Origin: a bacterium
Lineage (GTDB): Bacteria > SAR324 > NAC60-12
Direction: 5' to 3'
NCBI GenBank assembly: GCA_965205865.1
Contig: CBDBHR010000027.1
Location: 128,001-192,000, forward strand
DNA: 64,000 nt
This document shows, in pieces, positions 1 through 64,000 of this stretch; position 1 is the stretch's first letter; the number at the start of each line of letters is the position of its first letter. The position numbers were made by a program, and so were the translations under genes. Under the pieces are notes generated by a model, which had not been told where the DNA came from, searched no databases, and saw nothing but the letters and a program-made list of their open reading frames with translations.

Positions 1-1
1 A

Positions 2-316
2 GTCGATATCTGCGGGAGCATCGTTGACGTGCAATGCGGATCCGTGAGTCGTTACGAACCCTTTTGCATCTTCGAGATCCTTGATACCAACCGGTATTCC
101 GGCAAGCGGTCCCACCGCATCACCTCGTGCCAGACTTTTATCAATCGCGTCCGCCGTCTCGAGGGCTTTCTCGGGAGCCACTGCGCAGAACGCATTCAAA
201 GCGTCGTGCGCACTCTCGATGTTCTGTAATGCGCTCTCCACCATTTCACGGGCCGAGAGTTCTTTCAGGCGCAGGCGCTTTACCCAACCTTCCACGCTGT
301 TTGTTCTGAAATCCAT
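2..316 (-). CDS. Amidase-signature family protein, N-terminal part (runs off window start)
   Basis: Not in ORF track; manual translation MDFRTNSVEGWVKRLRLKELSAREMVESAL...LNAF...GPLAGIPVGIKDLED...TTHGS; AAGGAG RBS upstream of ATG at 316. Confidence 0.85.
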   Translation of the reverse strand, partial: MDFRTNSVEGWVKRLRLKELSAREMVESALQNIESAHDALNAFCAVAPEKALETADAIDKSLARGDAVGPLAGIPVGIKDLEDAKGFVTTHGSALHVNDAPADID

Positions 317-465
317 TGTTTTTCTCCTTTGATATGATCGTTACCACACACTCGCTGAGGAGATTTGTTTCATAGAGCCTCCTGTTCAGAGTTTTCTGAT
401 AGTTTAATATGATTGAATTTAACAGAATAGGAACAGAATTCAAATAACTAACCTGAGTTCAAGAT

Positions 466-740
466 CAATGGTTCTGACATTTTTTTTAATTCTTAATAAA
501 TTGAAAATAAATCATTTCAAATACTTAGAAAAAGTATCTGAATTATTTACAACTCTGAGTCAGTTTCTCAGTTTGAAATAATTCAAGCAATCCCGATGAC
601 TGTGTCATGCATGACTTGATCAGGCATCCAGGAGTTCTTTGGCAGGCCCCCTGGATTCCTGGGCAAGCCAGGAATGACATTAATTCTGTGTACGGAACAA
701 AGAATACTTCATAGGTATTTCAAAACTGTTAGAAGTATTG
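466..740. mobile_element. MITE family C nested in MITE A copy 1
   Basis: Imperfect TIRs CAATGGTTCTGACA / TGTTAGAAGTATTG (11/14); 7-bp TSD TCAAGAT (459-465, 741-747); absent from the other two family A copies. Confidence 0.85.
604..678. repeat. GTC-tagged REP-like palindromic doublet (inside MITE C)
   Basis: GTCATGCATGACTTGATCAGGCATCCAG ... CTGGATTCCTGGGCAAGCCAGGAATGAC. Confidence 0.8.
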
Positions 741-801
741 TCAAGATAAGAATTTAATAAATTCAATATTTTATGGAATCTTCATATCTTAGAGAAACCT
801 T

Positions 802-877
802 GTCATTCCTGCGAAAGCAGGAATCCGGAGATATGCAGCCAGACTGAAATCTGGATCCCCGCTTTCGCGAGGATGAC
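802..877. repeat. GTC-tagged REP-like palindromic doublet (inside MITE A copy 1)
   Basis: GTCATTCCTGCGAAAGCAGGAATCC ... GGATCCCCGCTTTCGCGAGGATGAC. Confidence 0.9.
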
Positions 878-1068
878 ATATACACTAGGATACTCATATT
901 ATTGAAGATTTATGTCGAACTCAGGTTAACTGATTGTCAGCGATGAATTGAGCAAATAACGTCTGAATGAGAGGTTACTGGAATGGAGCGAGCTCGTGTC
1001 CTGCGACACGAGCGGCGGGGAATTCCAGGACCTTTTGTTAAAATCCCGGCTTTGTTCTTTTAAAGATG

Positions 1069-1091
1069 AACCACGCCCTGAGGGCGTGGTT
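1069..1091. terminator. Strong hairpin downstream of the SBP pseudogene (terminator or IS200/IS605-type end remnant)
   Basis: AACCACGCCCT-G-AGGGCGTGGTT followed by TTGGTTGAC. Confidence 0.45.
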
Positions 1092-1132
1092 TTGGTTGAC
1101 CTCCGGAAGAGATGAAGAGGGTACGTAGGATG

Positions 1133-2910
1133 CTAGAAGCCCATTTCCTTCTTCAATTCCTGGTCGATCCAGAGGCGGACGTAGACGGCGTTCTTGTTCC
1201 AGACCCCCATATAGAATTCCCCGTTATGCCCTTTGAGCCAGGGCTGGGTGACGTTATACGAGGGTTCGACAGGCCCAAAGAGAGTCCAGTGCTGCGAAAC
1301 CGCGTACAGATCGGCCTCTTTGGAGGACTTCCCCAGCTCCTCCTGGGTGGTCGCGGCTTTCATGGCATCATAGAGGGCGTTATATTTGGGGTCATTAATT
1401 GGCCCACGGTTCCAGATGGTGTTGCCGTGGTAAAACGCAAACAGAGTACTTAAAGGGTGATAGGGGGTGGCCGCAACCCACCAGGTCATCCCTTCAAACT
1501 TATGCTCGCCAGCCCGCGAGTTATACTCTGCTGCTTCATAGAGCTTCAGTTCTGCCTTAACGCCAATTTTGCGCCAGTAATCGATGACGATTGCAAAATA
1601 ATCTGTATTGAAGGCAATGTAGATGATGCCATCCATTTTCGTCGTAAACCGAATGCCATCCGCGCCACGCGGGTAGCCGGCCTCATCCAGCAGCTTCTCT
1701 GCCGCCTTCGGGTCGTAGCGATAGCCCGCATTGATTTCCTCGGGCCATTGATCATAATGGATCGCAAACTGGGTCTGAAAATTCCCGATCTGCCCTTGCG
1801 GGGTCACCACGGCTAATCCTTTATAATAGCTCTGGTTGATGGTCTCGAGATCCACAGCCATCTGCAGGGCTTTGCGCACCCGGATATCGTTAAAGGGCGG
1901 CTTGCTCACTTTATAGGCCATACCGGCATTGGAGCGAAAATAATAAGGATACACTTTGAGGTCGGGATTGGTCCGCTGGAGGCTCTCCATCGCGTCGGGG
2001 GTTTTGATCGAAGAGCCCGCATTGTGACCGATATAATCCACCTTCCCCGAGCGCAGGGCTGCGAAGCGGGTTGCTTCATCCTTCATCACCAGGCTCCTCA
2101 AGGTGTCAACATAGGGCAAGCGGTTCGCGGATACTTTTCATCGGTACCCCAATAGTCCGGATTCTTGGTCCAGGTCAGCGAGTGGCCCTCGACCCAGTCG
2201 GTCAGCTCAAAGGGCCCAAAGCCGATCCAGGTCTCCTCCAATCCAGCCGTGTCACCGTGCATGCTTGATGACCTCATTGAGGTGATATCCAGGTAAAGTG
2301 TTCTTTCGACGAGAACCCGGAGCTCATCGAGGCGGGGCTTCTTCAACTGTAATGACGACCGTATATTTGTCCGTCGCACTCGGCTCCATTCGTATTCCTG
2401 CCATGTCAAGCAGACTGAAGATGGACGGTGAGGCATGGTGAAGCCACTGCCCGTTCCCGTCAAACGGCGATAGTTATATGCGTTACCACTACAAAGGGCC
2501 ATCCAGTTCGCAGCGTGTTGTAAGCGAGCTATCTTGCGCCATTGGACCCCAAGGCGGACTGTTGGCCCAAGATATACGTGAGGGGGTCTGGATTTTCCCA
2601 ACCCTCAGCCAGCGCTGGTACAATGTGATTTTTTGCCAGATACTCGTTTCTCAGGTTATCCATGTCTCCAGTCGACCGCCCAGTTGGCCATACTGAGTTT
2701 GTCAAGCACTGCCAATCGATGGAGTGAGCTATTTGGCGGCTCCCCATTGTTGAGCAACAGGTCAAGGTTCAAAAATAATGAGGTACTTCCTTCATCTTGC
2801 AAAGAGGGTGCGGTCCCAGACCATCTCTGCTGCAAGTTCAGCGGTCACTCTTTCTCCCTGCGTACGGCCATGAATGCTCAGGATGAGGGTCCTAACAACA
2901 AGTAATTCAC
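1133..2910 (-). pseudogene. Family 5 (peptide/nickel) ABC substrate-binding protein, multiply frameshifted
   Basis: C-terminal ORF 1133-2119 (PPFNDIRVRKALQMAVD, YDPKAAEKLLDEAGYP); 2098-2601 carries GFGPFELTDWVEGHSLTWTKNPDYW in another frame; 2529-2765 has LAEGWENPDPLTY; 5' limit approximate. Confidence 0.8.
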
Positions 2911-3025
2911 ATTGGTCTTGAAAACTCACACCCTTCCCAAGCGGGCTGCCTTTTTCACTTTTTGCCATTTTTGGGTTTCCAACAATCGAGACAAGATTCC
3001 CGGAGAGGATCGATCGTTTTCAAGT

Positions 3026-3321
3026 CCTCCCACGATATTGTTCAATCGATCGGAAACCCTCTTCTTTAAAAACACCTTAACGAAGACATAATTATAACAC
3101 ATTAAAATGTAATGTCAATCCCCTGATGTAAAATAAATTCGGGATTCGCAAAAAAAAAACAAAAAATCAATAAATCTACTCAAATCCGGGGACAGTCAGA
3201 AGCCGTTCAGTTCAATAACATTGAAAAAAGATTCCCGAGGAGGATCCATCATGTCACTTCCTCCCGCACCTATTTTGAATCGAACGGGCGGGAACCCTCC
3301 CACGATATTGTTCAATCGATC
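3026..3321. repeat. 26-bp exact direct repeat within a longer imperfect duplicated motif
   Basis: CCTCCCACGATATTGTTCAATCGATC at 3026-3051 and 3296-3321; both preceded by AGATTCCCG..AGGATC.ATC and followed by ACCCTCT..TAAAA. Confidence 0.75.
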
Positions 3322-3480
3322 AAGCGGGGGCACCCTCTCTTTCTCTAAAACAACAAGGCATGATTCTTCACTACTACGCGGCGCAAAGCCTATAGCAAGT
3401 TTGGATCAGGAGAATTGCGCAACAATGGAGGTCAGCCAGACGCTGCCTGCGGTTGACAAATAATGCCGTTTCATAGACTG

Positions 3481-3708
3481 TCATCGGCGTTTTTTTCGAT
3501 AGGGATAGGGGGTTAGCCTTCCCGCTTCTTCATATCCCTGGAGGACATTTTTCAGGATTTCGTAAGGCAGGTCCGGATTGGCTTCAACGATTTCTCCAAT
3601 TTCGGTTCAATACTCAATCTGTTTCGGAATCGAGCGTATATTCATCTTCGCGGCAACCCGCATTTTACTCAAAAAGGTATCATCCAGTTTAACTGACGTT
3701 GCTGACAT
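3481..3708 (-). pseudogene. ParD-like antitoxin with internal stop
   Basis: Manual translation MSATSVKLDDTFLSKMRVAAKMNIRSIPKQIEY*TEIGEIVEANPDLPYE...; TGA at 3607-3609 where the family has Trp; AGGAG RBS. Confidence 0.8.
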
Positions 3709-3836
3709 ATTTTCTCCTATAACTACTAAAAGTTAGTATTTAACTACTTTTTGTAGTATATCAGCAATGAAAAATAATGCGATCGATTACTTCTCACCAC
3801 TTGAATAGCATGGTCACTCAGCAACAGGATTGAATT

Positions 3837-4259
3837 TCAAGTCGCTTGGAGCAACTTCAAGGGTTTTTGTTTGAGTAGTTGATGGGTGGCCAGCAAGGCG
3901 GTCCCAATGTTGAGGAGACTGATGCCCACAATGCTGAAGAGGGTCATTTGCCAGGAAAAACTCCAGAGGCGTTCAAAAATGATATAGGAAATAACAAAGG
4001 ACATGCCATTGCTGAGAATAACCCCGAAAATGGCAGCAAACAATCCCAGAATGCCAAACTCGATTTGTACGATGAGACGCACGTCCTGAAAACGGGCTCC
4101 GAGGACTTTCAAGAGATTGATTTCCCAAAATCGATGTTGAATCTCGTAGCGGGCAATGGAAAACAAGACCACCAGCCCAACTAGAATGGAAAGGTAGGCC
4201 ATCACACGAATTGCCCAACTGATCTTCCCGAATTTTGTCAAAGGGATCCGGCTTGGCAT
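3837..4259 (-). pseudogene. C-terminal fragment of FtsX-like ABC permease
   Basis: EINLLKVLGA motif and three TM helices; N-terminal majority missing. Confidence 0.75.
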
Positions 4260-4313
4260 AATTGCTTACGCTGCCGACTCCGCAGGTTCCCCGTCGACAC
4301 AGACAAAAATTCA

Positions 4314-5234
4314 TCAACGGACACGAATGCGCGGGTCCAAAGCGTCACGAAGACCGTCACCGATGTAGTTCACGCTGAGCACGGTCAGTGAAATGGCCAG
4401 TCCCGGCCACAATATACGGGATGGCGCAATGGTGAGAAAGTTAATCCCGTTGTACAACAATCGACCCCAACTGGGGAAGTCCGAGGGAAAACCGAGTCCC
4501 AGGAAACTGAGCGCTGATTCGGTAATGATGGCGCTTGCCACTCCGAGTGTTGCCGAGACGATGATGGGGCTCGAGACGTTGGGCAGAATATGACGAAAGA
4601 TGACCCGCTGCCTATTGCTACCGGTAGCCTGCGCTGCCAGGATGAAATCCTGCTCCTTGAGCGCCAGCACGTCTCCGCGAACGATACGCGCGGTTTGCAT
4701 CCAACTCGTGATGCCGATGACGAACACCACCAAGAGGAAAATCCCCGTTTCCGGGCCGAACGCGTTACGCAGCGTCTCCCGAAACAGCATGATGATGACC
4801 AACAACAAAGGTAGCAAGGGTAAGGCGAGAAACAAATCGGTGAATCGCATCAAAGGTCCGTCCAGCACCCGGAAATAGCCTGCCAACAAGCCGATAAAGG
4901 TACCTAAAAACAAGGATATCAGCATGGCGGTGAATCCAACCGCAAGGGAAATGCGCCCACCCGCGAGTACTTGAGCGAGCATGTCCCGCCCCAGATTGTC
5001 GGTGCCGAAGGGATGCTGCCGGGAAGGCCCCTGGTTCCTGGCGGCAACGTCGAGATACTGCGGATCGACGACGCGCAAGCTGGGCCCGATGACGACGGCG
5101 AGTACTATTGCGAGGAATACCGTAATCCCAACCATCGCGCCGCCATGGGCTTTGAATTGCAGCCAGACGTCGGCCCAAAGTGAGCGATAGGCTTGTCCGG
5201 GTTCACCAGCGCCGGCCTGGATTTGATCAACCAT
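4314..5234 (-). CDS. Peptide ABC transporter permease (DppC/OppC-like)
   Basis: HPFGTDNLGRD, ARIVRGDVLALKEQDFILAAQATG, NYIGDGLRDALDP; ATG overlaps upstream gene end. Confidence 0.93.
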   Translation of the reverse strand: MVDQIQAGAGEPGQAYRSLWADVWLQFKAHGGAMVGITVFLAIVLAVVIGPSLRVVDPQYLDVAARNQGPSRQHPFGTDNLGRDMLAQVLAGGRISLAVGFTAMLISLFLGTFIGLLAGYFRVLDGPLMRFTDLFLALPLLPLLLVIIMLFRETLRNAFGPETGIFLLVVFVIGITSWMQTARIVRGDVLALKEQDFILAAQATGSNRQRVIFRHILPNVSSPIIVSATLGVASAIITESALSFLGLGFPSDFPSWGRLLYNGINFLTIAPSRILWPGLAISLTVLSVNYIGDGLRDALDPRIRVR

Positions 5235-6240
5235 AGCGAATCCTTGGATCCAGTATCCCATACGTCAGATCGGCGATGAGATTGAAGAGGACGATTAAAA
5301 CGGCGAATAAGAACGTCAGTGTTTGTACCAGAGGCAGGTCCGCGCCTTGAATCGCGATAATGAGAAGTTGCCCCAGTCCGTTGACGCGAAATATTTGCTC
5401 GGTAATGATGGCGCCCGCAAAAACCTGTGGCACTCCCAAAGCGATTACCGTTACCACCGGAATCAAGCTGTTTCGCAAGACGTGAACGAGGAGCACGGTC
5501 CGCTCGGGAAGTCCTTTGGAACGCGCGGCGCGCACATAATCCCGCTTCAGATTGTCCAGCATCGAAGCGCGCATGAAACGGCTCAGTTGGGCCGCGTTGT
5601 AGAGAGCCAGGACGGCAACCGGCATGATCATCTGTTTGCATTGGACGACGAAACTCGTCCAATCGCGGACCTGGTGGGTGGTGTCGTAGATGGACGGCAA
5701 CCAACCGAGTTGCACGCTGAAGATGATGATCAGCACGACACCCGTGAAAAAGGTAGGCACCGAGTAACCCACCATCGAAGTGAACGTACCGACCTGGTCG
5801 AAAATCGAATACTGCCTGTAGGCGGAAAGGATGCCTATCGGAACCGCAATCAGAATACCGACCAGGTAAGACAAACCCATCACCCAGAGCGTTTGCGGCA
5901 ATCGCTCCACGATGAGATCCACCACCGGACTACGCGTGGCCCAGGAGCGCACTCTCGGACGTCCGGCAGAGTCACCGATGCTCATCCCCGTCCAGCGTTC
6001 CAGAAAATTGAGAGGTTCGTTGATGATGAATTGTTCCAGCCACTTGATATAACGAAGGTGAAAAGGCTGGCCCAAGCCCAGGCTATGACGGATTTTCTCG
6101 CGCACCTCCGAGGGAATGGTCAATGGCAATTGACCCGTTGGATCTCCCGGTGCGAGATCCAAGAGGGCAAATACGATAAAACTGATGGCCAGCAAAGTGG
6201 GAACGGCGAATAACAAGCGTCGGATCGAATAACTCAGCAT
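5227..6240 (-). CDS. Peptide ABC transporter permease (DppB/OppB-like)
   Basis: LAPGDP, DYVRAARSKGL, HVLRNSLIP, NLIADLTYGILDPRI. Confidence 0.93.
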   Translation of the reverse strand: MLSYSIRRLLFAVPTLLAISFIVFALLDLAPGDPTGQLPLTIPSEVREKIRHSLGLGQPFHLRYIKWLEQFIINEPLNFLERWTGMSIGDSAGRPRVRSWATRSPVVDLIVERLPQTLWVMGLSYLVGILIAVPIGILSAYRQYSIFDQVGTFTSMVGYSVPTFFTGVVLIIIFSVQLGWLPSIYDTTHQVRDWTSFVVQCKQMIMPVAVLALYNAAQLSRFMRASMLDNLKRDYVRAARSKGLPERTVLLVHVLRNSLIPVVTVIALGVPQVFAGAIITEQIFRVNGLGQLLIIAIQGADLPLVQTLTFLFAVLIVLFNLIADLTYGILDPRIRYG

Positions 6241-6312
6241 GAATCCAGGATGGAAAGAAATTTCAATAAAGCGTTGGGGCCGAAACCCCAACCTACCCCG
6301 GTCCCTGTAAAG

Positions 6313-8004
6313 CTAGCGGATACGATGCCAGTCTTCGACGTTCCAGAGTTCCGCATCCCAGACATTGTGCTTGATTCCCCCCAGTGTCAAAACGTGGGCG
6401 GAAACGCGGCCACGATGAATGAGGGGGATGTGAGAACCATGGTCTACGAGCATGTCATTCATCCGCTTGACCAGGGCCACGCGTTTTTCCAGGGAAGCCG
6501 TCATGCTCATTTGCTCGACCAATTCGTCATATTCCTCATTGCAGTAGCGCGGAACGTTGCCGCCTTGCCATTGATTCTCGGGGCTGGGAATCTGGCTGCA
6601 GGTCCAATTGACCATATAGGGCTCCGGGTCGACGTTGAGGAAGAGGTTGGTGTACATCTGGACGTCGGCATAGAATTTCTGGTAGGTGTCGGGGTTTCCC
6701 GGATCGCTGCCGAAGAAAACCGAGCCACTGATGTTTTTCAGTTCCGTCTCCACGCCGATCCGTTGCCACATTTGCTTGATGAGCGCTTGCGTGTCCTGCC
6801 GCACGTTATTGGTCGAGGTCTGGTAGAGGATGGAGAGTCGCACGCCGTCTTGTTCCCGCACGCCATCCTCACCACGCTTCCAGCCCGCTTGGTCCAACAG
6901 CATGTTGGCCTTTTCGACGTCCTGCGTCTTGCACCAGTCATTGGTGGTGGAGACGTAGATGGCAGGAGCCGGTACGACGTTGCAGGTGACCTGTCCGGTA
7001 CGACCGTAACCCGTATCGACCAGGATCTGGCGATCGATGGCAAGCGAAAGGGCACGCCGCACTGCGGAATCCCCTAAAAATGGATGCCTGCCACCTTTCA
7101 GGGTCGAACGCATGTCGCCCAGCTCCGCATCCGGGTTGGAAAGATTCACTACCAAGCGTTCGACGGCGGTGCCGAATCCGGCAACGATCTTTCCCTTGTC
7201 CACCTTTTCCATTTGCAGCATCACTTCGGGTTCGATCTGCAGGTTCCAGGCGAAATCGAACTCCCCGGTTTCCAGCACCGAGCGGGCCGCAGAAGCTGCG
7301 TCTCCCCCTCCTTTCAGCAGCACCGTGGCAAAATGAGGTTTGCCCGCTTCACGGTATTGCTCGTTGGCGGCATAGAGAGCGACGTCGTTGGCGCGAAATT
7401 CCGTCACTTTGAAAGGTCCGGTACCGACGGGCCCGAAGTTTTGCTCCGTACATTCCAGGGCTTTCGTATCACCCAGACAGTCCTGAAACTGCGCTTTTTG
7501 CAGGATGGGTTCACCGGCGCTGACAAAGAGCTCGTAGGGAAAGGGCTTGGGGACCGAATAATTCACTTTGACCGTCAGATCATCGAGTTTCTCTACGGAT
7601 GAGACGTCCCGGTAACTGGCAGTGGCGCAACTCTCCATTTGCCTGCAATACTCAGCAGTGAATACCACGTCTTCCGCTGTAAAAGGCGTACCGTCGGACC
7701 AGACGATGCCAGCTTTCAACTTCCAGGTGATCGATTTCAAATCCCCGGCAGCCTGAGGTATCGCTTGCGCCAGCACGGGAACCATGTTTCCGTTTTCATC
7801 GAAATTGGCGAGGGGTTCCAGAACCAGGGAAGACGCTTCCGTATCTTTCGAGCCCCCGGATAGATAAGGGTTCAGAATGGAAGGCGCCTGCCAGTAGATG
7901 AGTTTGAGCTGACCGTCCGCGCCACGTTGCGCATGAGCGATGCTCGTCAACATCGCCATACCCGTCAGTATGGCCACAAAGGTCTTTTTCATATTCATAT
8001 ACAT
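6313..8004 (-). CDS. Peptide ABC transporter substrate-binding protein (family 5)
   Basis: Signal peptide, WSDGTPFTAEDVVFT, PVGTGPF, VRRALSLAIDR; AGGAG RBS. Confidence 0.93.
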   Translation of the reverse strand: MYMNMKKTFVAILTGMAMLTSIAHAQRGADGQLKLIYWQAPSILNPYLSGGSKDTEASSLVLEPLANFDENGNMVPVLAQAIPQAAGDLKSITWKLKAGIVWSDGTPFTAEDVVFTAEYCRQMESCATASYRDVSSVEKLDDLTVKVNYSVPKPFPYELFVSAGEPILQKAQFQDCLGDTKALECTEQNFGPVGTGPFKVTEFRANDVALYAANEQYREAGKPHFATVLLKGGGDAASAARSVLETGEFDFAWNLQIEPEVMLQMEKVDKGKIVAGFGTAVERLVVNLSNPDAELGDMRSTLKGGRHPFLGDSAVRRALSLAIDRQILVDTGYGRTGQVTCNVVPAPAIYVSTTNDWCKTQDVEKANMLLDQAGWKRGEDGVREQDGVRLSILYQTSTNNVRQDTQALIKQMWQRIGVETELKNISGSVFFGSDPGNPDTYQKFYADVQMYTNLFLNVDPEPYMVNWTCSQIPSPENQWQGGNVPRYCNEEYDELVEQMSMTASLEKRVALVKRMNDMLVDHGSHIPLIHRGRVSAHVLTLGGIKHNVWDAELWNVEDWHRIR

Positions 8005-8159
8005 TGTTTTCTCCTGTCAAGGGGTTATGGAAAATTACAACCGAACGTACCCGGTTCCATATCAATTAGCAAGAAAAAAGCCAGTGGATTTTCCGGGGGA
8101 GGCAAATAATGACAGTTTGCATTTGATTATTTGCGCTTCTGCGTTTTATGGTACCTCAT

Positions 8160-8340
8160 GTTACCGTGAAGAAAACTATCTAAACTACTGAAACTATATG
8201 GTTTGTTATTTTTCTTCATCCTCCGGTGTGAAAGCATAAGTTTTCATGAAGGTTACCGTGAAGAAAACTATCTAACCTACTGAAACTATATGGTTTGTTA
8301 TTTTTCTTCATCCTCCGGTGTGAAAATAATTTACATGAAG
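8160..8340. repeat. Tandem duplication of a ~90-bp unit (92 + 89 bp)
   Basis: Units 8160-8251 and 8252-8340 both begin GTTACCGTGAAGAAAACTATC and end CATGAAG; internal TGAAGAAAA/TTTTCTTCA inverted repeat. Confidence 0.9.
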
Positions 8341-8398
8341 GTTACGTGTATATTTTTTGCATTCAGCGGTTTCCATGAATACGCTTCCCCCACAAGTG

Positions 8399-8775
8399 TG
8401 TCATTCCTGGCGAAGACCAGGAATCCAGGAGTCGCCATCATGAAAACCTACTACGTTTATATCTTAGCAAGTAAAAGAAATGGCACTTTATATATTGGAG
8501 TGACCAATGATCTTCTTAGAAGAGTTTATGAACATAAAAACAATCTCATAGAAAGATTTACCAGTAAATACCAAGTACATCAATTGGTATACTATGAGAC
8601 CACTTCAGAGCTAACAGCTGCTCTCCGGAGAGAAAAACAACTTGAGAAATGGAAACGAGCTTGGACAATCGAACTCATTGAGAAAAATAATCCTCAATGG
8701 ATAGATTTATATGAAACGTTTTAGTCACCCTGGATCGCCAGCAAAGTGGATTGCTGGTCTTCGCCAGGAATGACA
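8399..8775. mobile_element. REP-GIY-YIG-REP cassette
   Basis: TGTCATTCCTGGCGAAGACCAGGAATCCA (8399-8427) inverted at 8747-8775 with one mismatch, bracketing the nuclease gene. Confidence 0.8.
8440..8724 (+). CDS. Stand-alone GIY-YIG nuclease (YhbQ/UPF0213-like), 94 aa
   Basis: YYVYILAS...LYIGVTNDLLRRVYEH...ALRREKQL; AGGAG 8 nt before ATG 8440. Confidence 0.92.
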   Translation: MKTYYVYILASKRNGTLYIGVTNDLLRRVYEHKNNLIERFTSKYQVHQLVYYETTSELTAALRREKQLEKWKRAWTIELIEKNNPQWIDLYETF

Positions 8776-8826
8776 ACTCGATGAGACGCATAACTGCAAA
8801 AATCGTTCACCTAACATCAGTTATAT

Positions 8827-10520
8827 TAGTGTCTGGCAGAAAAATACAATTTTACTAATAGGAGGTGTAGAACTCGCGAGAACAGCCATTCTTGAACAAG
8901 CCATATTTTAGATAGCTGAAGCTATTTTTCTTTGAGATCCCCACTTTTTTGTTAACCCCCCTTTTTTTGGACACTCGCCCCCCCTCCCAGCCTCCCCTTT
9001 TGTTTCAGAATGGGGAGTCACTCTTGGGTTCAGGCCGCTTTTTTGTAGGGTCCTCGTTTACGACGCTGCCGTTCTTTTTGCTGTTCACGCAGGACGGTGC
9101 CGAGACGGTGGATGTTTTTTGCAAGTACAGCCAGAGCGACATAGCGTTCGAACCATGGTTTCGTTGAAGCGCGCCCTGCGAATGATTTGGCTCATGAGTT
9201 TTTTTGCAGAGCCCATGTACTCCCGTAAGCGCAGCAGTTTCAAGGGGGAGCGCACCCGTTTTTCCAAAAGTTCCAGGCGCGTCTGGGCCCGCAGGTGATA
9301 CGCTTGGGCCATGAGGAGGTATTTGAGATATTCCTTGCGCCTCTTTTCTTCGCGGGCACGCCTTATTTGCTGAGCTTTCGAAGTTGAGGTCCTGAGCTTT
9401 TGGATGAGACGATACTGCTTTTTGAACTGCCAGGTGTTGTTCCTGTATTGTCGCCAGCCAGCCAGCTGGCAACTCCGTGAAAGCCTGGCGCATTCTTCAA
9501 TCGTCTTGCGTATGGCGTCGAAGAGCAGGTTGACGTCGGTCGGATAATGCGCATTGGTTTCAACCACAAAGGAGTCGCAGCGTGCACGTAGCGCCCTGCT
9601 TGAATCATGAAATTCAACTTTCTTCTCCGTCCGAACTCGGGGTGCCCCATCTTTTGGGGCGTTTTTTTTTACCAGTTCATGTCCGGCTTTGACTACCAAC
9701 TGATTGATCTCATCGAGAATCTCAGGCGTGAAAAGACGCAGGTTATCCTTGATCGTCTGCCGGTTGTACGTCGTTATGTCCTCCCCGGCAAAGGACCTCC
9801 CGACCTCCATGTCCGAGCATCTGCCGGATGGTGTCGTGATGGTTAGCCAACTCATGGATACGGTCGTAATCGCTGTTGAGACTCGGGCGCAGTACGCCAA
9901 GCGCCAGAATCTTCCACTGCTCCATCCCGGGACGCCCAAGACGGGGGTCCGCTTTGCGATGCCTGTCTTCGTTGCTCAGGCCCGGACCGCTTCGCGAGGG
10001 GATGACCCGTTCCGGAACCTTGAATACCGATGCGCGTAATGCTGGCGAGGCGTATATGTATTGCAAACCGCGAAGGATAGGGGGGATGTCATCACGAGAC
10101 TTGAGATCCAACTCGATGGCGGCAACGTCGACTTCGCCGAAATTCATCTGGGGCTCACGTATGGTGCGCATAAAATTTCAAATCTTGAAGATTTACGGAA
10201 AAACGAAAGAAACCAGTCAGAAGATACTGTAACTGCAACGATTGACCCTTCATGCGAGGTGGCGCGCACTCGGGTTTTTTCAAATCTTCGCGTCATAAAT
10301 ATCAGTTTATCATCTTGATATAATTAATGAAAGACTTTACATGATATTTAATGGTATTCACCTATTTTTAAGAAACGAAGATTTTGGAAAAACTCATCAA
10401 AGATTCCATTTTTTGCTGATTTTGGCCATCTGAACACTGCATCAAACCAATCTTCATCCTGTGAAATTGAAGAATTATCATTTAATATCAGCAATTTGAG
10501 TATTTTTCGGCCAAGCACTA
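8827..10520 (-). mobile_element. Insertion sequence, ISNCY (ISDol1-like), defective
   Basis: TIRs TAGTGTCTGGCAGAAAAATAC / GTATTTTTCGGCCAAGCACTA (18/21) around transposase remnant; no clean TSD. Confidence 0.8.
9030..10171 (-). pseudogene. ISNCY transposase, frameshifted and internally deleted
   Basis: N-term ELDLKSRDDIP..LRGLQYIY, GRPGMEQWKILALGV; then RCDSFVVETNAHYPTD in a second frame; joins directly to the C-terminal ERYVALAVLAKNIHRLG...KKAA*. Confidence 0.85.
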
Positions 10521-10619
10521 TTTAAACTGAAAATTCCTCAAATCCTTGCTATAGAGAGATCTACTTGTCGCCCTCCATTGTCTTTCCACAACAATCCAAA
10601 AACCCCTTCTCTGAACAAT

Positions 10620-11189
10620 ATGCATCGTAACCCCCTGCTCAAACTCCTGCGGGAATATCTGGTCTCTCACCAACATGAACAGGATATAACCAACCATTTC
10701 CTGCAATTTGTCTCTTCTCAAGCAAATTGTTTTGAGCGCACTTTGCAAATCGGACATATCACAGGATCAGCCTGGTTGGTAAATGCGACAGGGACTCACG
10801 TGTTGTTGACCCACCACCGGAAACTGGACAAGTGGCTGCAGTTGGGAGGTCATGCCGATGGCGATCCGGACTTGTGGCGAGTCACTTTGAGGGAAGTACG
10901 GGAAGAATCGGGATTGAGAAATTTCAACCTGGTTTTTGAAAACATTTTTGACTTGGACATTCATCATATTTCGCGCCTTGGCAACGAAGCGGAACATCTG
11001 CATTACGATGTCCGCTTTGCCATGCAGGCGACCGAGTCCACACAATATGTAGTCAGCGAGGAGTCCCATGATTTGTCCTGGTTCGCCATCAAAAACCTGC
11101 AAGCATTCACCAAAGAGGAATCAATCTTGCGCATGGCCCGCAAATGGTTGACTCATGTAAGCCATTCTACTCGGTTACGCTGGTCCTGA
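10620..11189 (+). CDS. NUDIX hydrolase
   Basis: GHITGSAW, HHRKLDKWLQLGGHADGD...LREVREESG, HLHYDVRF. Confidence 0.9.
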   Translation: MHRNPLLKLLREYLVSHQHEQDITNHFLQFVSSQANCFERTLQIGHITGSAWLVNATGTHVLLTHHRKLDKWLQLGGHADGDPDLWRVTLREVREESGLRNFNLVFENIFDLDIHHISRLGNEAEHLHYDVRFAMQATESTQYVVSEESHDLSWFAIKNLQAFTKEESILRMARKWLTHVSHSTRLRWS

Positions 11190-11464
11190 ACGGCAGATGA
11201 CGAGGAATGAGCTGCTGAAAAGATCGACTCGACTACATTATAATAGTGATGTTATTCTGGTATACGCAAAGTTCACAATCGTAACTCCCTCGAAAAAAGA
11301 ACAAACATGGCAGAAAAGAATGGCAGAATTTATCATGAAATACGATGCGGAAAGGAGATCTGATGACTCAGATTACAAAAAGAAACGTATGCGGGCTGAA
11401 AGGCTGTTTTCGGAGTGGATTCACGGATTGTGGCAAGAATCACGAAGAGAGAGGTGGGTGAAAA

Positions 11465-12892
11465 ATGGAACATAGTGCAAAGCCAGCACCCGGTGCAACG
11501 TTTCGATTCAAAAATATCGGACCCGTGAAAGACGCCGAACTCGAGCTTGGCGATCTGACCATAATCGCCGGCCGCAACAACACCGGCAAGACGTACATCG
11601 TCTATACCCTCTATGGTTTCCTGAAGATGTTGAATTCGTCTAATTTCCATCTTTTCTTGATGGACAAGAGATTCCCTGATGCTCAGTTCCCTGATTTAAG
11701 GAGCATCGCGGAGAAGCTTCTCCAAGAAGATCACGCCAGCCTTTTGCTGGATGAACAAATCCTTGAACGGCAAGGGAGGGAAGTGATTCAGGCAATCGCC
11801 CGTACTTTCTCGAAAGAATTTTTGCCCGGAGTGTTCAGTTCCCAGCACCATGATTTCGAAGGAGCCTCCATAGAGGTGAATCTCCACGAAGACAATGCTA
11901 ACAATCTCCGGCCTTTAAAAGTGAACGCCGAAGGAGTTATCCTTTCAATCGAGCATGATGGAAAGGAACTTCGAATAAGTCTTGAGAAGCAAGATAAGAA
12001 AGCTAATATCTACGACCTGCGTTTCCATATTGCTTATATTTACTTGATGTTTTTGTGTGGAGATCTATTTCCTGAGCCTTTCATCCTTTCTGCCGAACGT
12101 TTCGGAATATCGCTTTTCTACAGAGAACTGGACTTCACCAAGAACCAATTGGTCGACCTGTTGCAGAAATTGGGCGACGACAAAAACAGGGAGAGGATTT
12201 CTCCCTATCTGTTCATAGACAAAGCGACTAGCCGCTACGCGATGCCGATCAAGGACAACATCGACTATACGAGAAGCATTCCCGACCGGAGAGGAAACAT
12301 AAGCGAGATCCATGACCACAAACTTTTCGACCATATCAAGGATATGATGGACGGCTATTACAGGGCCTCCGGTGACGAAATACGTTTCATCTCGAAGTCG
12401 CGCGGCAAAGGGCGCAGTTTTAACATCCCCTTGCATCTTGCGTCCTCCTCGGCCCGTGGATTGTCGGATTTCTACTTTTTCCTGCAGCACGTTGCGAAAA
12501 AGGGGAATCTTCTCATCATCGACGAACCGGAAAGTCATCTCGACACCGCCAACCAGATTCAGTTGGCGCGGTTACTGGGGCGCTTCGTGCGGGCCGGTTT
12601 GAAGGTGCTCATCACCACGCACAGCGACTACCTCATCAAGGAGTTCAACAACCTCGTCATGCTGAGCAAATCGTTTGCGGATAAGGAAGCGGTTGTCAGG
12701 AAGTTGAAGTACCAGGCAGACGACTTCCTTTCTCCCGATTCCGTCCGCGCGTACGTAGCCGAGAATAATAGTCTGACCCGATGTAAGGTGGATGCGCTTG
12801 GCATCGATATGCCGGTCTTCGACAAAACCATCGACGAGATCAATAATGTGGCAAACGAGCTCGCATCGCGAGTATCGGATGATGCGGAGTAG
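11465..12892 (+). CDS. ABC-type/AAA_15-21 ATPase, defence-associated type
   Basis: KNIGPVKDAEL, Walker A GRNNTGKT, LASSSARGL signature-like, Walker B LLIIDEPESHL, ITTHSDY. Confidence 0.9.
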   Translation: MEHSAKPAPGATFRFKNIGPVKDAELELGDLTIIAGRNNTGKTYIVYTLYGFLKMLNSSNFHLFLMDKRFPDAQFPDLRSIAEKLLQEDHASLLLDEQILERQGREVIQAIARTFSKEFLPGVFSSQHHDFEGASIEVNLHEDNANNLRPLKVNAEGVILSIEHDGKELRISLEKQDKKANIYDLRFHIAYIYLMFLCGDLFPEPFILSAERFGISLFYRELDFTKNQLVDLLQKLGDDKNRERISPYLFIDKATSRYAMPIKDNIDYTRSIPDRRGNISEIHDHKLFDHIKDMMDGYYRASGDEIRFISKSRGKGRSFNIPLHLASSSARGLSDFYFFLQHVAKKGNLLIIDEPESHLDTANQIQLARLLGRFVRAGLKVLITTHSDYLIKEFNNLVMLSKSFADKEAVVRKLKYQADDFLSPDSVRAYVAENNSLTRCKVDALGIDMPVFDKTIDEINNVANELASRVSDDAE

Positions 12893-12894
12893 AA

Positions 12895-13443
12895 ATGAGT
12901 ATTAGTTCTTGCCTCAAAGGGATTCTTGCTGATAAGGCGCTGTTATCGCCATCGTGCAAAGGCATGATGACTCTCATAGAAGAGAACAATGATATGGAAG
13001 TAGAAGTTTTTGGAGTCCCTTCTGACCTAACCGTTATAAACATGAAAATGATCGGTAGTTTATCGGGCCTGAAAGATGGGGAATGGAAGCAACGCTGCGA
13101 CTATCTGATAGTGCGAGAGGAAGAAGGCGTCGATCATGCCGTATTCGTTGAACTGAAACGAACCTTGAATAAAGACAAAAAGAAAGCATTGGATCAGCTG
13201 CGCAGGTCTGTTCCGTTCTTGGAGTACTTTCGCAGGATATGTGAACTTCAATTTACAGACGATCCTATCCAATCGGAAATAGCATTGCGGTATGTCATGA
13301 TCGGTGAGAGGATCAGTACGAGGTTTGACAAACAGCCTGTAAAGCCGGGTCAAAAGCTGCCTTCCGAGGAATTCAAGAACATAACGGTCACTCCGTTTGT
13401 CGTCAGATCAAGAATCGGTTTTGATCGTCTGTGGAGTGGATGA
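12895..13443 (+). CDS. Hypothetical protein, probable PD-(D/E)XK-fold nuclease partner of the ATPase
   Basis: RCDYLIV...AVFVELK...ALDQL motif; starts 2 nt after ATPase stop. Confidence 0.65.
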   Translation: MSISSCLKGILADKALLSPSCKGMMTLIEENNDMEVEVFGVPSDLTVINMKMIGSLSGLKDGEWKQRCDYLIVREEEGVDHAVFVELKRTLNKDKKKALDQLRRSVPFLEYFRRICELQFTDDPIQSEIALRYVMIGERISTRFDKQPVKPGQKLPSEEFKNITVTPFVVRSRIGFDRLWSG

Positions 13444-13509
13444 GTCCCCTTCCGAGTCAATTCCCCTGACCATTCTATAATCCGGATAATCCTGCTACGG
13501 AAAACTTTC

Positions 13510-13981
13510 ACCACCACAATCTTTGCTGCCCGGTATCGTTCCTGCTCCGAAGGAGCGTCCCCCCGCTCCAACCAGACGAGAATGTCCTTGTCGGCCATCC
13601 TCCGGATAATCGCTGCCACCCTACCAAGGGCGCTGTCAGTTTCTTGCTGCAACATCCGAGGCGGTAACCTCTCATCCTTCTCCATGACCTTAAACAGTTT
13701 GGACGGCACGCCGGCGAGCCCGCTAAACCGGCCCACGGCGAGGGGTGGGCAGGTCGTCATCCGAAGGGTAGGCAAAATGTCAGGAGTGGCCCTTAGCAGC
13801 GCTACGCTAATGTCTGTCAGGTTTTGCGTGGCCTCCAGGGTAGCTTCAACTTCGCTTGTAGTCTGAGCGCGTGTATTCCGGTAGGCAACCGGCGCAAACC
13901 GAATGAACCAGTCGTTGTACATGTCCAACGGCTGTGCGATGTCGCCCTTCAATCTGCAGGTCTGTCTCTGTAAACCGCCAT
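13510..13981 (-). pseudogene. XamI-family restriction endonuclease, frameshifted and 3'-truncated
   Basis: MAVYRDRPAD then 1-nt frameshift into KGDIAQPLDMYNDWFIRFAP...ILPTLRMTTCPPLA...; similarity ends after RAAKIV; 3' limit approximate. Confidence 0.75.
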
Positions 13982-14064
13982 CGCCTAATTTCCCGTTCTG
14001 TGGAGCTTCCCATCGAACAGCGTGGTGTGCAGGTCCTCCGAGGTGCCCGCTGGATTACTTAAAT

Positions 14065-14282
14065 AACCTGAGTTCGAGATAAGAATTTAATAAATTCAAT
14101 ATGTTATGGAATCTTCATATCTTAGAGAAACCTTGTCATTCCTGCGAAAGCGGGAATCCGGAGGTATGCAGCCAGACTGAAATCCGGATCCCCGCTCCCC
14201 CCTTTCGCGGGGACAAGTTTCACGAGGATGACATATACACTAGGAAACTCATATTATTGAAGATTTATGTCGAACACAGTTT
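14065..14282. mobile_element. MITE family A, copy 2
   Basis: AACCTGAGTTCGAG / GTCGAACACAGTTT ends; TSD AAAT (14061-14064, 14283-14286); central REP doublet. Confidence 0.9.
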
Positions 14283-14643
14283 AAATAGAATTTGAACAGA
14301 CCATCAATAATCCCGCGGTAGTCAGTCAGGGGCGGTGACTTGCTATGGAACTCTTCGTCCGCCTTAAGAAAGTCGGTCCGATCGTCCGGGACATGGAATA
14401 CGGCATTTCGGAATCGTGAGAATGTTGCCAGAGAGTCCTTCGTAATCCGCTCCTCGATCTCTCTGCGTTTCAGCTCAGGTCTGTTTGAAATTACCTGTTC
14501 ATATTCACGAAGAGGTTCCGCCAGAAGAGCTGAAGATACTATGATCGGCGATGTTCGCAACTCAGCCTGCCTATAATCCCTTACCATCTCGAGCGGCAGA
14601 ATCTCTTGCGCCAATTCTCGCACCATTTCATCACTGTACAAAA

Positions 14644-14719
14644 TACGCGCGAGACCTACCAGGGAACCTGGACTCGAAGTCTACGCGCGAGACCTACCAG
14701 GGAACCTGGACTCGAAGTC
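14644..14719. repeat. Perfect 38-bp tandem duplication
   Basis: TACGCGCGAGACCTACCAGGGAACCTGGACTCGAAGTC x2, no spacer. Confidence 0.95.
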
Positions 14720-16201
14720 TGCGACTATGGCCGAATAGGATTCGTTGAAAATAATGAGCGAGCGAACCAACAGGTCGATGAAGCCGGACCGATTCCGTTT
14801 TACATATTTGGGGAGCGCCTGCCCAGCCCATGCCGGTTGGCTTTCTGTCGGAGGCGCGGGTATGAATGACGACAACTCTCGATGTATTGGAGTCTGAACG
14901 GAATCTCTGCTCTTGGTGTAAGGACGCTCCGGAAGGGGCAGAGCGAGAGCGTCCATCGTCTTCTCCCATTGGGCGACTCGCCGTCGTTGCGATGCAGTTA
15001 GCAAAAAGTTAGGCTTGACATTCAGAGCAAGAGATTCGTTGGAATCCAGTAACTTATCCAACCATTTTCTTGTAGCTGCCTTTGCTTCGGCACTCCTGCT
15101 CTTGGTTATCAGGTCATTCACCCTGTCCACTCTTCTTCGAGTGAATTCAAAGATTTCCTCATCTGACTGCTTCGACATTTCGTCAGCCTGCGATTCTCCC
15201 ATTGAAGCACGAAACCACTCCAGGTAATCGTCGATCAGATTCTGCATTGTGACAAGCGCGACCACGGGGTCCGGAGCAGCCCGTCCGGCATCCACCATAA
15301 ATTGCCGAAGATAGTCTTGATGGGTCGTCTCCTTCAGAGGGTGCAGGAGCGCGTGGCGGACCTCCTTGAGTGATTGGAACAAAGCCTGGTGTGACGCAAG
15401 GTATTCCTTTAGAGGTGCGTAAACAAGTGTCGTGTGCTCTTGCGAGACCGTCATGTAGTGCTCAATCTCGGCACAGAGCAGGCACATGTAAATTTCCCAC
15501 GGAACCCATGTCGCAATCCCTAGCAGCCAGCGGTTGGTATCAGTCTTTTCCAACCCTTGATCTTCCAGCATTCTGTCCTGGACGAGGATGCGGGACGCCT
15601 CGTCGGCCGTATTCGCTATGCCCAACTGTTCACAAGCTGTGGTCAGGTGGTCCATGTTGCGGAAGGCAATGACGCGTATGCCTTCCGTAATCCCACAGCG
15701 GTGATCCCGCATTTTCACGTAGTATTTCAGCAGGCGGGTGTCAATGCTTGCTACGGCGCTTTGCTTGGTCATGGGCGCACTCAGGTGAGTATCAGCGACA
15801 ATTTCAAAACCTTCATTTGCCTAGGTCACCCCTCGTTACGAAAATGTCCATATAGGAAATTTAAAAATATGTAGAAGACCCTATCAATTTAAAATGGGTG
15901 CGTAAAGGGAAATTTAGGAAGGATTTTATTGATTTTTGTCAAGATTCTTGACGGATGTGCGGCCTAATGTATTTTTTCCGCTTTTTTTGTGTTCTGGTCG
16001 GAAAATGCTGGATTTTAGTCATTGTGGTACCTGGGGTTTAAGCCCCTCATTCTTCATCAGCAAAATAGCCTTTGTCCGCAGGGAATTTCTTCCCAAAGTC
16101 AAAGGAGCCTTCTGGCTCAGATGCAGTGATAGAAGGCAATGGGGGGCTCCTTTGGTTCTCTTCACCAAATTTTTTCAGTCTATAATCCCGATGCGGACAA
16201 C

Positions 16202-19200
16202 TTACACCTTCACCACCGTCTCGGTGTCACCAGCGGCGAGGGCGTTCATGTAGGCAAGGATCATGGTTTTGGTGCGGTAGTGGCCGAACACGGCTTTGTC
16301 TTGTTTGCGGACGATGGGGAAGGTATCGAGGATATAAGCGGCGTCCTCCCGGTCGAGACCGTAGAGGTGGAAGTAGAGCGCGTCGAGGCGCGCGCGCAGG
16401 TGGCGACGCTCTTCTTCGTTCCAGATAAACGGCGGACCGTCGTGACCGAGGTCACGGGCGAAGGGCGCCATGTCGTGGGCCGTGTAGGTGAGCCTGAGCA
16501 CGTGGTCGCACACCAACTCGTGGGCGGTCATATCGCCGAATCGTCGCTCATAGCTGTCACGTGCTATGACTGGAAGTTGCTCAATCAGGAACAAATTCAA
16601 ATTTTGACCCTGCACTTTTTGTCGTGTCACAAAATCGAAAGCGAATGCATTTAGATTTGCGACAAGTAAATGTCCTGACCATTCTTTGCTAGGGATAATT
16701 TCGGATATGAATATCGGGACACTATTCCCAAAACCGGCACGAGGCGCTAGAGCGGCAATCATAGTTCGCATGTTGGTCGATGCCGTTACATGCTTAATTA
16801 CGATGGTCCACTCTGCTCCCTCTGGCCATGAGCATGAGTTTTCACACACCCAAAACTGTGGGTTCGGCAACCAACCAGGATTTACATGCTGAGCATTCGT
16901 TGCTTCCTGCGGCTGAGCGGGTCGGTTTAAATTATCCGGATTGACGACTACACTCGCCGCCCGGTGGTCGAACGCTTGCACCATTTTTCCTTCGTAAAGT
17001 GGCAGATACAATTCCTTCCCTCGTTTCCAGCGGTTACCCTGAACGGGGTAGAAACCCTCGGCTTCGAGTTGCGCGGCGGTTCGAAAGAGGTGGGAATCGT
17101 TGGTCATGTGGAACATAGTATGATACCGGACCGGCCAAGCCTTGCGCTCCTCGCCCTGTGAGCGGTCCACCAGCACCGGATGATTTTCGTAGATGCGAAG
17201 AGTTATCTCGGCGTCGCGACGGGTACGGAAGACGGGGGCGGTGCCGGTATTGGGATTGACCCGGGCGAAATCCTCAGGTGTGAGCGGGAAGCAGCGCTGC
17301 GGGTCGTTGATGGCCGCGGTCTCGCGCAGGAAAAAAGCGCAGCTCGTCTCGTCGAATCGTCGCTGCTCGCCACCGAATATCAATGCGCAAAACTTGAAAG
17401 AAGCGTGAATGTCCTTGAAGAAAATTTTCTTATTCTCGAAATCAAACAAGCCGGCAACGCGCTCAGCGCTGGAGACCGATTTGAAGAATTGGGCAGCAGT
17501 CTTATCGGCGTAGATACCGGATGGGATGAGGAGACCGACGATGCCATCGGGCTTGACGAGGCTCATGGCACGCTCGACGAAAAGGGAGTAGAGGTTGATG
17601 TCGCCTCCACCGAGCAACGGATAGTTGCCGGAGGCGCGAAACCATTGGCCTAACTTATCCGCCCGCTCCTTCGCCGCGTCGAATTTCTCTGCAAGAGGAT
17701 CTCCCTGATGACGTAATTGCTGAATACCGTTTCTCCGCGCAGCGGCAGTGGCGGCGTGGGCCAACTCAGGGACGCGAGTGGCAAACCACTCCACCTCCTG
17801 CAATTTGATGCGGTCCCACGGCGGATTACCGATGACGGCGTCAAAACCACCCTGAGGGCGTTTGTTCTGCCAATATTGCCACACTCCAGGAAAAGCGACC
17901 TCCCAGTGCAGGAATTCCTCGCGGTCGGCAATGAAACGAGCCTCTCGCCATAGCTTGGCAAACCTCGACAATGGAGTGTCCCCGTCTTCGTGTACCTCCA
18001 CACCGGTGACATCCGGACCATGGGAGAGGAGAGCAAAGGCATTGTCCGTATACTGAGCAATTGGTTCTATCAATTGTTTCTCCTCAACCTCGTCGCGTTC
18101 TTTCTTTTTGAGATCCGAGGTCTGCCATCGAAAGCCGCAGAGAAAGTCGAGCAATCCGCGCAAATCCGCCGTCGTCTTATCAACGCCTTCAAAAAGCGTC
18201 GCCGATTTTTGCACCTCCGCGATATCAGCGTCGGACAATTCCTCGATGAGACGCATTCCATCAGTGGCAGTCTCGGCTCCGGCTATTGCGCTCGAGAGAA
18301 TCAGTTCGGCAATATTCCGTAAGTCATTGGTTGCCTGCGAAACGCGCAGACCAACCAACGAGTCTCCGCAGCGCAGGTGGTGGTCGAGGAAGGATAAGGG
18401 AGCGCCGACGGTGAAGCTGTGCAACCAGAGGGAAACCTTGGCCAATTCGACGCTCATGCGGTTTTTATCGACGCCGTAGATACAACGCTTGAGTACCATA
18501 CGGCGGATGATGGCCTGGTCCGTCAGCTGTGCCTCGTTCAAGACCCAGTTCGCTTCCCTGGCCCTACGGATGATGTCGCGGCGGATCACCGAGATGCGCT
18601 TCACCAACGGGGAAACGTATCCGTCGCTCAACCAATCAGGTACGGCGGGTACATACTCGATCAATTCGGCTATATAGTCGGAGAGGAAGTCCACGGCAGT
18701 GACGAGAAAGTGTCCACTGCCCATGGCCGGGTCGAGAATTTTAAGATTCAGGACGGCTTCGGCCGGGTCGAGCTTTTTCAATTCAACCAAGCGTTGGTTC
18801 TTGGGACGATGGTCACTTTTCAGGGCGATGGCCTTGTCTTCGAAAGCCTTCAGACGTTCTTCCGTCAACGGTTTCAGGGTGCGGTCGACAATCAGGTCCA
18901 CGAGTTCCTGGGGAGTATAGAAGCTGCCGCTGTCCTTGCGGGCGTAGGAGTTGGGACGGATGGAGACATTGCCGTCCGCATCAAGGGAGGGGTCACGTTC
19001 CAGCAGCCGTTCGTAGATCGAACCGAGTTGCTGCACCGACATGTCTCGGTAATTGACGAAACGGCGCGTTTTATTCGTATCCGTGTGGCTCAGGTCGTAG
19101 ATGATGGGGGCGATTTTCGCGTCGGCGAGGTGGACCTCCTCCAATAAGGAAGCGGTTTCAGAAGCGAAAAGTCCACCATTGTAGGGTGGCAGACCGATGG

Positions 19201-20278
19201 AGGCGTCGCCCTTGTCGATCAGGTGGAACAATTCGATCAGGCGGTTGTAGTAGTTGCTTGCAACCTTGGAGAAGGCGTCTCCCTCCGCCGTCCTGCTCGC
19301 AACGTCGTCACGCACCCGCTTACGCAGTCCGTAGTCGTCGTAGCGCGAGTCGTTGACAGGCAACAAGCCCCTGTCCTCGGCGTAGAGAATGAAGAGCAGA
19401 CGGTACAAAAAAATCAGGGCCGCGTCGCGGATTTCTTGCAGGGCCGGTCCTCTGTTATTCTCTTCTCTGATCATTGGCCATTGACCAACGACCACTGCTT
19501 TTGCCAGGGCGTCGACCAAGTTCGGGAAGACGCGATCGAAAACGACGATTGAGAGATCCTGGGCGACTTGCTCCTCGTAGCGTCGGCCTTCGGTAAGCGC
19601 GGACTCGATGAAGGTCGCTGTTGCGCCAGGTCGGAGAATAAACGACTGCCGGCGGAAGAGCAGGTAGAACGCGCGGAGGTCATTCACGTTTTCGTGGTCG
19701 AGCATCGTGCGAAGATCGGCCTCGAAATAGCCACTGGCTCGTGGACGGGCGCGTTGGTCGTACAGACGCCAGTCGGAACCGTTGGTGAGAATGCCGAATC
19801 GGATGCGCCCCTCGGAAACGGTATCGGCGGTCTGCAGGTAGCGCAGGATCTGCGCGTGTGGTGAACTGCGCTGGGATTGGTCGCTGCCGTCGCGGGAGTC
19901 GAGAGGGAGGCCGAATCGCTTGCTTTCCTGCACGAGCAGCGCGTCGTGAAAGCGAGCCTCGGGGTCGGTACGGGAGGCGGCGCGGGTCTTGGAGTCGGCA
20001 TCCTCGAACAGCAGGTTATCGGGTATGTCTTCGCCGCCGGAGACGCTCTGCTGTGGGAGGTAGTCCTGCCAGCCGAGCAGATCGAGGATGGGTCGGATGA
20101 GTTCCAGCTCAGTGACGGCCTCGTTGGGTTCGGTGAAGGCTGTGAAGGATTCCAATCGCGTTGAGATTTCACTTCGGAAGGTCTCGAATCGCTCAGGGTT
20201 TTTGACCGACTCCTGCCACTCGACAGTGGTTTTGATTCCGTCAGTGAGGAAATAAAGGGTGAACAATTGTCCGGGCAT
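16202..20278 (-). CDS. Type IIG/IIL fused restriction endonuclease-adenine methyltransferase
   Basis: N-term PD...ESK (IPDNLLF..VQESKR), GILTNG, GSFYTP, motif I LDPAMGSGHFL, motif IV NPPW, C-terminal TRD; GAAGGA RBS before ATG 20278. Confidence 0.92.
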   Translation of the reverse strand: MPGQLFTLYFLTDGIKTTVEWQESVKNPERFETFRSEISTRLESFTAFTEPNEAVTELELIRPILDLLGWQDYLPQQSVSGGEDIPDNLLFEDADSKTRAASRTDPEARFHDALLVQESKRFGLPLDSRDGSDQSQRSSPHAQILRYLQTADTVSEGRIRFGILTNGSDWRLYDQRARPRASGYFEADLRTMLDHENVNDLRAFYLLFRRQSFILRPGATATFIESALTEGRRYEEQVAQDLSIVVFDRVFPNLVDALAKAVVVGQWPMIREENNRGPALQEIRDAALIFLYRLLFILYAEDRGLLPVNDSRYDDYGLRKRVRDDVASRTAEGDAFSKVASNYYNRLIELFHLIDKGDASIGLPPYNGGLFASETASLLEEVHLADAKIAPIIYDLSHTDTNKTRRFVNYRDMSVQQLGSIYERLLERDPSLDADGNVSIRPNSYARKDSGSFYTPQELVDLIVDRTLKPLTEERLKAFEDKAIALKSDHRPKNQRLVELKKLDPAEAVLNLKILDPAMGSGHFLVTAVDFLSDYIAELIEYVPAVPDWLSDGYVSPLVKRISVIRRDIIRRAREANWVLNEAQLTDQAIIRRMVLKRCIYGVDKNRMSVELAKVSLWLHSFTVGAPLSFLDHHLRCGDSLVGLRVSQATNDLRNIAELILSSAIAGAETATDGMRLIEELSDADIAEVQKSATLFEGVDKTTADLRGLLDFLCGFRWQTSDLKKKERDEVEEKQLIEPIAQYTDNAFALLSHGPDVTGVEVHEDGDTPLSRFAKLWREARFIADREEFLHWEVAFPGVWQYWQNKRPQGGFDAVIGNPPWDRIKLQEVEWFATRVPELAHAATAAARRNGIQQLRHQGDPLAEKFDAAKERADKLGQWFRASGNYPLLGGGDINLYSLFVERAMSLVKPDGIVGLLIPSGIYADKTAAQFFKSVSSAERVAGLFDFENKKIFFKDIHASFKFCALIFGGEQRRFDETSCAFFLRETAAINDPQRCFPLTPEDFARVNPNTGTAPVFRTRRDAEITLRIYENHPVLVDRSQGEERKAWPVRYHTMFHMTNDSHLFRTAAQLEAEGFYPVQGNRWKRGKELYLPLYEGKMVQAFDHRAASVVVNPDNLNRPAQPQEATNAQHVNPGWLPNPQFWVCENSCSWPEGAEWTIVIKHVTASTNMRTMIAALAPRAGFGNSVPIFISEIIPSKEWSGHLLVANLNAFAFDFVTRQKVQGQNLNLFLIEQLPVIARDSYERRFGDMTAHELVCDHVLRLTYTAHDMAPFARDLGHDGPPFIWNEEERRHLRARLDALYFHLYGLDREDAAYILDTFPIVRKQDKAVFGHYRTKTMILAYMNALAAGDTETVVKV

Positions 20279-20465
20279 GTCAGTTCCTTCGTAATCTACG
20301 GAACAATCCGCAAACAGATCCGTCAATCCGGAAGTAGAGCAAGGAACAAATATTTGCTCGATATAGCTTTGAGAGGTATAAAAGTGAGATCAATCACATC
20401 CATATGGCAAGTCTCGAGTTTCGATTGAAGACAAAAAAAAAAGATGTTTTTTCCAAAATTACGCA

Positions 20466-20634
20466 TAATTTTTGACAAATTTCGGCGTCTTTTATTTTCC
20501 AGTTGACAGTTCCTCTGTCATCCTGGCGAAGGCGGGGATCCATCTTCGTGACTACCACTGGATTCCTGCCTGCGCAGGAATGACTAAAAAGGCGGCAAAC
20601 TGTCAACTACTTTTTGCTATTTTTGAAGGGTCCC
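20466..20634 (-). mobile_element. Dispersed repeat / MITE-like family B, copy 1 (REP doublet 20517-20584)
   Basis: Reverse complement closely matches 47017-47184; one sharp end GGGACCCTTCAAAAATAG; other end fuzzy. Confidence 0.8.
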
Positions 20635-20900
20635 CAAATTTCTATTCAGATTGTATAAAAATCGGTTCGAGTCGGACACTATCAATTTTCTTCGAGTCTG
20701 AGTAAATTTTGCTGAAAAATAGCTTGTATATCCAATTTATTCATTCAATAATTTGCCAGCATGAATATTATTATAGATCGTGAATCGAATGGAGCAGCAA
20801 TTTGAGAACGAAAAATCGGGGACCCGGACATGTTCAGTGACCGCGAATTTTTTCATGTCTTTAAATTTCTCATGATACTACGCACTCTTTTTGACCGGCA

Positions 20901-21812
20901 ATGAAAGCAAAATCAATTGGAATTGAATCGATTTTAATCTTGGGACGGGGCAAACTCGTTGATTATCTGGCACTGACCAAATTCCGTTTGATGCTGTTGG
21001 TGCTCATTACCGTGGGAATCGGGTTTTATCTTGCCTCCGGAAGCGATACCTTTTTATTTCTCAATGTGCTCATAGGTGTGGCATGTGTGGGTTCAGGGGC
21101 TAATGTGCTCAACCAATGGTACGAGCGGGGATACGATGCTCAAATGAAACGGACCCGACATCGTCCTCTTCCCTCGGGACGGCTCAACCATAATGAAGCG
21201 TTGATATTTGGACTTATCATTTCTGTCGCAGGATTGCTTTATTTGACATTAACAGTCAATCTACTCACAACAGTGCTGGGGATTGCCAGTTGGGCATCCT
21301 ATCTATATATATACACGCCTCTCAAACGACGGACCGTCTTGAATACCTGGGTCGGCGCCATTCCCGGCGCTCTTCCTCCTTTGATGGGTTGGACAGCGGC
21401 GCGAGGGACTCTGGATTGGCAAGCACTCTCTCTTTTTGCAATCCTTTATTTGTGGCAACTACCCCATTTCTTTGCAGTTTCCTGGATGTACCGTGAAGAT
21501 TATAAAAACGGGGGCTTCCGTATGCTCTCGCTGGAAGATCCCAGCGGACGGAAAACCGGGCAACAGATGATATTCAATACGCTTCTCCTCTTCCTTGCCA
21601 GCCTCAGCTTGTTTTTCACGTCACAAACCGGAATACTGTATTTATTATGCGCGTTAGCATTGGGAATACTGTTTTTGGCAACAACACTACGTTTTTTCAA
21701 ACGAAGAACGAATGTCAATGCGCGAGTCGTTTTCTTTGCATCTATTATATACTTCCCGGTGCTTTGGCTGTCGATGGTGCTGGACAGGATGGCTGGATGG
21801 GGGAGTCTGTGA
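20901..21812 (+). CDS. cyoE: Protoheme IX farnesyltransferase (heme O synthase)
   Basis: DAQMKRTRHRPLPSGR, YTPLKR, GAIPGALPPLMGW, WQLPHF. Confidence 0.95.
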   Translation: MKAKSIGIESILILGRGKLVDYLALTKFRLMLLVLITVGIGFYLASGSDTFLFLNVLIGVACVGSGANVLNQWYERGYDAQMKRTRHRPLPSGRLNHNEALIFGLIISVAGLLYLTLTVNLLTTVLGIASWASYLYIYTPLKRRTVLNTWVGAIPGALPPLMGWTAARGTLDWQALSLFAILYLWQLPHFFAVSWMYREDYKNGGFRMLSLEDPSGRKTGQQMIFNTLLLFLASLSLFFTSQTGILYLLCALALGILFLATTLRFFKRRTNVNARVVFFASIIYFPVLWLSMVLDRMAGWGSL

Positions 21813-21844
21813 CAAAAAGTCAAGGTTTGAAATTCTGGAGGAAA

Positions 21845-21943
21845 ATGGACAACGAATCTGATATTTTAGCAAAAAAAGTTTTCAAAATCACGTTAGCTAC
21901 AGCAATCCTCTTCATGATTTCCGTGATTTTTTTTATCCTGTAA
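21845..21943 (+). CDS. Putative 32-aa single-pass membrane protein
   Basis: MDNESDILAKKVFKITLATAILFMISVIFFIL; GGAGG just upstream; inside the oxidase operon. Confidence 0.55.
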   Translation: MDNESDILAKKVFKITLATAILFMISVIFFIL

Positions 21944-22009
21944 AGCCAACCAATGCATTCTGAATTCCTGAAAGACGACAGGATCGATTGATACAATGAC
22001 AACGGAGTA

Positions 22010-22759
22010 ATGGGGATGATAGAGTTTTTTATACCAAATGGTTCAACATTTGGGAGTGATATTGATTTTCTGTTTGAATTGATCACCTACATTGTTGGGT
22101 TTTGGTTTATTCTGGTACAGGCTATTATTTTTTATTTTGTCATCCGCTTCCGCAGAAAACCGGGAGTAAAAGCCCAATACATTTCGGGAGAAGAGCATAA
22201 TCAAACGCGATGGCTCCACTGGCCACATTATTTGGTGATAATTTGTGATGTGGTTATCATAGTTATCACCGTCAGAATTTGGATGGACGTGAAAATGGAC
22301 TTGCCCCCCCCGGAAGACAAGATCCGTGTGGTTGCTCAGCAATGGACCTGGATCTTCGTGCATTCCGGACCTGACGGCAAACTGGATACGGCAGACGATG
22401 TTGCCACCATCAATGACCTGCACTTGAAAGTCAATACCCTTTATCACTATGAACTACAGTCGAGAGACGTCCTTCATGATTTTTCCATTCCCATTCTGCG
22501 TTTGAAACAGGATGCCATTCCCGGCAGAACCATTAACGGATGGTTTGAACCTATCCTGACCGGGCAATTCGACGTGCAATGCGCGGAAATGTGTGGCATT
22601 GGCCACGGTTTGATGGCAGCCCGAGTGACAATCGAGTCGGAAGAATCTTACAATGCCTGGCTGGCCCGCCACGCGGTTCCTCAAATAGAAGAAACGGTGG
22701 CGGCGGTAGATTCTGAAGAAAGTCTTTTTACCCGGAAACTAAGCCGTAGTTTCGAATAA
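22010..22759 (+). CDS. coxB: Cytochrome c oxidase subunit II
   Basis: CuA ligands DVLH and CAEMCGIGHGLM; two N-terminal TM helices. Confidence 0.93.
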   Translation: MGMIEFFIPNGSTFGSDIDFLFELITYIVGFWFILVQAIIFYFVIRFRRKPGVKAQYISGEEHNQTRWLHWPHYLVIICDVVIIVITVRIWMDVKMDLPPPEDKIRVVAQQWTWIFVHSGPDGKLDTADDVATINDLHLKVNTLYHYELQSRDVLHDFSIPILRLKQDAIPGRTINGWFEPILTGQFDVQCAEMCGIGHGLMAARVTIESEESYNAWLARHAVPQIEETVAAVDSEESLFTRKLSRSFE

Positions 22760-22833
22760 ATAGCAACAGTCTCTGAATGTAAAAATAACGGGTCATTCCT
22801 GACCCTCAATTGAAACCCAGAAGGAGAGAAACG

Positions 22834-24546
22834 ATGAGTGACACCGGAATCGATGCAAGTCATGTGGCAGAACACGCTGCCCATGAGGAGATGGATTTTT
22901 GGAGTAAATATGTTTTTTCCACAGATCATAAAATCATTGGTTTTCAGTACATGTTTACCGGGATGTTCATGGCCATAATCGGTGGTTTTTTTGCTTACGC
23001 CTTTCGTATGCAACTGGCCTTTCCCGGCGAATCCATTCCATTTTTTGGAAGTATGAATTCGGGAGAGTACAACATGCTGATCACCAATCATGGCACGATC
23101 ATGATTTTTTGGGTGGCCATGCCGGTCCTCATTGCAACATTGGGGAATTTTCTGATTCCGCTGATGATTGGTTGTGACGATATGGTGTTTCCTCGTTTGA
23201 ACAGGCTTTCTTACCAAATTTTTCTACTCAGCACCATCGTGCTCATCATTTCCTTTTTTGTTCCAGGTGGAGGATTCGGAGGAGCTTGGACCGCCTATCC
23301 ACCTCTTTCTGCCAGTGGCAATTACAATCATACTGATTGGGGAGCCTCTTTGTGGCTCTTGGCAGTTGCTCTGGAATTTGCGGCATTTCTTCTGGGAGGG
23401 ATTAATTTTTTGACCACTACCATGAATTCCCGAGCGGCCGGCATGAAAATGATGGACATGCCGATGGTCATCTGGATGATTGACATTGCCGTTATTTTAT
23501 TTATGGCTTCGGTGGGTCCCTTGATTGCGGGCGCAGTGATGCTTTTCATGGACCAACGCATTGGGACCAGCTTTTTCCTACCCGCCGGAGGAGGTGATCC
23601 CGTTTTATGGCAACATCTTTTCTGGTTTTTTGGACATCCCGAAGTTTACGTTGTGCTGTTACCGGCATTGGGAGTAGTGGCTGAAGTACTCACTACGTTT
23701 TCCAGGAAAAAACTATTCGGTTACAGGACGATTCTCTATACGACTTTCGCCACAGGAGTGTTGTCCTTCACCGTCTGGGCGCACCACCAGTTTATCGCGG
23801 GGATTGATCCGAGGATGGGTAATATTTTTGCAGTGACAACCTTGCTGATTTCGATTCCGATCGCGGAAATCATGTTTTGCTACATCGCCACGCTCTATGG
23901 GGGATCTATTGAACTCAACACACCCATGCTTTGGGCCATATCATTTGTTGTGGAATTTTTATTGGGAGGCGTGACTGGAATTTATTTGGGAGCAAGCGCC
24001 TTGGATGTGTATCTCCATGATACCTACTTTGTGTTGGCCCACTTCCATTACACCTTCTTTCCCATTGCCATCATTGGCGTCTATGCCGCAGTCACTTACT
24101 GGTTTCCAAAGATGTTTGGTCGAATGATGAACGATACTCTGGGCAAGATCCATTTTTGGGGTACCATCATTCCCTTCAACTGCATCTTTATTCCCCTCTT
24201 TTTCCTGGGGATGGCCGGTCAGCACCGCCGTATCTACAATTTCAACAATTTTCCGGATTTAGCCACAGAAGGTATGCAGGATACACGGATTTTCGCCACT
24301 GTCAGTTTGGTCATCATGCTACTCTTCCAATTCGTGTTTATTTATAATTTCGTCTACAGCCTCTATAAAGGAAAGAAGGCACCGAAAAATCCCTGGAAAG
24401 CCAATAGTTTGGAATGGGTTGCAGACTCTCCCGCTCCTCATGGCAATTTTGTGGAACTCGACAAAATCCAGGTTTTTCGCGGCCCATATGAATACAGCGT
24501 GGAAGGACGTGAGGAGGACTATTGGCCTCAAAACGTTCCCACTTGA
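22834..24546 (+). CDS. coxA: Cytochrome c oxidase subunit I (A1-type GHPEVY)
   Basis: DHKIIG, HGTIMIF, WFFGHPEVY, WAHH, AHFHY; AAGGAG RBS. Confidence 0.96.
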   Translation: MSDTGIDASHVAEHAAHEEMDFWSKYVFSTDHKIIGFQYMFTGMFMAIIGGFFAYAFRMQLAFPGESIPFFGSMNSGEYNMLITNHGTIMIFWVAMPVLIATLGNFLIPLMIGCDDMVFPRLNRLSYQIFLLSTIVLIISFFVPGGGFGGAWTAYPPLSASGNYNHTDWGASLWLLAVALEFAAFLLGGINFLTTTMNSRAAGMKMMDMPMVIWMIDIAVILFMASVGPLIAGAVMLFMDQRIGTSFFLPAGGGDPVLWQHLFWFFGHPEVYVVLLPALGVVAEVLTTFSRKKLFGYRTILYTTFATGVLSFTVWAHHQFIAGIDPRMGNIFAVTTLLISIPIAEIMFCYIATLYGGSIELNTPMLWAISFVVEFLLGGVTGIYLGASALDVYLHDTYFVLAHFHYTFFPIAIIGVYAAVTYWFPKMFGRMMNDTLGKIHFWGTIIPFNCIFIPLFFLGMAGQHRRIYNFNNFPDLATEGMQDTRIFATVSLVIMLLFQFVFIYNFVYSLYKGKKAPKNPWKANSLEWVADSPAPHGNFVELDKIQVFRGPYEYSVEGREEDYWPQNVPT

Positions 24547-24584
24547 TTAATTTTTAATGTGAATTGTTTACAGGAGAGTTTTTT

Positions 24585-25163
24585 ATGGCGTTTCACGCAC
24601 CCGTAGCCACAACAAGAAGTGTAACAGGAATTCCAACCGGTAGATTGGCTGTCTGGTGGGTATTGGCTTCCGAAGTTTTCATCTTCGGGGGATTGATTGC
24701 GTGTTATTTACTTTTTCGCTTGAAACATGATGCCTGGGGAGACTATGCGGCCAACACCAGCACCCCGGCCGGGGCACTCAATACGTTTGTATTGCTCACT
24801 TCCAGTCTTTTTATCGTTATAGCTCACTCCGCCGTGGAGCGTAAAGAAATCGATCGCGCATTCAAATTCATTTGGCTGACAATTGCATGCGGTGGAATTT
24901 TTATGCTCGTCAAAACCTATGAGTATACGACTGAAATATTACACGGTTTCGTCCTCACTTCCAACCCTTTCTGGGGATTCTACTACACCGCTACCGGACT
25001 CCACGCCTGCCATGTGATTGCAGGTATGGTCATTATGGGCATCATCTCCATGGACGTGAAAAAGTCTATGCATCTGAATCGAGTGGAGTTGATCGGCATC
25101 TATTGGCACTTTGTGGACATTGTCTGGATTTTTCTCTTTCCACTTCTTTATATTGCAAAATAG
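24585..25163 (+). CDS. Cytochrome c oxidase subunit III-like
   Basis: LASEVFIFGGL, TGLHACHV, YWHFVDIVWIFLFPLLY. Confidence 0.92.
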   Translation: MAFHAPVATTRSVTGIPTGRLAVWWVLASEVFIFGGLIACYLLFRLKHDAWGDYAANTSTPAGALNTFVLLTSSLFIVIAHSAVERKEIDRAFKFIWLTIACGGIFMLVKTYEYTTEILHGFVLTSNPFWGFYYTATGLHACHVIAGMVIMGIISMDVKKSMHLNRVELIGIYWHFVDIVWIFLFPLLYIAK

Positions 25164-25179
25164 TTTCCAGGAGCAAAGC

Positions 25180-25557
25180 ATGGCTCACGACGCAGCCCAC
25201 GATAATCACGACAAACGATATGTAAAAATTTGGGGAATCCTGTTGGTTTTGCTGGCAATCAGTATTGCGGGTCCTACCCTGGGTATTCAGGCAGTAACGC
25301 TGGTCACGGCATTTGGTATTGCGGTGGTGAAAGCATTGATGGTGGCTGCTTATTTCATGCATTTGAACGTGGAAAAACGTTTCATTTGGTATCTGCTGAT
25401 TATTTCTCTGGCATTTATTGGAATTTTTTATTTCGGAGTGGCGCCAGACATCATGAAAGGAGATGGAACCCTATGGAAAGATTGTATTATTGACCAAAGC
25501 TGCACTATGACCGGGGATGCTGCCAAAGATTCTACAAACTATGGAATAATTAGATAA
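25180..25557 (+). CDS. Cytochrome c oxidase subunit IV family protein
   Basis: IAVVKALMVAAYFMHL motif, three TM helices. Confidence 0.88.
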   Translation: MAHDAAHDNHDKRYVKIWGILLVLLAISIAGPTLGIQAVTLVTAFGIAVVKALMVAAYFMHLNVEKRFIWYLLIISLAFIGIFYFGVAPDIMKGDGTLWKDCIIDQSCTMTGDAAKDSTNYGIIR

Positions 25558-25562
25558 AGCCA

Positions 25563-26171
25563 ATGCTTGTTACTGCCAATTTCGATCCGGCTCAACGCCA
25601 TAATCGAAGAAAAGCTCCCATCGCCAACGGGGTCTTGGGGATGCTCATCTTTGTAATAACAGAAGTCATGTTTTTTGCAGCGTTGATCAGCGCTTATCTG
25701 GTGCTCCGCGCAGGCACCCCGGAATGGCCTCCTTGGGGTCAGCCTCGTCTTCCGGTTGCCGCGACGGCTTTCAATTCCGTCGTCTTGCTACTCAGCGGAT
25801 GGGTTCTCTTTCAGGCTTACAAAGCATTCGTGCAACCGAATTCCTACCTGCGCAAAGTGAGAAAGCTGCTCGGTGTCTCTATTTTGCTGGGTACTTTTTT
25901 TGTTTTGTTCCAGGGTTATGAATGGTTACAATTGATCTCATTCGGCCTTACCATCACTTCCAGTACATATGGTAGCTTGTTTTATCTCGTCATCGGTACC
26001 CATGCGCTACATGCGATCATCGCTCTTTTGATTCTTTTCCGCGCCTATTCCAAACTAGCTCCCTTACGGACTCCGCCTCTCACCAGGACAGAATTTGTGG
26101 TTCCTCAGATTTTTTGGTATTTTGTCGTGGGTGTTTGGCCGGTTTTGTACGTCACCGTTTATTTGGTATGA
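25563..26171 (+). CDS. Second cytochrome c oxidase subunit III-like protein
   Basis: ITEVMFFAAL, QGYEW, GTHALHA, FWYFVVGVWP. Confidence 0.9.
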   Translation: MLVTANFDPAQRHNRRKAPIANGVLGMLIFVITEVMFFAALISAYLVLRAGTPEWPPWGQPRLPVAATAFNSVVLLLSGWVLFQAYKAFVQPNSYLRKVRKLLGVSILLGTFFVLFQGYEWLQLISFGLTITSSTYGSLFYLVIGTHALHAIIALLILFRAYSKLAPLRTPPLTRTEFVVPQIFWYFVVGVWPVLYVTVYLV

Positions 26172-26482
26172 AAAGAATACTATTGATTACTCTTGTCAAG
26201 AATTCGTTCATTAGAAGCAGACCATTCCGGGTTTTCCTGACATTCCTGTTCATTAATTTTCCATTCCCACTTTATGCTTGTCCGGTGTGTTTTGTCGGAA
26301 AAGAAGGAACAACTGCGGTTTATCTGGGAACTGCAATTGGGTTGAGCTTGCTTCCCTTGGGAATGGTAGCCGCCTTCTCTCTTTGGATCTACCGACGATA
26401 TCGGAATAATGACTGTCAGGAAGACCACCTTCCGGGACATAAATTTGTCTCTTCCGGACGGCAACCAACTCCTATGGATTAA
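26168..26482 (+). CDS. Small membrane protein with CPVC motif
   Basis: ATGA overlap with previous gene; YACPVCF followed by a TM helix and basic tail. Confidence 0.6.
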   Translation: MKRILLITLVKNSFIRSRPFRVFLTFLFINFPFPLYACPVCFVGKEGTTAVYLGTAIGLSLLPLGMVAAFSLWIYRRYRNNDCQEDHLPGHKFVSSGRQPTPMD

Positions 26483-26555
26483 ACTCTTTTCCTCTTCTGC
26501 AAAGGCATTTCTCAGCCGGACTCATCCCCAACCTACTTTCACTCCAATTGTTTTC

Positions 26556-27476
26556 ATGTTCAAACAGATCGCATTGATTTCGACTCTTTTGACATGGCCC
26601 CTGATTTCCTTTGGTACTCTAGTCCGTCTTGAAGGAGCAGGTCTTGCTTGCCCGGACTGGCCTTTATGCTACGGAAAAATCATTCCACCTTATGAATTCA
26701 AAATAATGCTGGAAGTGGGACACCGTTTGTTGGCGAGTTGTCTGGGTCTTTTCATTCTGACTCTACTGCTTATGTCCTTCCGACCCCAATATAAAAAATA
26801 CCGCAGGCTTTCCTTCCTTTGCTTCATGCTGGTATGCATACAGGGAATTCTGGGAGGTTTGACCGTAATTATGCATCTCTCGCCAACCACCGTAGTTCTT
26901 CACCTGTTAGGAGGAAATTTTCTGTTTGGTTTGCTCATTTATCTTACCTATACTCTCTACAGTGCCAATCGAGCACCTCAAACCAACGCCAGTCTTTCGC
27001 CATTGTCGCATTTCAGCAAAATGCAAGGAGGCATGCTATTGCTTTTCTCGGTTATCCTGATTTCCGGCGGAATCAACAGCAGCACTTATTCAAGTTATGC
27101 TTGCTCTGCGTTTCCCGGATGTCATGCAGGCAGCATGTTCTCATTCCATGTCGGTGAAGAAACACAATCAATAGGGACATTCCTTCCTCAATTTCTCAAC
27201 GAATGGATTCATATGTCGCATCGCCTGATTGCCATACTGGGATCCTCAGGACTGGCTTTTTTAGGCTGGTATGTGCTTTTCCGCCATCACAATCGAACTT
27301 ATCGTACGATTGCCCATGCAATTTGGATCTTACTGGCAACCGAAATATTGGTTGGCATTGCCAACGCGGTTTACTACATACCAGTCCCCGTCTCCCTCTT
27401 TCATACTACCCTTGCAGCGACTATTTTTGGATTGTTGAGTTTTTCTTTTGCCAAATCGGTCCATGAGCCTCACTGA
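26556..27476 (+). CDS. ctaA: Heme A synthase (CtaA/COX15)
   Basis: GLACPDWPLC, EVGHR, QGILGGLTV, HMSHR; start codon uncertain. Confidence 0.9.
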   Translation: MFKQIALISTLLTWPLISFGTLVRLEGAGLACPDWPLCYGKIIPPYEFKIMLEVGHRLLASCLGLFILTLLLMSFRPQYKKYRRLSFLCFMLVCIQGILGGLTVIMHLSPTTVVLHLLGGNFLFGLLIYLTYTLYSANRAPQTNASLSPLSHFSKMQGGMLLLFSVILISGGINSSTYSSYACSAFPGCHAGSMFSFHVGEETQSIGTFLPQFLNEWIHMSHRLIAILGSSGLAFLGWYVLFRHHNRTYRTIAHAIWILLATEILVGIANAVYYIPVPVSLFHTTLAATIFGLLSFSFAKSVHEPH

Positions 27477-27879
27477 CCTACCCACCTTCAATGCCTGCTT
27501 CAATGGAATCACGATCGCTCTGCTTCTGCTGGGGTTTTGGGCCATCAAATCCGGTAAGGAATCCTGCCATAAGTTTCTCATGTGCGCGGCTTTTGGAGTC
27601 TCGACTTTATTTTTGGCCAGTTATCTGATTTATCATTTCCACATTGGTTCCGTACCATTTCAGGGAACCGGCTTGGTACGCATTTTTTATTTTATGGTGC
27701 TGGTTCCCCACATCCTGCTGGCTGCCATCCAACTTCCCTTGATTCTCCTTGCAATTTATAAAGCATTGAAAAATCATCGCCAAGCCCATCGTGCTCTGGT
27801 GAAGTGGACCTATCCAATCTGGCTCTATGTTTCCGTTTCCGGCATTGTTGTGTACCTTATGCTTTATCACTTTTCCTGA
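27463..27879 (+). CDS. DUF420 family membrane protein
   Basis: LPTFNACFN, FLASYLIYH, HILLAA, PIWLYVSVSGIVVYLMLY. Confidence 0.88.
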   Translation: MSLTDLPTFNACFNGITIALLLLGFWAIKSGKESCHKFLMCAAFGVSTLFLASYLIYHFHIGSVPFQGTGLVRIFYFMVLVPHILLAAIQLPLILLAIYKALKNHRQAHRALVKWTYPIWLYVSVSGIVVYLMLYHFS

Positions 27880-28094
27880 AACTCTATTCCGTGTTTCATT
27901 CTTTCCTCTATTTCGACTCTGCGCAACGGGGTTATAACTTCCCTGAGTTCCCTGCATTTCAGGATTTGATTCTTGCAAAACCATTCCAGGAAATCGAACA
28001 AATTCAGACTTCTCCGTTTGACAAACTTCAGCTAGTTTAATAGGCTTATTCAGATTGGAACAAATCTTAAAATCATTTTTAATTCGAGAAAAAA

Positions 28095-28562
28095 ATGACT
28101 ATGATGACCGGCGCGGATGCCATCTATTACGCACTGCGATCGCTGAATGTCGAGCACGTGTTCGGGATTATCAGTATACACAATATTCCTATCTATGATG
28201 CGTTCAAACGTCATGGAGGCATCCGGGCGATTGATGCGCGCCATGAGCAAGCGGCTGTCCATATGGCCGACGCTTATGCGCGAACGACCGGAAAGCTGGG
28301 AGTCGCCATTGCCAGCACCGGACCTGGCGCCGCAAATACGATTCCGGGTCTTTTCGAAGCAGGGTTTGCTTCCTCTCCCGTACTGTTGATTACAGGTCAA
28401 ATCGACACTCTATTTTATGGAAAGAGCAAAGGGTTTCTGCACGAAGAACTGAGCAGTTCCAAAAAATTCAAATCCTCATTGGCCCGTGCCATAAAAGAAA
28501 AGGGTCCTGTCTTACTCAATATTGATATGAAAGAGTTCGTTCCCATTCGTTTCTTCGATTGA
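28095..28562 (+). pseudogene. TPP-dependent (acetolactate synthase-like) enzyme with large in-frame internal deletion
   Basis: N-domain RHEQAAVHMADAYAR, STGPGAAN joined after GFLHE to terminal GPVLLNID; 155 aa, middle and TPP-binding domains absent. Confidence 0.8.
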
Positions 28563-28647
28563 GATCGCAAATCGAAATTTGCTCCCACAAATCCTGCAAC
28601 ACCCCTGACTAAACCCTTAAGACTCCACTCACTTTCGGGAAAAAATT

Positions 28648-29400
28648 TTAGTTGTTGCAGTGCATGAATAACTGCTGTTCAATAAAAAACAAGGTTTTTT
28701 CGAAAAATGACTGGGGAGGAATCTCATTTTCTTCAGGGGTACGATACTCTTCGGTATTTGGCGCATCAAAGTTCAACATTCGTCTGGATCTTGGAATTCG
28801 CAAAAAAAAAATCCTGAGCATCTGCAGCCAGGTTAATCTCAAATAAGAAGTCAAACGTTGCGCATAATACCATCGGGCTTCAGCCAGGTAAAACCGGCGG
28901 TTCCCTTGCAAACCGAATTGAAATACTTCCATTACTTCTCGGGGCAACTGATTAGTTTTTTGCGACAATTCCTCCCGCATTCGCTGAGCGCGAGGAGACT
29001 GAATCCCAATGGCTTCAAAATACATCTCTGCCAAATGCCTGGCGAGGCGTTGTTGGAGATAGGGATTGGAAGGGTCGATTTTCCTCAGATGAGTGATGTC
29101 AGACATATAATTAATTGGAGTCAATTTTTTCCTGTTTTTTAGTAGGTCAAACTCGTCAACGATGCTGCGAGCCATAATCATGAGCACAAAAAGGGACCCC
29201 AGAGCCAGAAAAAAAAACCACAAAAAAAGTTGCGGTAAACTGTCCACGATCAAGTACAACCACCATAAGGCGTCGATGACAGGAAGGAGGAACACTTCCT
29301 TGACCCAGCCTTTGATAAAAAACGCCACACCCCCTCCAATCAGAAATAAAGCGACGGATATAATTAAAAAATATAGATCACGATGATTGCGTTTCTTCAT
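28648..29400 (-). CDS. Hypothetical membrane protein
   Basis: Long ORF with N-terminal TM segments, overlapping end of DUF4129 gene. Confidence 0.6.
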   Translation of the reverse strand: MKKRNHRDLYFLIISVALFLIGGGVAFFIKGWVKEVFLLPVIDALWWLYLIVDSLPQLFLWFFFLALGSLFVLMIMARSIVDEFDLLKNRKKLTPINYMSDITHLRKIDPSNPYLQQRLARHLAEMYFEAIGIQSPRAQRMREELSQKTNQLPREVMEVFQFGLQGNRRFYLAEARWYYAQRLTSYLRLTWLQMLRIFFLRIPRSRRMLNFDAPNTEEYRTPEENEIPPQSFFEKTLFFIEQQLFMHCNN

Positions 29401-30241
29401 GAGCTTTCCGGCATGACTGAATGAGGGCAGCAAGACAGGCGGTACATTGTTTTTCTTCGATTTTTCCCACTTCCTTTCGTCCATAACGGACTTTTTCGAA
29501 GAGATGAGTCAGGTTTCGGACATGTTCTTGCGGAACCGCATAGTTGGACAATAAAGTCTCAAATTCTCTCGGAGTCATAATCGCAGCACGTTTGATTTGT
29601 TGATATCGATCCAGAATTTCCCCCATTTCCGCATAGCAGCGGATGATGACGTTTTTTAGATCCATACCGGACCGAACTTGTTCCAGCGCTTCCTCAGCTT
29701 TGATGCAAACCTCCTCGAGAGGAGAAGGCGCCGTGTTTGTACGGAGAAATTTAAATAGCCAGGCAACTCCTGCTATCAATCCCAGTACCAAGATTAAACT
29801 GATCAGGTAAACGAATGCATCCGAAGGTTCGACGGGCAGGGGCAAATTTATATGAGATTTTGAAGCGTTTTCATTTGCGGGTAAAGTTCCATCGGAAGAA
29901 TGCCAAAGTTCGTGGAGACGGTGGATTAATATACTGATCAGGATATAAAAACTAATCAATTGTATGGCAGCTTTAAGAATGATTCTCCAAACACGGGGAA
30001 CGACCGCCAGAAATATAAGCAAAATGACTAAAACAATACATGTAATCAGAAGGGAGGATTTGAAGAAAAATTGAGTTTTTTCTCCTGGAATCCGCGAAGC
30101 CAATTGAAAATCGAATAGGTGAAAAAAATAACCCGACTCGAATTGAACTTTCTCAATACCGGCGATCAAAATCAAAAGGGCAATGAGCAGCAACCCAAAA
30201 AGTAAAGTTCCCAAAACTCTTCTTATTTTCGAATCCTGCAT
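29378..30241 (-). CDS. DUF4129-like membrane protein
   Basis: TM N-terminus; IIRCYAEM...MTPREF...LTHLFEKVRYG. Confidence 0.8.
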   Translation of the reverse strand: MQDSKIRRVLGTLLFGLLLIALLILIAGIEKVQFESGYFFHLFDFQLASRIPGEKTQFFFKSSLLITCIVLVILLIFLAVVPRVWRIILKAAIQLISFYILISILIHRLHELWHSSDGTLPANENASKSHINLPLPVEPSDAFVYLISLILVLGLIAGVAWLFKFLRTNTAPSPLEEVCIKAEEALEQVRSGMDLKNVIIRCYAEMGEILDRYQQIKRAAIMTPREFETLLSNYAVPQEHVRNLTHLFEKVRYGRKEVGKIEEKQCTACLAALIQSCRKAHEETQSS

Positions 30242-30274
30242 GCGGATCTCAACCCGATTTGTATTTTGTTCTTT

Positions 30275-31015
30275 TCATCTTTTTTCAGCAGCATTTTGCA
30301 AGGCCCATTTGATTTGGGGTACCACACCACGAAGTAATGCCATTTCCGAAGCAGAAGGGCTGGAACGATAAAGAAGTTGTCTGAATTTTGTCATACAACT
30401 GGTTTGGGATTGAGGGTGTAAATATCCCACTTCCCTCAGTAAAGACGCCAATTGCTCCAGGTAGCTTTCCATGGCATCCAGAGAAGCAGGCTCTTCCGAA
30501 GGAATCCGTTCAGAATTGCCAGGTTGTTGGCGAAATAGTTCATAGCAACAAAGCGCAACTGCTTGAGCAAGATTGAGGGTCGGATACTTCGGGTGGGAAG
30601 GAATTTTCATCCATTGTTGGGACCATTGGAGTTCTTGATTACTCAGCCCACGTTCTTCGTTGCCAAAAAGCAAGGCAGCAGATTTTTTTGTTTCCAATAA
30701 CCAGGGAATCGCTTTTTCCGGGGTCTGCAAAGGACGAGAAATCACCCTCTCCCGGGTCGTGGTTGCCACGGCGCGTGAAAATCCCTTCAACGCTTCAGCC
30801 AGAGAGGAAACAATCCGTCCTTCTTCCAGGATGTCCTTGGCATGGACTGCCATTTTCAAAGCGTCATTGCAAAAAGGATCGCATCGAGGGTTGACCAACA
30901 CCAGTTTGCGCAATCCAAAATTTTTCATGGCGCGGGCGACGGACCCGACGTTCAAGGGGCCTTCTGGCTCTACAAGAACGATTTGCAGCTGCTCCAATTC
31001 CATTTTTTCCGCCAT
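30275..31015 (-). CDS. trmJ: SPOUT RNA methyltransferase, TrmJ/LasT family
   Basis: NVGSVARAMKNFG, LLFGNEERGLSN, LNLAQAV; start uncertain. Confidence 0.88.
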   Translation of the reverse strand: MAEKMELEQLQIVLVEPEGPLNVGSVARAMKNFGLRKLVLVNPRCDPFCNDALKMAVHAKDILEEGRIVSSLAEALKGFSRAVATTTRERVISRPLQTPEKAIPWLLETKKSAALLFGNEERGLSNQELQWSQQWMKIPSHPKYPTLNLAQAVALCCYELFRQQPGNSERIPSEEPASLDAMESYLEQLASLLREVGYLHPQSQTSCMTKFRQLLYRSSPSASEMALLRGVVPQIKWALQNAAEKR

Positions 31016-31155
31016 AACAGTCATCTTATCAATAGCATTCAGAAATACGTTGTTAGTATGTCTCATGGCAATAGGGGTTTGAGTACAAATAGAACTCCCT
31101 TTTTACTCAGTGTCTCATTTGGAAGCGAAAATTGGATTCGATGATGCATCTCCGG

Positions 31156-33078
31156 TTACTGTGAAAGGACTGGGGTCGGATCAATGGGTTCCGGCAAAGA
31201 AGGAGAGGTCCACATCGAATAACCCAATACCGGGGAGGCGACTGGAAAAAGCAATCGTTTTTCCACACCTACGTTGCTTGATTTAAGAATAGGATCGATG
31301 TTTTGATTGTAGCGTTGCAAATAACGTCGCGCTTCCTGGGGTTTGTCGAGTTGATACGCAATATAAACCATGCGATCAAGTAAAACTGTCTGCAAGGGAT
31401 GTTTCTGCTCCAATGCCTCCAAAATGACATCATAAGCCTGCTCCCATTTTTGTTCCGTCAAATAGGATGCGCTAAGGGCCACGATTAGATAAACGTTTTG
31501 GGGAAAGACTTCTAAACCCGCCAAGTAAGTTTCTTGAGCCGCTTTTTCATCACCTTGATATCGATAGAACTCTCCCACCAGATGGTGGATGAAGCCTTTT
31601 CCTTTTTGTTGTTGCAAAAAGGGCTGTACGACTGTGATCGCTTCTTCTAGTCTGCCAAGGCGGTGCAGTGTCGCTGCATGCAGATAAACACTCTCCCAGT
31701 CGCTTGGATATTTTTGGATCAAGGGAGTCGTAATGGGCAGGACCGATTGATATTTTTGTTGAAAATAGTAGACGCGACCCAGGGAGAAACGCAGAATGTC
31801 GTGATCTGCGATAACCTGAATTTGGCGGATGAGATTTTCTGCTTGTTCGTAGTTTCCCTGAAGAGTGAGCAGGTCGGACTGCAGTCTCAAGACTTCAGGA
31901 TCAAGCAGTTTTTTTCCCAATAGTCCTTTCAATTGTTGTTCGACTTCCTCCAGTTCGCCCTGCATCAATTTTCGACGAAGTTTCAAGAGTTGATAGGATT
32001 GGTTCAAAGGAGCCAGAACGATTGCCTGATTGAGCGAGAAATCCCCTTGGAGAAAATTCCTCAACTTAAAAAAAAGTGACGCCTGGAGAAAATAGGCCTG
32101 CGCCTGTCGATCGATTTCCAAACTGCGTTCCAACCATGTCAAGGCTTCCTGAAACGCTCCCTGTTGAATCAGGAGGGTTGCATACTCCACCATGATTTGC
32201 GCGTGCAGTGGATTGGATCGCAAAAGCGATTCCAGTATCTTTTTTGCCTCGTCCAATTTGCTTTGACGAAGCAGGATTTGCACGTGAATCAACTGATCAT
32301 TCAATTTTTGGTAGTGGTCCGATTTTTCAAGCATCCGGAGGGCGGTTGTCCATTCCTGCCGGGCAAATAAAATTTTTAATCTTTCATGCCATGCTTCATA
32401 GGAATTGGGATGTTTCTCCAGAAAACGATCTGTCAGGATTCTGGCATGGTAGTAATTGCCTTTTGCGGAATGTATTCGAATCCGTAGCAGCAGAATTTCC
32501 TGATTTTCGGGTTCCAGCGCCAAACCCGCCTCCACAGCCTCTTGGGCAGGATCATATTCTTGCTGAACAAAGTGCAGGCGTGCCAGATGATAGAGAGCTT
32601 CCACATATTGGGGTTCCCTGTTTAATCCTTCTTCAAGAGTGGCAATTGCATGTTCATTCTGACTGATTTTTTCATAAACCAGTGCCAGTCTCAAGTAGGT
32701 AGAAAGAAGATCCGGCTGCAAACGGATGGCTGATTTGAAGGCATTGATTGCCACGCTATAGCGCTTTATACGAAATGAAATGTCACCCAGCACTTCATAG
32801 AAAACACCGTTCGGAGGAGCAAGTCGCACTGCTTGTCTGATATGCTCTTCTGCCTTGACATAGTCTTGTTGTTCCAGAAAGGACAGCGCCAAACGATAAT
32901 GCAAAGTGGCATCTTTGGGATTTTCTTCCAATAACTTACTTTGCGTTTCAATGTTGTTTCCCGCTTGTCTGTTTGCAGGAGGGAGATTCGCAATGGTCGA
33001 TTGGGAAGAACGACAGCCACTCAAAAGGACGAAAGCGCTACCTGCAAATATTAATGACTTGAAGAAGATGTTATGCAT
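31156..33078 (-). CDS. TPR-repeat lipoprotein
   Basis: Lipobox LSGC; many TPR-like repeats. Confidence 0.85.
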   Translation of the reverse strand: MHNIFFKSLIFAGSAFVLLSGCRSSQSTIANLPPANRQAGNNIETQSKLLEENPKDATLHYRLALSFLEQQDYVKAEEHIRQAVRLAPPNGVFYEVLGDISFRIKRYSVAINAFKSAIRLQPDLLSTYLRLALVYEKISQNEHAIATLEEGLNREPQYVEALYHLARLHFVQQEYDPAQEAVEAGLALEPENQEILLLRIRIHSAKGNYYHARILTDRFLEKHPNSYEAWHERLKILFARQEWTTALRMLEKSDHYQKLNDQLIHVQILLRQSKLDEAKKILESLLRSNPLHAQIMVEYATLLIQQGAFQEALTWLERSLEIDRQAQAYFLQASLFFKLRNFLQGDFSLNQAIVLAPLNQSYQLLKLRRKLMQGELEEVEQQLKGLLGKKLLDPEVLRLQSDLLTLQGNYEQAENLIRQIQVIADHDILRFSLGRVYYFQQKYQSVLPITTPLIQKYPSDWESVYLHAATLHRLGRLEEAITVVQPFLQQQKGKGFIHHLVGEFYRYQGDEKAAQETYLAGLEVFPQNVYLIVALSASYLTEQKWEQAYDVILEALEQKHPLQTVLLDRMVYIAYQLDKPQEARRYLQRYNQNIDPILKSSNVGVEKRLLFPVASPVLGYSMWTSPSLPEPIDPTPVLSQ

Positions 33079-33111
33079 TGTATGACGAGCATTTGAAAAA
33101 AGTCGACGGTG

Positions 33112-33960
33112 TTACCTCGATGACGGAATAGAATAAGTGATTGATGGTCTGCTTTCATTGCCTCGGGAATCCACCAATCTTATTTGATAGAGAAAATCAT
33201 GTTTGGTTTTCATTTGAAAACCAATATAGAAAGGCTCAGCAACAGGATTCACATTGATAGGACGTTCCGGCCAGGACTGTCCCGGCAGGGTTTGGTAGAG
33301 GTTGACTCGGTAAAAAACAGGGCGTTGAGCAACTGATTTCTGGTTGGGAAAATAAAATTCAATTTTCTCTTGTAGAGGTTGCCAAGCAAAGCGCAGCAGT
33401 TGAATCCCTTCCAGGTTCGAGGGAAGCTGATCTGACAAATGCTCCAGTATCGGAAAAGAGTCAGTCGGCAACCAACTCCACAGTAGCACCGGAAGTGAGG
33501 GAAAATCCACGTATTGTGAGAAATGAATGGCCTGCGGCTCACTCAAATCTTCTCCTTCCAAATTTTGATGAGTGACAGTAAAAATATGAATTTTGAGTTC
33601 TTTTTGCAGAGATGACCGAAAATAGACACGTTGTCGCTCCACGACGAAATGACGTGACGGGAAGGGAAGGCTTTGGGTTCTCACCAACTCAGGTTGACAA
33701 GAGATACACTGGGGATCGAGTTCCATTTCTTCAATGAGAAATTGCTGCAGACCTGTTTCCTCAGGAACGGCCTTTTGCATCTTCCAGGAAAGACGGACAT
33801 GCTCTCCCCGTTGAATCGCTTCCAAACGAGCAAAAGTAGGAACCGGTTTGACCGGATGGGGTGGCGTACGGCGACCACATGCAGTCACGAGGATCAAACC
33901 AAAAAAAAACCCAAGAATAATAATTTTTGCGTAAACCCAGTGCAATCTCAGATCGACCAT
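33112..33960 (-). CDS. Hypothetical lipoprotein
   Basis: VTACGRRTPP lipobox; CISC; C-terminal VDSRGNES fibronectin-like end. Confidence 0.7.
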   Translation of the reverse strand: MVDLRLHWVYAKIIILGFFFGLILVTACGRRTPPHPVKPVPTFARLEAIQRGEHVRLSWKMQKAVPEETGLQQFLIEEMELDPQCISCQPELVRTQSLPFPSRHFVVERQRVYFRSSLQKELKIHIFTVTHQNLEGEDLSEPQAIHFSQYVDFPSLPVLLWSWLPTDSFPILEHLSDQLPSNLEGIQLLRFAWQPLQEKIEFYFPNQKSVAQRPVFYRVNLYQTLPGQSWPERPINVNPVAEPFYIGFQMKTKHDFLYQIRLVDSRGNESRPSITYSIPSSR

Positions 33961-34141
33961 TGCGGTGAAACGCTTAGAAATTTGTGAAAAAAATCATACG
34001 TACAAATGTCTTGGAATTGCCAACAATGAATTTGCCAAAACGATTTTTATATATTCCAATAGCTTGTCATTCTCAAGTTATTAGAGAAGAAAAAATGAAA
34101 TAATTCCTGTATGAGCAGTTCGTGAACTGATGCCAGATCAT

Positions 34142-34795
34142 TCACGCATCTTTTTTGATATAGAGGGGATTGACGATAGGAAAGTTGCCATTATAATGCT
34201 GATAGTAGTCACGACCAAGCTGCAATAGAGGATAGCCATCGGCAATGGCGTATTGCAAACCATGGAGGGGGAGTTGCTCAAAAAGGGCATCAGCAGAAGT
34301 TTTTCGAGTTACCAATCTTTTCAGCACGATCGTTTCTCCGGCTAGCCGCTCCCAAAGGGATTCGAGGATTGTCAATTGAATTTCCGTGTGTTGCTTCGGT
34401 TTGTGAGATTGATATTGAAAGCGAGCGTAAAACACTTCAGAACGGGCGCAGTTGAGCAGTACATAGAAGGGTTTTTTCGAGGGAGCTGCCATTGCCGCTA
34501 ACATCTCCAGAGATGTGATTCCAATCACGGGCTTCCGATAAATCTGCCCCAAAGTTTTTGCCACTCCCATGCCAATTCTCAGTCCCGTATAGGAGCCTGG
34601 GCCTTTGATGACCACGTAGCAATCGATTTGTCCCAATTCCATTTGTGCGTTTTCCAACAAACTTTGTAACGTTTGAAAAATCAGTTGCTCGCTTTGTCTG
34701 TTGCTGACGGAATAATAATTGGCAACTAATTCGTCATTTTTTGTCAAACTTATCCCCAGATAGAGAAAAGCTGTGTTCAGTGTGAGCATGTTCAT
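34142..34795 (-). CDS. tsaB: t6A biosynthesis protein TsaB
   Basis: GPGSYTGLRIG, PLY at C-terminus. Confidence 0.9.
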   Translation of the reverse strand: MNMLTLNTAFLYLGISLTKNDELVANYYSVSNRQSEQLIFQTLQSLLENAQMELGQIDCYVVIKGPGSYTGLRIGMGVAKTLGQIYRKPVIGITSLEMLAAMAAPSKKPFYVLLNCARSEVFYARFQYQSHKPKQHTEIQLTILESLWERLAGETIVLKRLVTRKTSADALFEQLPLHGLQYAIADGYPLLQLGRDYYQHYNGNFPIVNPLYIKKDA

Positions 34796-35255
34796 AGTGT
34801 ATGAGCGCTTTGAGTAAGGAATCGAAGGAGCCTTGCACCGGTTGAACTTCCACTATCCGAGTCTCGTCTGGCAAAGAATGCAAGGCCATCCATAGCTGTG
34901 GTTCGTTGGTCAGTAACGATCTGAGCAGTTCAGGCCATTCGACCAGGGTAATGCCATTCTCACTGATCAAATCGTCCCAGTCGAAATCCTCAAGATCCTC
35001 GGTAGAGGAGAGTCGAAAAAGATCCACATGATAAACTGGCCATAGTCCTTCGTAAATATTCACAAGAGTGTAAGTTGGAGAAATCACAACATCCGGATTT
35101 ACGCCCAAAGCCGCACAAATGCTTTTAGCCAGTCTGGTTTTTCCAGTACCAAGATCTCCTGACAATAACACGATAGACCCGGGTGTCAAATGGGTTCCAA
35201 TCAGCTTGCCAACGATTGCTGTTTCTTCTGGAGAATTCAGAATGAGCGAAACCAT
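34734..35255 (-). CDS. tsaE: t6A biosynthesis ATPase TsaE
   Basis: GDLGTGKT, SPTYTLVNIY, HVDLFRL, LVEW. Confidence 0.92.
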   Translation of the reverse strand: MVSLILNSPEETAIVGKLIGTHLTPGSIVLLSGDLGTGKTRLAKSICAALGVNPDVVISPTYTLVNIYEGLWPVYHVDLFRLSSTEDLEDFDWDDLISENGITLVEWPELLRSLLTNEPQLWMALHSLPDETRIVEVQPVQGSFDSLLKALIHYEHAHTEHSFSLSGDKFDKK

Positions 35256-35486
35256 TGATTTTAAGCAGCGGAATATCTTAACTTTCAATTGAAAACATAC
35301 CAACCAAATATTTACTATGGCGTAGGAGGCTGAGAAATCTCAAGGCAAAGAATGAGAACGGTCCTCCATTTGCTGATAGTAGTTGCATCGCAACGACAAA
35401 TATTGTATTCCTTCAAAAATCCATGTATAGAATGGACTCGTGTTTGACTGGCAGAACAAGGAAATTCTCATGGCAGGATTTGATGT

Positions 35487-37262
35487 ATGAGATTCAGTGC
35501 CGATTTCATTGAAAAAGTGTTACAGGCAGCTGACATTTTGTCCGTTGTGTCAGACCGTGGTATTCAATTAAAGCGCATCGGCGCTAATTATAGAGCTCTT
35601 TGTCCGTTTCATACTGAAAAAACCCCCTCATTCAGCGTCAATCCGCAACGAGGCTTCTTTTATTGTTTTGGCTGCGGCAAAGGAGGCAATTCAATCCAAT
35701 TTGTCAGGGACTTTGACAAACTGTCTTTTATCGAGGCAGTCACTGAATTGGCAAATCGCTTTGGCATCCCTCTGGAAGAGAGCCTCTCGACCAAATCCAA
35801 ACCCGACGATCGAATACTGCAAGCACTGCGTCAAGCGTCAAAATTCTATCATTCATTTTTGCTGCAGCAAGCGAATACCTGTCCTGGTGGGGATTATTTG
35901 CAAAAACGAGTCATTCCTTTCAGCACCTGGCAAACATTTCAATTGGGATTTGTGCCGGATGAGTGGCAATTGCTGTTTTTGCATTTGAGAAAGCAAGGAT
36001 TCAGTCAAAAAGAACTCCTACAGGCAGGAGTGATTAAAATCTCTCAAAAATCCGAACGCCCTTATGATACGTTTCGCAATCGTATCATTTTTCCTATTCG
36101 AGATATCCAGGGGCGTTGTATTGGTTTTGGAGGCCGCTCTATCGTTGCGGAGCAGCCGCCAAAATATTTGAACAGCGCTGATACGAAATATTATCATAAA
36201 AGCCAAATCTTGTACGGCTTTTATGAAGGGAAAGATGCCATTAAACAAAAAAAACAACTGATCTTGGTAGAAGGCTACCTCGATGTGATCCGCCTTCATG
36301 AATATGGGCTTAAGCACGCCGTGGCCACTTGTGGAACATCATTGACAGCAGAGCATGTGAATTTTGCCCGGCGATATGCTGATAAAGCCATTCTACTACT
36401 CGACGGGGACCAGGCCGGGCAAGCAGCAGCTTGGAGAAGTTGCCCCTTGTTTTTGTCAAACAAAATGGACGCCAGCGTCGTCGTTTTACCTCCCGGAGAA
36501 GATCCTGATTCTTTTTTGCTGAATCAAGGAATTGAAAAACTTTCTGAATTATTACAACAGGATCATCCTGTATTTGAATATTTGGTACAGCAATGTCTTG
36601 TTAAACATGGTCGCAATGTGCAGGGTCGTATTAAAGCAATTGAGGAACTCTTGCCACTAATTGAAGCAATTCAGGACGAAATGACACGCAATTTGACCAT
36701 TTCATACTTGGCAGAATTGGTCCATATTAGTGAAAAGGATATTTTAAAAAAAGCAGCAAAAACTTTGCATCGTTCACTAAACCATGATAGAATACTCGAT
36801 CTGAATTCCGTTGCGCCTGCAGCCGCTGAAAATCGGGATGAAAAGAGGATTTTACAAGTATTGCTGCATCTCAGAACCCCCATTGCTCTCGTGCGGGAAT
36901 TTCTGCGTATCATTGAATTTCACACGCCACATTTCCGACAAATATATGAACAACTGCTCCAGTTTTCCACCGAGGAGTTTCAAAGAATTCGCATCGAAGA
37001 GTTAGAGCAGCAGTTCCCAGAGCTTTATGTTCGATTGATGGAGCTCTATATGGAAGAGCTGCCTCAGGATCTGGAAGAGGCCACTGACGAAGTTAGAGAA
37101 ATGGAGATCAAACGATGGATACGACGCATCAAAGAAGGGTATTTAAAAAGGGAGTACGATGAGAAGTACGCCATACTGCAAACCGATGAAGAGCGATTCC
37201 GCGCTGGGAGAGATTTTCGAAAACAGAAAGAAGCCATGGATCAATTTTTACCACAGCGATAA
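35487..37262 (+). CDS. dnaG: DNA primase
   Basis: [15 protein letters not shown] zinc finger, KYLNS, VEGYLDV, DGDQAG. Confidence 0.97.
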
Positions 37263-37288
37263 TTTCAAATTTCAGAAGAGAGATATCT

Positions 37289-39085
37289 ATGAGCAAACAG
37301 AGTGCGCAATCAATTGTTGACACGGCACCCACTCCGAAAAACCATGCAAAAATAATCAAAGACCTCATTGCTGAAGGAAAGGAAAAAGGATTTATCACGC
37401 TTGATGAAATCAATGCTCATTTAGGAGCCGATACTCCCAACGCGGATCAATTGGAGCGTATTTTTGATATTCTGGCTGAAATTGATATCGAGGTGGTCGA
37501 TTCCGCCAAAAATATCAGTCTGACCAAAGAGAAAAAAAGTTTTGAATTGGAAAACAAAGATGAGTTGGATCTGGAACCAGGTATTGATACTTCCACCGAT
37601 GACCCGGTGCGTATGTATTTACGGGAAATGGGAGGCATTGAACTCTTGAACCGAGATGGCGAAGTGGATGTTGCCAAGCGGATAGAAGAAGGGCAGTATG
37701 AATTGATTGCAATTTTTTCTCAATCGAATCTTGTGATCACTTATCTGTTTGAATTATCCAAAAAACTAAGGCAGAGCACCATGCGAGCGCGTCATATTGT
37801 TTCGGGGCTGGATGACGATGACAATGTGATTGAAGATGAAGCGGCTGCCGGTAAGCAACTGATTACAGTTTTGGCGAAAGCTCAAGACCATTATGAAGAA
37901 CTTCAGGCCATTCGTGCCAAGAGAAGCAGGTTAACCGACAAACAGAAGAAGAAAGCCAAGGAGTTGCGGGAGCAGATTGAGGGGTTGACGAAGAGCATCA
38001 ACTACAATTCCAGGCAGGTGGAAACCATGGGCAATGTGATGCTTAAGCATAAGGAAAAGATCGATCTCACTTATAAACAATTGCAATACTATAAAAAAAA
38101 TTTCCGCATTTCTCCTGCAGTGGCCAAATATCTTTTTAGTAGGTGGCTCAATACCACGAGCATTGATGAGAAAAACAGAATCTTGGAAATAATTGAAACG
38201 AAAAGCGGTTATGGTTTTAAAATCGCGCGACGCATTTTTGAAAAAATCCAAGCCTGCCAAAATCGAATCGACACCATGATTGAAGCAACCGCCCTCACTT
38301 GGCCTCAATTTAAAGAAGAAGTCAAACGCCTCAAGATTGCCGAGCGAAAGGTCAAGTTGGCTAAGAGCCAGTTGGTAGAAGCAAATTTACGATTGGTTAT
38401 CAGCATTGCTAAAAAGTACACCAACCGGGGATTGCAGTTCCTGGACCTCATCCAGGAAGGCAATATTGGACTCATGAAAGCAGTGGATAAATTTGAATAT
38501 CGGCGTGGTTACAAGTTCTCCACCTATGCCACTTGGTGGATTCGCCAATCGATTACCCGGGCTATTGCCGACCAGGCGCGCACTATCCGGATTCCCGTGC
38601 ATATGATCGAGACGATCAATAAGCTGTCCCGCACATCTCGGGCCTTGGTACAGGAATATGGTCGTGAACCGACTCCGGAAGAATTGGCAAAAAATATGGA
38701 CATGCCTCTCAATAAAGTACGCAAGGTGCTCAAAATCGCCAAGGAGCCTATTTCCCTGGATACTCCAATTGGGGATGACGAAGATTCACAATTGAAGGAT
38801 TTTATTGCTGATGAGAAGGCCAGCAATCCGGGAGATGCCTCCTCCTATTCCAATCTCAGCGAACTGACTCGCTATGCCTTGAGCACCCTGACACCTCGAG
38901 AAGAAAAAGTGCTGCGTATGCGTTTCGGTATTGATGAAAAAAAAGATCATACGTTGGAAGAAGTGGGGCAGGATTTTGACGTCACTCGGGAGCGCATCCG
39001 TCAAATTGAAGCCAAAGCGCTTCGCAAACTACGTCATCCAACTCGGAGCCGCCTATTGCGCTCCTTTTACGAAGGAGGACGTTGA
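37289..39085 (+). CDS. rpoD: Primary sigma factor RpoD
   Basis: [45 protein letters not shown]. Confidence 0.98.
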
Positions 39086-40777
39086 TTCGAGAGTCCGGAC
39101 AGCATTTGTTTCCAATTTGACCCATGAATTCCGTAAGGTAACGATCCGATTGAATACGGGGGCTTTGGGTTGGGAATCAACAGGGTCCACAAAGAAATAT
39201 CCTTCTCTTTCAAACTGGTAGCGATCTCCAGGTTTCGCATCTTGAAGGTTCCTTTCCAAATGGCCTTTCACGATTTGCAAAGAGTGAGGATTGAGCATGG
39301 CGGCGAGATCCGTGTTTCTTTCTGCCGGATTTTTACTAAGCAAGAGCCGGTCATATAGGCGCACCTCGGCCACAAAGGAGTAGCTTGCCGAAACCCAATG
39401 AATAACACCTTTGACATTGCGGCCTTTTGGTTTCTTTCCCAGGGTGTCCGGATCATAGATGCAACGTAATTCGGTTACGTCCCCATTTTCATCTTTGATC
39501 ACCCGGTCACAGCGGATCACGTATCCATAACGAAGTCGCACTTCTTTGCCATGGGAGAGGCGCTTATATTTGGGAGGTGGCACCTCAACAAAATCATTGC
39601 GATCGATATAGATTTCCCTGGTAAATGGAAGGATGCGAGTTCCCATCTTTTCATTGGTCGGATGAAATCGGGCTTCGAGTTCTTCTACTTGATCTTCCTG
39701 AAAATTCTCGATGACGACCTTCAAAGGGTGTAAGACCCCCAGCACACGAAACGATCTCTCTTCCAGGTTCTGACGAACGCAGTCTTCCAGAACATACATT
39801 TCCGTGAGGGACTCGCTTTTGGAAATGCCAATGCGCTGGCAAAAGTTTCGAATTGATTTCGGTGTGTAGCCCCTCCGGCGAAATCCAGCCAGAGTCCACA
39901 TTCTCGGATCGTCCCACCCTCGGACGTGTCCTTCTTCCACCAATGTGATCATCTTGCGTTTGCTCATCAGCGTGTGTTCCAAATAGAGTCTGGAAAACTC
40001 TATCTGACGAGGATGACAAGTCGTTGCCAGTTCATCCAGAAACCAATCATAGAGGGGACGGTGATCTTCAAATTCCAGAGTGCACAAAGAGTGGGTGATT
40101 CCTTCGATGGAATCGGAAAGGCAATGAGTGAAGTCGTACATGGGATAAATCACCCACACATCTCCGGTTTGATGGTGAGACATGCGTCGAATTCGATAGA
40201 TAGTCGGATCGCGCATATTAAGATTAGGGGATGCCATGTCGATTTTGGCACGCAGGACATGAGTGCCGTCTTGAAATTCACCGGCCCTCATACGTTCAAA
40301 CAGATCCAGATTTTTTGTCACGCTCCGATTGCGATCGGGGCTGTCTTTTCCAGGCTCTTGCAATGTTCCACGGTATTCGCGAATTTTGTCAGGGCTCAGA
40401 CTGCACACGTATGCTTTGCCTTTTTTGATGAGAGTTATCGCGTGGGCATAAAGCTGCTCAAAGTAAGCGGAGGCAAAACGCAATCGGTCCTCCCAATCAA
40501 AACCGAGCCATCGTATATCTTCTTTAATGGCTTCCACGTATTCCGTGCGCTCCATACCGGGGTTGGTGTCATCAAACCTCAAATAACACTGACCTCCGTT
40601 TTCGGCTGCCAGACCAAAATTCAAACAGATTGTTTTGGCATGTCCAATATGCAGGAAGCCGTTGGGTTCGGGTGGAAAACGAGTAATCACCCTACCTCCA
40701 TTTTTACCGGCTTTCACATCTTCATCAATGATATTCCTGATGAAATTAGTAGCAGCGACTGATTCAATCCTGTTCAT
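39053..40777 (-). CDS. glnS: Glutamine--tRNA ligase
   Basis: [28 protein letters not shown]. Confidence 0.97.
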
Positions 40778-41319
40778 GGTTTCAATCCTTTCATGACCCT
40801 GCTACAGCGCATCGTCTACAGAAGGTGAAAAATATTTTAGTCTATTCAGAAAATCAAACATGTCGTAAGACGGAGTTGAAGGGTTTTGTCAATTTAGAAT
40901 ATAAATTGTTGCATCTTATCCTATCCATGAAAAGATCTTTTTTCAAAATCCGCTTATTTTTCAAAATCGTGATATTTAAAAGCCCTAACTGGTCTCTATC
41001 ATTTCAATCTCAAGGAAAATATTGTAGATTACGAAGATATATGGCAAGTCCATACATGGGATTTGAGAAAGCAGTTCACGCGCAACCGATGAAGGCGTTA
41101 ACAGAGAACAAAAATTTGTAGTTTCTCATTTGCAGAAAAGCAGAGGTTGGGCGGAGAATCTCAATCATTACGCGATCTAAAATCGCTTGTGGTTCGTTTT
41201 TAAAAAATTCCGGGGAATAATTGTGGAGGGATTGGTCTCCGTTTTCGGGTCAGGAGGACATCTAACTGACGGGAGATTCAAATAGAAGTCTATTCAACCG
41301 TACGTGGGGAGAGAAATTT

Positions 41320-42078
41320 ATGAATTCATCCAATAAAGTTGCGATTATAACAGGAGGGGGCACGGGAATTGGTAAGCACAGCGCATTTGCCCTTTTGAGA
41401 GAAGGATACTGTGTTACTCTGGCAGGGCGCCGTAGAGATCCTCTGGAAACGGCCATGAAGGAAGCGGGATCAGCTGAATCACAAATGTTGGTGGTACCCA
41501 CGGATGTATCTGATCCGGCGTCCGTACAAGCTTTGTTTGCCAAAACGAAAGATCGCTTCGGCCGCATTGACGTGTTGTTCAATAACGCTGGGACTGGAGC
41601 ACCCTCCATCCCTATGGAAGATCTTAGTTATGAACAGTGGCAATCCGTCGTGGATATAAACCTGACCGGAACCTTTCTGTGTACACAGGAAGCATTCAAA
41701 TATATGAAAAACCAGCATCCCCAAGGAGGTCGTATTATCAATAACGGTTCTATCTCTTCACAAGTTCCGCGGCTGAATTCTGCTCCTTATACTGCCACCA
41801 AACATGGTATTGCGGGGCTGACCAAATCAACTGCCTTGGATGGTCGCAAATATGATATCGCATGCGGTCAAATCGACATTGGCAACGCCATGACGGACAT
41901 GGTAGCCAAAATGAAAGAAGGAGTTCTCCAGGCAAATGGATCCATTGCCGTGGAACCAACGATGGACCCGGAAAATGTGGCTCAGGCGGTGGTGTACATG
42001 GTCAATCTTTCCTTGGATACAAATGTACTTTTTATGACTGTGATGGCGACCAAAATGCCTTTTGTGGGACGAGGGTAA
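41320..42078 (+). CDS. Short-chain dehydrogenase/reductase
   Basis: [17 protein letters not shown]. Confidence 0.93.
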
Positions 42079-42212
42079 ATTTTAAATCTCAAAGGGTCTG
42101 ATTTTCTAAAACTGGCTGGGTTGAAAAAAAAGACAATCCTGAACATACCCTGCTACTTGACGCGGGATAGTTCATTACAATAAATAATCTCATTGATAAG
42201 AAGGAGAGTCTT

Positions 42213-42499
42213 TTGTTGAAAAAAATAATGGACTTCTTTTTTCCAGCCCCCCAACGACTTCCAGCCCCGGATTTTTTTTAAAAGTCCGCTGTGGAAAGTG
42301 CGAGGAAGAATTCAGTCTTTTTATTGATACGATCACGGGGCTGGCGCAAGATTTTGATTCATCAGGTAAAATTTCTTATATTTTAAATAAAGAAATCATC
42401 GGCAGTCGATGTCCCAATCGAATGCAAGTACGGATGGACTTTAATTCCAAACGGAAACTAATCTCCCGCAGCATCGAAGGGGGTGATTTCCTGGACTGA
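42213..42499 (+). pseudogene. Small CxxC protein, single frameshift in a homopolymer-rich stretch
   Basis: AAGGAG RBS + TTG; MLKKIMDFF then shifted frame ..GFFLKVRCGKCEEEF...KEIIGSRCPNRMQV...SIEGGDFLD*. Confidence 0.65.
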
Positions 42500-42964
42500 C
42501 GGACCTTAAACATTCCTTTCAACGTCCCGGTTAACCAGCGGTCTGCTCCATGAAGAATTTGAGGAGCGCTTGTTGCCGCAACACTGATTGGCATGGCCGG
42601 ATTTTCATATTCTTCCAAACTGGTTGTTTTATCCCAAGCTCGTTTTTTAGAACGGTTTTCCTTGTTTTTCCAACTATTTACAAACTGGGGAATATTTTAG
42701 AAATCCCGGAATTTTTATACGGTTCGGATTGTAGTAGAAACGTTTTTTGTGGCTATAGTTCCGGCTAGCCTCATTCTCACTGTTGACAATTTCCGGAGGC
42801 GGATCACTCTTGCCGCCTAAATTGCCACTGCAATTTACGCCTATCTCAAAATGGCCTCTTTGAAATTCTTCATTGAGATTTACAGCTCATATCCGTTGGT
42901 GAAAATTGAGACAGAAGTAACGAACAGAATAAAATTCTTTTTGATCGGCGATCGAATACCCTAC

Positions 42965-43576
42965 TCAAATCACAATTTGAAAAAAACCACCAAATTCTTG
43001 ATTTTTCATGGGTTCCAGCTCAATGATCTGCAATGGTACTTGTTCCGGCCGAAATCCTACGTTTTTATTTCGCGGATGATTCTTAAAATAAATCTGGCTT
43101 GTCAGGCGAGTTTTATCATTGATCCAAACTTTATAATGAATATGAGGTGGACGGCCGTAGTAATCGCCGGGGATCACTGTTTTGAAAAAATATATACCGT
43201 CCGTTTGCACTGTTGTTCTTCCCCAATACTGAAAATTCGGATCCCGCTGGCCCAACTTGGAGTCACCAGGATGGTTGTATTTGCCCTCCGGATCGGCCTG
43301 CCAGATTTCAACAATTGCGCCTTTTTGTGGATTACCTGTTTCGTCTACTAACGTTCCCCGTAAATTCAAAACATACCCTTTTGCTTTCCCGGTCTGACCA
43401 AAGACATGTATCAAATCAAAATCTTCATCATTTTGTCGCCGAATCGGATAATAAGGACCTTCCGCGTCCCAGGGAGTTTTGGGGTATTGGTTAGCTGCTG
43501 GGGTTTCCTTAGTTTGCAATAAAAACCCCATCAACGGGAATACCAGGATGGATTGGATCAAAGTTCGTCGTTTCAT
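42965..43576 (-). CDS. Intradiol ring-cleavage dioxygenase family protein with Tat-like signal
   Basis: MKRRTLI; EGPYY, EIWQAD..GKY, RPPHIH iron-ligand motifs. Confidence 0.88.
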   Translation of the reverse strand: MKRRTLIQSILVFPLMGFLLQTKETPAANQYPKTPWDAEGPYYPIRRQNDEDFDLIHVFGQTGKAKGYVLNLRGTLVDETGNPQKGAIVEIWQADPEGKYNHPGDSKLGQRDPNFQYWGRTTVQTDGIYFFKTVIPGDYYGRPPHIHYKVWINDKTRLTSQIYFKNHPRNKNVGFRPEQVPLQIIELEPMKNQEFGGFFQIVI

Positions 43577-43805
43577 TTGAATCTCTTTTGTTTTCTGTGA
43601 ACCCATTGTTTAATTACAGAGAACTATCGTTGAATTAAATAATTCGCTCATTGCTTCCATAGACAGGCAGCCACGATTTTGTCTTTTTGGTAAGGTTGTG
43701 CTTGCTGGTCTTCCCACAAATTGTCCATATTGGCCTTGTTGAGAACTTTCCTTACAAAAAAGTTCCACGCGTTTTCTGATCATGACGAAACCGGAGACAT
43801 TCCTT

Positions 43806-44039
43806 AACCAGAGTTCGAGATAAGAATTTAATAAATTCAATATGTTATGGAATCTTCATATCTTAGAGAAACCTTGTCATTCCTGCGAGATCCCTGCGTA
43901 CGCAGGGAAGGAATCCGGAGGTATGCAGCCATACTGAAATCCGGATCCCCGCTCCCCGCTTTCGCGGGGACAAGTTTCGCGAGGATGACATATACACTAG
44001 GATACTCATATTATTGAAGATTTATGTCGAACTCAGGTT
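43806..44039. mobile_element. MITE family A, copy 3
   Basis: AACCAGAGTTCGAG / GTCGAACTCAGGTT ends; TSD CCTT (43802-43805, 44040-44043). Confidence 0.9.
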
Positions 44040-44276
44040 CCTTAAGAATCAAAGAATCATACCCAACTCTCGGAACAGTGGCAAGTTCTCTACAGTCAGG
44101 AAAGAATCCGCAAAATTTTAATTTGACTTTTTCTTCATTACCTGCTTACCTATTAATGTACGTTTAATCCAATATATAAATTCAAGGACAGCAATATTGA
44201 AAAGTTGACGGACACGGAACGAATGTATGTCCAATTATTTTGTCTCGAACTCAGTTTGATCTGAAAATAAGGAGAA

Positions 44277-44738
44277 ATGAGAAGAATTGCGCAAAAAGGG
44301 CTCTTGCTTCTGGTAATCCTGACCCTGATACATCCGAGTGGAATGCTTTCAGGAAAAGCATTCGAGGTCAAGGGGCGAATGGTCACCAAGCAAGATGAAG
44401 CTGCGATTCGGAAAGTCATTCGACAACAAATCGAGGCTTTCCAGCAGGATGATGAAGAAGCTGCCTTCGCGCTCGCTTCTCCCGGGATTCGAGCAAAATT
44501 TCGAACGGCAAAAATATTCATGAAAATGGTACGGGAAGGATACCCGCCGGTTTACCGTCCCCGGACAATGGATTTTTTGAGTTTAGAAATCATGCAAGGC
44601 AGTCCCGTGCAAATATTGCGGATCAGCGGATCAGATGGTGGGGTTTATAAAGCATTTTATCCCATGGAATTGCAACCGGATCTAACCTGGAAGACAAATG
44701 GATGTTTTCTGCTCCGTACTAAAGAGACCGACATTTGA
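44277..44738 (+). CDS. DUF4864-like secreted protein
   Basis: IRQQIEAFQQDD..AAFALASPGI..FMKMVREGYPPVYRP; AAGGAG RBS. Confidence 0.8.
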   Translation: MRRIAQKGLLLLVILTLIHPSGMLSGKAFEVKGRMVTKQDEAAIRKVIRQQIEAFQQDDEEAAFALASPGIRAKFRTAKIFMKMVREGYPPVYRPRTMDFLSLEIMQGSPVQILRISGSDGGVYKAFYPMELQPDLTWKTNGCFLLRTKETDI

Positions 44739-44816
44739 AAACGTGAGAAGAAATCAGGAAAAAGAATCTTTCATTTTTCACGGTTTCCTGCTCCATGACT
44801 ATGGAACCGCCTAAAG

Positions 44817-46310
44817 CTACTCTGGCCTCATTGTTGGAAATAGAATGACGTCTCGGATGTTGGTTTGGTTGGTCAACAGCATCACCATGCGGTCAATTCC
44901 CATACCGATCCCTCCCATGGGAGGCATTCCGTATTCCATTGCTCGAATATAGTCGTCATCAAATGGATGAGTATCCGCTTCTCCGCCTCGTCCACGTTTC
45001 GCCTGTTCTTCCAGCAATTCCCGCTGACGGATCGGGTCATTGAGTTCTGAGTAAGCATTGGCCACTTCCCATCCATTGATGAAGGCTTCGAATCGTTCCA
45101 CCAGAGTCGGGTCTTTTCGATGCATTTTACATAACGGGCTGCTTTCCACAGGGTAATTGAGAACAAAAGTGGGTTGAATGAGTAAATGCTCACAAGTTTC
45201 TTCAAAGATGCGTTCCAGAGCCCGACCACGAGTAAAACCGCCTTCCAAAATCCATTCTTTATCCCGAAATAGATTTTGCAATTGCGAGTCTTTGAGCCGA
45301 GAAAAAGGAATACCGCCAATTTTTTCCACAGCTTCCACCATTGTTACACGTGTCCAGGGTGCCTTGACATCGATAATGGTGCCTTGAAATTCAATTCGAG
45401 TGGTACCAAAAAGTGCCAGTGCGCATTTTTCCCAGATTCGTTCATTGTGTTGCATCATATTCGTGTAGTCCGCATACGCCTGATAAAATTCCAAGGCGAG
45501 AAATTCCGGGTTATGCGTCCGGTCAATTCCTTCGTTGCGAAAATTTTTGCCAAATTCAAAGACACGATCAAAGCCGCCGGCAACCAATCGTTTGAGATAA
45601 AGTTCGTCAGAAATCCTCAGAAAAAAATCGATACCCAAAGATTTATGGTAGGTTTGAAAAGGCGTGGCATTTGCTCCTCCGTAAATCTCTTGCAGGATGG
45701 GTGTTTCCACTTCCAGAAAATGCGAATCAATCAAATACTGCCGAATCGTTTGAAGGATCAGAGTCCGACTCTGAAAAACAGTGGCCACCTCTTCATTGAG
45801 TACCAAATCTACATATCGTTGGCGATAACGAAACTCTTTGTTCGAAACTTCATCAAAGCGACGTTTTTCACCCTCGATTTCCTTCTCTTTGATAACAGGA
45901 AGTGGGCGTAGAGATTTTGCCAGTAATTGGAAAGTCTGAACTCTCAAAGTCAACTCACCGGTTTGGGTATGCATAAGGAAACCCGTCAATCCAATATAAT
46001 CCCCAATGTCACATAAACGGACTACTTGATATACCCCATCGCCCACTTCGTCTTTTCTTACATATATTTGCAGGCGTTCGTGTTGTCCTTGAATATGCGC
46101 GAAAAGGGTTTTTCCTTTTCCCCGAATGGCCATCAATCTTCCTGCAATGCGAATTTGCCGCTGTTTTTCCAGTAGCAAGGTTGCCTGTTCTTTCACTTGA
46201 GGAATCGTATGGGACCATTCGAAAGAATAAGGATACGGATCCACTCCCAAATTTTTGATTTTATTCAATTTTTCATGTCTGATTTGTACTTGGGTATGGA
46301 TTTCAGTCAT
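44817..46310 (-). CDS. lysS: Lysine--tRNA ligase (class II)
   Basis: [25 protein letters not shown]. Confidence 0.97.
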
Positions 46311-47016
46311 AAATCGCTTTCTCGAAAAACAGGTTAAATACCAATGCGCAATTGAAATGTACTTGCTATGATTGGGTCTGATAGTATTTACATGGACCGC
46401 TCCATAGAGACAATCCAAAATTGTTAATTGGGGGAAAATTTGGCACGAAATCTACAGATGGGTGTTTGGAATGAAATCATAATCTCGTTTTCGTGCGTTT
46501 TCAGGCTCACCGTTTCAAAAAGAATCGTACAGAATCTTAAACGCAATCAACCTTCGGGGGCGCAATTGAACTAAAGAGACAAATGAAGTGCGCTACTTCG
46601 AATTGTATCATTCTCATTCCCCGGTAAAACAGACAGAAACTAGTGATTTCCCGGAGTGGGGGGTTGCAGTTTCCCGCTCACTCCACAGGCCACGGACAAC
46701 CAGGACCATCTATGGCATTTTAGCATACGCTCCTATTATCAGCGTCAAAATGAAAAAGATCAGGTATTTCGTGATTTCAAGCTGATTTTACCTTATACTA
46801 CAGCCAACGAAATCAAAGGTATTTTGCATCACCCTCTCAAAGTCAAATAGTGTCAAAAAATCTCTGTATGCAACTATGGGATCAGTTTCTCAGTCTGGTC
46901 GTTTGGAAGGAACCGGTATATATTGGACAACAAGCTTTAATTCAGCTACCTCGTCTTTCTCCGAGCTTGTACGAATTGCGCTTGTCTCGTGATTGCAAAG
47001 AGGTATCTGATTTTTT

Positions 47017-47184
47017 GGGACCCTTCAAAAATAGAAAAAAGTAATTTTCAGTTTGCCGCCTTTGTTGTCATTCCTGCGCAGGCAGGAATCCAGTGGTAGT
47101 CACGAAGATGGATTCCCGCCTTCGCGAGGATGACAGAGGAACTGTAAACTGGAAAATGAAAGGTGCCGATTTTTTAATAAAATT
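47017..47184 (+). mobile_element. Dispersed repeat / MITE-like family B, copy 2 (REP doublet 47067-47134)
   Basis: Matches reverse complement of 20466-20634. Confidence 0.8.
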
Positions 47185-47375
47185 GACGGTTGTTGATGAA
47201 TGGCTGGAGCTTCGCAGCAACAATCCCAAGACAGTTCGGTTGCAGCGATTGAAAAATTCAACTGGAGGACAACTGATTGAAATTACTAATTGAAACAAGT
47301 GGCAGGTATGCGAAAAAGGTCTTGTCTCCCTTACAATCAAATCTATTCAATAACTGATCCGCGTTTGGAGGTTCA

Positions 47376-48470
47376 ATGACCGAAGGGATGCTTATCTTGA
47401 GCAACGGCCAATTCTTCAAAGGTCGTATGCGTGGGGCGGTCGGTCCAGCAGAGGGGGAAGTGATATTTCATACCGGTATGACCGGATATCAGGAAATTCT
47501 GACCGATCCTTCTTATGCCGGACAAATCGTGACAATGACATATCCCCATATTGGCAATTACGGAGTCAATCCAGTGGATATGGAATCAAGGAAAATTTTT
47601 GCCAGAGGATTGATTGTCAAAGAATTGAGTGAAGTGACCAGCAATTGGCGGGCAGATCAAAGTTTGGAAGAATGGCTCACATCCTTCAACATTCCTGTCC
47701 TCGAACGAATCGATACACGAGCTCTGGTGAAAACTATCCGGGAAAAAGGTGCCTGCCCGGGGATAATTACTTCAGTGAAAGGGCAATCCGACAATCTGGC
47801 GCACTTCCGGCAAGTTGCAATGATGCTGCCGGTTATGGAGGGCCAGAACCTTGTAAAAACCGTTTCCACCCTGGAACAATATACTTGGAAAAGCAAGGAG
47901 GGACCGCCCCTTTATCGGGTAGTTGCCTACGATGCGGGGATCAAGTTCAACATTTTGCGCTCAATGGCTCGCTTGGGCATCGAAGTGACCGTTGTACCTT
48001 ATGCCACACCTATGGAAAAGGCCCTGGAGTTTGAACCCGATGGCATCTTTCTTTCCAACGGCCCTGGCGACCCGGCTGCCGTTCACGAAAGCATTGCTAC
48101 CGTGAAACAACTATTGGGACGGGTTCCTATTTTTGGGATCTGTCTGGGACATCAAATCCTTTCCCTCGCCTTGGGTTGTCGAACCTATAAACTGAAATTC
48201 GGACACCATGGCGCCAATCATCCCGTCATCGACTATGCGACGGAAAAAGTAGAGATCACTAGCCAAAATCATGGCTTTGCCGTGGAGGAATCCTCCCTGC
48301 CTGCCAATGTCCGAGTGACCCATCGCAATCTGAATGACCAAACCGTGGAAGGGATTGAATCCCTCGAACATCCGGCTTATGCAGTTCAATATCACCCGGA
48401 AGCTGCACCAGGACCGCATGATGCCGCCTATTTGTTTAACCGTTTTGTTGAGATGATGAACGCCTGCTGA
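47376..48470 (+). CDS. carA: Carbamoyl-phosphate synthase small subunit
   Basis: [31 protein letters not shown]. Confidence 0.97.
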
Positions 48471-48507
48471 CGCCGATTCGATTAATCGCAAACAGAAGGA
48501 AAAACGA

Positions 48508-49275
48508 ATGTGGTTGAAAAAGAAAGACAAGATCATTTTTGAGACCAAATCCATGGGAATGCAAATCCAGGTTATCGACAGAATGGAACGTCGCGAATTA
48601 AAATTCGGGAATCACGTCGTTCAAAGCGCTTTCTCCAAGACGAATCCGGATTTTTTATTGCTCTCATACACCCAATACATGACACTGGGGTTAGTCTTAT
48701 GCGCATCACCCGAAATGTTCCTCCATATTGGTCTGGGAGCAGGAAATATTCCACGTTTCATTCACAAACACTACCCTTGGGTTTATCAGGAAGTCATTGA
48801 ACTCAACCCCGAAGTGATTTCAGTTGCATATCGCTATTTCAACTTACCACAGAATGAGCGTATCCGCGTACTCCTAGGTGACGGTTTTGGCATAATGGCA
48901 TCTTGCAAAAAGAAATATGATTTAATTTTTTTGGATGCCTTCCAAGCTGACGGGACACCTTCCCATTTGAATACGATAGAATTTTTCAGGCGCCTATCTC
49001 GCAATCTCAAACCAGGCGGCTGGGTGGTGGGTAACCTTTGGACTTCACAAGAAAAGTTCTCTGATAAAATCAAAAAATGGCAGGAAGTATTTGAAGTCGT
49101 GTGGGAGGCTCCTGTTCCCATTATGGGAAATGTGATTTTATTTGGCGCAAACCAGAAACATCCCTTTGATCAAGCCATGTTGCAAAAGAAAGCACAGGTA
49201 ATTCAACAGCAAATTCCACTGAAATTCTTCGATTTTTTAAAAAATTTGGTGCCCGTTCAACCTTCTGAGGCTTAA
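48508..49275 (+). CDS. Spermidine synthase-like SAM-dependent methyltransferase
   Basis: IGLGAG, IELNPEV, YDLIFLDAF. Confidence 0.85.
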   Translation: MWLKKKDKIIFETKSMGMQIQVIDRMERRELKFGNHVVQSAFSKTNPDFLLLSYTQYMTLGLVLCASPEMFLHIGLGAGNIPRFIHKHYPWVYQEVIELNPEVISVAYRYFNLPQNERIRVLLGDGFGIMASCKKKYDLIFLDAFQADGTPSHLNTIEFFRRLSRNLKPGGWVVGNLWTSQEKFSDKIKKWQEVFEVVWEAPVPIMGNVILFGANQKHPFDQAMLQKKAQVIQQQIPLKFFDFLKNLVPVQPSEA

Positions 49276-49292
49276 AATGAATTAATGAACTT

Positions 49293-50810
49293 TCATTCGG
49301 TAAGTGTCGAATCCGCTTCGATCACAGGTGGCATGATTTTAATCGAATTGCTGTAAATTGGGCTCACGCAGTCGGGAAGATTAAAAGAAAAACGGACTCC
49401 TGCTTTTTGAGGCAGATTTTCCGCAGTAATCCGTCCTCCATGGGCTTCAATAATTTTTTTGCAGATGGTAAGCCCCAACCCCGTTCCCTCCGCTTTACCC
49501 TCCGTATGAAAAGGACGAAAAAGATTACTGAGAATGGAGTCGGGTATGGGAAACCCGTTGTCTGTCACCGCGATGGTAATACCTGACTGTTCATCCGGGA
49601 TAAATTCTACTAAAATCCTGCCCTTTTCTTCCTCGAGCTTCTCCCAGGCATTTTTGACCAAATTGACAATGACGCGGATGATTTTATTGTCGTCGATCTT
49701 TAAGTTCAATTCCGCATCTCCAGGGTATTTATACTGGATGGGAAGATCTGTGATAAATCCCAAATTCACCTCTAGTTGAGCCACACAATCACGGAGGCGG
49801 TGCTGGCCAATCCGCAACTCCGTTTTTCCTTTAGCAAATTCCAAGATATCGCTGGTCAGCCCACTGACAGTCGTCGAAGCAATTTTTATTCGGCGTATAA
49901 ACATCAAGCAACGAGTCAGGTCCATGGCATTGACGGATTTTTTCTCCAAAGTTTTCAAGAGTAGTCCGACAAAAGAAGTAACCGCCCCGTTGGCATTGCC
50001 TATGTCGTGTCCGAATTCGGCCAGTGCATGACCCAGTTCCACCAATCGTCTTTCCTGCTCCTTGGCCCTTTCCAATGCTTCTATGGTTTTTTCTTTTTCA
50101 GTTTCAGATTGTTTGAGGGCCTCCACTTTGTCAGCCAACTGCTCCTGAATTGAAAAAAAACGGCTCCAAAGATCTTCCAGAATTTCTATCCTCCGTTCCA
50201 GGGGGCTCTGTTTCAAACGAATACGGGGCAAATTGATGTCGGTAGTCTCCTGTTCACGCCGATATTTGGTGAATTGCTGACACAATCGGTCGATGGGGTT
50301 GACCAGCACCCGAGCTTTGTTCCAGATCACCAAACCCAGGATCAGAAATGTTGCTGCCAAACTGAAAAGCGTTTGAAACAATAGAAGACCGAAGGGATGC
50401 TCCAGAAGAATCAGCGGACGGGTGGCAACAATAATTCCTTTGACCTGGTGTTTACCCACTGGAATGGCTAGTGAAAATTGGAAATTTTCAAGCTGATCGA
50501 AGAATATATTATTGGGTTCAGGTTCCATGTTACCGGTTTTGTACTGCTTGATACTCCAATCACGGTAAAGTAACTGAAACTCTCCAAATTGCCCGCCATC
50601 AAGTAATTCCTGGATAATCCGGCTTTTTTCCGGTTCATTCTTTTCCAGCAAATCACTGATCGTCCGGGACAACTCATTGAGCTGATTTAATGTCTCAACA
50701 GGTATGACACGCTTTGTTGAAGGGCGCTCGAATAGCAAAAAAGAGAGACCAAATACGCCCAAAAAACACAAGCCCGCCATCAATATAAAAGATGATTTTT
50801 TCAACACCAT
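49293..50810 (-). CDS. Sensor histidine kinase
   Basis: Two TM segments, GHDIGN H-box, NLVKNA, DNG, GTGLGL. Confidence 0.92.
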   Translation of the reverse strand: MVLKKSSFILMAGLCFLGVFGLSFLLFERPSTKRVIPVETLNQLNELSRTISDLLEKNEPEKSRIIQELLDGGQFGEFQLLYRDWSIKQYKTGNMEPEPNNIFFDQLENFQFSLAIPVGKHQVKGIIVATRPLILLEHPFGLLLFQTLFSLAATFLILGLVIWNKARVLVNPIDRLCQQFTKYRREQETTDINLPRIRLKQSPLERRIEILEDLWSRFFSIQEQLADKVEALKQSETEKEKTIEALERAKEQERRLVELGHALAEFGHDIGNANGAVTSFVGLLLKTLEKKSVNAMDLTRCLMFIRRIKIASTTVSGLTSDILEFAKGKTELRIGQHRLRDCVAQLEVNLGFITDLPIQYKYPGDAELNLKIDDNKIIRVIVNLVKNAWEKLEEEKGRILVEFIPDEQSGITIAVTDNGFPIPDSILSNLFRPFHTEGKAEGTGLGLTICKKIIEAHGGRITAENLPQKAGVRFSFNLPDCVSPIYSNSIKIMPPVIEADSTLTE

Positions 50811-50894
50811 TTTCGACCTCCATGACGAAAATTTCGTTGTCTCCCCATGCTTCTATCTTGAATGTTGAAATTATTCAAGTTTTCCTGAAAAAAA

Positions 50895-50913
50895 ATATGA
50901 ATATTGTTCATAT
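50895..50913. promoter_or_regulatory. Palindromic operator candidate between kinase and ahcY
   Basis: ATATGAA-TATTG-TTCATAT. Confidence 0.4.
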
Positions 50914-51030
50914 CGGCATATGCGCATTTAGTGATTTATTCTTGAATTTTCTTTGATTTTCTGATTTATTGTTGGAAACAAAACATATTTTTATAAACTA
51001 TGAAAAATTAAAAGAAAGAAAAAGGAAATC

Positions 51031-52329
51031 ATGGGAGATTACAAAGTTGCAGATATCTCTTTAGCGGATTGGGGACGGAAGGAAATCACAATAGCAGAAA
51101 ATGAGATGCCGGGGTTGATGGAATTGCGCAGGGAATATGGAGAATCACAACCCCTGGCAGGAGCGTACATCACGGGATCATTGCATATGACGATTCAAAC
51201 TGCCGTTTTGATTGAGACACTGCTAGCGTTGGGTGCAAAGGTACGCTGGTCATCCTGTAATATATTTTCGACACAAGACCATGCTGCCGCTGCTATGGCG
51301 GCGCGGGGCGTTCCTGTTTTTGCTTGGAAAGGAGAAACGGAGGAGGAGTATTGGTGGTGCATCGACCGGACATTGCAATGGTCGGATGGCAAAGGACCCA
51401 ACATGCTCTTGGATGATGGTGGAGATTTGACCGGAGTGGTCCATCATAAATTTCCCGAACTGATCCCGGTTATCCGTGGTCTGTCTGAAGAAACCACCAC
51501 TGGTGTTCATCGCCTCTACCAAATGGCGCAGCGGAATGAATTGAAAATGCCGGCGTTCAACGTCAATGATTCGGTAACAAAAAGCAAATTCGACAATTTA
51601 TATGGCTGCCGAGAATCCCTGGTCGATGGGATCCGGCGGGCAACAGACGTGATGATTTCCGGAAAAGTTGCAGTCGTTGCTGGTTACGGAGACGTGGGCA
51701 AAGGTTGTGCCCAATCCTTGAGAGGATCGGGAGCAAGAGTATTGGTGACTGAAATCGATCCGATCTGCGCTTTACAAGCTGCTATGGAAGGATTTGAAGT
51801 AGTACGCATGGCCGAAGCCGCGGCTAGAGGAGATATATTTGTCACGGCAACCGGTTGTGCCCAGGTGATCCGTAAAGAACATTTAAATGCGATGAAACAT
51901 CAAGCCATTGTCTGCAATATTGGACATTTCGACGTTGAAATTGCTGTCGATTCTTTAAAGGAAGATTCAAATCTGATTCAAAAGGAAAATATCAAACCCC
52001 AGGTGGATCAATATATCTGGCCTGACGGCAAACGAATCACGCTATTGGCGGAAGGACGACTCGTCAATCTGGGATGCGCGACCGGACATCCCAGCTTTGT
52101 CATGTCTGCTAGTTTTACCAATCAGGTGATGGCCCAAATTGAGCTTTGGAAAAACCATGAAAACTATGACAATCAAGTTTATGTGCTTCCTAAAATCCTG
52201 GACGAAAAGGTAGCCCGCCTGCATTTGGCGAAGCTTGGAGCAAAGCTGGAAACCTTGACGGGTGAACAAGCATCATACTTGAAAGTTCCCAAGGAAGGGC
52301 CATACAAACCAGATTATTACAGATATTGA
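51031..52329 (+). CDS. ahcY: Adenosylhomocysteinase
   Basis: [37 protein letters not shown]. Confidence 0.98.
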
Positions 52330-52358
52330 CAGGACGATTGAAAAGTTGGTATAAGAAA

Positions 52359-52940
52359 ATGCTTTCAAAGGAATCGATGAAACTTACCATTCGGCAGACC
52401 ATGTTGCGGCGCCGCGTTCGATTTCCTGCCCGTGAATGGAAACAATGCTCTCAACAGATTCAAACTCATCTCTGGCAATGGCCGGTTTTTAAAAACGCCC
52501 GGATTGTTCACATTTATGTTAATATACCCCAAGAAGTAGAAACAAGGTCCATTATCCGCCATTGTTGGCAATCCGGAAAAACCGTCATCGTACCTTATCT
52601 TGTCCCCCAGTCTCCCGTCCTCGGGCATTCGGTTTTGTCCAGTTTTGACCAGCTCACCTCCGGAACATTTGACTTGCGGGAACCTCTCCCGGAGTCTCGA
52701 GTATCAGTTGATTTGGGAATTATCGATCTGGTCATCGTACCAGGGGTGGCCTTTGATAGAAAGGGAGGCAGGTTGGGTCATGGAGGAGGATATTACGACC
52801 TTTTTTTAAGTAGAATCGACGCAATCATGTTGGGGATCTGTTTCTCCTTCCAGATCGTAAGCGAACTCCCTCAAGCCTGTCATGATATTCCGATGCACGC
52901 GATATTGACCGAGGAAGGATTTGCTGTTCATCGAGCCTAG
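52359..52940 (+). CDS. 5-formyltetrahydrofolate cyclo-ligase
   Basis: VPGVAFDRKGGRLGHGGGYYD, HDIPM; start uncertain. Confidence 0.92.
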   Translation: MLSKESMKLTIRQTMLRRRVRFPAREWKQCSQQIQTHLWQWPVFKNARIVHIYVNIPQEVETRSIIRHCWQSGKTVIVPYLVPQSPVLGHSVLSSFDQLTSGTFDLREPLPESRVSVDLGIIDLVIVPGVAFDRKGGRLGHGGGYYDLFLSRIDAIMLGICFSFQIVSELPQACHDIPMHAILTEEGFAVHRA

Positions 52941-53968
52941 AAGGCGGCCAGTTTGTTTTCTAATTCTTGGAGCAAATTGAGATTATCTTCCACTTCTTTG
53001 GCAATCATGTCGTTCAGTTCCAAATCGATACACTGCTGGGCTTGTTTGATGGCACTGCGGATGGTTCCAGCCTCAGAATCACCATGACAAACAATTACGG
53101 TACCTCGGATTCCCAACAACGGTGCGCCACCGAATTTTTTGTAATCCACGCGCTCCTTCAACGCCTGTAAAGAACGCCTCATTCCAGGATAGCTTAATTT
53201 TGCTAAAAAGGATTGGGAGACCTCTTCCCGAAGGATTGCTTGGATGAAATCCGCTGCTCCTTCTGCCACCTTGAGGGTCACGTTTCCCACAAAGCCATCG
53301 CATACTATGACATCCGCTTTCCCTTGAAACATGTCTTTGCCTTCTATATTGCCTCTAAAATTGAGCGTACTTTTCTTGAGCAACGAATATGCCTCTTTGA
53401 CTAAGGCGTTCCCCTTTCCTTCTTCCTCACCATTGTTTAAAAGGGCGATTTGAGGGAACTTGTGATCAAAAAGGAATCGAGCATACGCATCTCCCATCAG
53501 GGCAAATTGGAGCAGATACACTGGTTTACAATCTGTATTTGCCCCCATGTCCAGTATGATGAATGGATCTTTAATAGAAGGCATAACTACCGCAAAGGCT
53601 GGACGGGTAATATGTTTGATCGCTTTTAAAACGAATTTGGCCGTTGCCATGGTAACCCCGGAATGACCAGCAGAAACAACGGCATCCACCTCTTTGTTCT
53701 TATGCAGATCCAGAGCGACACGGATTGAAGAATCTTTTTTCTGTCGAAGCACAAGTGCTGGAGATTCCTCCATCTCCACCGTTTCCGAACAATTCACAAT
53801 TTGAAGTTTGCGATGATCGTAATGGTGTTTTTTCAGTTCAGCTTCCAGTTCCGGTTGTTTGCCAACCAAGATTACTTCAATGCCATATTCATTGAGTGCA
53901 GCAACGGCTCCTGCAATTGGAACGGCAGCTGTGTAGTCACTTCCCATTGCATCTATCGCAATTGCCAT
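52937..53968 (-). CDS. plsX: Phosphate acyltransferase PlsX
   Basis: IAIDAMGSD, LDMGAN, VCDGFVGN, GGAPLLG. Confidence 0.96.
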   Translation of the reverse strand: MAIAIDAMGSDYTAAVPIAGAVAALNEYGIEVILVGKQPELEAELKKHHYDHRKLQIVNCSETVEMEESPALVLRQKKDSSIRVALDLHKNKEVDAVVSAGHSGVTMATAKFVLKAIKHITRPAFAVVMPSIKDPFIILDMGANTDCKPVYLLQFALMGDAYARFLFDHKFPQIALLNNGEEEGKGNALVKEAYSLLKKSTLNFRGNIEGKDMFQGKADVIVCDGFVGNVTLKVAEGAADFIQAILREEVSQSFLAKLSYPGMRRSLQALKERVDYKKFGGAPLLGIRGTVIVCHGDSEAGTIRSAIKQAQQCIDLELNDMIAKEVEDNLNLLQELENKLAAF

Positions 53969-54012
53969 GACTCTCCTTAATCGCCTTCGTGAATTGAGTA
54001 GCTCTGCAAAAA

Positions 54013-54195
54013 CTAGTTGCTTTCAGTTTCTAAAACAGCGATTCCTTTATAATATCCGCAATGTGGACAAACTCGATGAGGAAGGATCAATGCGCGACAA
54101 TTGGTGCAGACACTCAATCCGGGTTCACGCAGTTTGATATGCGCCCTTCTTGAATTTCGTTTCCATCGCGACGTTCTGCGCTTGGGTACGGCCAT
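54013..54195 (-). CDS. rpmF: 50S ribosomal protein L32
   Basis: MAVPKRRTS, CxxC...HRVCPHCGYY. Confidence 0.96.
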   Translation of the reverse strand: MAVPKRRTSRWKRNSRRAHIKLREPGLSVCTNCRALILPHRVCPHCGYYKGIAVLETESN

Positions 54196-54276
54196 GATTT
54201 ACTCCAAAGGTGATGAATTATGTTAAGAATCCAGTTCTGAAATTGGCTCCATGCCGATAGGACCAACGTTTATCGG

Positions 54277-54801
54277 TCACTGGATTAAACAGGAAAAAGG
54301 ATGATGAGCATTGTCCGGTGGGTGACAAACGCATGTCTGAGTATTGAGATTGTTGCCACATTGGGGACAGATACCCCGACAATCCTCCGAACAGACCCTT
54401 TTCATCGGAAGTCCCAATAAGATCTGCTCTTCCACAATTTTTTGTAAATCCAAGCATTCGCCTTGATAAATCCCCACATCCAGTTCTTCGCCGGATAACA
54501 TGACGTCCCCCGACAGCTCCTTGTCTGATTCGGCTGGGGACAGCGTCAACTCCAGGGTTTCATTTTGAAAATATCGATAGGATTCCAAACATCGATCACA
54601 ATTGAATATCATCTCTCCTTCGACTACCCCCTTGACAAAAAAGAATCTGTCTTGGCGCGAAATTTGGAGCCGAAATAGTGCTCCATGGGGCTGATTCCCA
54701 ATTGCAGTGAGAATATCTTCCATGTTCTCATAAGGAATCTTTCCTTGATATTTGAGAGATTTCCCTTCACCAATATCCCGAATGCGTACCTGTAAATCCA
54801 T
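54277..54801 (-). CDS. YceD/DUF177 family protein
   Basis: CDRCL, CSEDCRGICPQCGNNLN; upstream of rpmF-plsX. Confidence 0.9.
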   Translation of the reverse strand: MDLQVRIRDIGEGKSLKYQGKIPYENMEDILTAIGNQPHGALFRLQISRQDRFFFVKGVVEGEMIFNCDRCLESYRYFQNETLELTLSPAESDKELSGDVMLSGEELDVGIYQGECLDLQKIVEEQILLGLPMKRVCSEDCRGICPQCGNNLNTQTCVCHPPDNAHHPFSCLIQ

Positions 54802-54869
54802 TGGTCTCGTTCACCGGCTCTTTTCGTGGCAATTTAAGAATATCTCTAATGACGGAAACAACAGCTCCG

Positions 54870-55175
54870 TCAATAACCCAATTCCGCCCGTCTTTCGTCG
54901 GCAGTGGGCAAGGGATCTTTCTTTTCTGTAATTACAGGGTATTTCTCACACATTTCCGCATTGAGTTCCGTCCATTCTTCCCAATTTTGAGGAACATCCA
55001 CATCCGCAAAAATTGCTTCTACGGGACATTCTTCTACGCATGCGTTGCAGTCGATGCAAGTCTCCGGATTGATATAGAGCATTGTTGGCCCTTCGTGGAA
55101 GGCTTCTACCGGACATACTTCAACACAGTCCGTGTATTTACAATTGTTACAGTTATCAACTACCGTGTAGGTCAT
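54870..55175 (-). CDS. Ferredoxin (FdxA-like dicluster)
   Basis: CKYTDCVEVCPV, CIDCNACVEECPV. Confidence 0.92.
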   Translation of the reverse strand: MTYTVVDNCNNCKYTDCVEVCPVEAFHEGPTMLYINPETCIDCNACVEECPVEAIFADVDVPQNWEEWTELNAEMCEKYPVITEKKDPLPTADERRAELGY

Positions 55176-55376
55176 GCTCAACTCCCAACAGATATGAAGA
55201 ATTTTTCAGATGATAAGAATGTTCGTTGATGAGCGATCAATGGGATACGCCAAACCGAACGATTTGCAGGTTTCAATCGAGGTAATTTAGGGCAACTTCA
55301 ATAAAGATGCAATGCTTATTTAGATGGATGTGAACCGGGAATAAAGAAGATAACAAAGTAATTCACTGTTCGAACT

Positions 55377-55451
55377 TGGCTGGGGTGGCAGGGATCGAAC
55401 CTGCGTATGACGGGATCAAAACCCGCTGCCTTACCGCTTGGCGACACCCCA
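55377..55451 (-). tRNA. tRNA-Gln (TTG)
   Basis: TGGGGTGTCGCCAAGCGGTAAGGCAGCGGGTTTTGATCCCGTCATACGCAGGTTCGATCCCTGCCACCCCAGCCA; cloverleaf, encoded CCA. Confidence 0.96.
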
Positions 55452-55828
55452 AAATGAGAAGACAGATTAGTGAAATTCCGAGTTTTTGTCAAGATTTACA
55501 GTGCTCTCGGCAATGCTAATTCTGAAATCTCGACAATCTTGGTTTAAAATTTAAAATTATTTATCATGAATTCATACAAGAAATCACATTCACATTGAAT
55601 TTGAAGGACTCCATCCAGTTTTTACCCACATTGGAGTTCCTTTTCCCTGAAAATTGATTCTTGCCGATAGATCCAAAATGTTCTCCCTCATAGAGCTTTG
55701 CTTGTGAAATAACAGCTTATATGAGATAAATTGCTGATGGAATACAAGATTGAAGAAAGACTCGCAACAAAACAGTGCTTTTTTTTATGACAGGTCGATC
55801 AACTCTCATTCAGAACGGGATGTTTTTC

Positions 55829-56548
55829 ATGTGGAAATTCTCTCTTTTGCTCACGATTTCGGTGATTCTGCTCCCCGCGGCAACTCATTCTTTTTTTGAT
55901 AGATTCGTACAAGATGATTTGCAAAAGAAAATACTTCCCATGCTGGATGATCCTTTGCTGGAAAATCGATTTTTTGCCACTCAGTCACTGTTGAATTTTC
56001 CGGAATGGTCTCTTCCCCTCATTCGCAGAGCTATTCAGGATCCACAGTTTCAAACCATCCATTGGCGCCTGGCTTATTTGTTGAGTGTTCTAGGTGCGCA
56101 AGCAGACATTCCTTTGCTGTTAAAAGGAATGCCTGCAGAGCATTTTTCCTTACAAAGCAAAATCTGGAAAGGGGCTGCGGAACGTCTTTTTTGGAGACAC
56201 CGACGGAGTATGAGTCGGCGTTACATCATTTCCCGTCTTCGGTTTTTGCCAGAGCAGCGCAGTGAAGAGATTGTGAAAGGCAAATTGCTCTATAAGATCG
56301 TCAATCCCGACAGTGAAGGACGCTTGGTGCATGTACATTTTGATTTATGGCATGCCCGCTTGGAAGAAGCATCCTTCCCCTCTTTTTATTGGATCGAGGC
56401 AGGTCGTGATCTTGAAGCGGAAATCCCCCTCACTATTAGCACGTCGCCCGGGTCGAGTTCCCTGCGAATTGACTTGAAAGTGGAAGAAGTCGGTACCAAT
56501 CAGGGCTTCGTCCATCACAAAATACGGATCCCTCTCCCTCGTCAATAA
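55829..56548 (+). CDS. Hypothetical secreted protein with HEAT-like helical N-domain
   Basis: Signal peptide-like start, LAYLLSVLG..DIPLL; start uncertain. Confidence 0.6.
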   Translation: MWKFSLLLTISVILLPAATHSFFDRFVQDDLQKKILPMLDDPLLENRFFATQSLLNFPEWSLPLIRRAIQDPQFQTIHWRLAYLLSVLGAQADIPLLLKGMPAEHFSLQSKIWKGAAERLFWRHRRSMSRRYIISRLRFLPEQRSEEIVKGKLLYKIVNPDSEGRLVHVHFDLWHARLEEASFPSFYWIEAGRDLEAEIPLTISTSPGSSSLRIDLKVEEVGTNQGFVHHKIRIPLPRQ

Positions 56549-56757
56549 ATGAAGGACTATCCGTTCTCCGATTTTTTCCAAGTACGAAAACAATAAATTA
56601 ATTCTAAGGTGCTGCCAGATTGTCGGAACATACGTAATCGTGACTTTTGTAGAAAAAAGTGAGAAATAAAAAAGAGAGCAAGAAGGTCAGGCCATTCAGA
56701 CTTTGAGGGAATCAAACACTGGCAGTACATTTTCCGCACATCGTACGCATCTCAATA

Positions 56758-57804
56758 TCACTTCGTTTGCGTTTGTCTTTCCAATTCTCTGATGGGAAGA
56801 AAGGGAAGAAAATTCCTGCCTAATTGGGGATCCGCAATCACTTTGTTTACATGAGGCAGGATCTCCTCCATGGTTTCGATCCGAATCCTTTCTTTTGTAA
56901 TTTCTTTCGCTTCTTTATACTCTTCATAAATAGAATTGAACCGTTGTGCTTTTCCGGCGGCGATGAGGACCGTTTTTTCTGCGTAGGCCTGTGAATCATT
57001 GAGTAGTTGAGCGGCTTCCCCGCGAGCTTTAGGTATCAGATTGTTCCGGTATCCATGGGCTTCATTAATCATTTTTTCCCGGTCTTCTTTAGCGCTGGCA
57101 ACATCTTTGAATGCTTCTTTTACAGGATCAGGCGGATGCACATCCTGCAATTTGACATTCTCGATTTTTATACCAGCAATATAGGTGTTCAAAACTCTTT
57201 GTAACAATTGAGCAGTTTCTAACTCAATGGCACCCTTTCCCGTAGTAATGGCATCGTCAACCGTCGTTCTGCCAATCACTTCACGCATGGCCGCTTCCGA
57301 AGCAGCGCGCACGGTATCCAGAGGATCCGTGACATTGAAGAGATATTCAGGCAATGAAACAATCCGGAACTGAACAATGAAGGAGACGTCAATAATGTTT
57401 TCATCACCTGTTAACATCAATGCTTCTTTGGTAACTCGCCGGTATCGCGCCGGTGGTCCTTGTTCAATCGTCCGGAAACCAATTTCAATACGACGAACTT
57501 CCTTGACGTTTTCTATTAAGACAGATTCAAAAGGGACGGGAAAGGCTATATGAGGTCCGGGTTCCTCGATTCGGTTGAATTCACCAAATCGTTTTACCAC
57601 TGCCTGTTCCGGAGGTTCTACAATGAAAAATCCCGTCATGATCCAGACGATCAATGCTCCAATGACAATCAAGCCAAGAAAGCCACGCCCTTGAAAACGA
57701 TTTTTGAATCGGTCTTGAAGATTGTTCAAAATCTCATCCACGTTTGGTTGTGCCGGTTTTTTGCCCCACGGCGATTTATCGGGCGGTTTATTCCATGAAT
57801 CCAT
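56758..57804 (-). CDS. hflK: FtsH modulator HflK
   Basis: MLTGDENI, PDPVKEAFKDV, IPKARGEA. Confidence 0.93.
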   Translation of the reverse strand: MDSWNKPPDKSPWGKKPAQPNVDEILNNLQDRFKNRFQGRGFLGLIVIGALIVWIMTGFFIVEPPEQAVVKRFGEFNRIEEPGPHIAFPVPFESVLIENVKEVRRIEIGFRTIEQGPPARYRRVTKEALMLTGDENIIDVSFIVQFRIVSLPEYLFNVTDPLDTVRAASEAAMREVIGRTTVDDAITTGKGAIELETAQLLQRVLNTYIAGIKIENVKLQDVHPPDPVKEAFKDVASAKEDREKMINEAHGYRNNLIPKARGEAAQLLNDSQAYAEKTVLIAAGKAQRFNSIYEEYKEAKEITKERIRIETMEEILPHVNKVIADPQLGRNFLPFLPIRELERQTQTK

Positions 57805-58195
57805 ATTTTCCGACTAATTAAAGTTGCTCTCTATCGATCTCACCCTTCCCCTGCAGGAGTTGGGTGTCAGCTTTAGCAATTTCTCCACTGCTGGCGAGTA
57901 AATCAGAGGAAGGGAAACGATTAGTCTTCTTTTCCGCCTTATTCATTTCTGTATACCAATTGACTTCTCGTCCGGAAGCGATTACTCGTTTCATAATTAA
58001 GAGAATTACATATTGGAGAAATTTACGCAAGTTTTTTGTTCGTGAAGGAAAGTTTTTGAGATTGCCGTTTTTATTCTTGCAGTGGTAACGTATGCCTTAT
58101 GCTCTGTTTTACTGCATACGGAAACCACAACAAAAGAAATGAAAAAATTTCGTCGTACCGTTCAATGAATCCTCTTACCGCCATCAGGGAAATCA

Positions 58196-59101
58196 ATGAC
58201 AGCGAAAATTATATCCGGAATCCGCTTGCGTGAAGTAATTCTGGAAGAAATTACCGGAGAAGTCCGGCTGATACGGGAAAAACATGGCGTGGTTCCGGGT
58301 TTGGTCACTATTTTAGTGGGAAATGACCCTGCTTCAGTCTCTTATGTCTCCTCGAAAATAAAAACGGCTCACCATGTGGGCTTTCATGAAATTCAGGATA
58401 GTCGACCGGAGATCATCACTGAAGCAGACTTGTTGGCATTGATTGATCATTACAATCACGATGAGCTTATTCACGGAATTTTGGTACAACTCCCCTTACC
58501 GAAACAGATCAATGAATCCAATATTATCAATGCAATCGATCCGGACAAGGATGTCGACGGCTTGCATCCCATTAATACAGGTCGACTCGTCATCGGAGGT
58601 GATATGGTTCGCTTTCCTTCCTGCACGCCTGCTGGGATTCTGGAGATGATCATCCGCTCAGGCGTGCAAACCCAAGGGGCCGAAGTGGTGGTGGTGGGAC
58701 GATCCAATTTGGTGGGAAAGCCCATTGCCAACATGTTGCTGCAAAAAGCAAAAGGCGCTAATGCCACCGTCACCGTCGTACACACAGCCACAAAAAATAT
58801 GGCAGTGCATTGTAGACGGGCTGATATTCTGATCGTGGCCGCCGGTGTCCCGAACCTGGTACAATCCGACTGGATCAAACCCGGTGCCTGTGTCATAGAT
58901 GTGGGCACGAACAGAGTGGGGCTGAAAATAAGCAAAAAAACCGGAAATTCAGTCGCGATTTTAAAAGGAGACGTGGACTTCGAAACTGCAAAAGAGGTGG
59001 CAGGTCATATCACTCCCGTGCCTGGTGGAGTTGGACCTATGACCATCACGATGCTCATGAGGAATACATTGAACTCCTTAAAGTTCAAATTGGGCATCTG
59101 A
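58196..59101 (+). CDS. folD: Methylenetetrahydrofolate dehydrogenase/cyclohydrolase
   Basis: KDVDGLHP, GRSNLVGKP, ITPVPGGVGPMT. Confidence 0.97.
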   Translation: MTAKIISGIRLREVILEEITGEVRLIREKHGVVPGLVTILVGNDPASVSYVSSKIKTAHHVGFHEIQDSRPEIITEADLLALIDHYNHDELIHGILVQLPLPKQINESNIINAIDPDKDVDGLHPINTGRLVIGGDMVRFPSCTPAGILEMIIRSGVQTQGAEVVVVGRSNLVGKPIANMLLQKAKGANATVTVVHTATKNMAVHCRRADILIVAAGVPNLVQSDWIKPGACVIDVGTNRVGLKISKKTGNSVAILKGDVDFETAKEVAGHITPVPGGVGPMTITMLMRNTLNSLKFKLGI

Positions 59102-59128
59102 ATCAGTTGTCTGAAAGCAGGACGATTT

Positions 59129-60136
59129 CTATCCGTTTTGTGATCTGGTTTTGGCTGGAGAGTCCCTGTGGTCAAAAATCCAGCGCAAAACGCCGCCAAG
59201 GCTGAATCGGGAGGTTTGTTCTTTGAGGTAGGTCGTCGTTCCCGTGATTTCTCCCGCAACCAGTATACCACTTTCAACGGCAGGGCCGATTCCCTCTCCT
59301 AAATCGACCGAAGCCAGTCCCGCTGAATCGCCGACGAGAAAACAGCGATCTTTTTTTACGCTCCCTTCATAGGCAAACAAATAATAAGGATGCCCCTTGT
59401 CCTTGATTTGTCCAGCCGTATCCGGGTCTAATAAATTTCCTTTTACCAAATCCTTTAGAAAAGAGCGATAATGGTCATGAATGTTCGTTGCGGATTCTTT
59501 AAAATAGCGGCTCATACCTCCTAGTCCAATATTCACAAACCCATTACCCTTTGGCACATACCAGGCGTATCCTTTCAATCCCCGGGGAAAGAAATATAGG
59601 TGACAGATGTCTTGACGGGCAGGATATTCAAATTCATATTCCAGCGTGGCGATTTGGAGTTCTTTATTGTGGACATCAGGAAAAAAACTTTTCCTTACCG
59701 GGCACATAGTCCCTCCGGCACCCACTAAATTATTACAGGAATACTGACCGTCAATGATGTATTGTCCACCTATTTTTCCGATTTTTTTCACGTGATGTCG
59801 CTCGACAGGAGTTCCGGAACGTTTTAACAGCCACTGATCAAATTCAATACGCCGGATGGAAAAATTGGACCAACGTGTGGGAAACCAGGAAAGAGAAAAA
59901 GGAAGAAAAGGGAGATGTATTCTGGTATCCAATTCCGAAATGGGGTGAGGATAGTCCTCCGTGGTGAATTTCAGATCCTCCATCACCTTGGCCGTAATCC
60001 AGCCTGCGCACAGTTTTAGGCGGGGAAACGTCTGTTTATCCAGAATCAGGACATCACTCCCGGTATTCTTGAGTTTCCAGGCACAACTACTTCCGGCAGG
60101 GCCCCCGCCTACAATAATGGTTTCATGAAATTTCAT
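59129..60136 (-). CDS. FAD-dependent reductase, geranylgeranyl reductase family
   Basis: GGGPAGSSCA, FPRLKLCAGW, GYAWYVPK, GDSAGL..GEGI. Confidence 0.88.
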   Translation of the reverse strand: MKFHETIIVGGGPAGSSCAWKLKNTGSDVLILDKQTFPRLKLCAGWITAKVMEDLKFTTEDYPHPISELDTRIHLPFLPFSLSWFPTRWSNFSIRRIEFDQWLLKRSGTPVERHHVKKIGKIGGQYIIDGQYSCNNLVGAGGTMCPVRKSFFPDVHNKELQIATLEYEFEYPARQDICHLYFFPRGLKGYAWYVPKGNGFVNIGLGGMSRYFKESATNIHDHYRSFLKDLVKGNLLDPDTAGQIKDKGHPYYLFAYEGSVKKDRCFLVGDSAGLASVDLGEGIGPAVESGILVAGEITGTTTYLKEQTSRFSLGGVLRWIFDHRDSPAKTRSQNG

Positions 60137-60151
60137 GGTCCCCTTTGCGCA

Positions 60152-61357
60152 TTAGCGAATGGTTTGGTAACCCCCTAAAACACCTTTGCGGGATAAGACC
60201 AATTGCCAGAGCGAAATATATCTCGAGCGAAACCCTCCGGCAACTGACATTAAATAATATTTCCACATCCGGTAAAACATGCTCCTGCTCATCCCTTTCA
60301 ACTCTAAATAGTTGGGGATCTTGGCACTGCTTTGCCAATCATTGTCGAAATTCTCAAACCATGCCATCAAGGTAGTATGGTAATCCACTCCAAAATCATG
60401 CCAGTCCTCTAAGACCAGGACATTGTCGATGGCGTTGCCCAAAGATTTGGGAGAAGGAAGAGTGCTGTTAGGAAAGATGTATTTGTTGATCCAGGGATCG
60501 ACCTCGACGTCATATTGATCGGTGCCGATGGAATGCAATAAAAACAAACCGTGATCTTTCAACTGTTCTGCAACCAGACGCAGCCATGATTTGTAGTTTT
60601 TCACTCCTACATGCTCACACATCCCGATGGAAACCACTTTATCAAATTTTTGGCTGGTAGGGTTATAAATATGTCGATCTCTGTAATCACAAAGATGAAA
60701 TTCAGCCGCGTCTTTGCAGTATTCGCGCGCAAACTTGATTTGCTCTTCAGAAATGTTGACCGATACAAGGTGACAACCATATTTTTCGGAGGCATATTTT
60801 GCAAATCCTCCCCAACCGCACCCCATCTCAAGCACTTGTTCTCCTTCCTGCAGTCCGAGTTTCCGGCATATCAAATCGTATTTTGCATATTGGGCTTCAT
60901 CGAGGGTTTTGGCATCTTTCCAGTAGGCACAGGTATATGCCATGGTTTTTCCCAGCATCTCCCGGTACATTTCGTTGCTCAAATTATAATGAATTTCAGC
61001 AACTTTTTTTGATCGTGTCCGAGATTGACGATTGAGCAAAAAAGCCTCCGTCCATGTCCGCAGGTAGCGTAAAGGATGGTCCAACAAGTTGCGTTTGTGC
61101 AGCAGAGTAATGCGATAGAAAAACTCGTCCAACTGTTCGCAGTCCCACCACTCTTCCATATAGCATTCACCCAGACCAATGGAACCCTGAGTAAACAAAC
61201 GATTATACAAACGCTCATCCTTCACTTGAAGGTCCCAAGGATTGCTTCCGTTGATCTGAATACCAGCCTTATTAGCAATCTCATGGATCAGTTCTCTTGC
61301 TCTTTTCTTCCTTCCTATTTGAGTAGTTAGTCCTTCTACTAAAACCTTTGCATCCAT
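60152..61357 (-). CDS. Cfa-family fatty acyl phospholipid methyltransferase
   Basis: HYNLSN, YTCAYW, EMGCGWGG, SIGMCEHVG, WINKYIFP. Confidence 0.92.
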   Translation of the reverse strand: MDAKVLVEGLTTQIGRKKRARELIHEIANKAGIQINGSNPWDLQVKDERLYNRLFTQGSIGLGECYMEEWWDCEQLDEFFYRITLLHKRNLLDHPLRYLRTWTEAFLLNRQSRTRSKKVAEIHYNLSNEMYREMLGKTMAYTCAYWKDAKTLDEAQYAKYDLICRKLGLQEGEQVLEMGCGWGGFAKYASEKYGCHLVSVNISEEQIKFAREYCKDAAEFHLCDYRDRHIYNPTSQKFDKVVSIGMCEHVGVKNYKSWLRLVAEQLKDHGLFLLHSIGTDQYDVEVDPWINKYIFPNSTLPSPKSLGNAIDNVLVLEDWHDFGVDYHTTLMAWFENFDNDWQSSAKIPNYLELKGMSRSMFYRMWKYYLMSVAGGFRSRYISLWQLVLSRKGVLGGYQTIR

Positions 61358-61381
61358 AACATCACTCCAAACATTTTTTTA

Positions 61382-62314
61382 TCAATTGCATAACTCCATC
61401 AATTCACGAAGATCCGCTACCCTTCCCGGGCTTCGGGATGATTTTTGACAATTTCCAGAATTTTCTGAGAGAATTTGACCAATCATCTTATCTTTTTCCT
61501 CCCAGAGGGTCAGAACCCATGGTTTGAGTCTGCCATGCGGGATAGGCAACTCACGCACATGGATGATGATCACAGAAACCTTACCACACAACATGTCCCA
61601 TAAACGGGGAGAGGGGCGGTTTGGATAGACAATCGTGATATCCAGAATTGCAGTGAGATATTCCCTCAAGTTTGACAAAACAATAGCCGCAGTGCCAAAT
61701 CGTGGCTTTAGCAGATATCGATAAGAAAAGGATTGTTCTTTCTGCTTTGCTTCGCTGAAGCGAGTGCCTTCCGGAAAATTGAGGATGGAAAAGGGAGCTT
61801 TTTTCAACTTCCGACAAACTTTGCGAGTGGTTTTCAAATCCCTACCGCGCAATTCCGGGTGCCGTTTTAAACTATCCGGAGAATAGCGTTTCATCATGGG
61901 AAAATCCAGAGCCCACAGAGAAGTGCCAATGAAAGGTAACCAAATCAATTCCTGTTTGATAAAAAACTTAAGAGGTGGAATCCGATGGATCAAGCTGCAT
62001 TGTAATCCGAGAATGTCAATCCAACTAAGATGATTGGAGATCACCAAATAAGACCCATGTGGATTGAGCTTCTCCATCCCTTGGATTTTCCAATCAATTT
62101 TTTGAGTGAGCCTGAATACGAGGCGGTTTCCATCCGTCCATGCCGTTAAGAGCTTTTCCAGAGTGTGAGTCAAATGGTTTTGCAATTTTGCATGAGGAAT
62201 TGCAATTTTGAATAGAGTGACCGTGGAAATCGGAATGAACCAAATTATGGTATTACAGCAAATTAAAAAAATGGTAACACAACCCAATATCCATGGTGGT
62301 AAGAAATGCAGCAT
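61382..62314 (-). CDS. PlsC/YihG-like acyltransferase
   Basis: NHLSWID (Hx4D), FPEGTRF. Confidence 0.9.
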   Translation of the reverse strand: MLHFLPPWILGCVTIFLICCNTIIWFIPISTVTLFKIAIPHAKLQNHLTHTLEKLLTAWTDGNRLVFRLTQKIDWKIQGMEKLNPHGSYLVISNHLSWIDILGLQCSLIHRIPPLKFFIKQELIWLPFIGTSLWALDFPMMKRYSPDSLKRHPELRGRDLKTTRKVCRKLKKAPFSILNFPEGTRFSEAKQKEQSFSYRYLLKPRFGTAAIVLSNLREYLTAILDITIVYPNRPSPRLWDMLCGKVSVIIIHVRELPIPHGRLKPWVLTLWEEKDKMIGQILSENSGNCQKSSRSPGRVADLRELMELCN

Positions 62315-62500
62315 CGCACGATTGTAGTTGGGACTTGAAGCAAAAATGTGTGTAAAAAAATATCGAAATCAGTTATTCGACTTGAATTTAATTTCCGGAT
62401 TTTCCTTTAATTTTTATGCCGAGGAATTATTTTCTCCCACACAATAAAGGAAAATCAGTGCTGATCAAAATTATTCAGTTCGGCTAACCTCTCCAGTCCA

Positions 62501-62767
62501 TCAGTCTAGTTTACTACACCATCCCTGTAGGGTTTCAGTGACCTTAAAATATTCCAGTTGTTTGGTGATTTCCTTGGATACGGAGGATTGCGCAGTTTCT
62601 CCAATGTGGGTCCAACCATAACTGACTCCCCATACGCCGACCAGCATGAGCACAACCCAAGGCAATAAGGGCAGTCCCTGCCTGGCAAATCGGTAGAAGC
62701 CAAATATAGCTAGCAGACCTCCCGTCGTCAATAGAACCAGTGAAATCAGATCAACGTTTTCCAGCAT
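62501..62767 (-). CDS. Small hypothetical membrane protein
   Basis: 88-aa ORF with two hydrophobic helices. Confidence 0.5.
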   Translation of the reverse strand: MLENVDLISLVLLTTGGLLAIFGFYRFARQGLPLLPWVVLMLVGVWGVSYGWTHIGETAQSSVSKEITKQLEYFKVTETLQGWCSKLD

Positions 62768-62844
62768 ACCTTGCCCTTTCTTTGTAGAGGTTGATGTGAT
62801 TTAAAGATGAATTCGGTACCATCTTTTGTCAATTCAATGTTCTG

Positions 62845-63999
62845 TCAGTTGACTGTTCTATTCCCGGGTCCATCTTGCCCGGAAATCAAATTCAGTGGAT
62901 GATCGCCGCCCAGTATCGCTTCGAGTTTGCGTGCGCAGGTTCCCAGGGATTGTTCTACAAGTAAAAAACTGGCAAATCCTTGTCCTTGGGCTGGGTCGGT
63001 CGTGAAAAGGAGACCTTGACTTATTTTTTGAGGAGACGACGTCGTAAAAAGAGGAAAACGATCTTCCAGGTTCCTGGCAAAATCCGGAATATTGGCAAAT
63101 CCTGCTGCTTGAATCTCCTTCGCAGTGAGGATTAACCATACGCCCACCCGACGTTGCTTCAGGTGTTTTGACAGTTCGAGAGACAATCGTCCCATGGAAA
63201 ATCTGGGATTGATTTCCACGATCGGTTTGCAACGCAAGAATGGCTTTCCCTTTCTTGCGTCCCGATAAACCAGCAAGTCCACTCCCACTGGTCCCGCATA
63301 CCCTGCCTGCGCAATTGAGGGACTGATGTGTTCAGCAATAGAACGAAGAAAGGAAGGAAGGGATTTGGGCTGATGACGATGGGGTTTATGATGCAGAAAT
63401 TTGAGGAGTTGGATCTCCATCCCCACATCAAAACGACCTACCACCGATCCCCGGTACCTTCCCCTTTTGTCTGTAAAAAAGCGGGTAATCCCCGCAATGG
63501 AAAACTGTTCTTCAGATTGCAAATCAATGTGAAAAGAAAGATCCAGCGCCTTATCCAACCATGGCTCCAGAACCACGCATTTTTGTTGTTCCAGAATTTT
63601 GTCGATTCGTCGTTTTTCCCGGGTGAGGCTATCTCGATTGAACAGCTGAATCATGTTCCGTCCCGAAGCGCCCCAAGCTCCTTTGAGAACCAAATGTTCA
63701 AATCCTTGATCTCTGAAAGCATCGCTTTGTATTTGAAGGTCTTCAAAGCTGCTGGAAACCTTTCCAACTATCGCAGGATCACACCTCCAATGAGAGTCGG
63801 GTGGATCGAATTTCAATAAATCCGCCAATTGTGCCACACTCCAGGCTTTGGAAAAAATAGTCTTTAATCTCCCATTCCATACGGGAACGCATGGCGGGGG
63901 GGCTCCAGGGAGCAAATTGTGAAACAGGGGTTTGAGCAGATGCATACTTTCCGGACTCCATCCCCAAGGGCTTAGTTTAGCAATTTTTCTCTGATAGAT
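62845..63999 (-). CDS. ATP-grasp-like domain protein, C-terminal part (starts beyond window end)
   Basis: Frame open to window edge (..LSPWGWSPESMH..); VLKGAWGASGR, VLEPWL, GPVGVD, VEINPRFSMG. Confidence 0.75.
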   Translation of the reverse strand: MYQRKIAKLSPWGWSPESMHLLKPLFHNLLPGAPPPCVPVWNGRLKTIFSKAWSVAQLADLLKFDPPDSHWRCDPAIVGKVSSSFEDLQIQSDAFRDQGFEHLVLKGAWGASGRNMIQLFNRDSLTREKRRIDKILEQQKCVVLEPWLDKALDLSFHIDLQSEEQFSIAGITRFFTDKRGRYRGSVVGRFDVGMEIQLLKFLHHKPHRHQPKSLPSFLRSIAEHISPSIAQAGYAGPVGVDLLVYRDARKGKPFLRCKPIVEINPRFSMGRLSLELSKHLKQRRVGVWLILTAKEIQAAGFANIPDFARNLEDRFPLFTTSSPQKISQGLLFTTDPAQGQGFASFLLVEQSLGTCARKLEAILGGDHPLNLISGQDGPGNRTVN

Positions 64000-64000
64000 C

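Follow-up and report, generated by a model that had tools for sequence, protein, structure and literature searches.

A GIY-YIG nuclease with paired hairpins as the putative passenger of ISAba11-group transposon ends in a SAR324 bacterium

In REPIN-RAYT systems, a tyrosine transposase of the HUH/Y1 type is flanked by its repeat, which bears a GTAG terminal tag. A different enzyme, the single-domain GIY-YIG nuclease Ssn, is described in the available text of Chenal et al. 2025 (PMC11893778) as binding a tagged hairpin (SRM) on single-stranded DNA and cutting a few bases upstream of it. The hairpin stands on both sides of the gene in 42% of Ssn homologues, and the NTS-ssnA-NTS arrangement was likened there, as a hypothesis, to an insertion sequence and to IS200, REP and BIME elements. 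The search for NTS-gene association in the same portion of that article kept one homologue per genome, and multicopy expansions could therefore not show in it. A further relative is the class of CGTC-tagged REPs of Di Nocera et al. 2013 (PMC3733652), for whose spread a broad spectrum of transposases, in place of a dedicated one, was suggested in the accessible part of that paper.

The locus considered here lies in a window of 64,000 nucleotides, the whole stretch of DNA that was analysed. Set beside SsnA of Neisseria meningitidis (CDD cd10448; available text of PMC11893778), it has the same 94-aa GIY-YIG protein, the same Y/Y/E residues and an inverted SRM on both sides, and like the Ssn/NTS system it is accompanied by over a hundred repeats genome-wide; it differs in that the module is multicopy, lies within DDE transposon ends and is decaying, with three near-invariant positions changed. 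With the CGTC-tagged REPs, as far as the open portion of PMC3733652 describes them, it shares the (C/T)GTC tag, the 8-9-bp stem, the CCA tail, the head-to-head dimers and the lack of a flanked tyrosine transposase, whereas most dimers here form part of larger repeats, several of which have ends and duplications of their own. The REPIN-RAYT system, also cited in the available parts of PMC11893778 and PMC3733652, resembles it in enclosing an enzyme gene between inverted hairpins and in having gene-less doublets and BIME-like arrays, but here no HUH/Y1 enzyme is involved, the hairpin tags are TGTC, CGTC or AGTC rather than GTAG, and dispersal is bounded by DDE-type ends. The core of the locus consists of three features:

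8399 to 8428, plus strand: left SRM hairpin with TGTC tag, 8-bp stem and CCA tail, an exact fit to the published SRM motif
8440 to 8724, plus strand: ssn gene for a single-domain GIY-YIG nuclease of 94 aa, by Pfam and homologue alignment
8746 to 8775, minus strand: right SRM hairpin, which fits the SRM motif with one stem mismatch

A 94-aa GIY-YIG gene between 29-bp inverted repeats (28/29) had been recognised in a preliminary description of this DNA, and it was confirmed by the open reading frame, Pfam and the alignment of the arms. The Pfam GIY-YIG domain (PF01541) is matched at 56.6 bits against a cut-off of 22.6 over residues 4-76, and the length of 94 aa lies within the range of about 94-100 aa of the single-domain Ssn family. 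Over 86 aa, the protein shares 59% identity (E 3e-38) with a Neisseria gonorrhoeae protein of 94 aa which sits among eight NTS matches and is probably the SsnA orthologue; the E value is thus below the Ssn threshold of 1e-10 to SsnA by proxy, the N. gonorrhoeae protein having been used instead of the N. meningitidis sequence. Residues Y7, Y18 and E65 align with Y6/Y17/E64 and do not vary among 95 homologues; of 8,000 scored candidates, at least 7,990 proved to be homologues of the window protein. Because of the identity with an NTS-flanked Neisseria protein, the Y/Y/E residues in register and the fit of both arms to the SRM motif, the gene with its inverted hairpins is, on sequence grounds, an Ssn/SRM module as known from the available text of PMC11893778. 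The earlier view that nuclease and hairpins belong together was thereby borne out, the pairing being one already published (same source, as available). The window protein also carries the changes G39R, K69E and K76T at positions that are 97-100% conserved, the substituted residues occurring in none of the 95 distant homologues, and this copy is probably weakened or dead.

The inner arms (8399-8427 and 8747-8775) are 29 nt long and 97% complementary (28/29), and the left arm does lead into a ribosome binding site as originally proposed, AGGAG being found at 8427-8431, directly 3' of the arm. The right arm, with its one stem mismatch, is predicted to fold at -2.0 kcal/mol versus -6.8 kcal/mol for the left, whose loop has 6 nt versus the 4-5 typical of CGTC-tagged REPs. 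The SRM motif is matched six times in the window (mean 0.19 and maximum 1 in 100 shuffles) and 140 times in the genome (18-27 in three shuffles). One window match, at 40316, falls outside the named repeats, and an arm fitting the strict motif is present in only three of the six doublets. Visible hairpins were missed at both ssn loci of the congener G001 and at C30:871131, and the strict motif therefore undercounts. With that undercounting motif, no strict SRM was found within 1.5 kb of the GIY-YIG matches of five other relatives (48-55% identity). The pattern first offered for the repeats, GTCAT.C.....G.ATCC / GGAT.C.....G.ATGAC, did not survive in its literal form, since the true gap is 10-16 nt: with a 5-nt gap it gave two matches, a number equalled in 34 of 100 shuffles. 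It was also upheld that no RAYT explains the repeats, none of the 15 Y1_Tnp (PF01797) matches having a strict SRM from -700 bp to +1,000 bp.

The module sits inside a larger unit, the parts of which are as follows:

8155 to 8820, plus strand: whole putative non-autonomous ISAba11-group (IS701 family) element with SRM-ssn-SRM, 485 bp long without the 181 bp of IS110 minis inserted in it
8155 to 8164, plus strand: left terminal inverted repeat, outer part (CTCATGTTAC); its end is the GTTAC core that IS110 uses
8165 to 8256, minus strand: mini-IS110 no. 1, 92 bp including one core copy, both ends shared with the autonomous IS110 at C23 and C28
8257 to 8345, minus strand: mini-IS110 no. 2, 89 bp including one core copy, in tandem with no. 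1
8346 to 8361, plus strand: left terminal inverted repeat, inner part, comprising most of the outer 21-bp arm described earlier
8795 to 8820, minus strand: right terminal inverted repeat, CTGATGTTAGGTGAACGATTTTTGCA on the minus strand, with one core change

The outer inverted repeat noted previously at 8341-8361 and 8795-8815 is present (21 nt, 76%, 16/21), and the structure proved longer than had been thought: the left end starts at 8155, split by the two IS110 minis, and the right end reaches 8820. DNA of the ssn cassette gene occurs at 18 loci of the genome, the copies aligning from outer repeat to outer repeat and not from hairpin to hairpin. An exact AT-rich target duplication of 7-8 bp borders eight of the 13 two-ended copies and one further copy matches at 6/7, as against matching duplications in 3 of 156 non-cognate flank pairings taken as a control. 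The five two-ended copies without an exact duplication include this 6/7 case and the window copy, whose flanks (ATGGTAC and TTATATT) do not match. A few bases to its right lies a broken ISNCY-family element (window 8826-10330; two frames, 134 and 71 bits), related copies of which are present in G001, and which may have rearranged the flanks of the window copy. Gene-less copies in the same shell are few (e.g., C28:49274-49460) and are deletion derivatives of the cassette. Because the copies end at the outer repeat with 7-bp duplications, and not at the hairpins, the shell appears to have moved as a unit, and the outer repeat is, by this comparison of copies, the terminal inverted repeat and true boundary of a mobile unit of about 485 bp.

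Pattern scans found the same ends, with 7-bp duplications, on 203-210-bp elements without hairpin or gene in G008, a genome of another genus, and the terminal repeat at the 3' end of transposase genes; most matches of the two collection-wide scans for the terminal repeat were single and chance-like. The shell ends are common to L063, a transposase relic (NF049921 match, E 8e-15), L099, a transposase with 273 bits to NF049921 (cut-off 250) that they bound, L117, a complete element of 1,193 bp with both ends present, L119, and L152-L155. Four plasmid homologues of L117 were examined, all of which end in CTGATGTTACGC or CTGAAGTTACGC, one being annotated as a ‘group ISAba11 transposase’. An exact 7-bp duplication was seen in one of these four and none in the other three, that of L117 is 6/7 or 4 bp, and L119 has none. 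Since the same ends bound ISAba11-group transposases, the shell would be a non-autonomous element of the ISAba11 group (IS701 family), a family label which rests on the NCBIfam model NF049921 and the one plasmid annotation, with the family assignment following the available text of PMC9771954. As in the ISAba11 group and in non-autonomous cargo elements such as MITEs and mobile insertion cassettes, the terminal repeats start with CTGATGTTACG or close variants, the target is AT-rich, there is no transposase of its own, and a passenger gene is carried. It differs from these relatives in that the passenger is an Ssn module and in the 7-bp duplication, canonical IS701 making one of 4 bp according to the accessible part of PMC2266710; the 7-8 bp of the cassette copies depart from that canonical length.

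An intact helper transposase was not found in the genome assembly (91.9% complete, 30 contigs), the best trace in which is a weak 28-aa match (E 0.007), and no longer element with shell ends and a 7-bp duplication occurs within 6 kb. The PF01609 transposases of the genome were rejected as helpers, none of the 13 representatives examined having shell ends. Two other readings of the ends were likewise abandoned: that of the GTTAC/GTAAC ends as integron attC sites, the junctions lying outside the core and with duplications, and that of a 3-bp duplication, which was superseded by the 7-bp ones. A miniature element of about 155 bp (about 45-50 copies, e.g., G000:C23:73.6-73.8 kb; 3-bp TAA/TTA duplications) has an internal inverted repeat (CTGCTGTTACGTG...TTTTGC) that looks like an ISAba11-type end.

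A contig from sequencing run X1, compared with the copy at C23:86405-86886, skips 489 letters, or 482 + 7, with a 7-letter ambiguity, and thus represents an exact empty allele; it is one contig from one of four runs, whose shorter side has 23 letters, and the threshold was 90%. Contigs of runs X3 and X7 read from the C23 cassette into the flank. Viral contigs gave only two fragmentary matches, and RNA runs covered only small shares of the stretch. The congener G001 has one copy of the cassette ssn, 88% identical and without the shell, and is without the cassette at two syntenic sites among four loci tested, the third and fourth not being syntenic on both sides. Empty sites at the nucleotide level were discarded for G001, whose intergenic DNA is too diverged to show a single target copy.

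The amplified gene itself appears to be decaying. An intact frame is kept in six of the 12 near-full cassette copies, which share 89-98% pairwise identity, and pN/pS among them is 0.99 for distinct variants. It is 0.81 once the disrupted parts, which are codons 1-8 of the C29 copy and a stretch of C30:970706, are omitted, on 11 synonymous and 36 non-synonymous variants (p = 0.58 versus neutrality); the ratios count 47-65 variants against the majority sequence under a model without gene conversion among copies. Against the G001 copy the ratio is 0.28, a value which, given the stop at codon 5 of that copy, therefore reflects mostly past selection. These ratios point to ssn as a passenger that decays neutrally across the cassette copies. 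A second ssn, 55% identical, lies at C30:871131 (G000:C30:870856-871131, L142; G001 counterpart L133); it is syntenic in G001, has an open frame in both genomes and its own, different set of hairpins, and is the likelier of the two to be a working, maintained enzyme.

The terminal repeat of the shell is also the target of an autonomous IS110 of 408 aa (NF033542, 271 bits; cut-off 140), of which two intact copies, 99% identical, are present:

G000:C23:185644-187275: full IS110 copy
C28:49453-51078: full IS110 copy

These two, a truncated copy and 11 natural minis of 89-92 bp provide 14 left junctions. The shell repeat accounts for 13 of them, 12 at its GTTAC core and one as the tandem joint in the window; the last lies elsewhere. 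The upstream non-coding region holds the stretches CTCATGTTA, as read in the C28 copy and with one change in C23, and TCACGTAAC, which resemble guides and match the two target sides in the order described for bridge RNAs. A G010 relative, 80% identical, has other letters at both stretches, and three of its four left junctions match its own second stretch; an IS110 relic in G008 abuts a shell-type terminal repeat. The element is thus a candidate IS110 with predicted RNA guides aimed at the ISAba11-group terminal repeat. It shares with the bridge recombinases of PMC11208160, as far as the available text describes them, a DEDD recombinase, an upstream non-coding region and two target-matching stretches, and with these and IS4321/IS5075 the insertion at one fixed core inside the terminal repeat of another element. 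IS4321/IS5075 target the terminal repeats of Tn21, according to a title cited in the accessible part of PMC11187229, and are hence a precedent for aiming at the end of another transposon. What differs here is the target, an ISAba11-group end, and the 11 natural 89-92-bp minis beside two full copies.

The six gene-less doublets of the preliminary description (604, 802, ~14135, 20517, ~43876 and 47067) were all found in place, each inside a member of three other multicopy families of miniature elements:

450 to 929, plus strand: family B copy with ACCTGAGTTCGA ends and doublet 802-877, interrupted by family A
466 to 740, plus strand: family A element of about 275 bp with doublet 604-678, nested in the family B copy
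14064 to 14283, plus strand: family B copy with the doublet at 14135
20482 to 20638, plus strand: family C copy of about 150 bp, ends approximate, with doublet 20517-20584
43805 to 44039, plus strand: family B copy with the doublet at 43876
47016 to 47166, minus strand: family C copy, ends approximate, with doublet 47067-47134

Families A and B have terminal repeats of their own. All 10 complete copies of family A have 5-7-bp target duplications. Family B, also present in G001, has 54 copies, 38 of them with 6-8-bp duplications, and shares its ends with a fragment that resembles an IS982 transposase; family C has nine complete copies with conserved ends, their positions being approximate. At window 450-929, family A was inserted in family B with a 7-bp duplication, and two doublets therefore stand 200 bp apart. 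Across the genome, 181 raw matches yielded 118 head-to-head doublets in which at least one hairpin is good; both flanks are repeated in 102 of these, one in 11 and neither in five, against a high background, 104 of 300 random AT-rich 45-mers being repeated too. The earlier proposal that the doublets are non-autonomous derivatives spread by the nuclease was not sustained, each of the six being the middle of a larger multicopy element, although by family they are plausible substrates of Ssn.

Hairpins and other mobile DNA meet at several further places. In another genus, a family C-like shell with a different SRM doublet (L084:250-700; G008:C107) lies inside the non-coding end of an IS110 relic. 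An element of 1,737 bp with CAGGCTGTTGCAG ends and about six copies, which we take to be IS1182-like, is repeatedly inserted inside SRM hairpins (G000:C28:186-188 kb, C23:32-34 kb, C30:1316 kb), and at several loci, including family B copies, the GTC tag of SRM hairpins has within it an ORF-less stretch of about 0.9 kb, presumably group II intron-like by its ends (L001:2720-3640; G000:C23:187.3-188.2 kb). Pieces of the ssn cassette form BIME-like tandem arrays at G000:C30:58600-65050 and C28:58300-58800; the start of one 44-bp tandem unit lies 5 nt 5' to the GTC tag, near the SsnA cut position, and the other array joints, as read by eye, lie about 8-13 nt from the tag or within the stem. Inside the constant A and B shells, hairpin arms and spacers vary, swap between types and grow internally, and a single family A allele that lacks the hairpin retains the GTCAT tag, which fits a short-repeat deletion and not a clean empty site.

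Taken together, these observations very probably describe a known Ssn nuclease system in a new vehicle, spread by other transposases, and not a new REPIN-like system. At its core, the enzyme would bind its own hairpin in single-stranded form and cut the strand a few bases 5' of the tag, an activity to be expected by family membership from the available text of PMC11893778. One SRM-ssn-SRM module would have come between the ends of an ISAba11-group insertion sequence in this lineage, and a transposase acting in trans, whose existence we infer, would have copied the unit of about 485 bp into AT-rich 7-bp targets, with ssn riding as a passenger and decaying neutrally. An IS110 with guides matching the terminal repeat would then parasitise the shell, having left two minis in the window copy, and the gene-less doublets would have multiplied likewise, as cargo of other miniature elements. 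The REPIN/RAYT-like reading put forward initially thus stands as regards the pairing of enzyme and hairpin and the absence of a RAYT, but not as regards the amplification, the cassette having been multiplied by a DDE-type shell while the gene decayed. It is improbable that the cassette and the gene-less doublets owe their mobility to Ssn, in the way that REPINs owe theirs to a RAYT. The architecture does mirror REP-RAYT-REP, as the hypothesis in the accessible text of PMC11893778 would have it, the repeat is carried by no RAYT among the 15 Y1_Tnp matches, BIME-like arrays occur at ssn remnants (C30:58.6-65 kb, C28:58.3 kb), and of 118 doublets, five are unique on both flanks and 11 on one; yet it is the outer repeat, with its 7-bp duplications, and not the hairpins that bounds the amplified unit, no selection on the gene is detectable across copies, in G008 the shell moves with neither hairpins nor gene, and the hairpin-less family A allele speaks for short-repeat deletion rather than a clean empty site. 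Scarcely credible is a movement of the cassette by the IS110 recombinase with the outer repeats as recombination sites: two intact copies at 99% identity, a core in both outer repeats and the failure to find an intact IS701-type helper in this assembly would suit it, but the cassette junctions lie 5 bp outside the core with 7-bp duplications, whereas IS110 recombines at the core (available text of PMC11208160), several copies are without IS110 sequence, and the ends equal those of ISAba11-group transposons.

A mixed course, in which DDE enzymes disperse the shells while Ssn, by cutting beside the hairpins, remodels them locally (exchange of arms, growth of tandems, capture into or deletion from miniature elements), is possible, if on the unlikely side, and is compatible with the spread by other transposases favoured above, to which it adds. 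The variable, swapping and growing arms and spacers inside otherwise constant A and B shells, the 44-bp unit beginning 5 nt 5' of the GTC tag and the hairpin doublets mid-element in at least four unrelated shells agree with it; on the other hand, the remaining array joints fall within the stem or at about 8-13 nt from the tag, palindromes can undergo such changes by slippage and gene conversion without a nuclease, and other mobile elements also insert at hairpins. An extension of this course, by which Ssn would be the missing driver of CGTC-type repeats, its cuts seeding, swapping and expanding doublets in place and DDE transposases broadcasting them, is doubtful. Were such a two-step economy true, a genome with at least four hairpin-bearing shells, a kept second ssn and an amplified, decaying ssn would be a natural test bed for it.

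With the spread of a passenger by other transposases as the preferred reading, what is new here is the vehicle, an Ssn module as transposon passenger, the pairing of nuclease and hairpin being already published. In the literature searched, which lay largely outside the subscription journals, Ssn was met only in PMC11893778, and nothing was found on Ssn as a passenger or on IS110 in ISAba11 ends. Multicopy ssn and gene-less doublets can mimic self-mobility where, as here, they would be hitch-hiking, so that outer ends should be checked before such copies are counted as evidence; the many ssn copies in this genome do not count as evidence for a nuclease that spreads itself or its repeats. They add one-genome sequence evidence for the suggestion in the open portion of PMC3733652 that CGTC repeats are spread by various other transposases. 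A by-product is the putative natural IS110 aimed at the end of another transposon, with 89-bp minimal donors and a reprogrammed relative. Elsewhere in the window (11465-13443), an AAA-type ATPase gene, for which no NCBIfam family scored above its cut-off, is followed by a 182-aa gene in a possible defence-pair layout.
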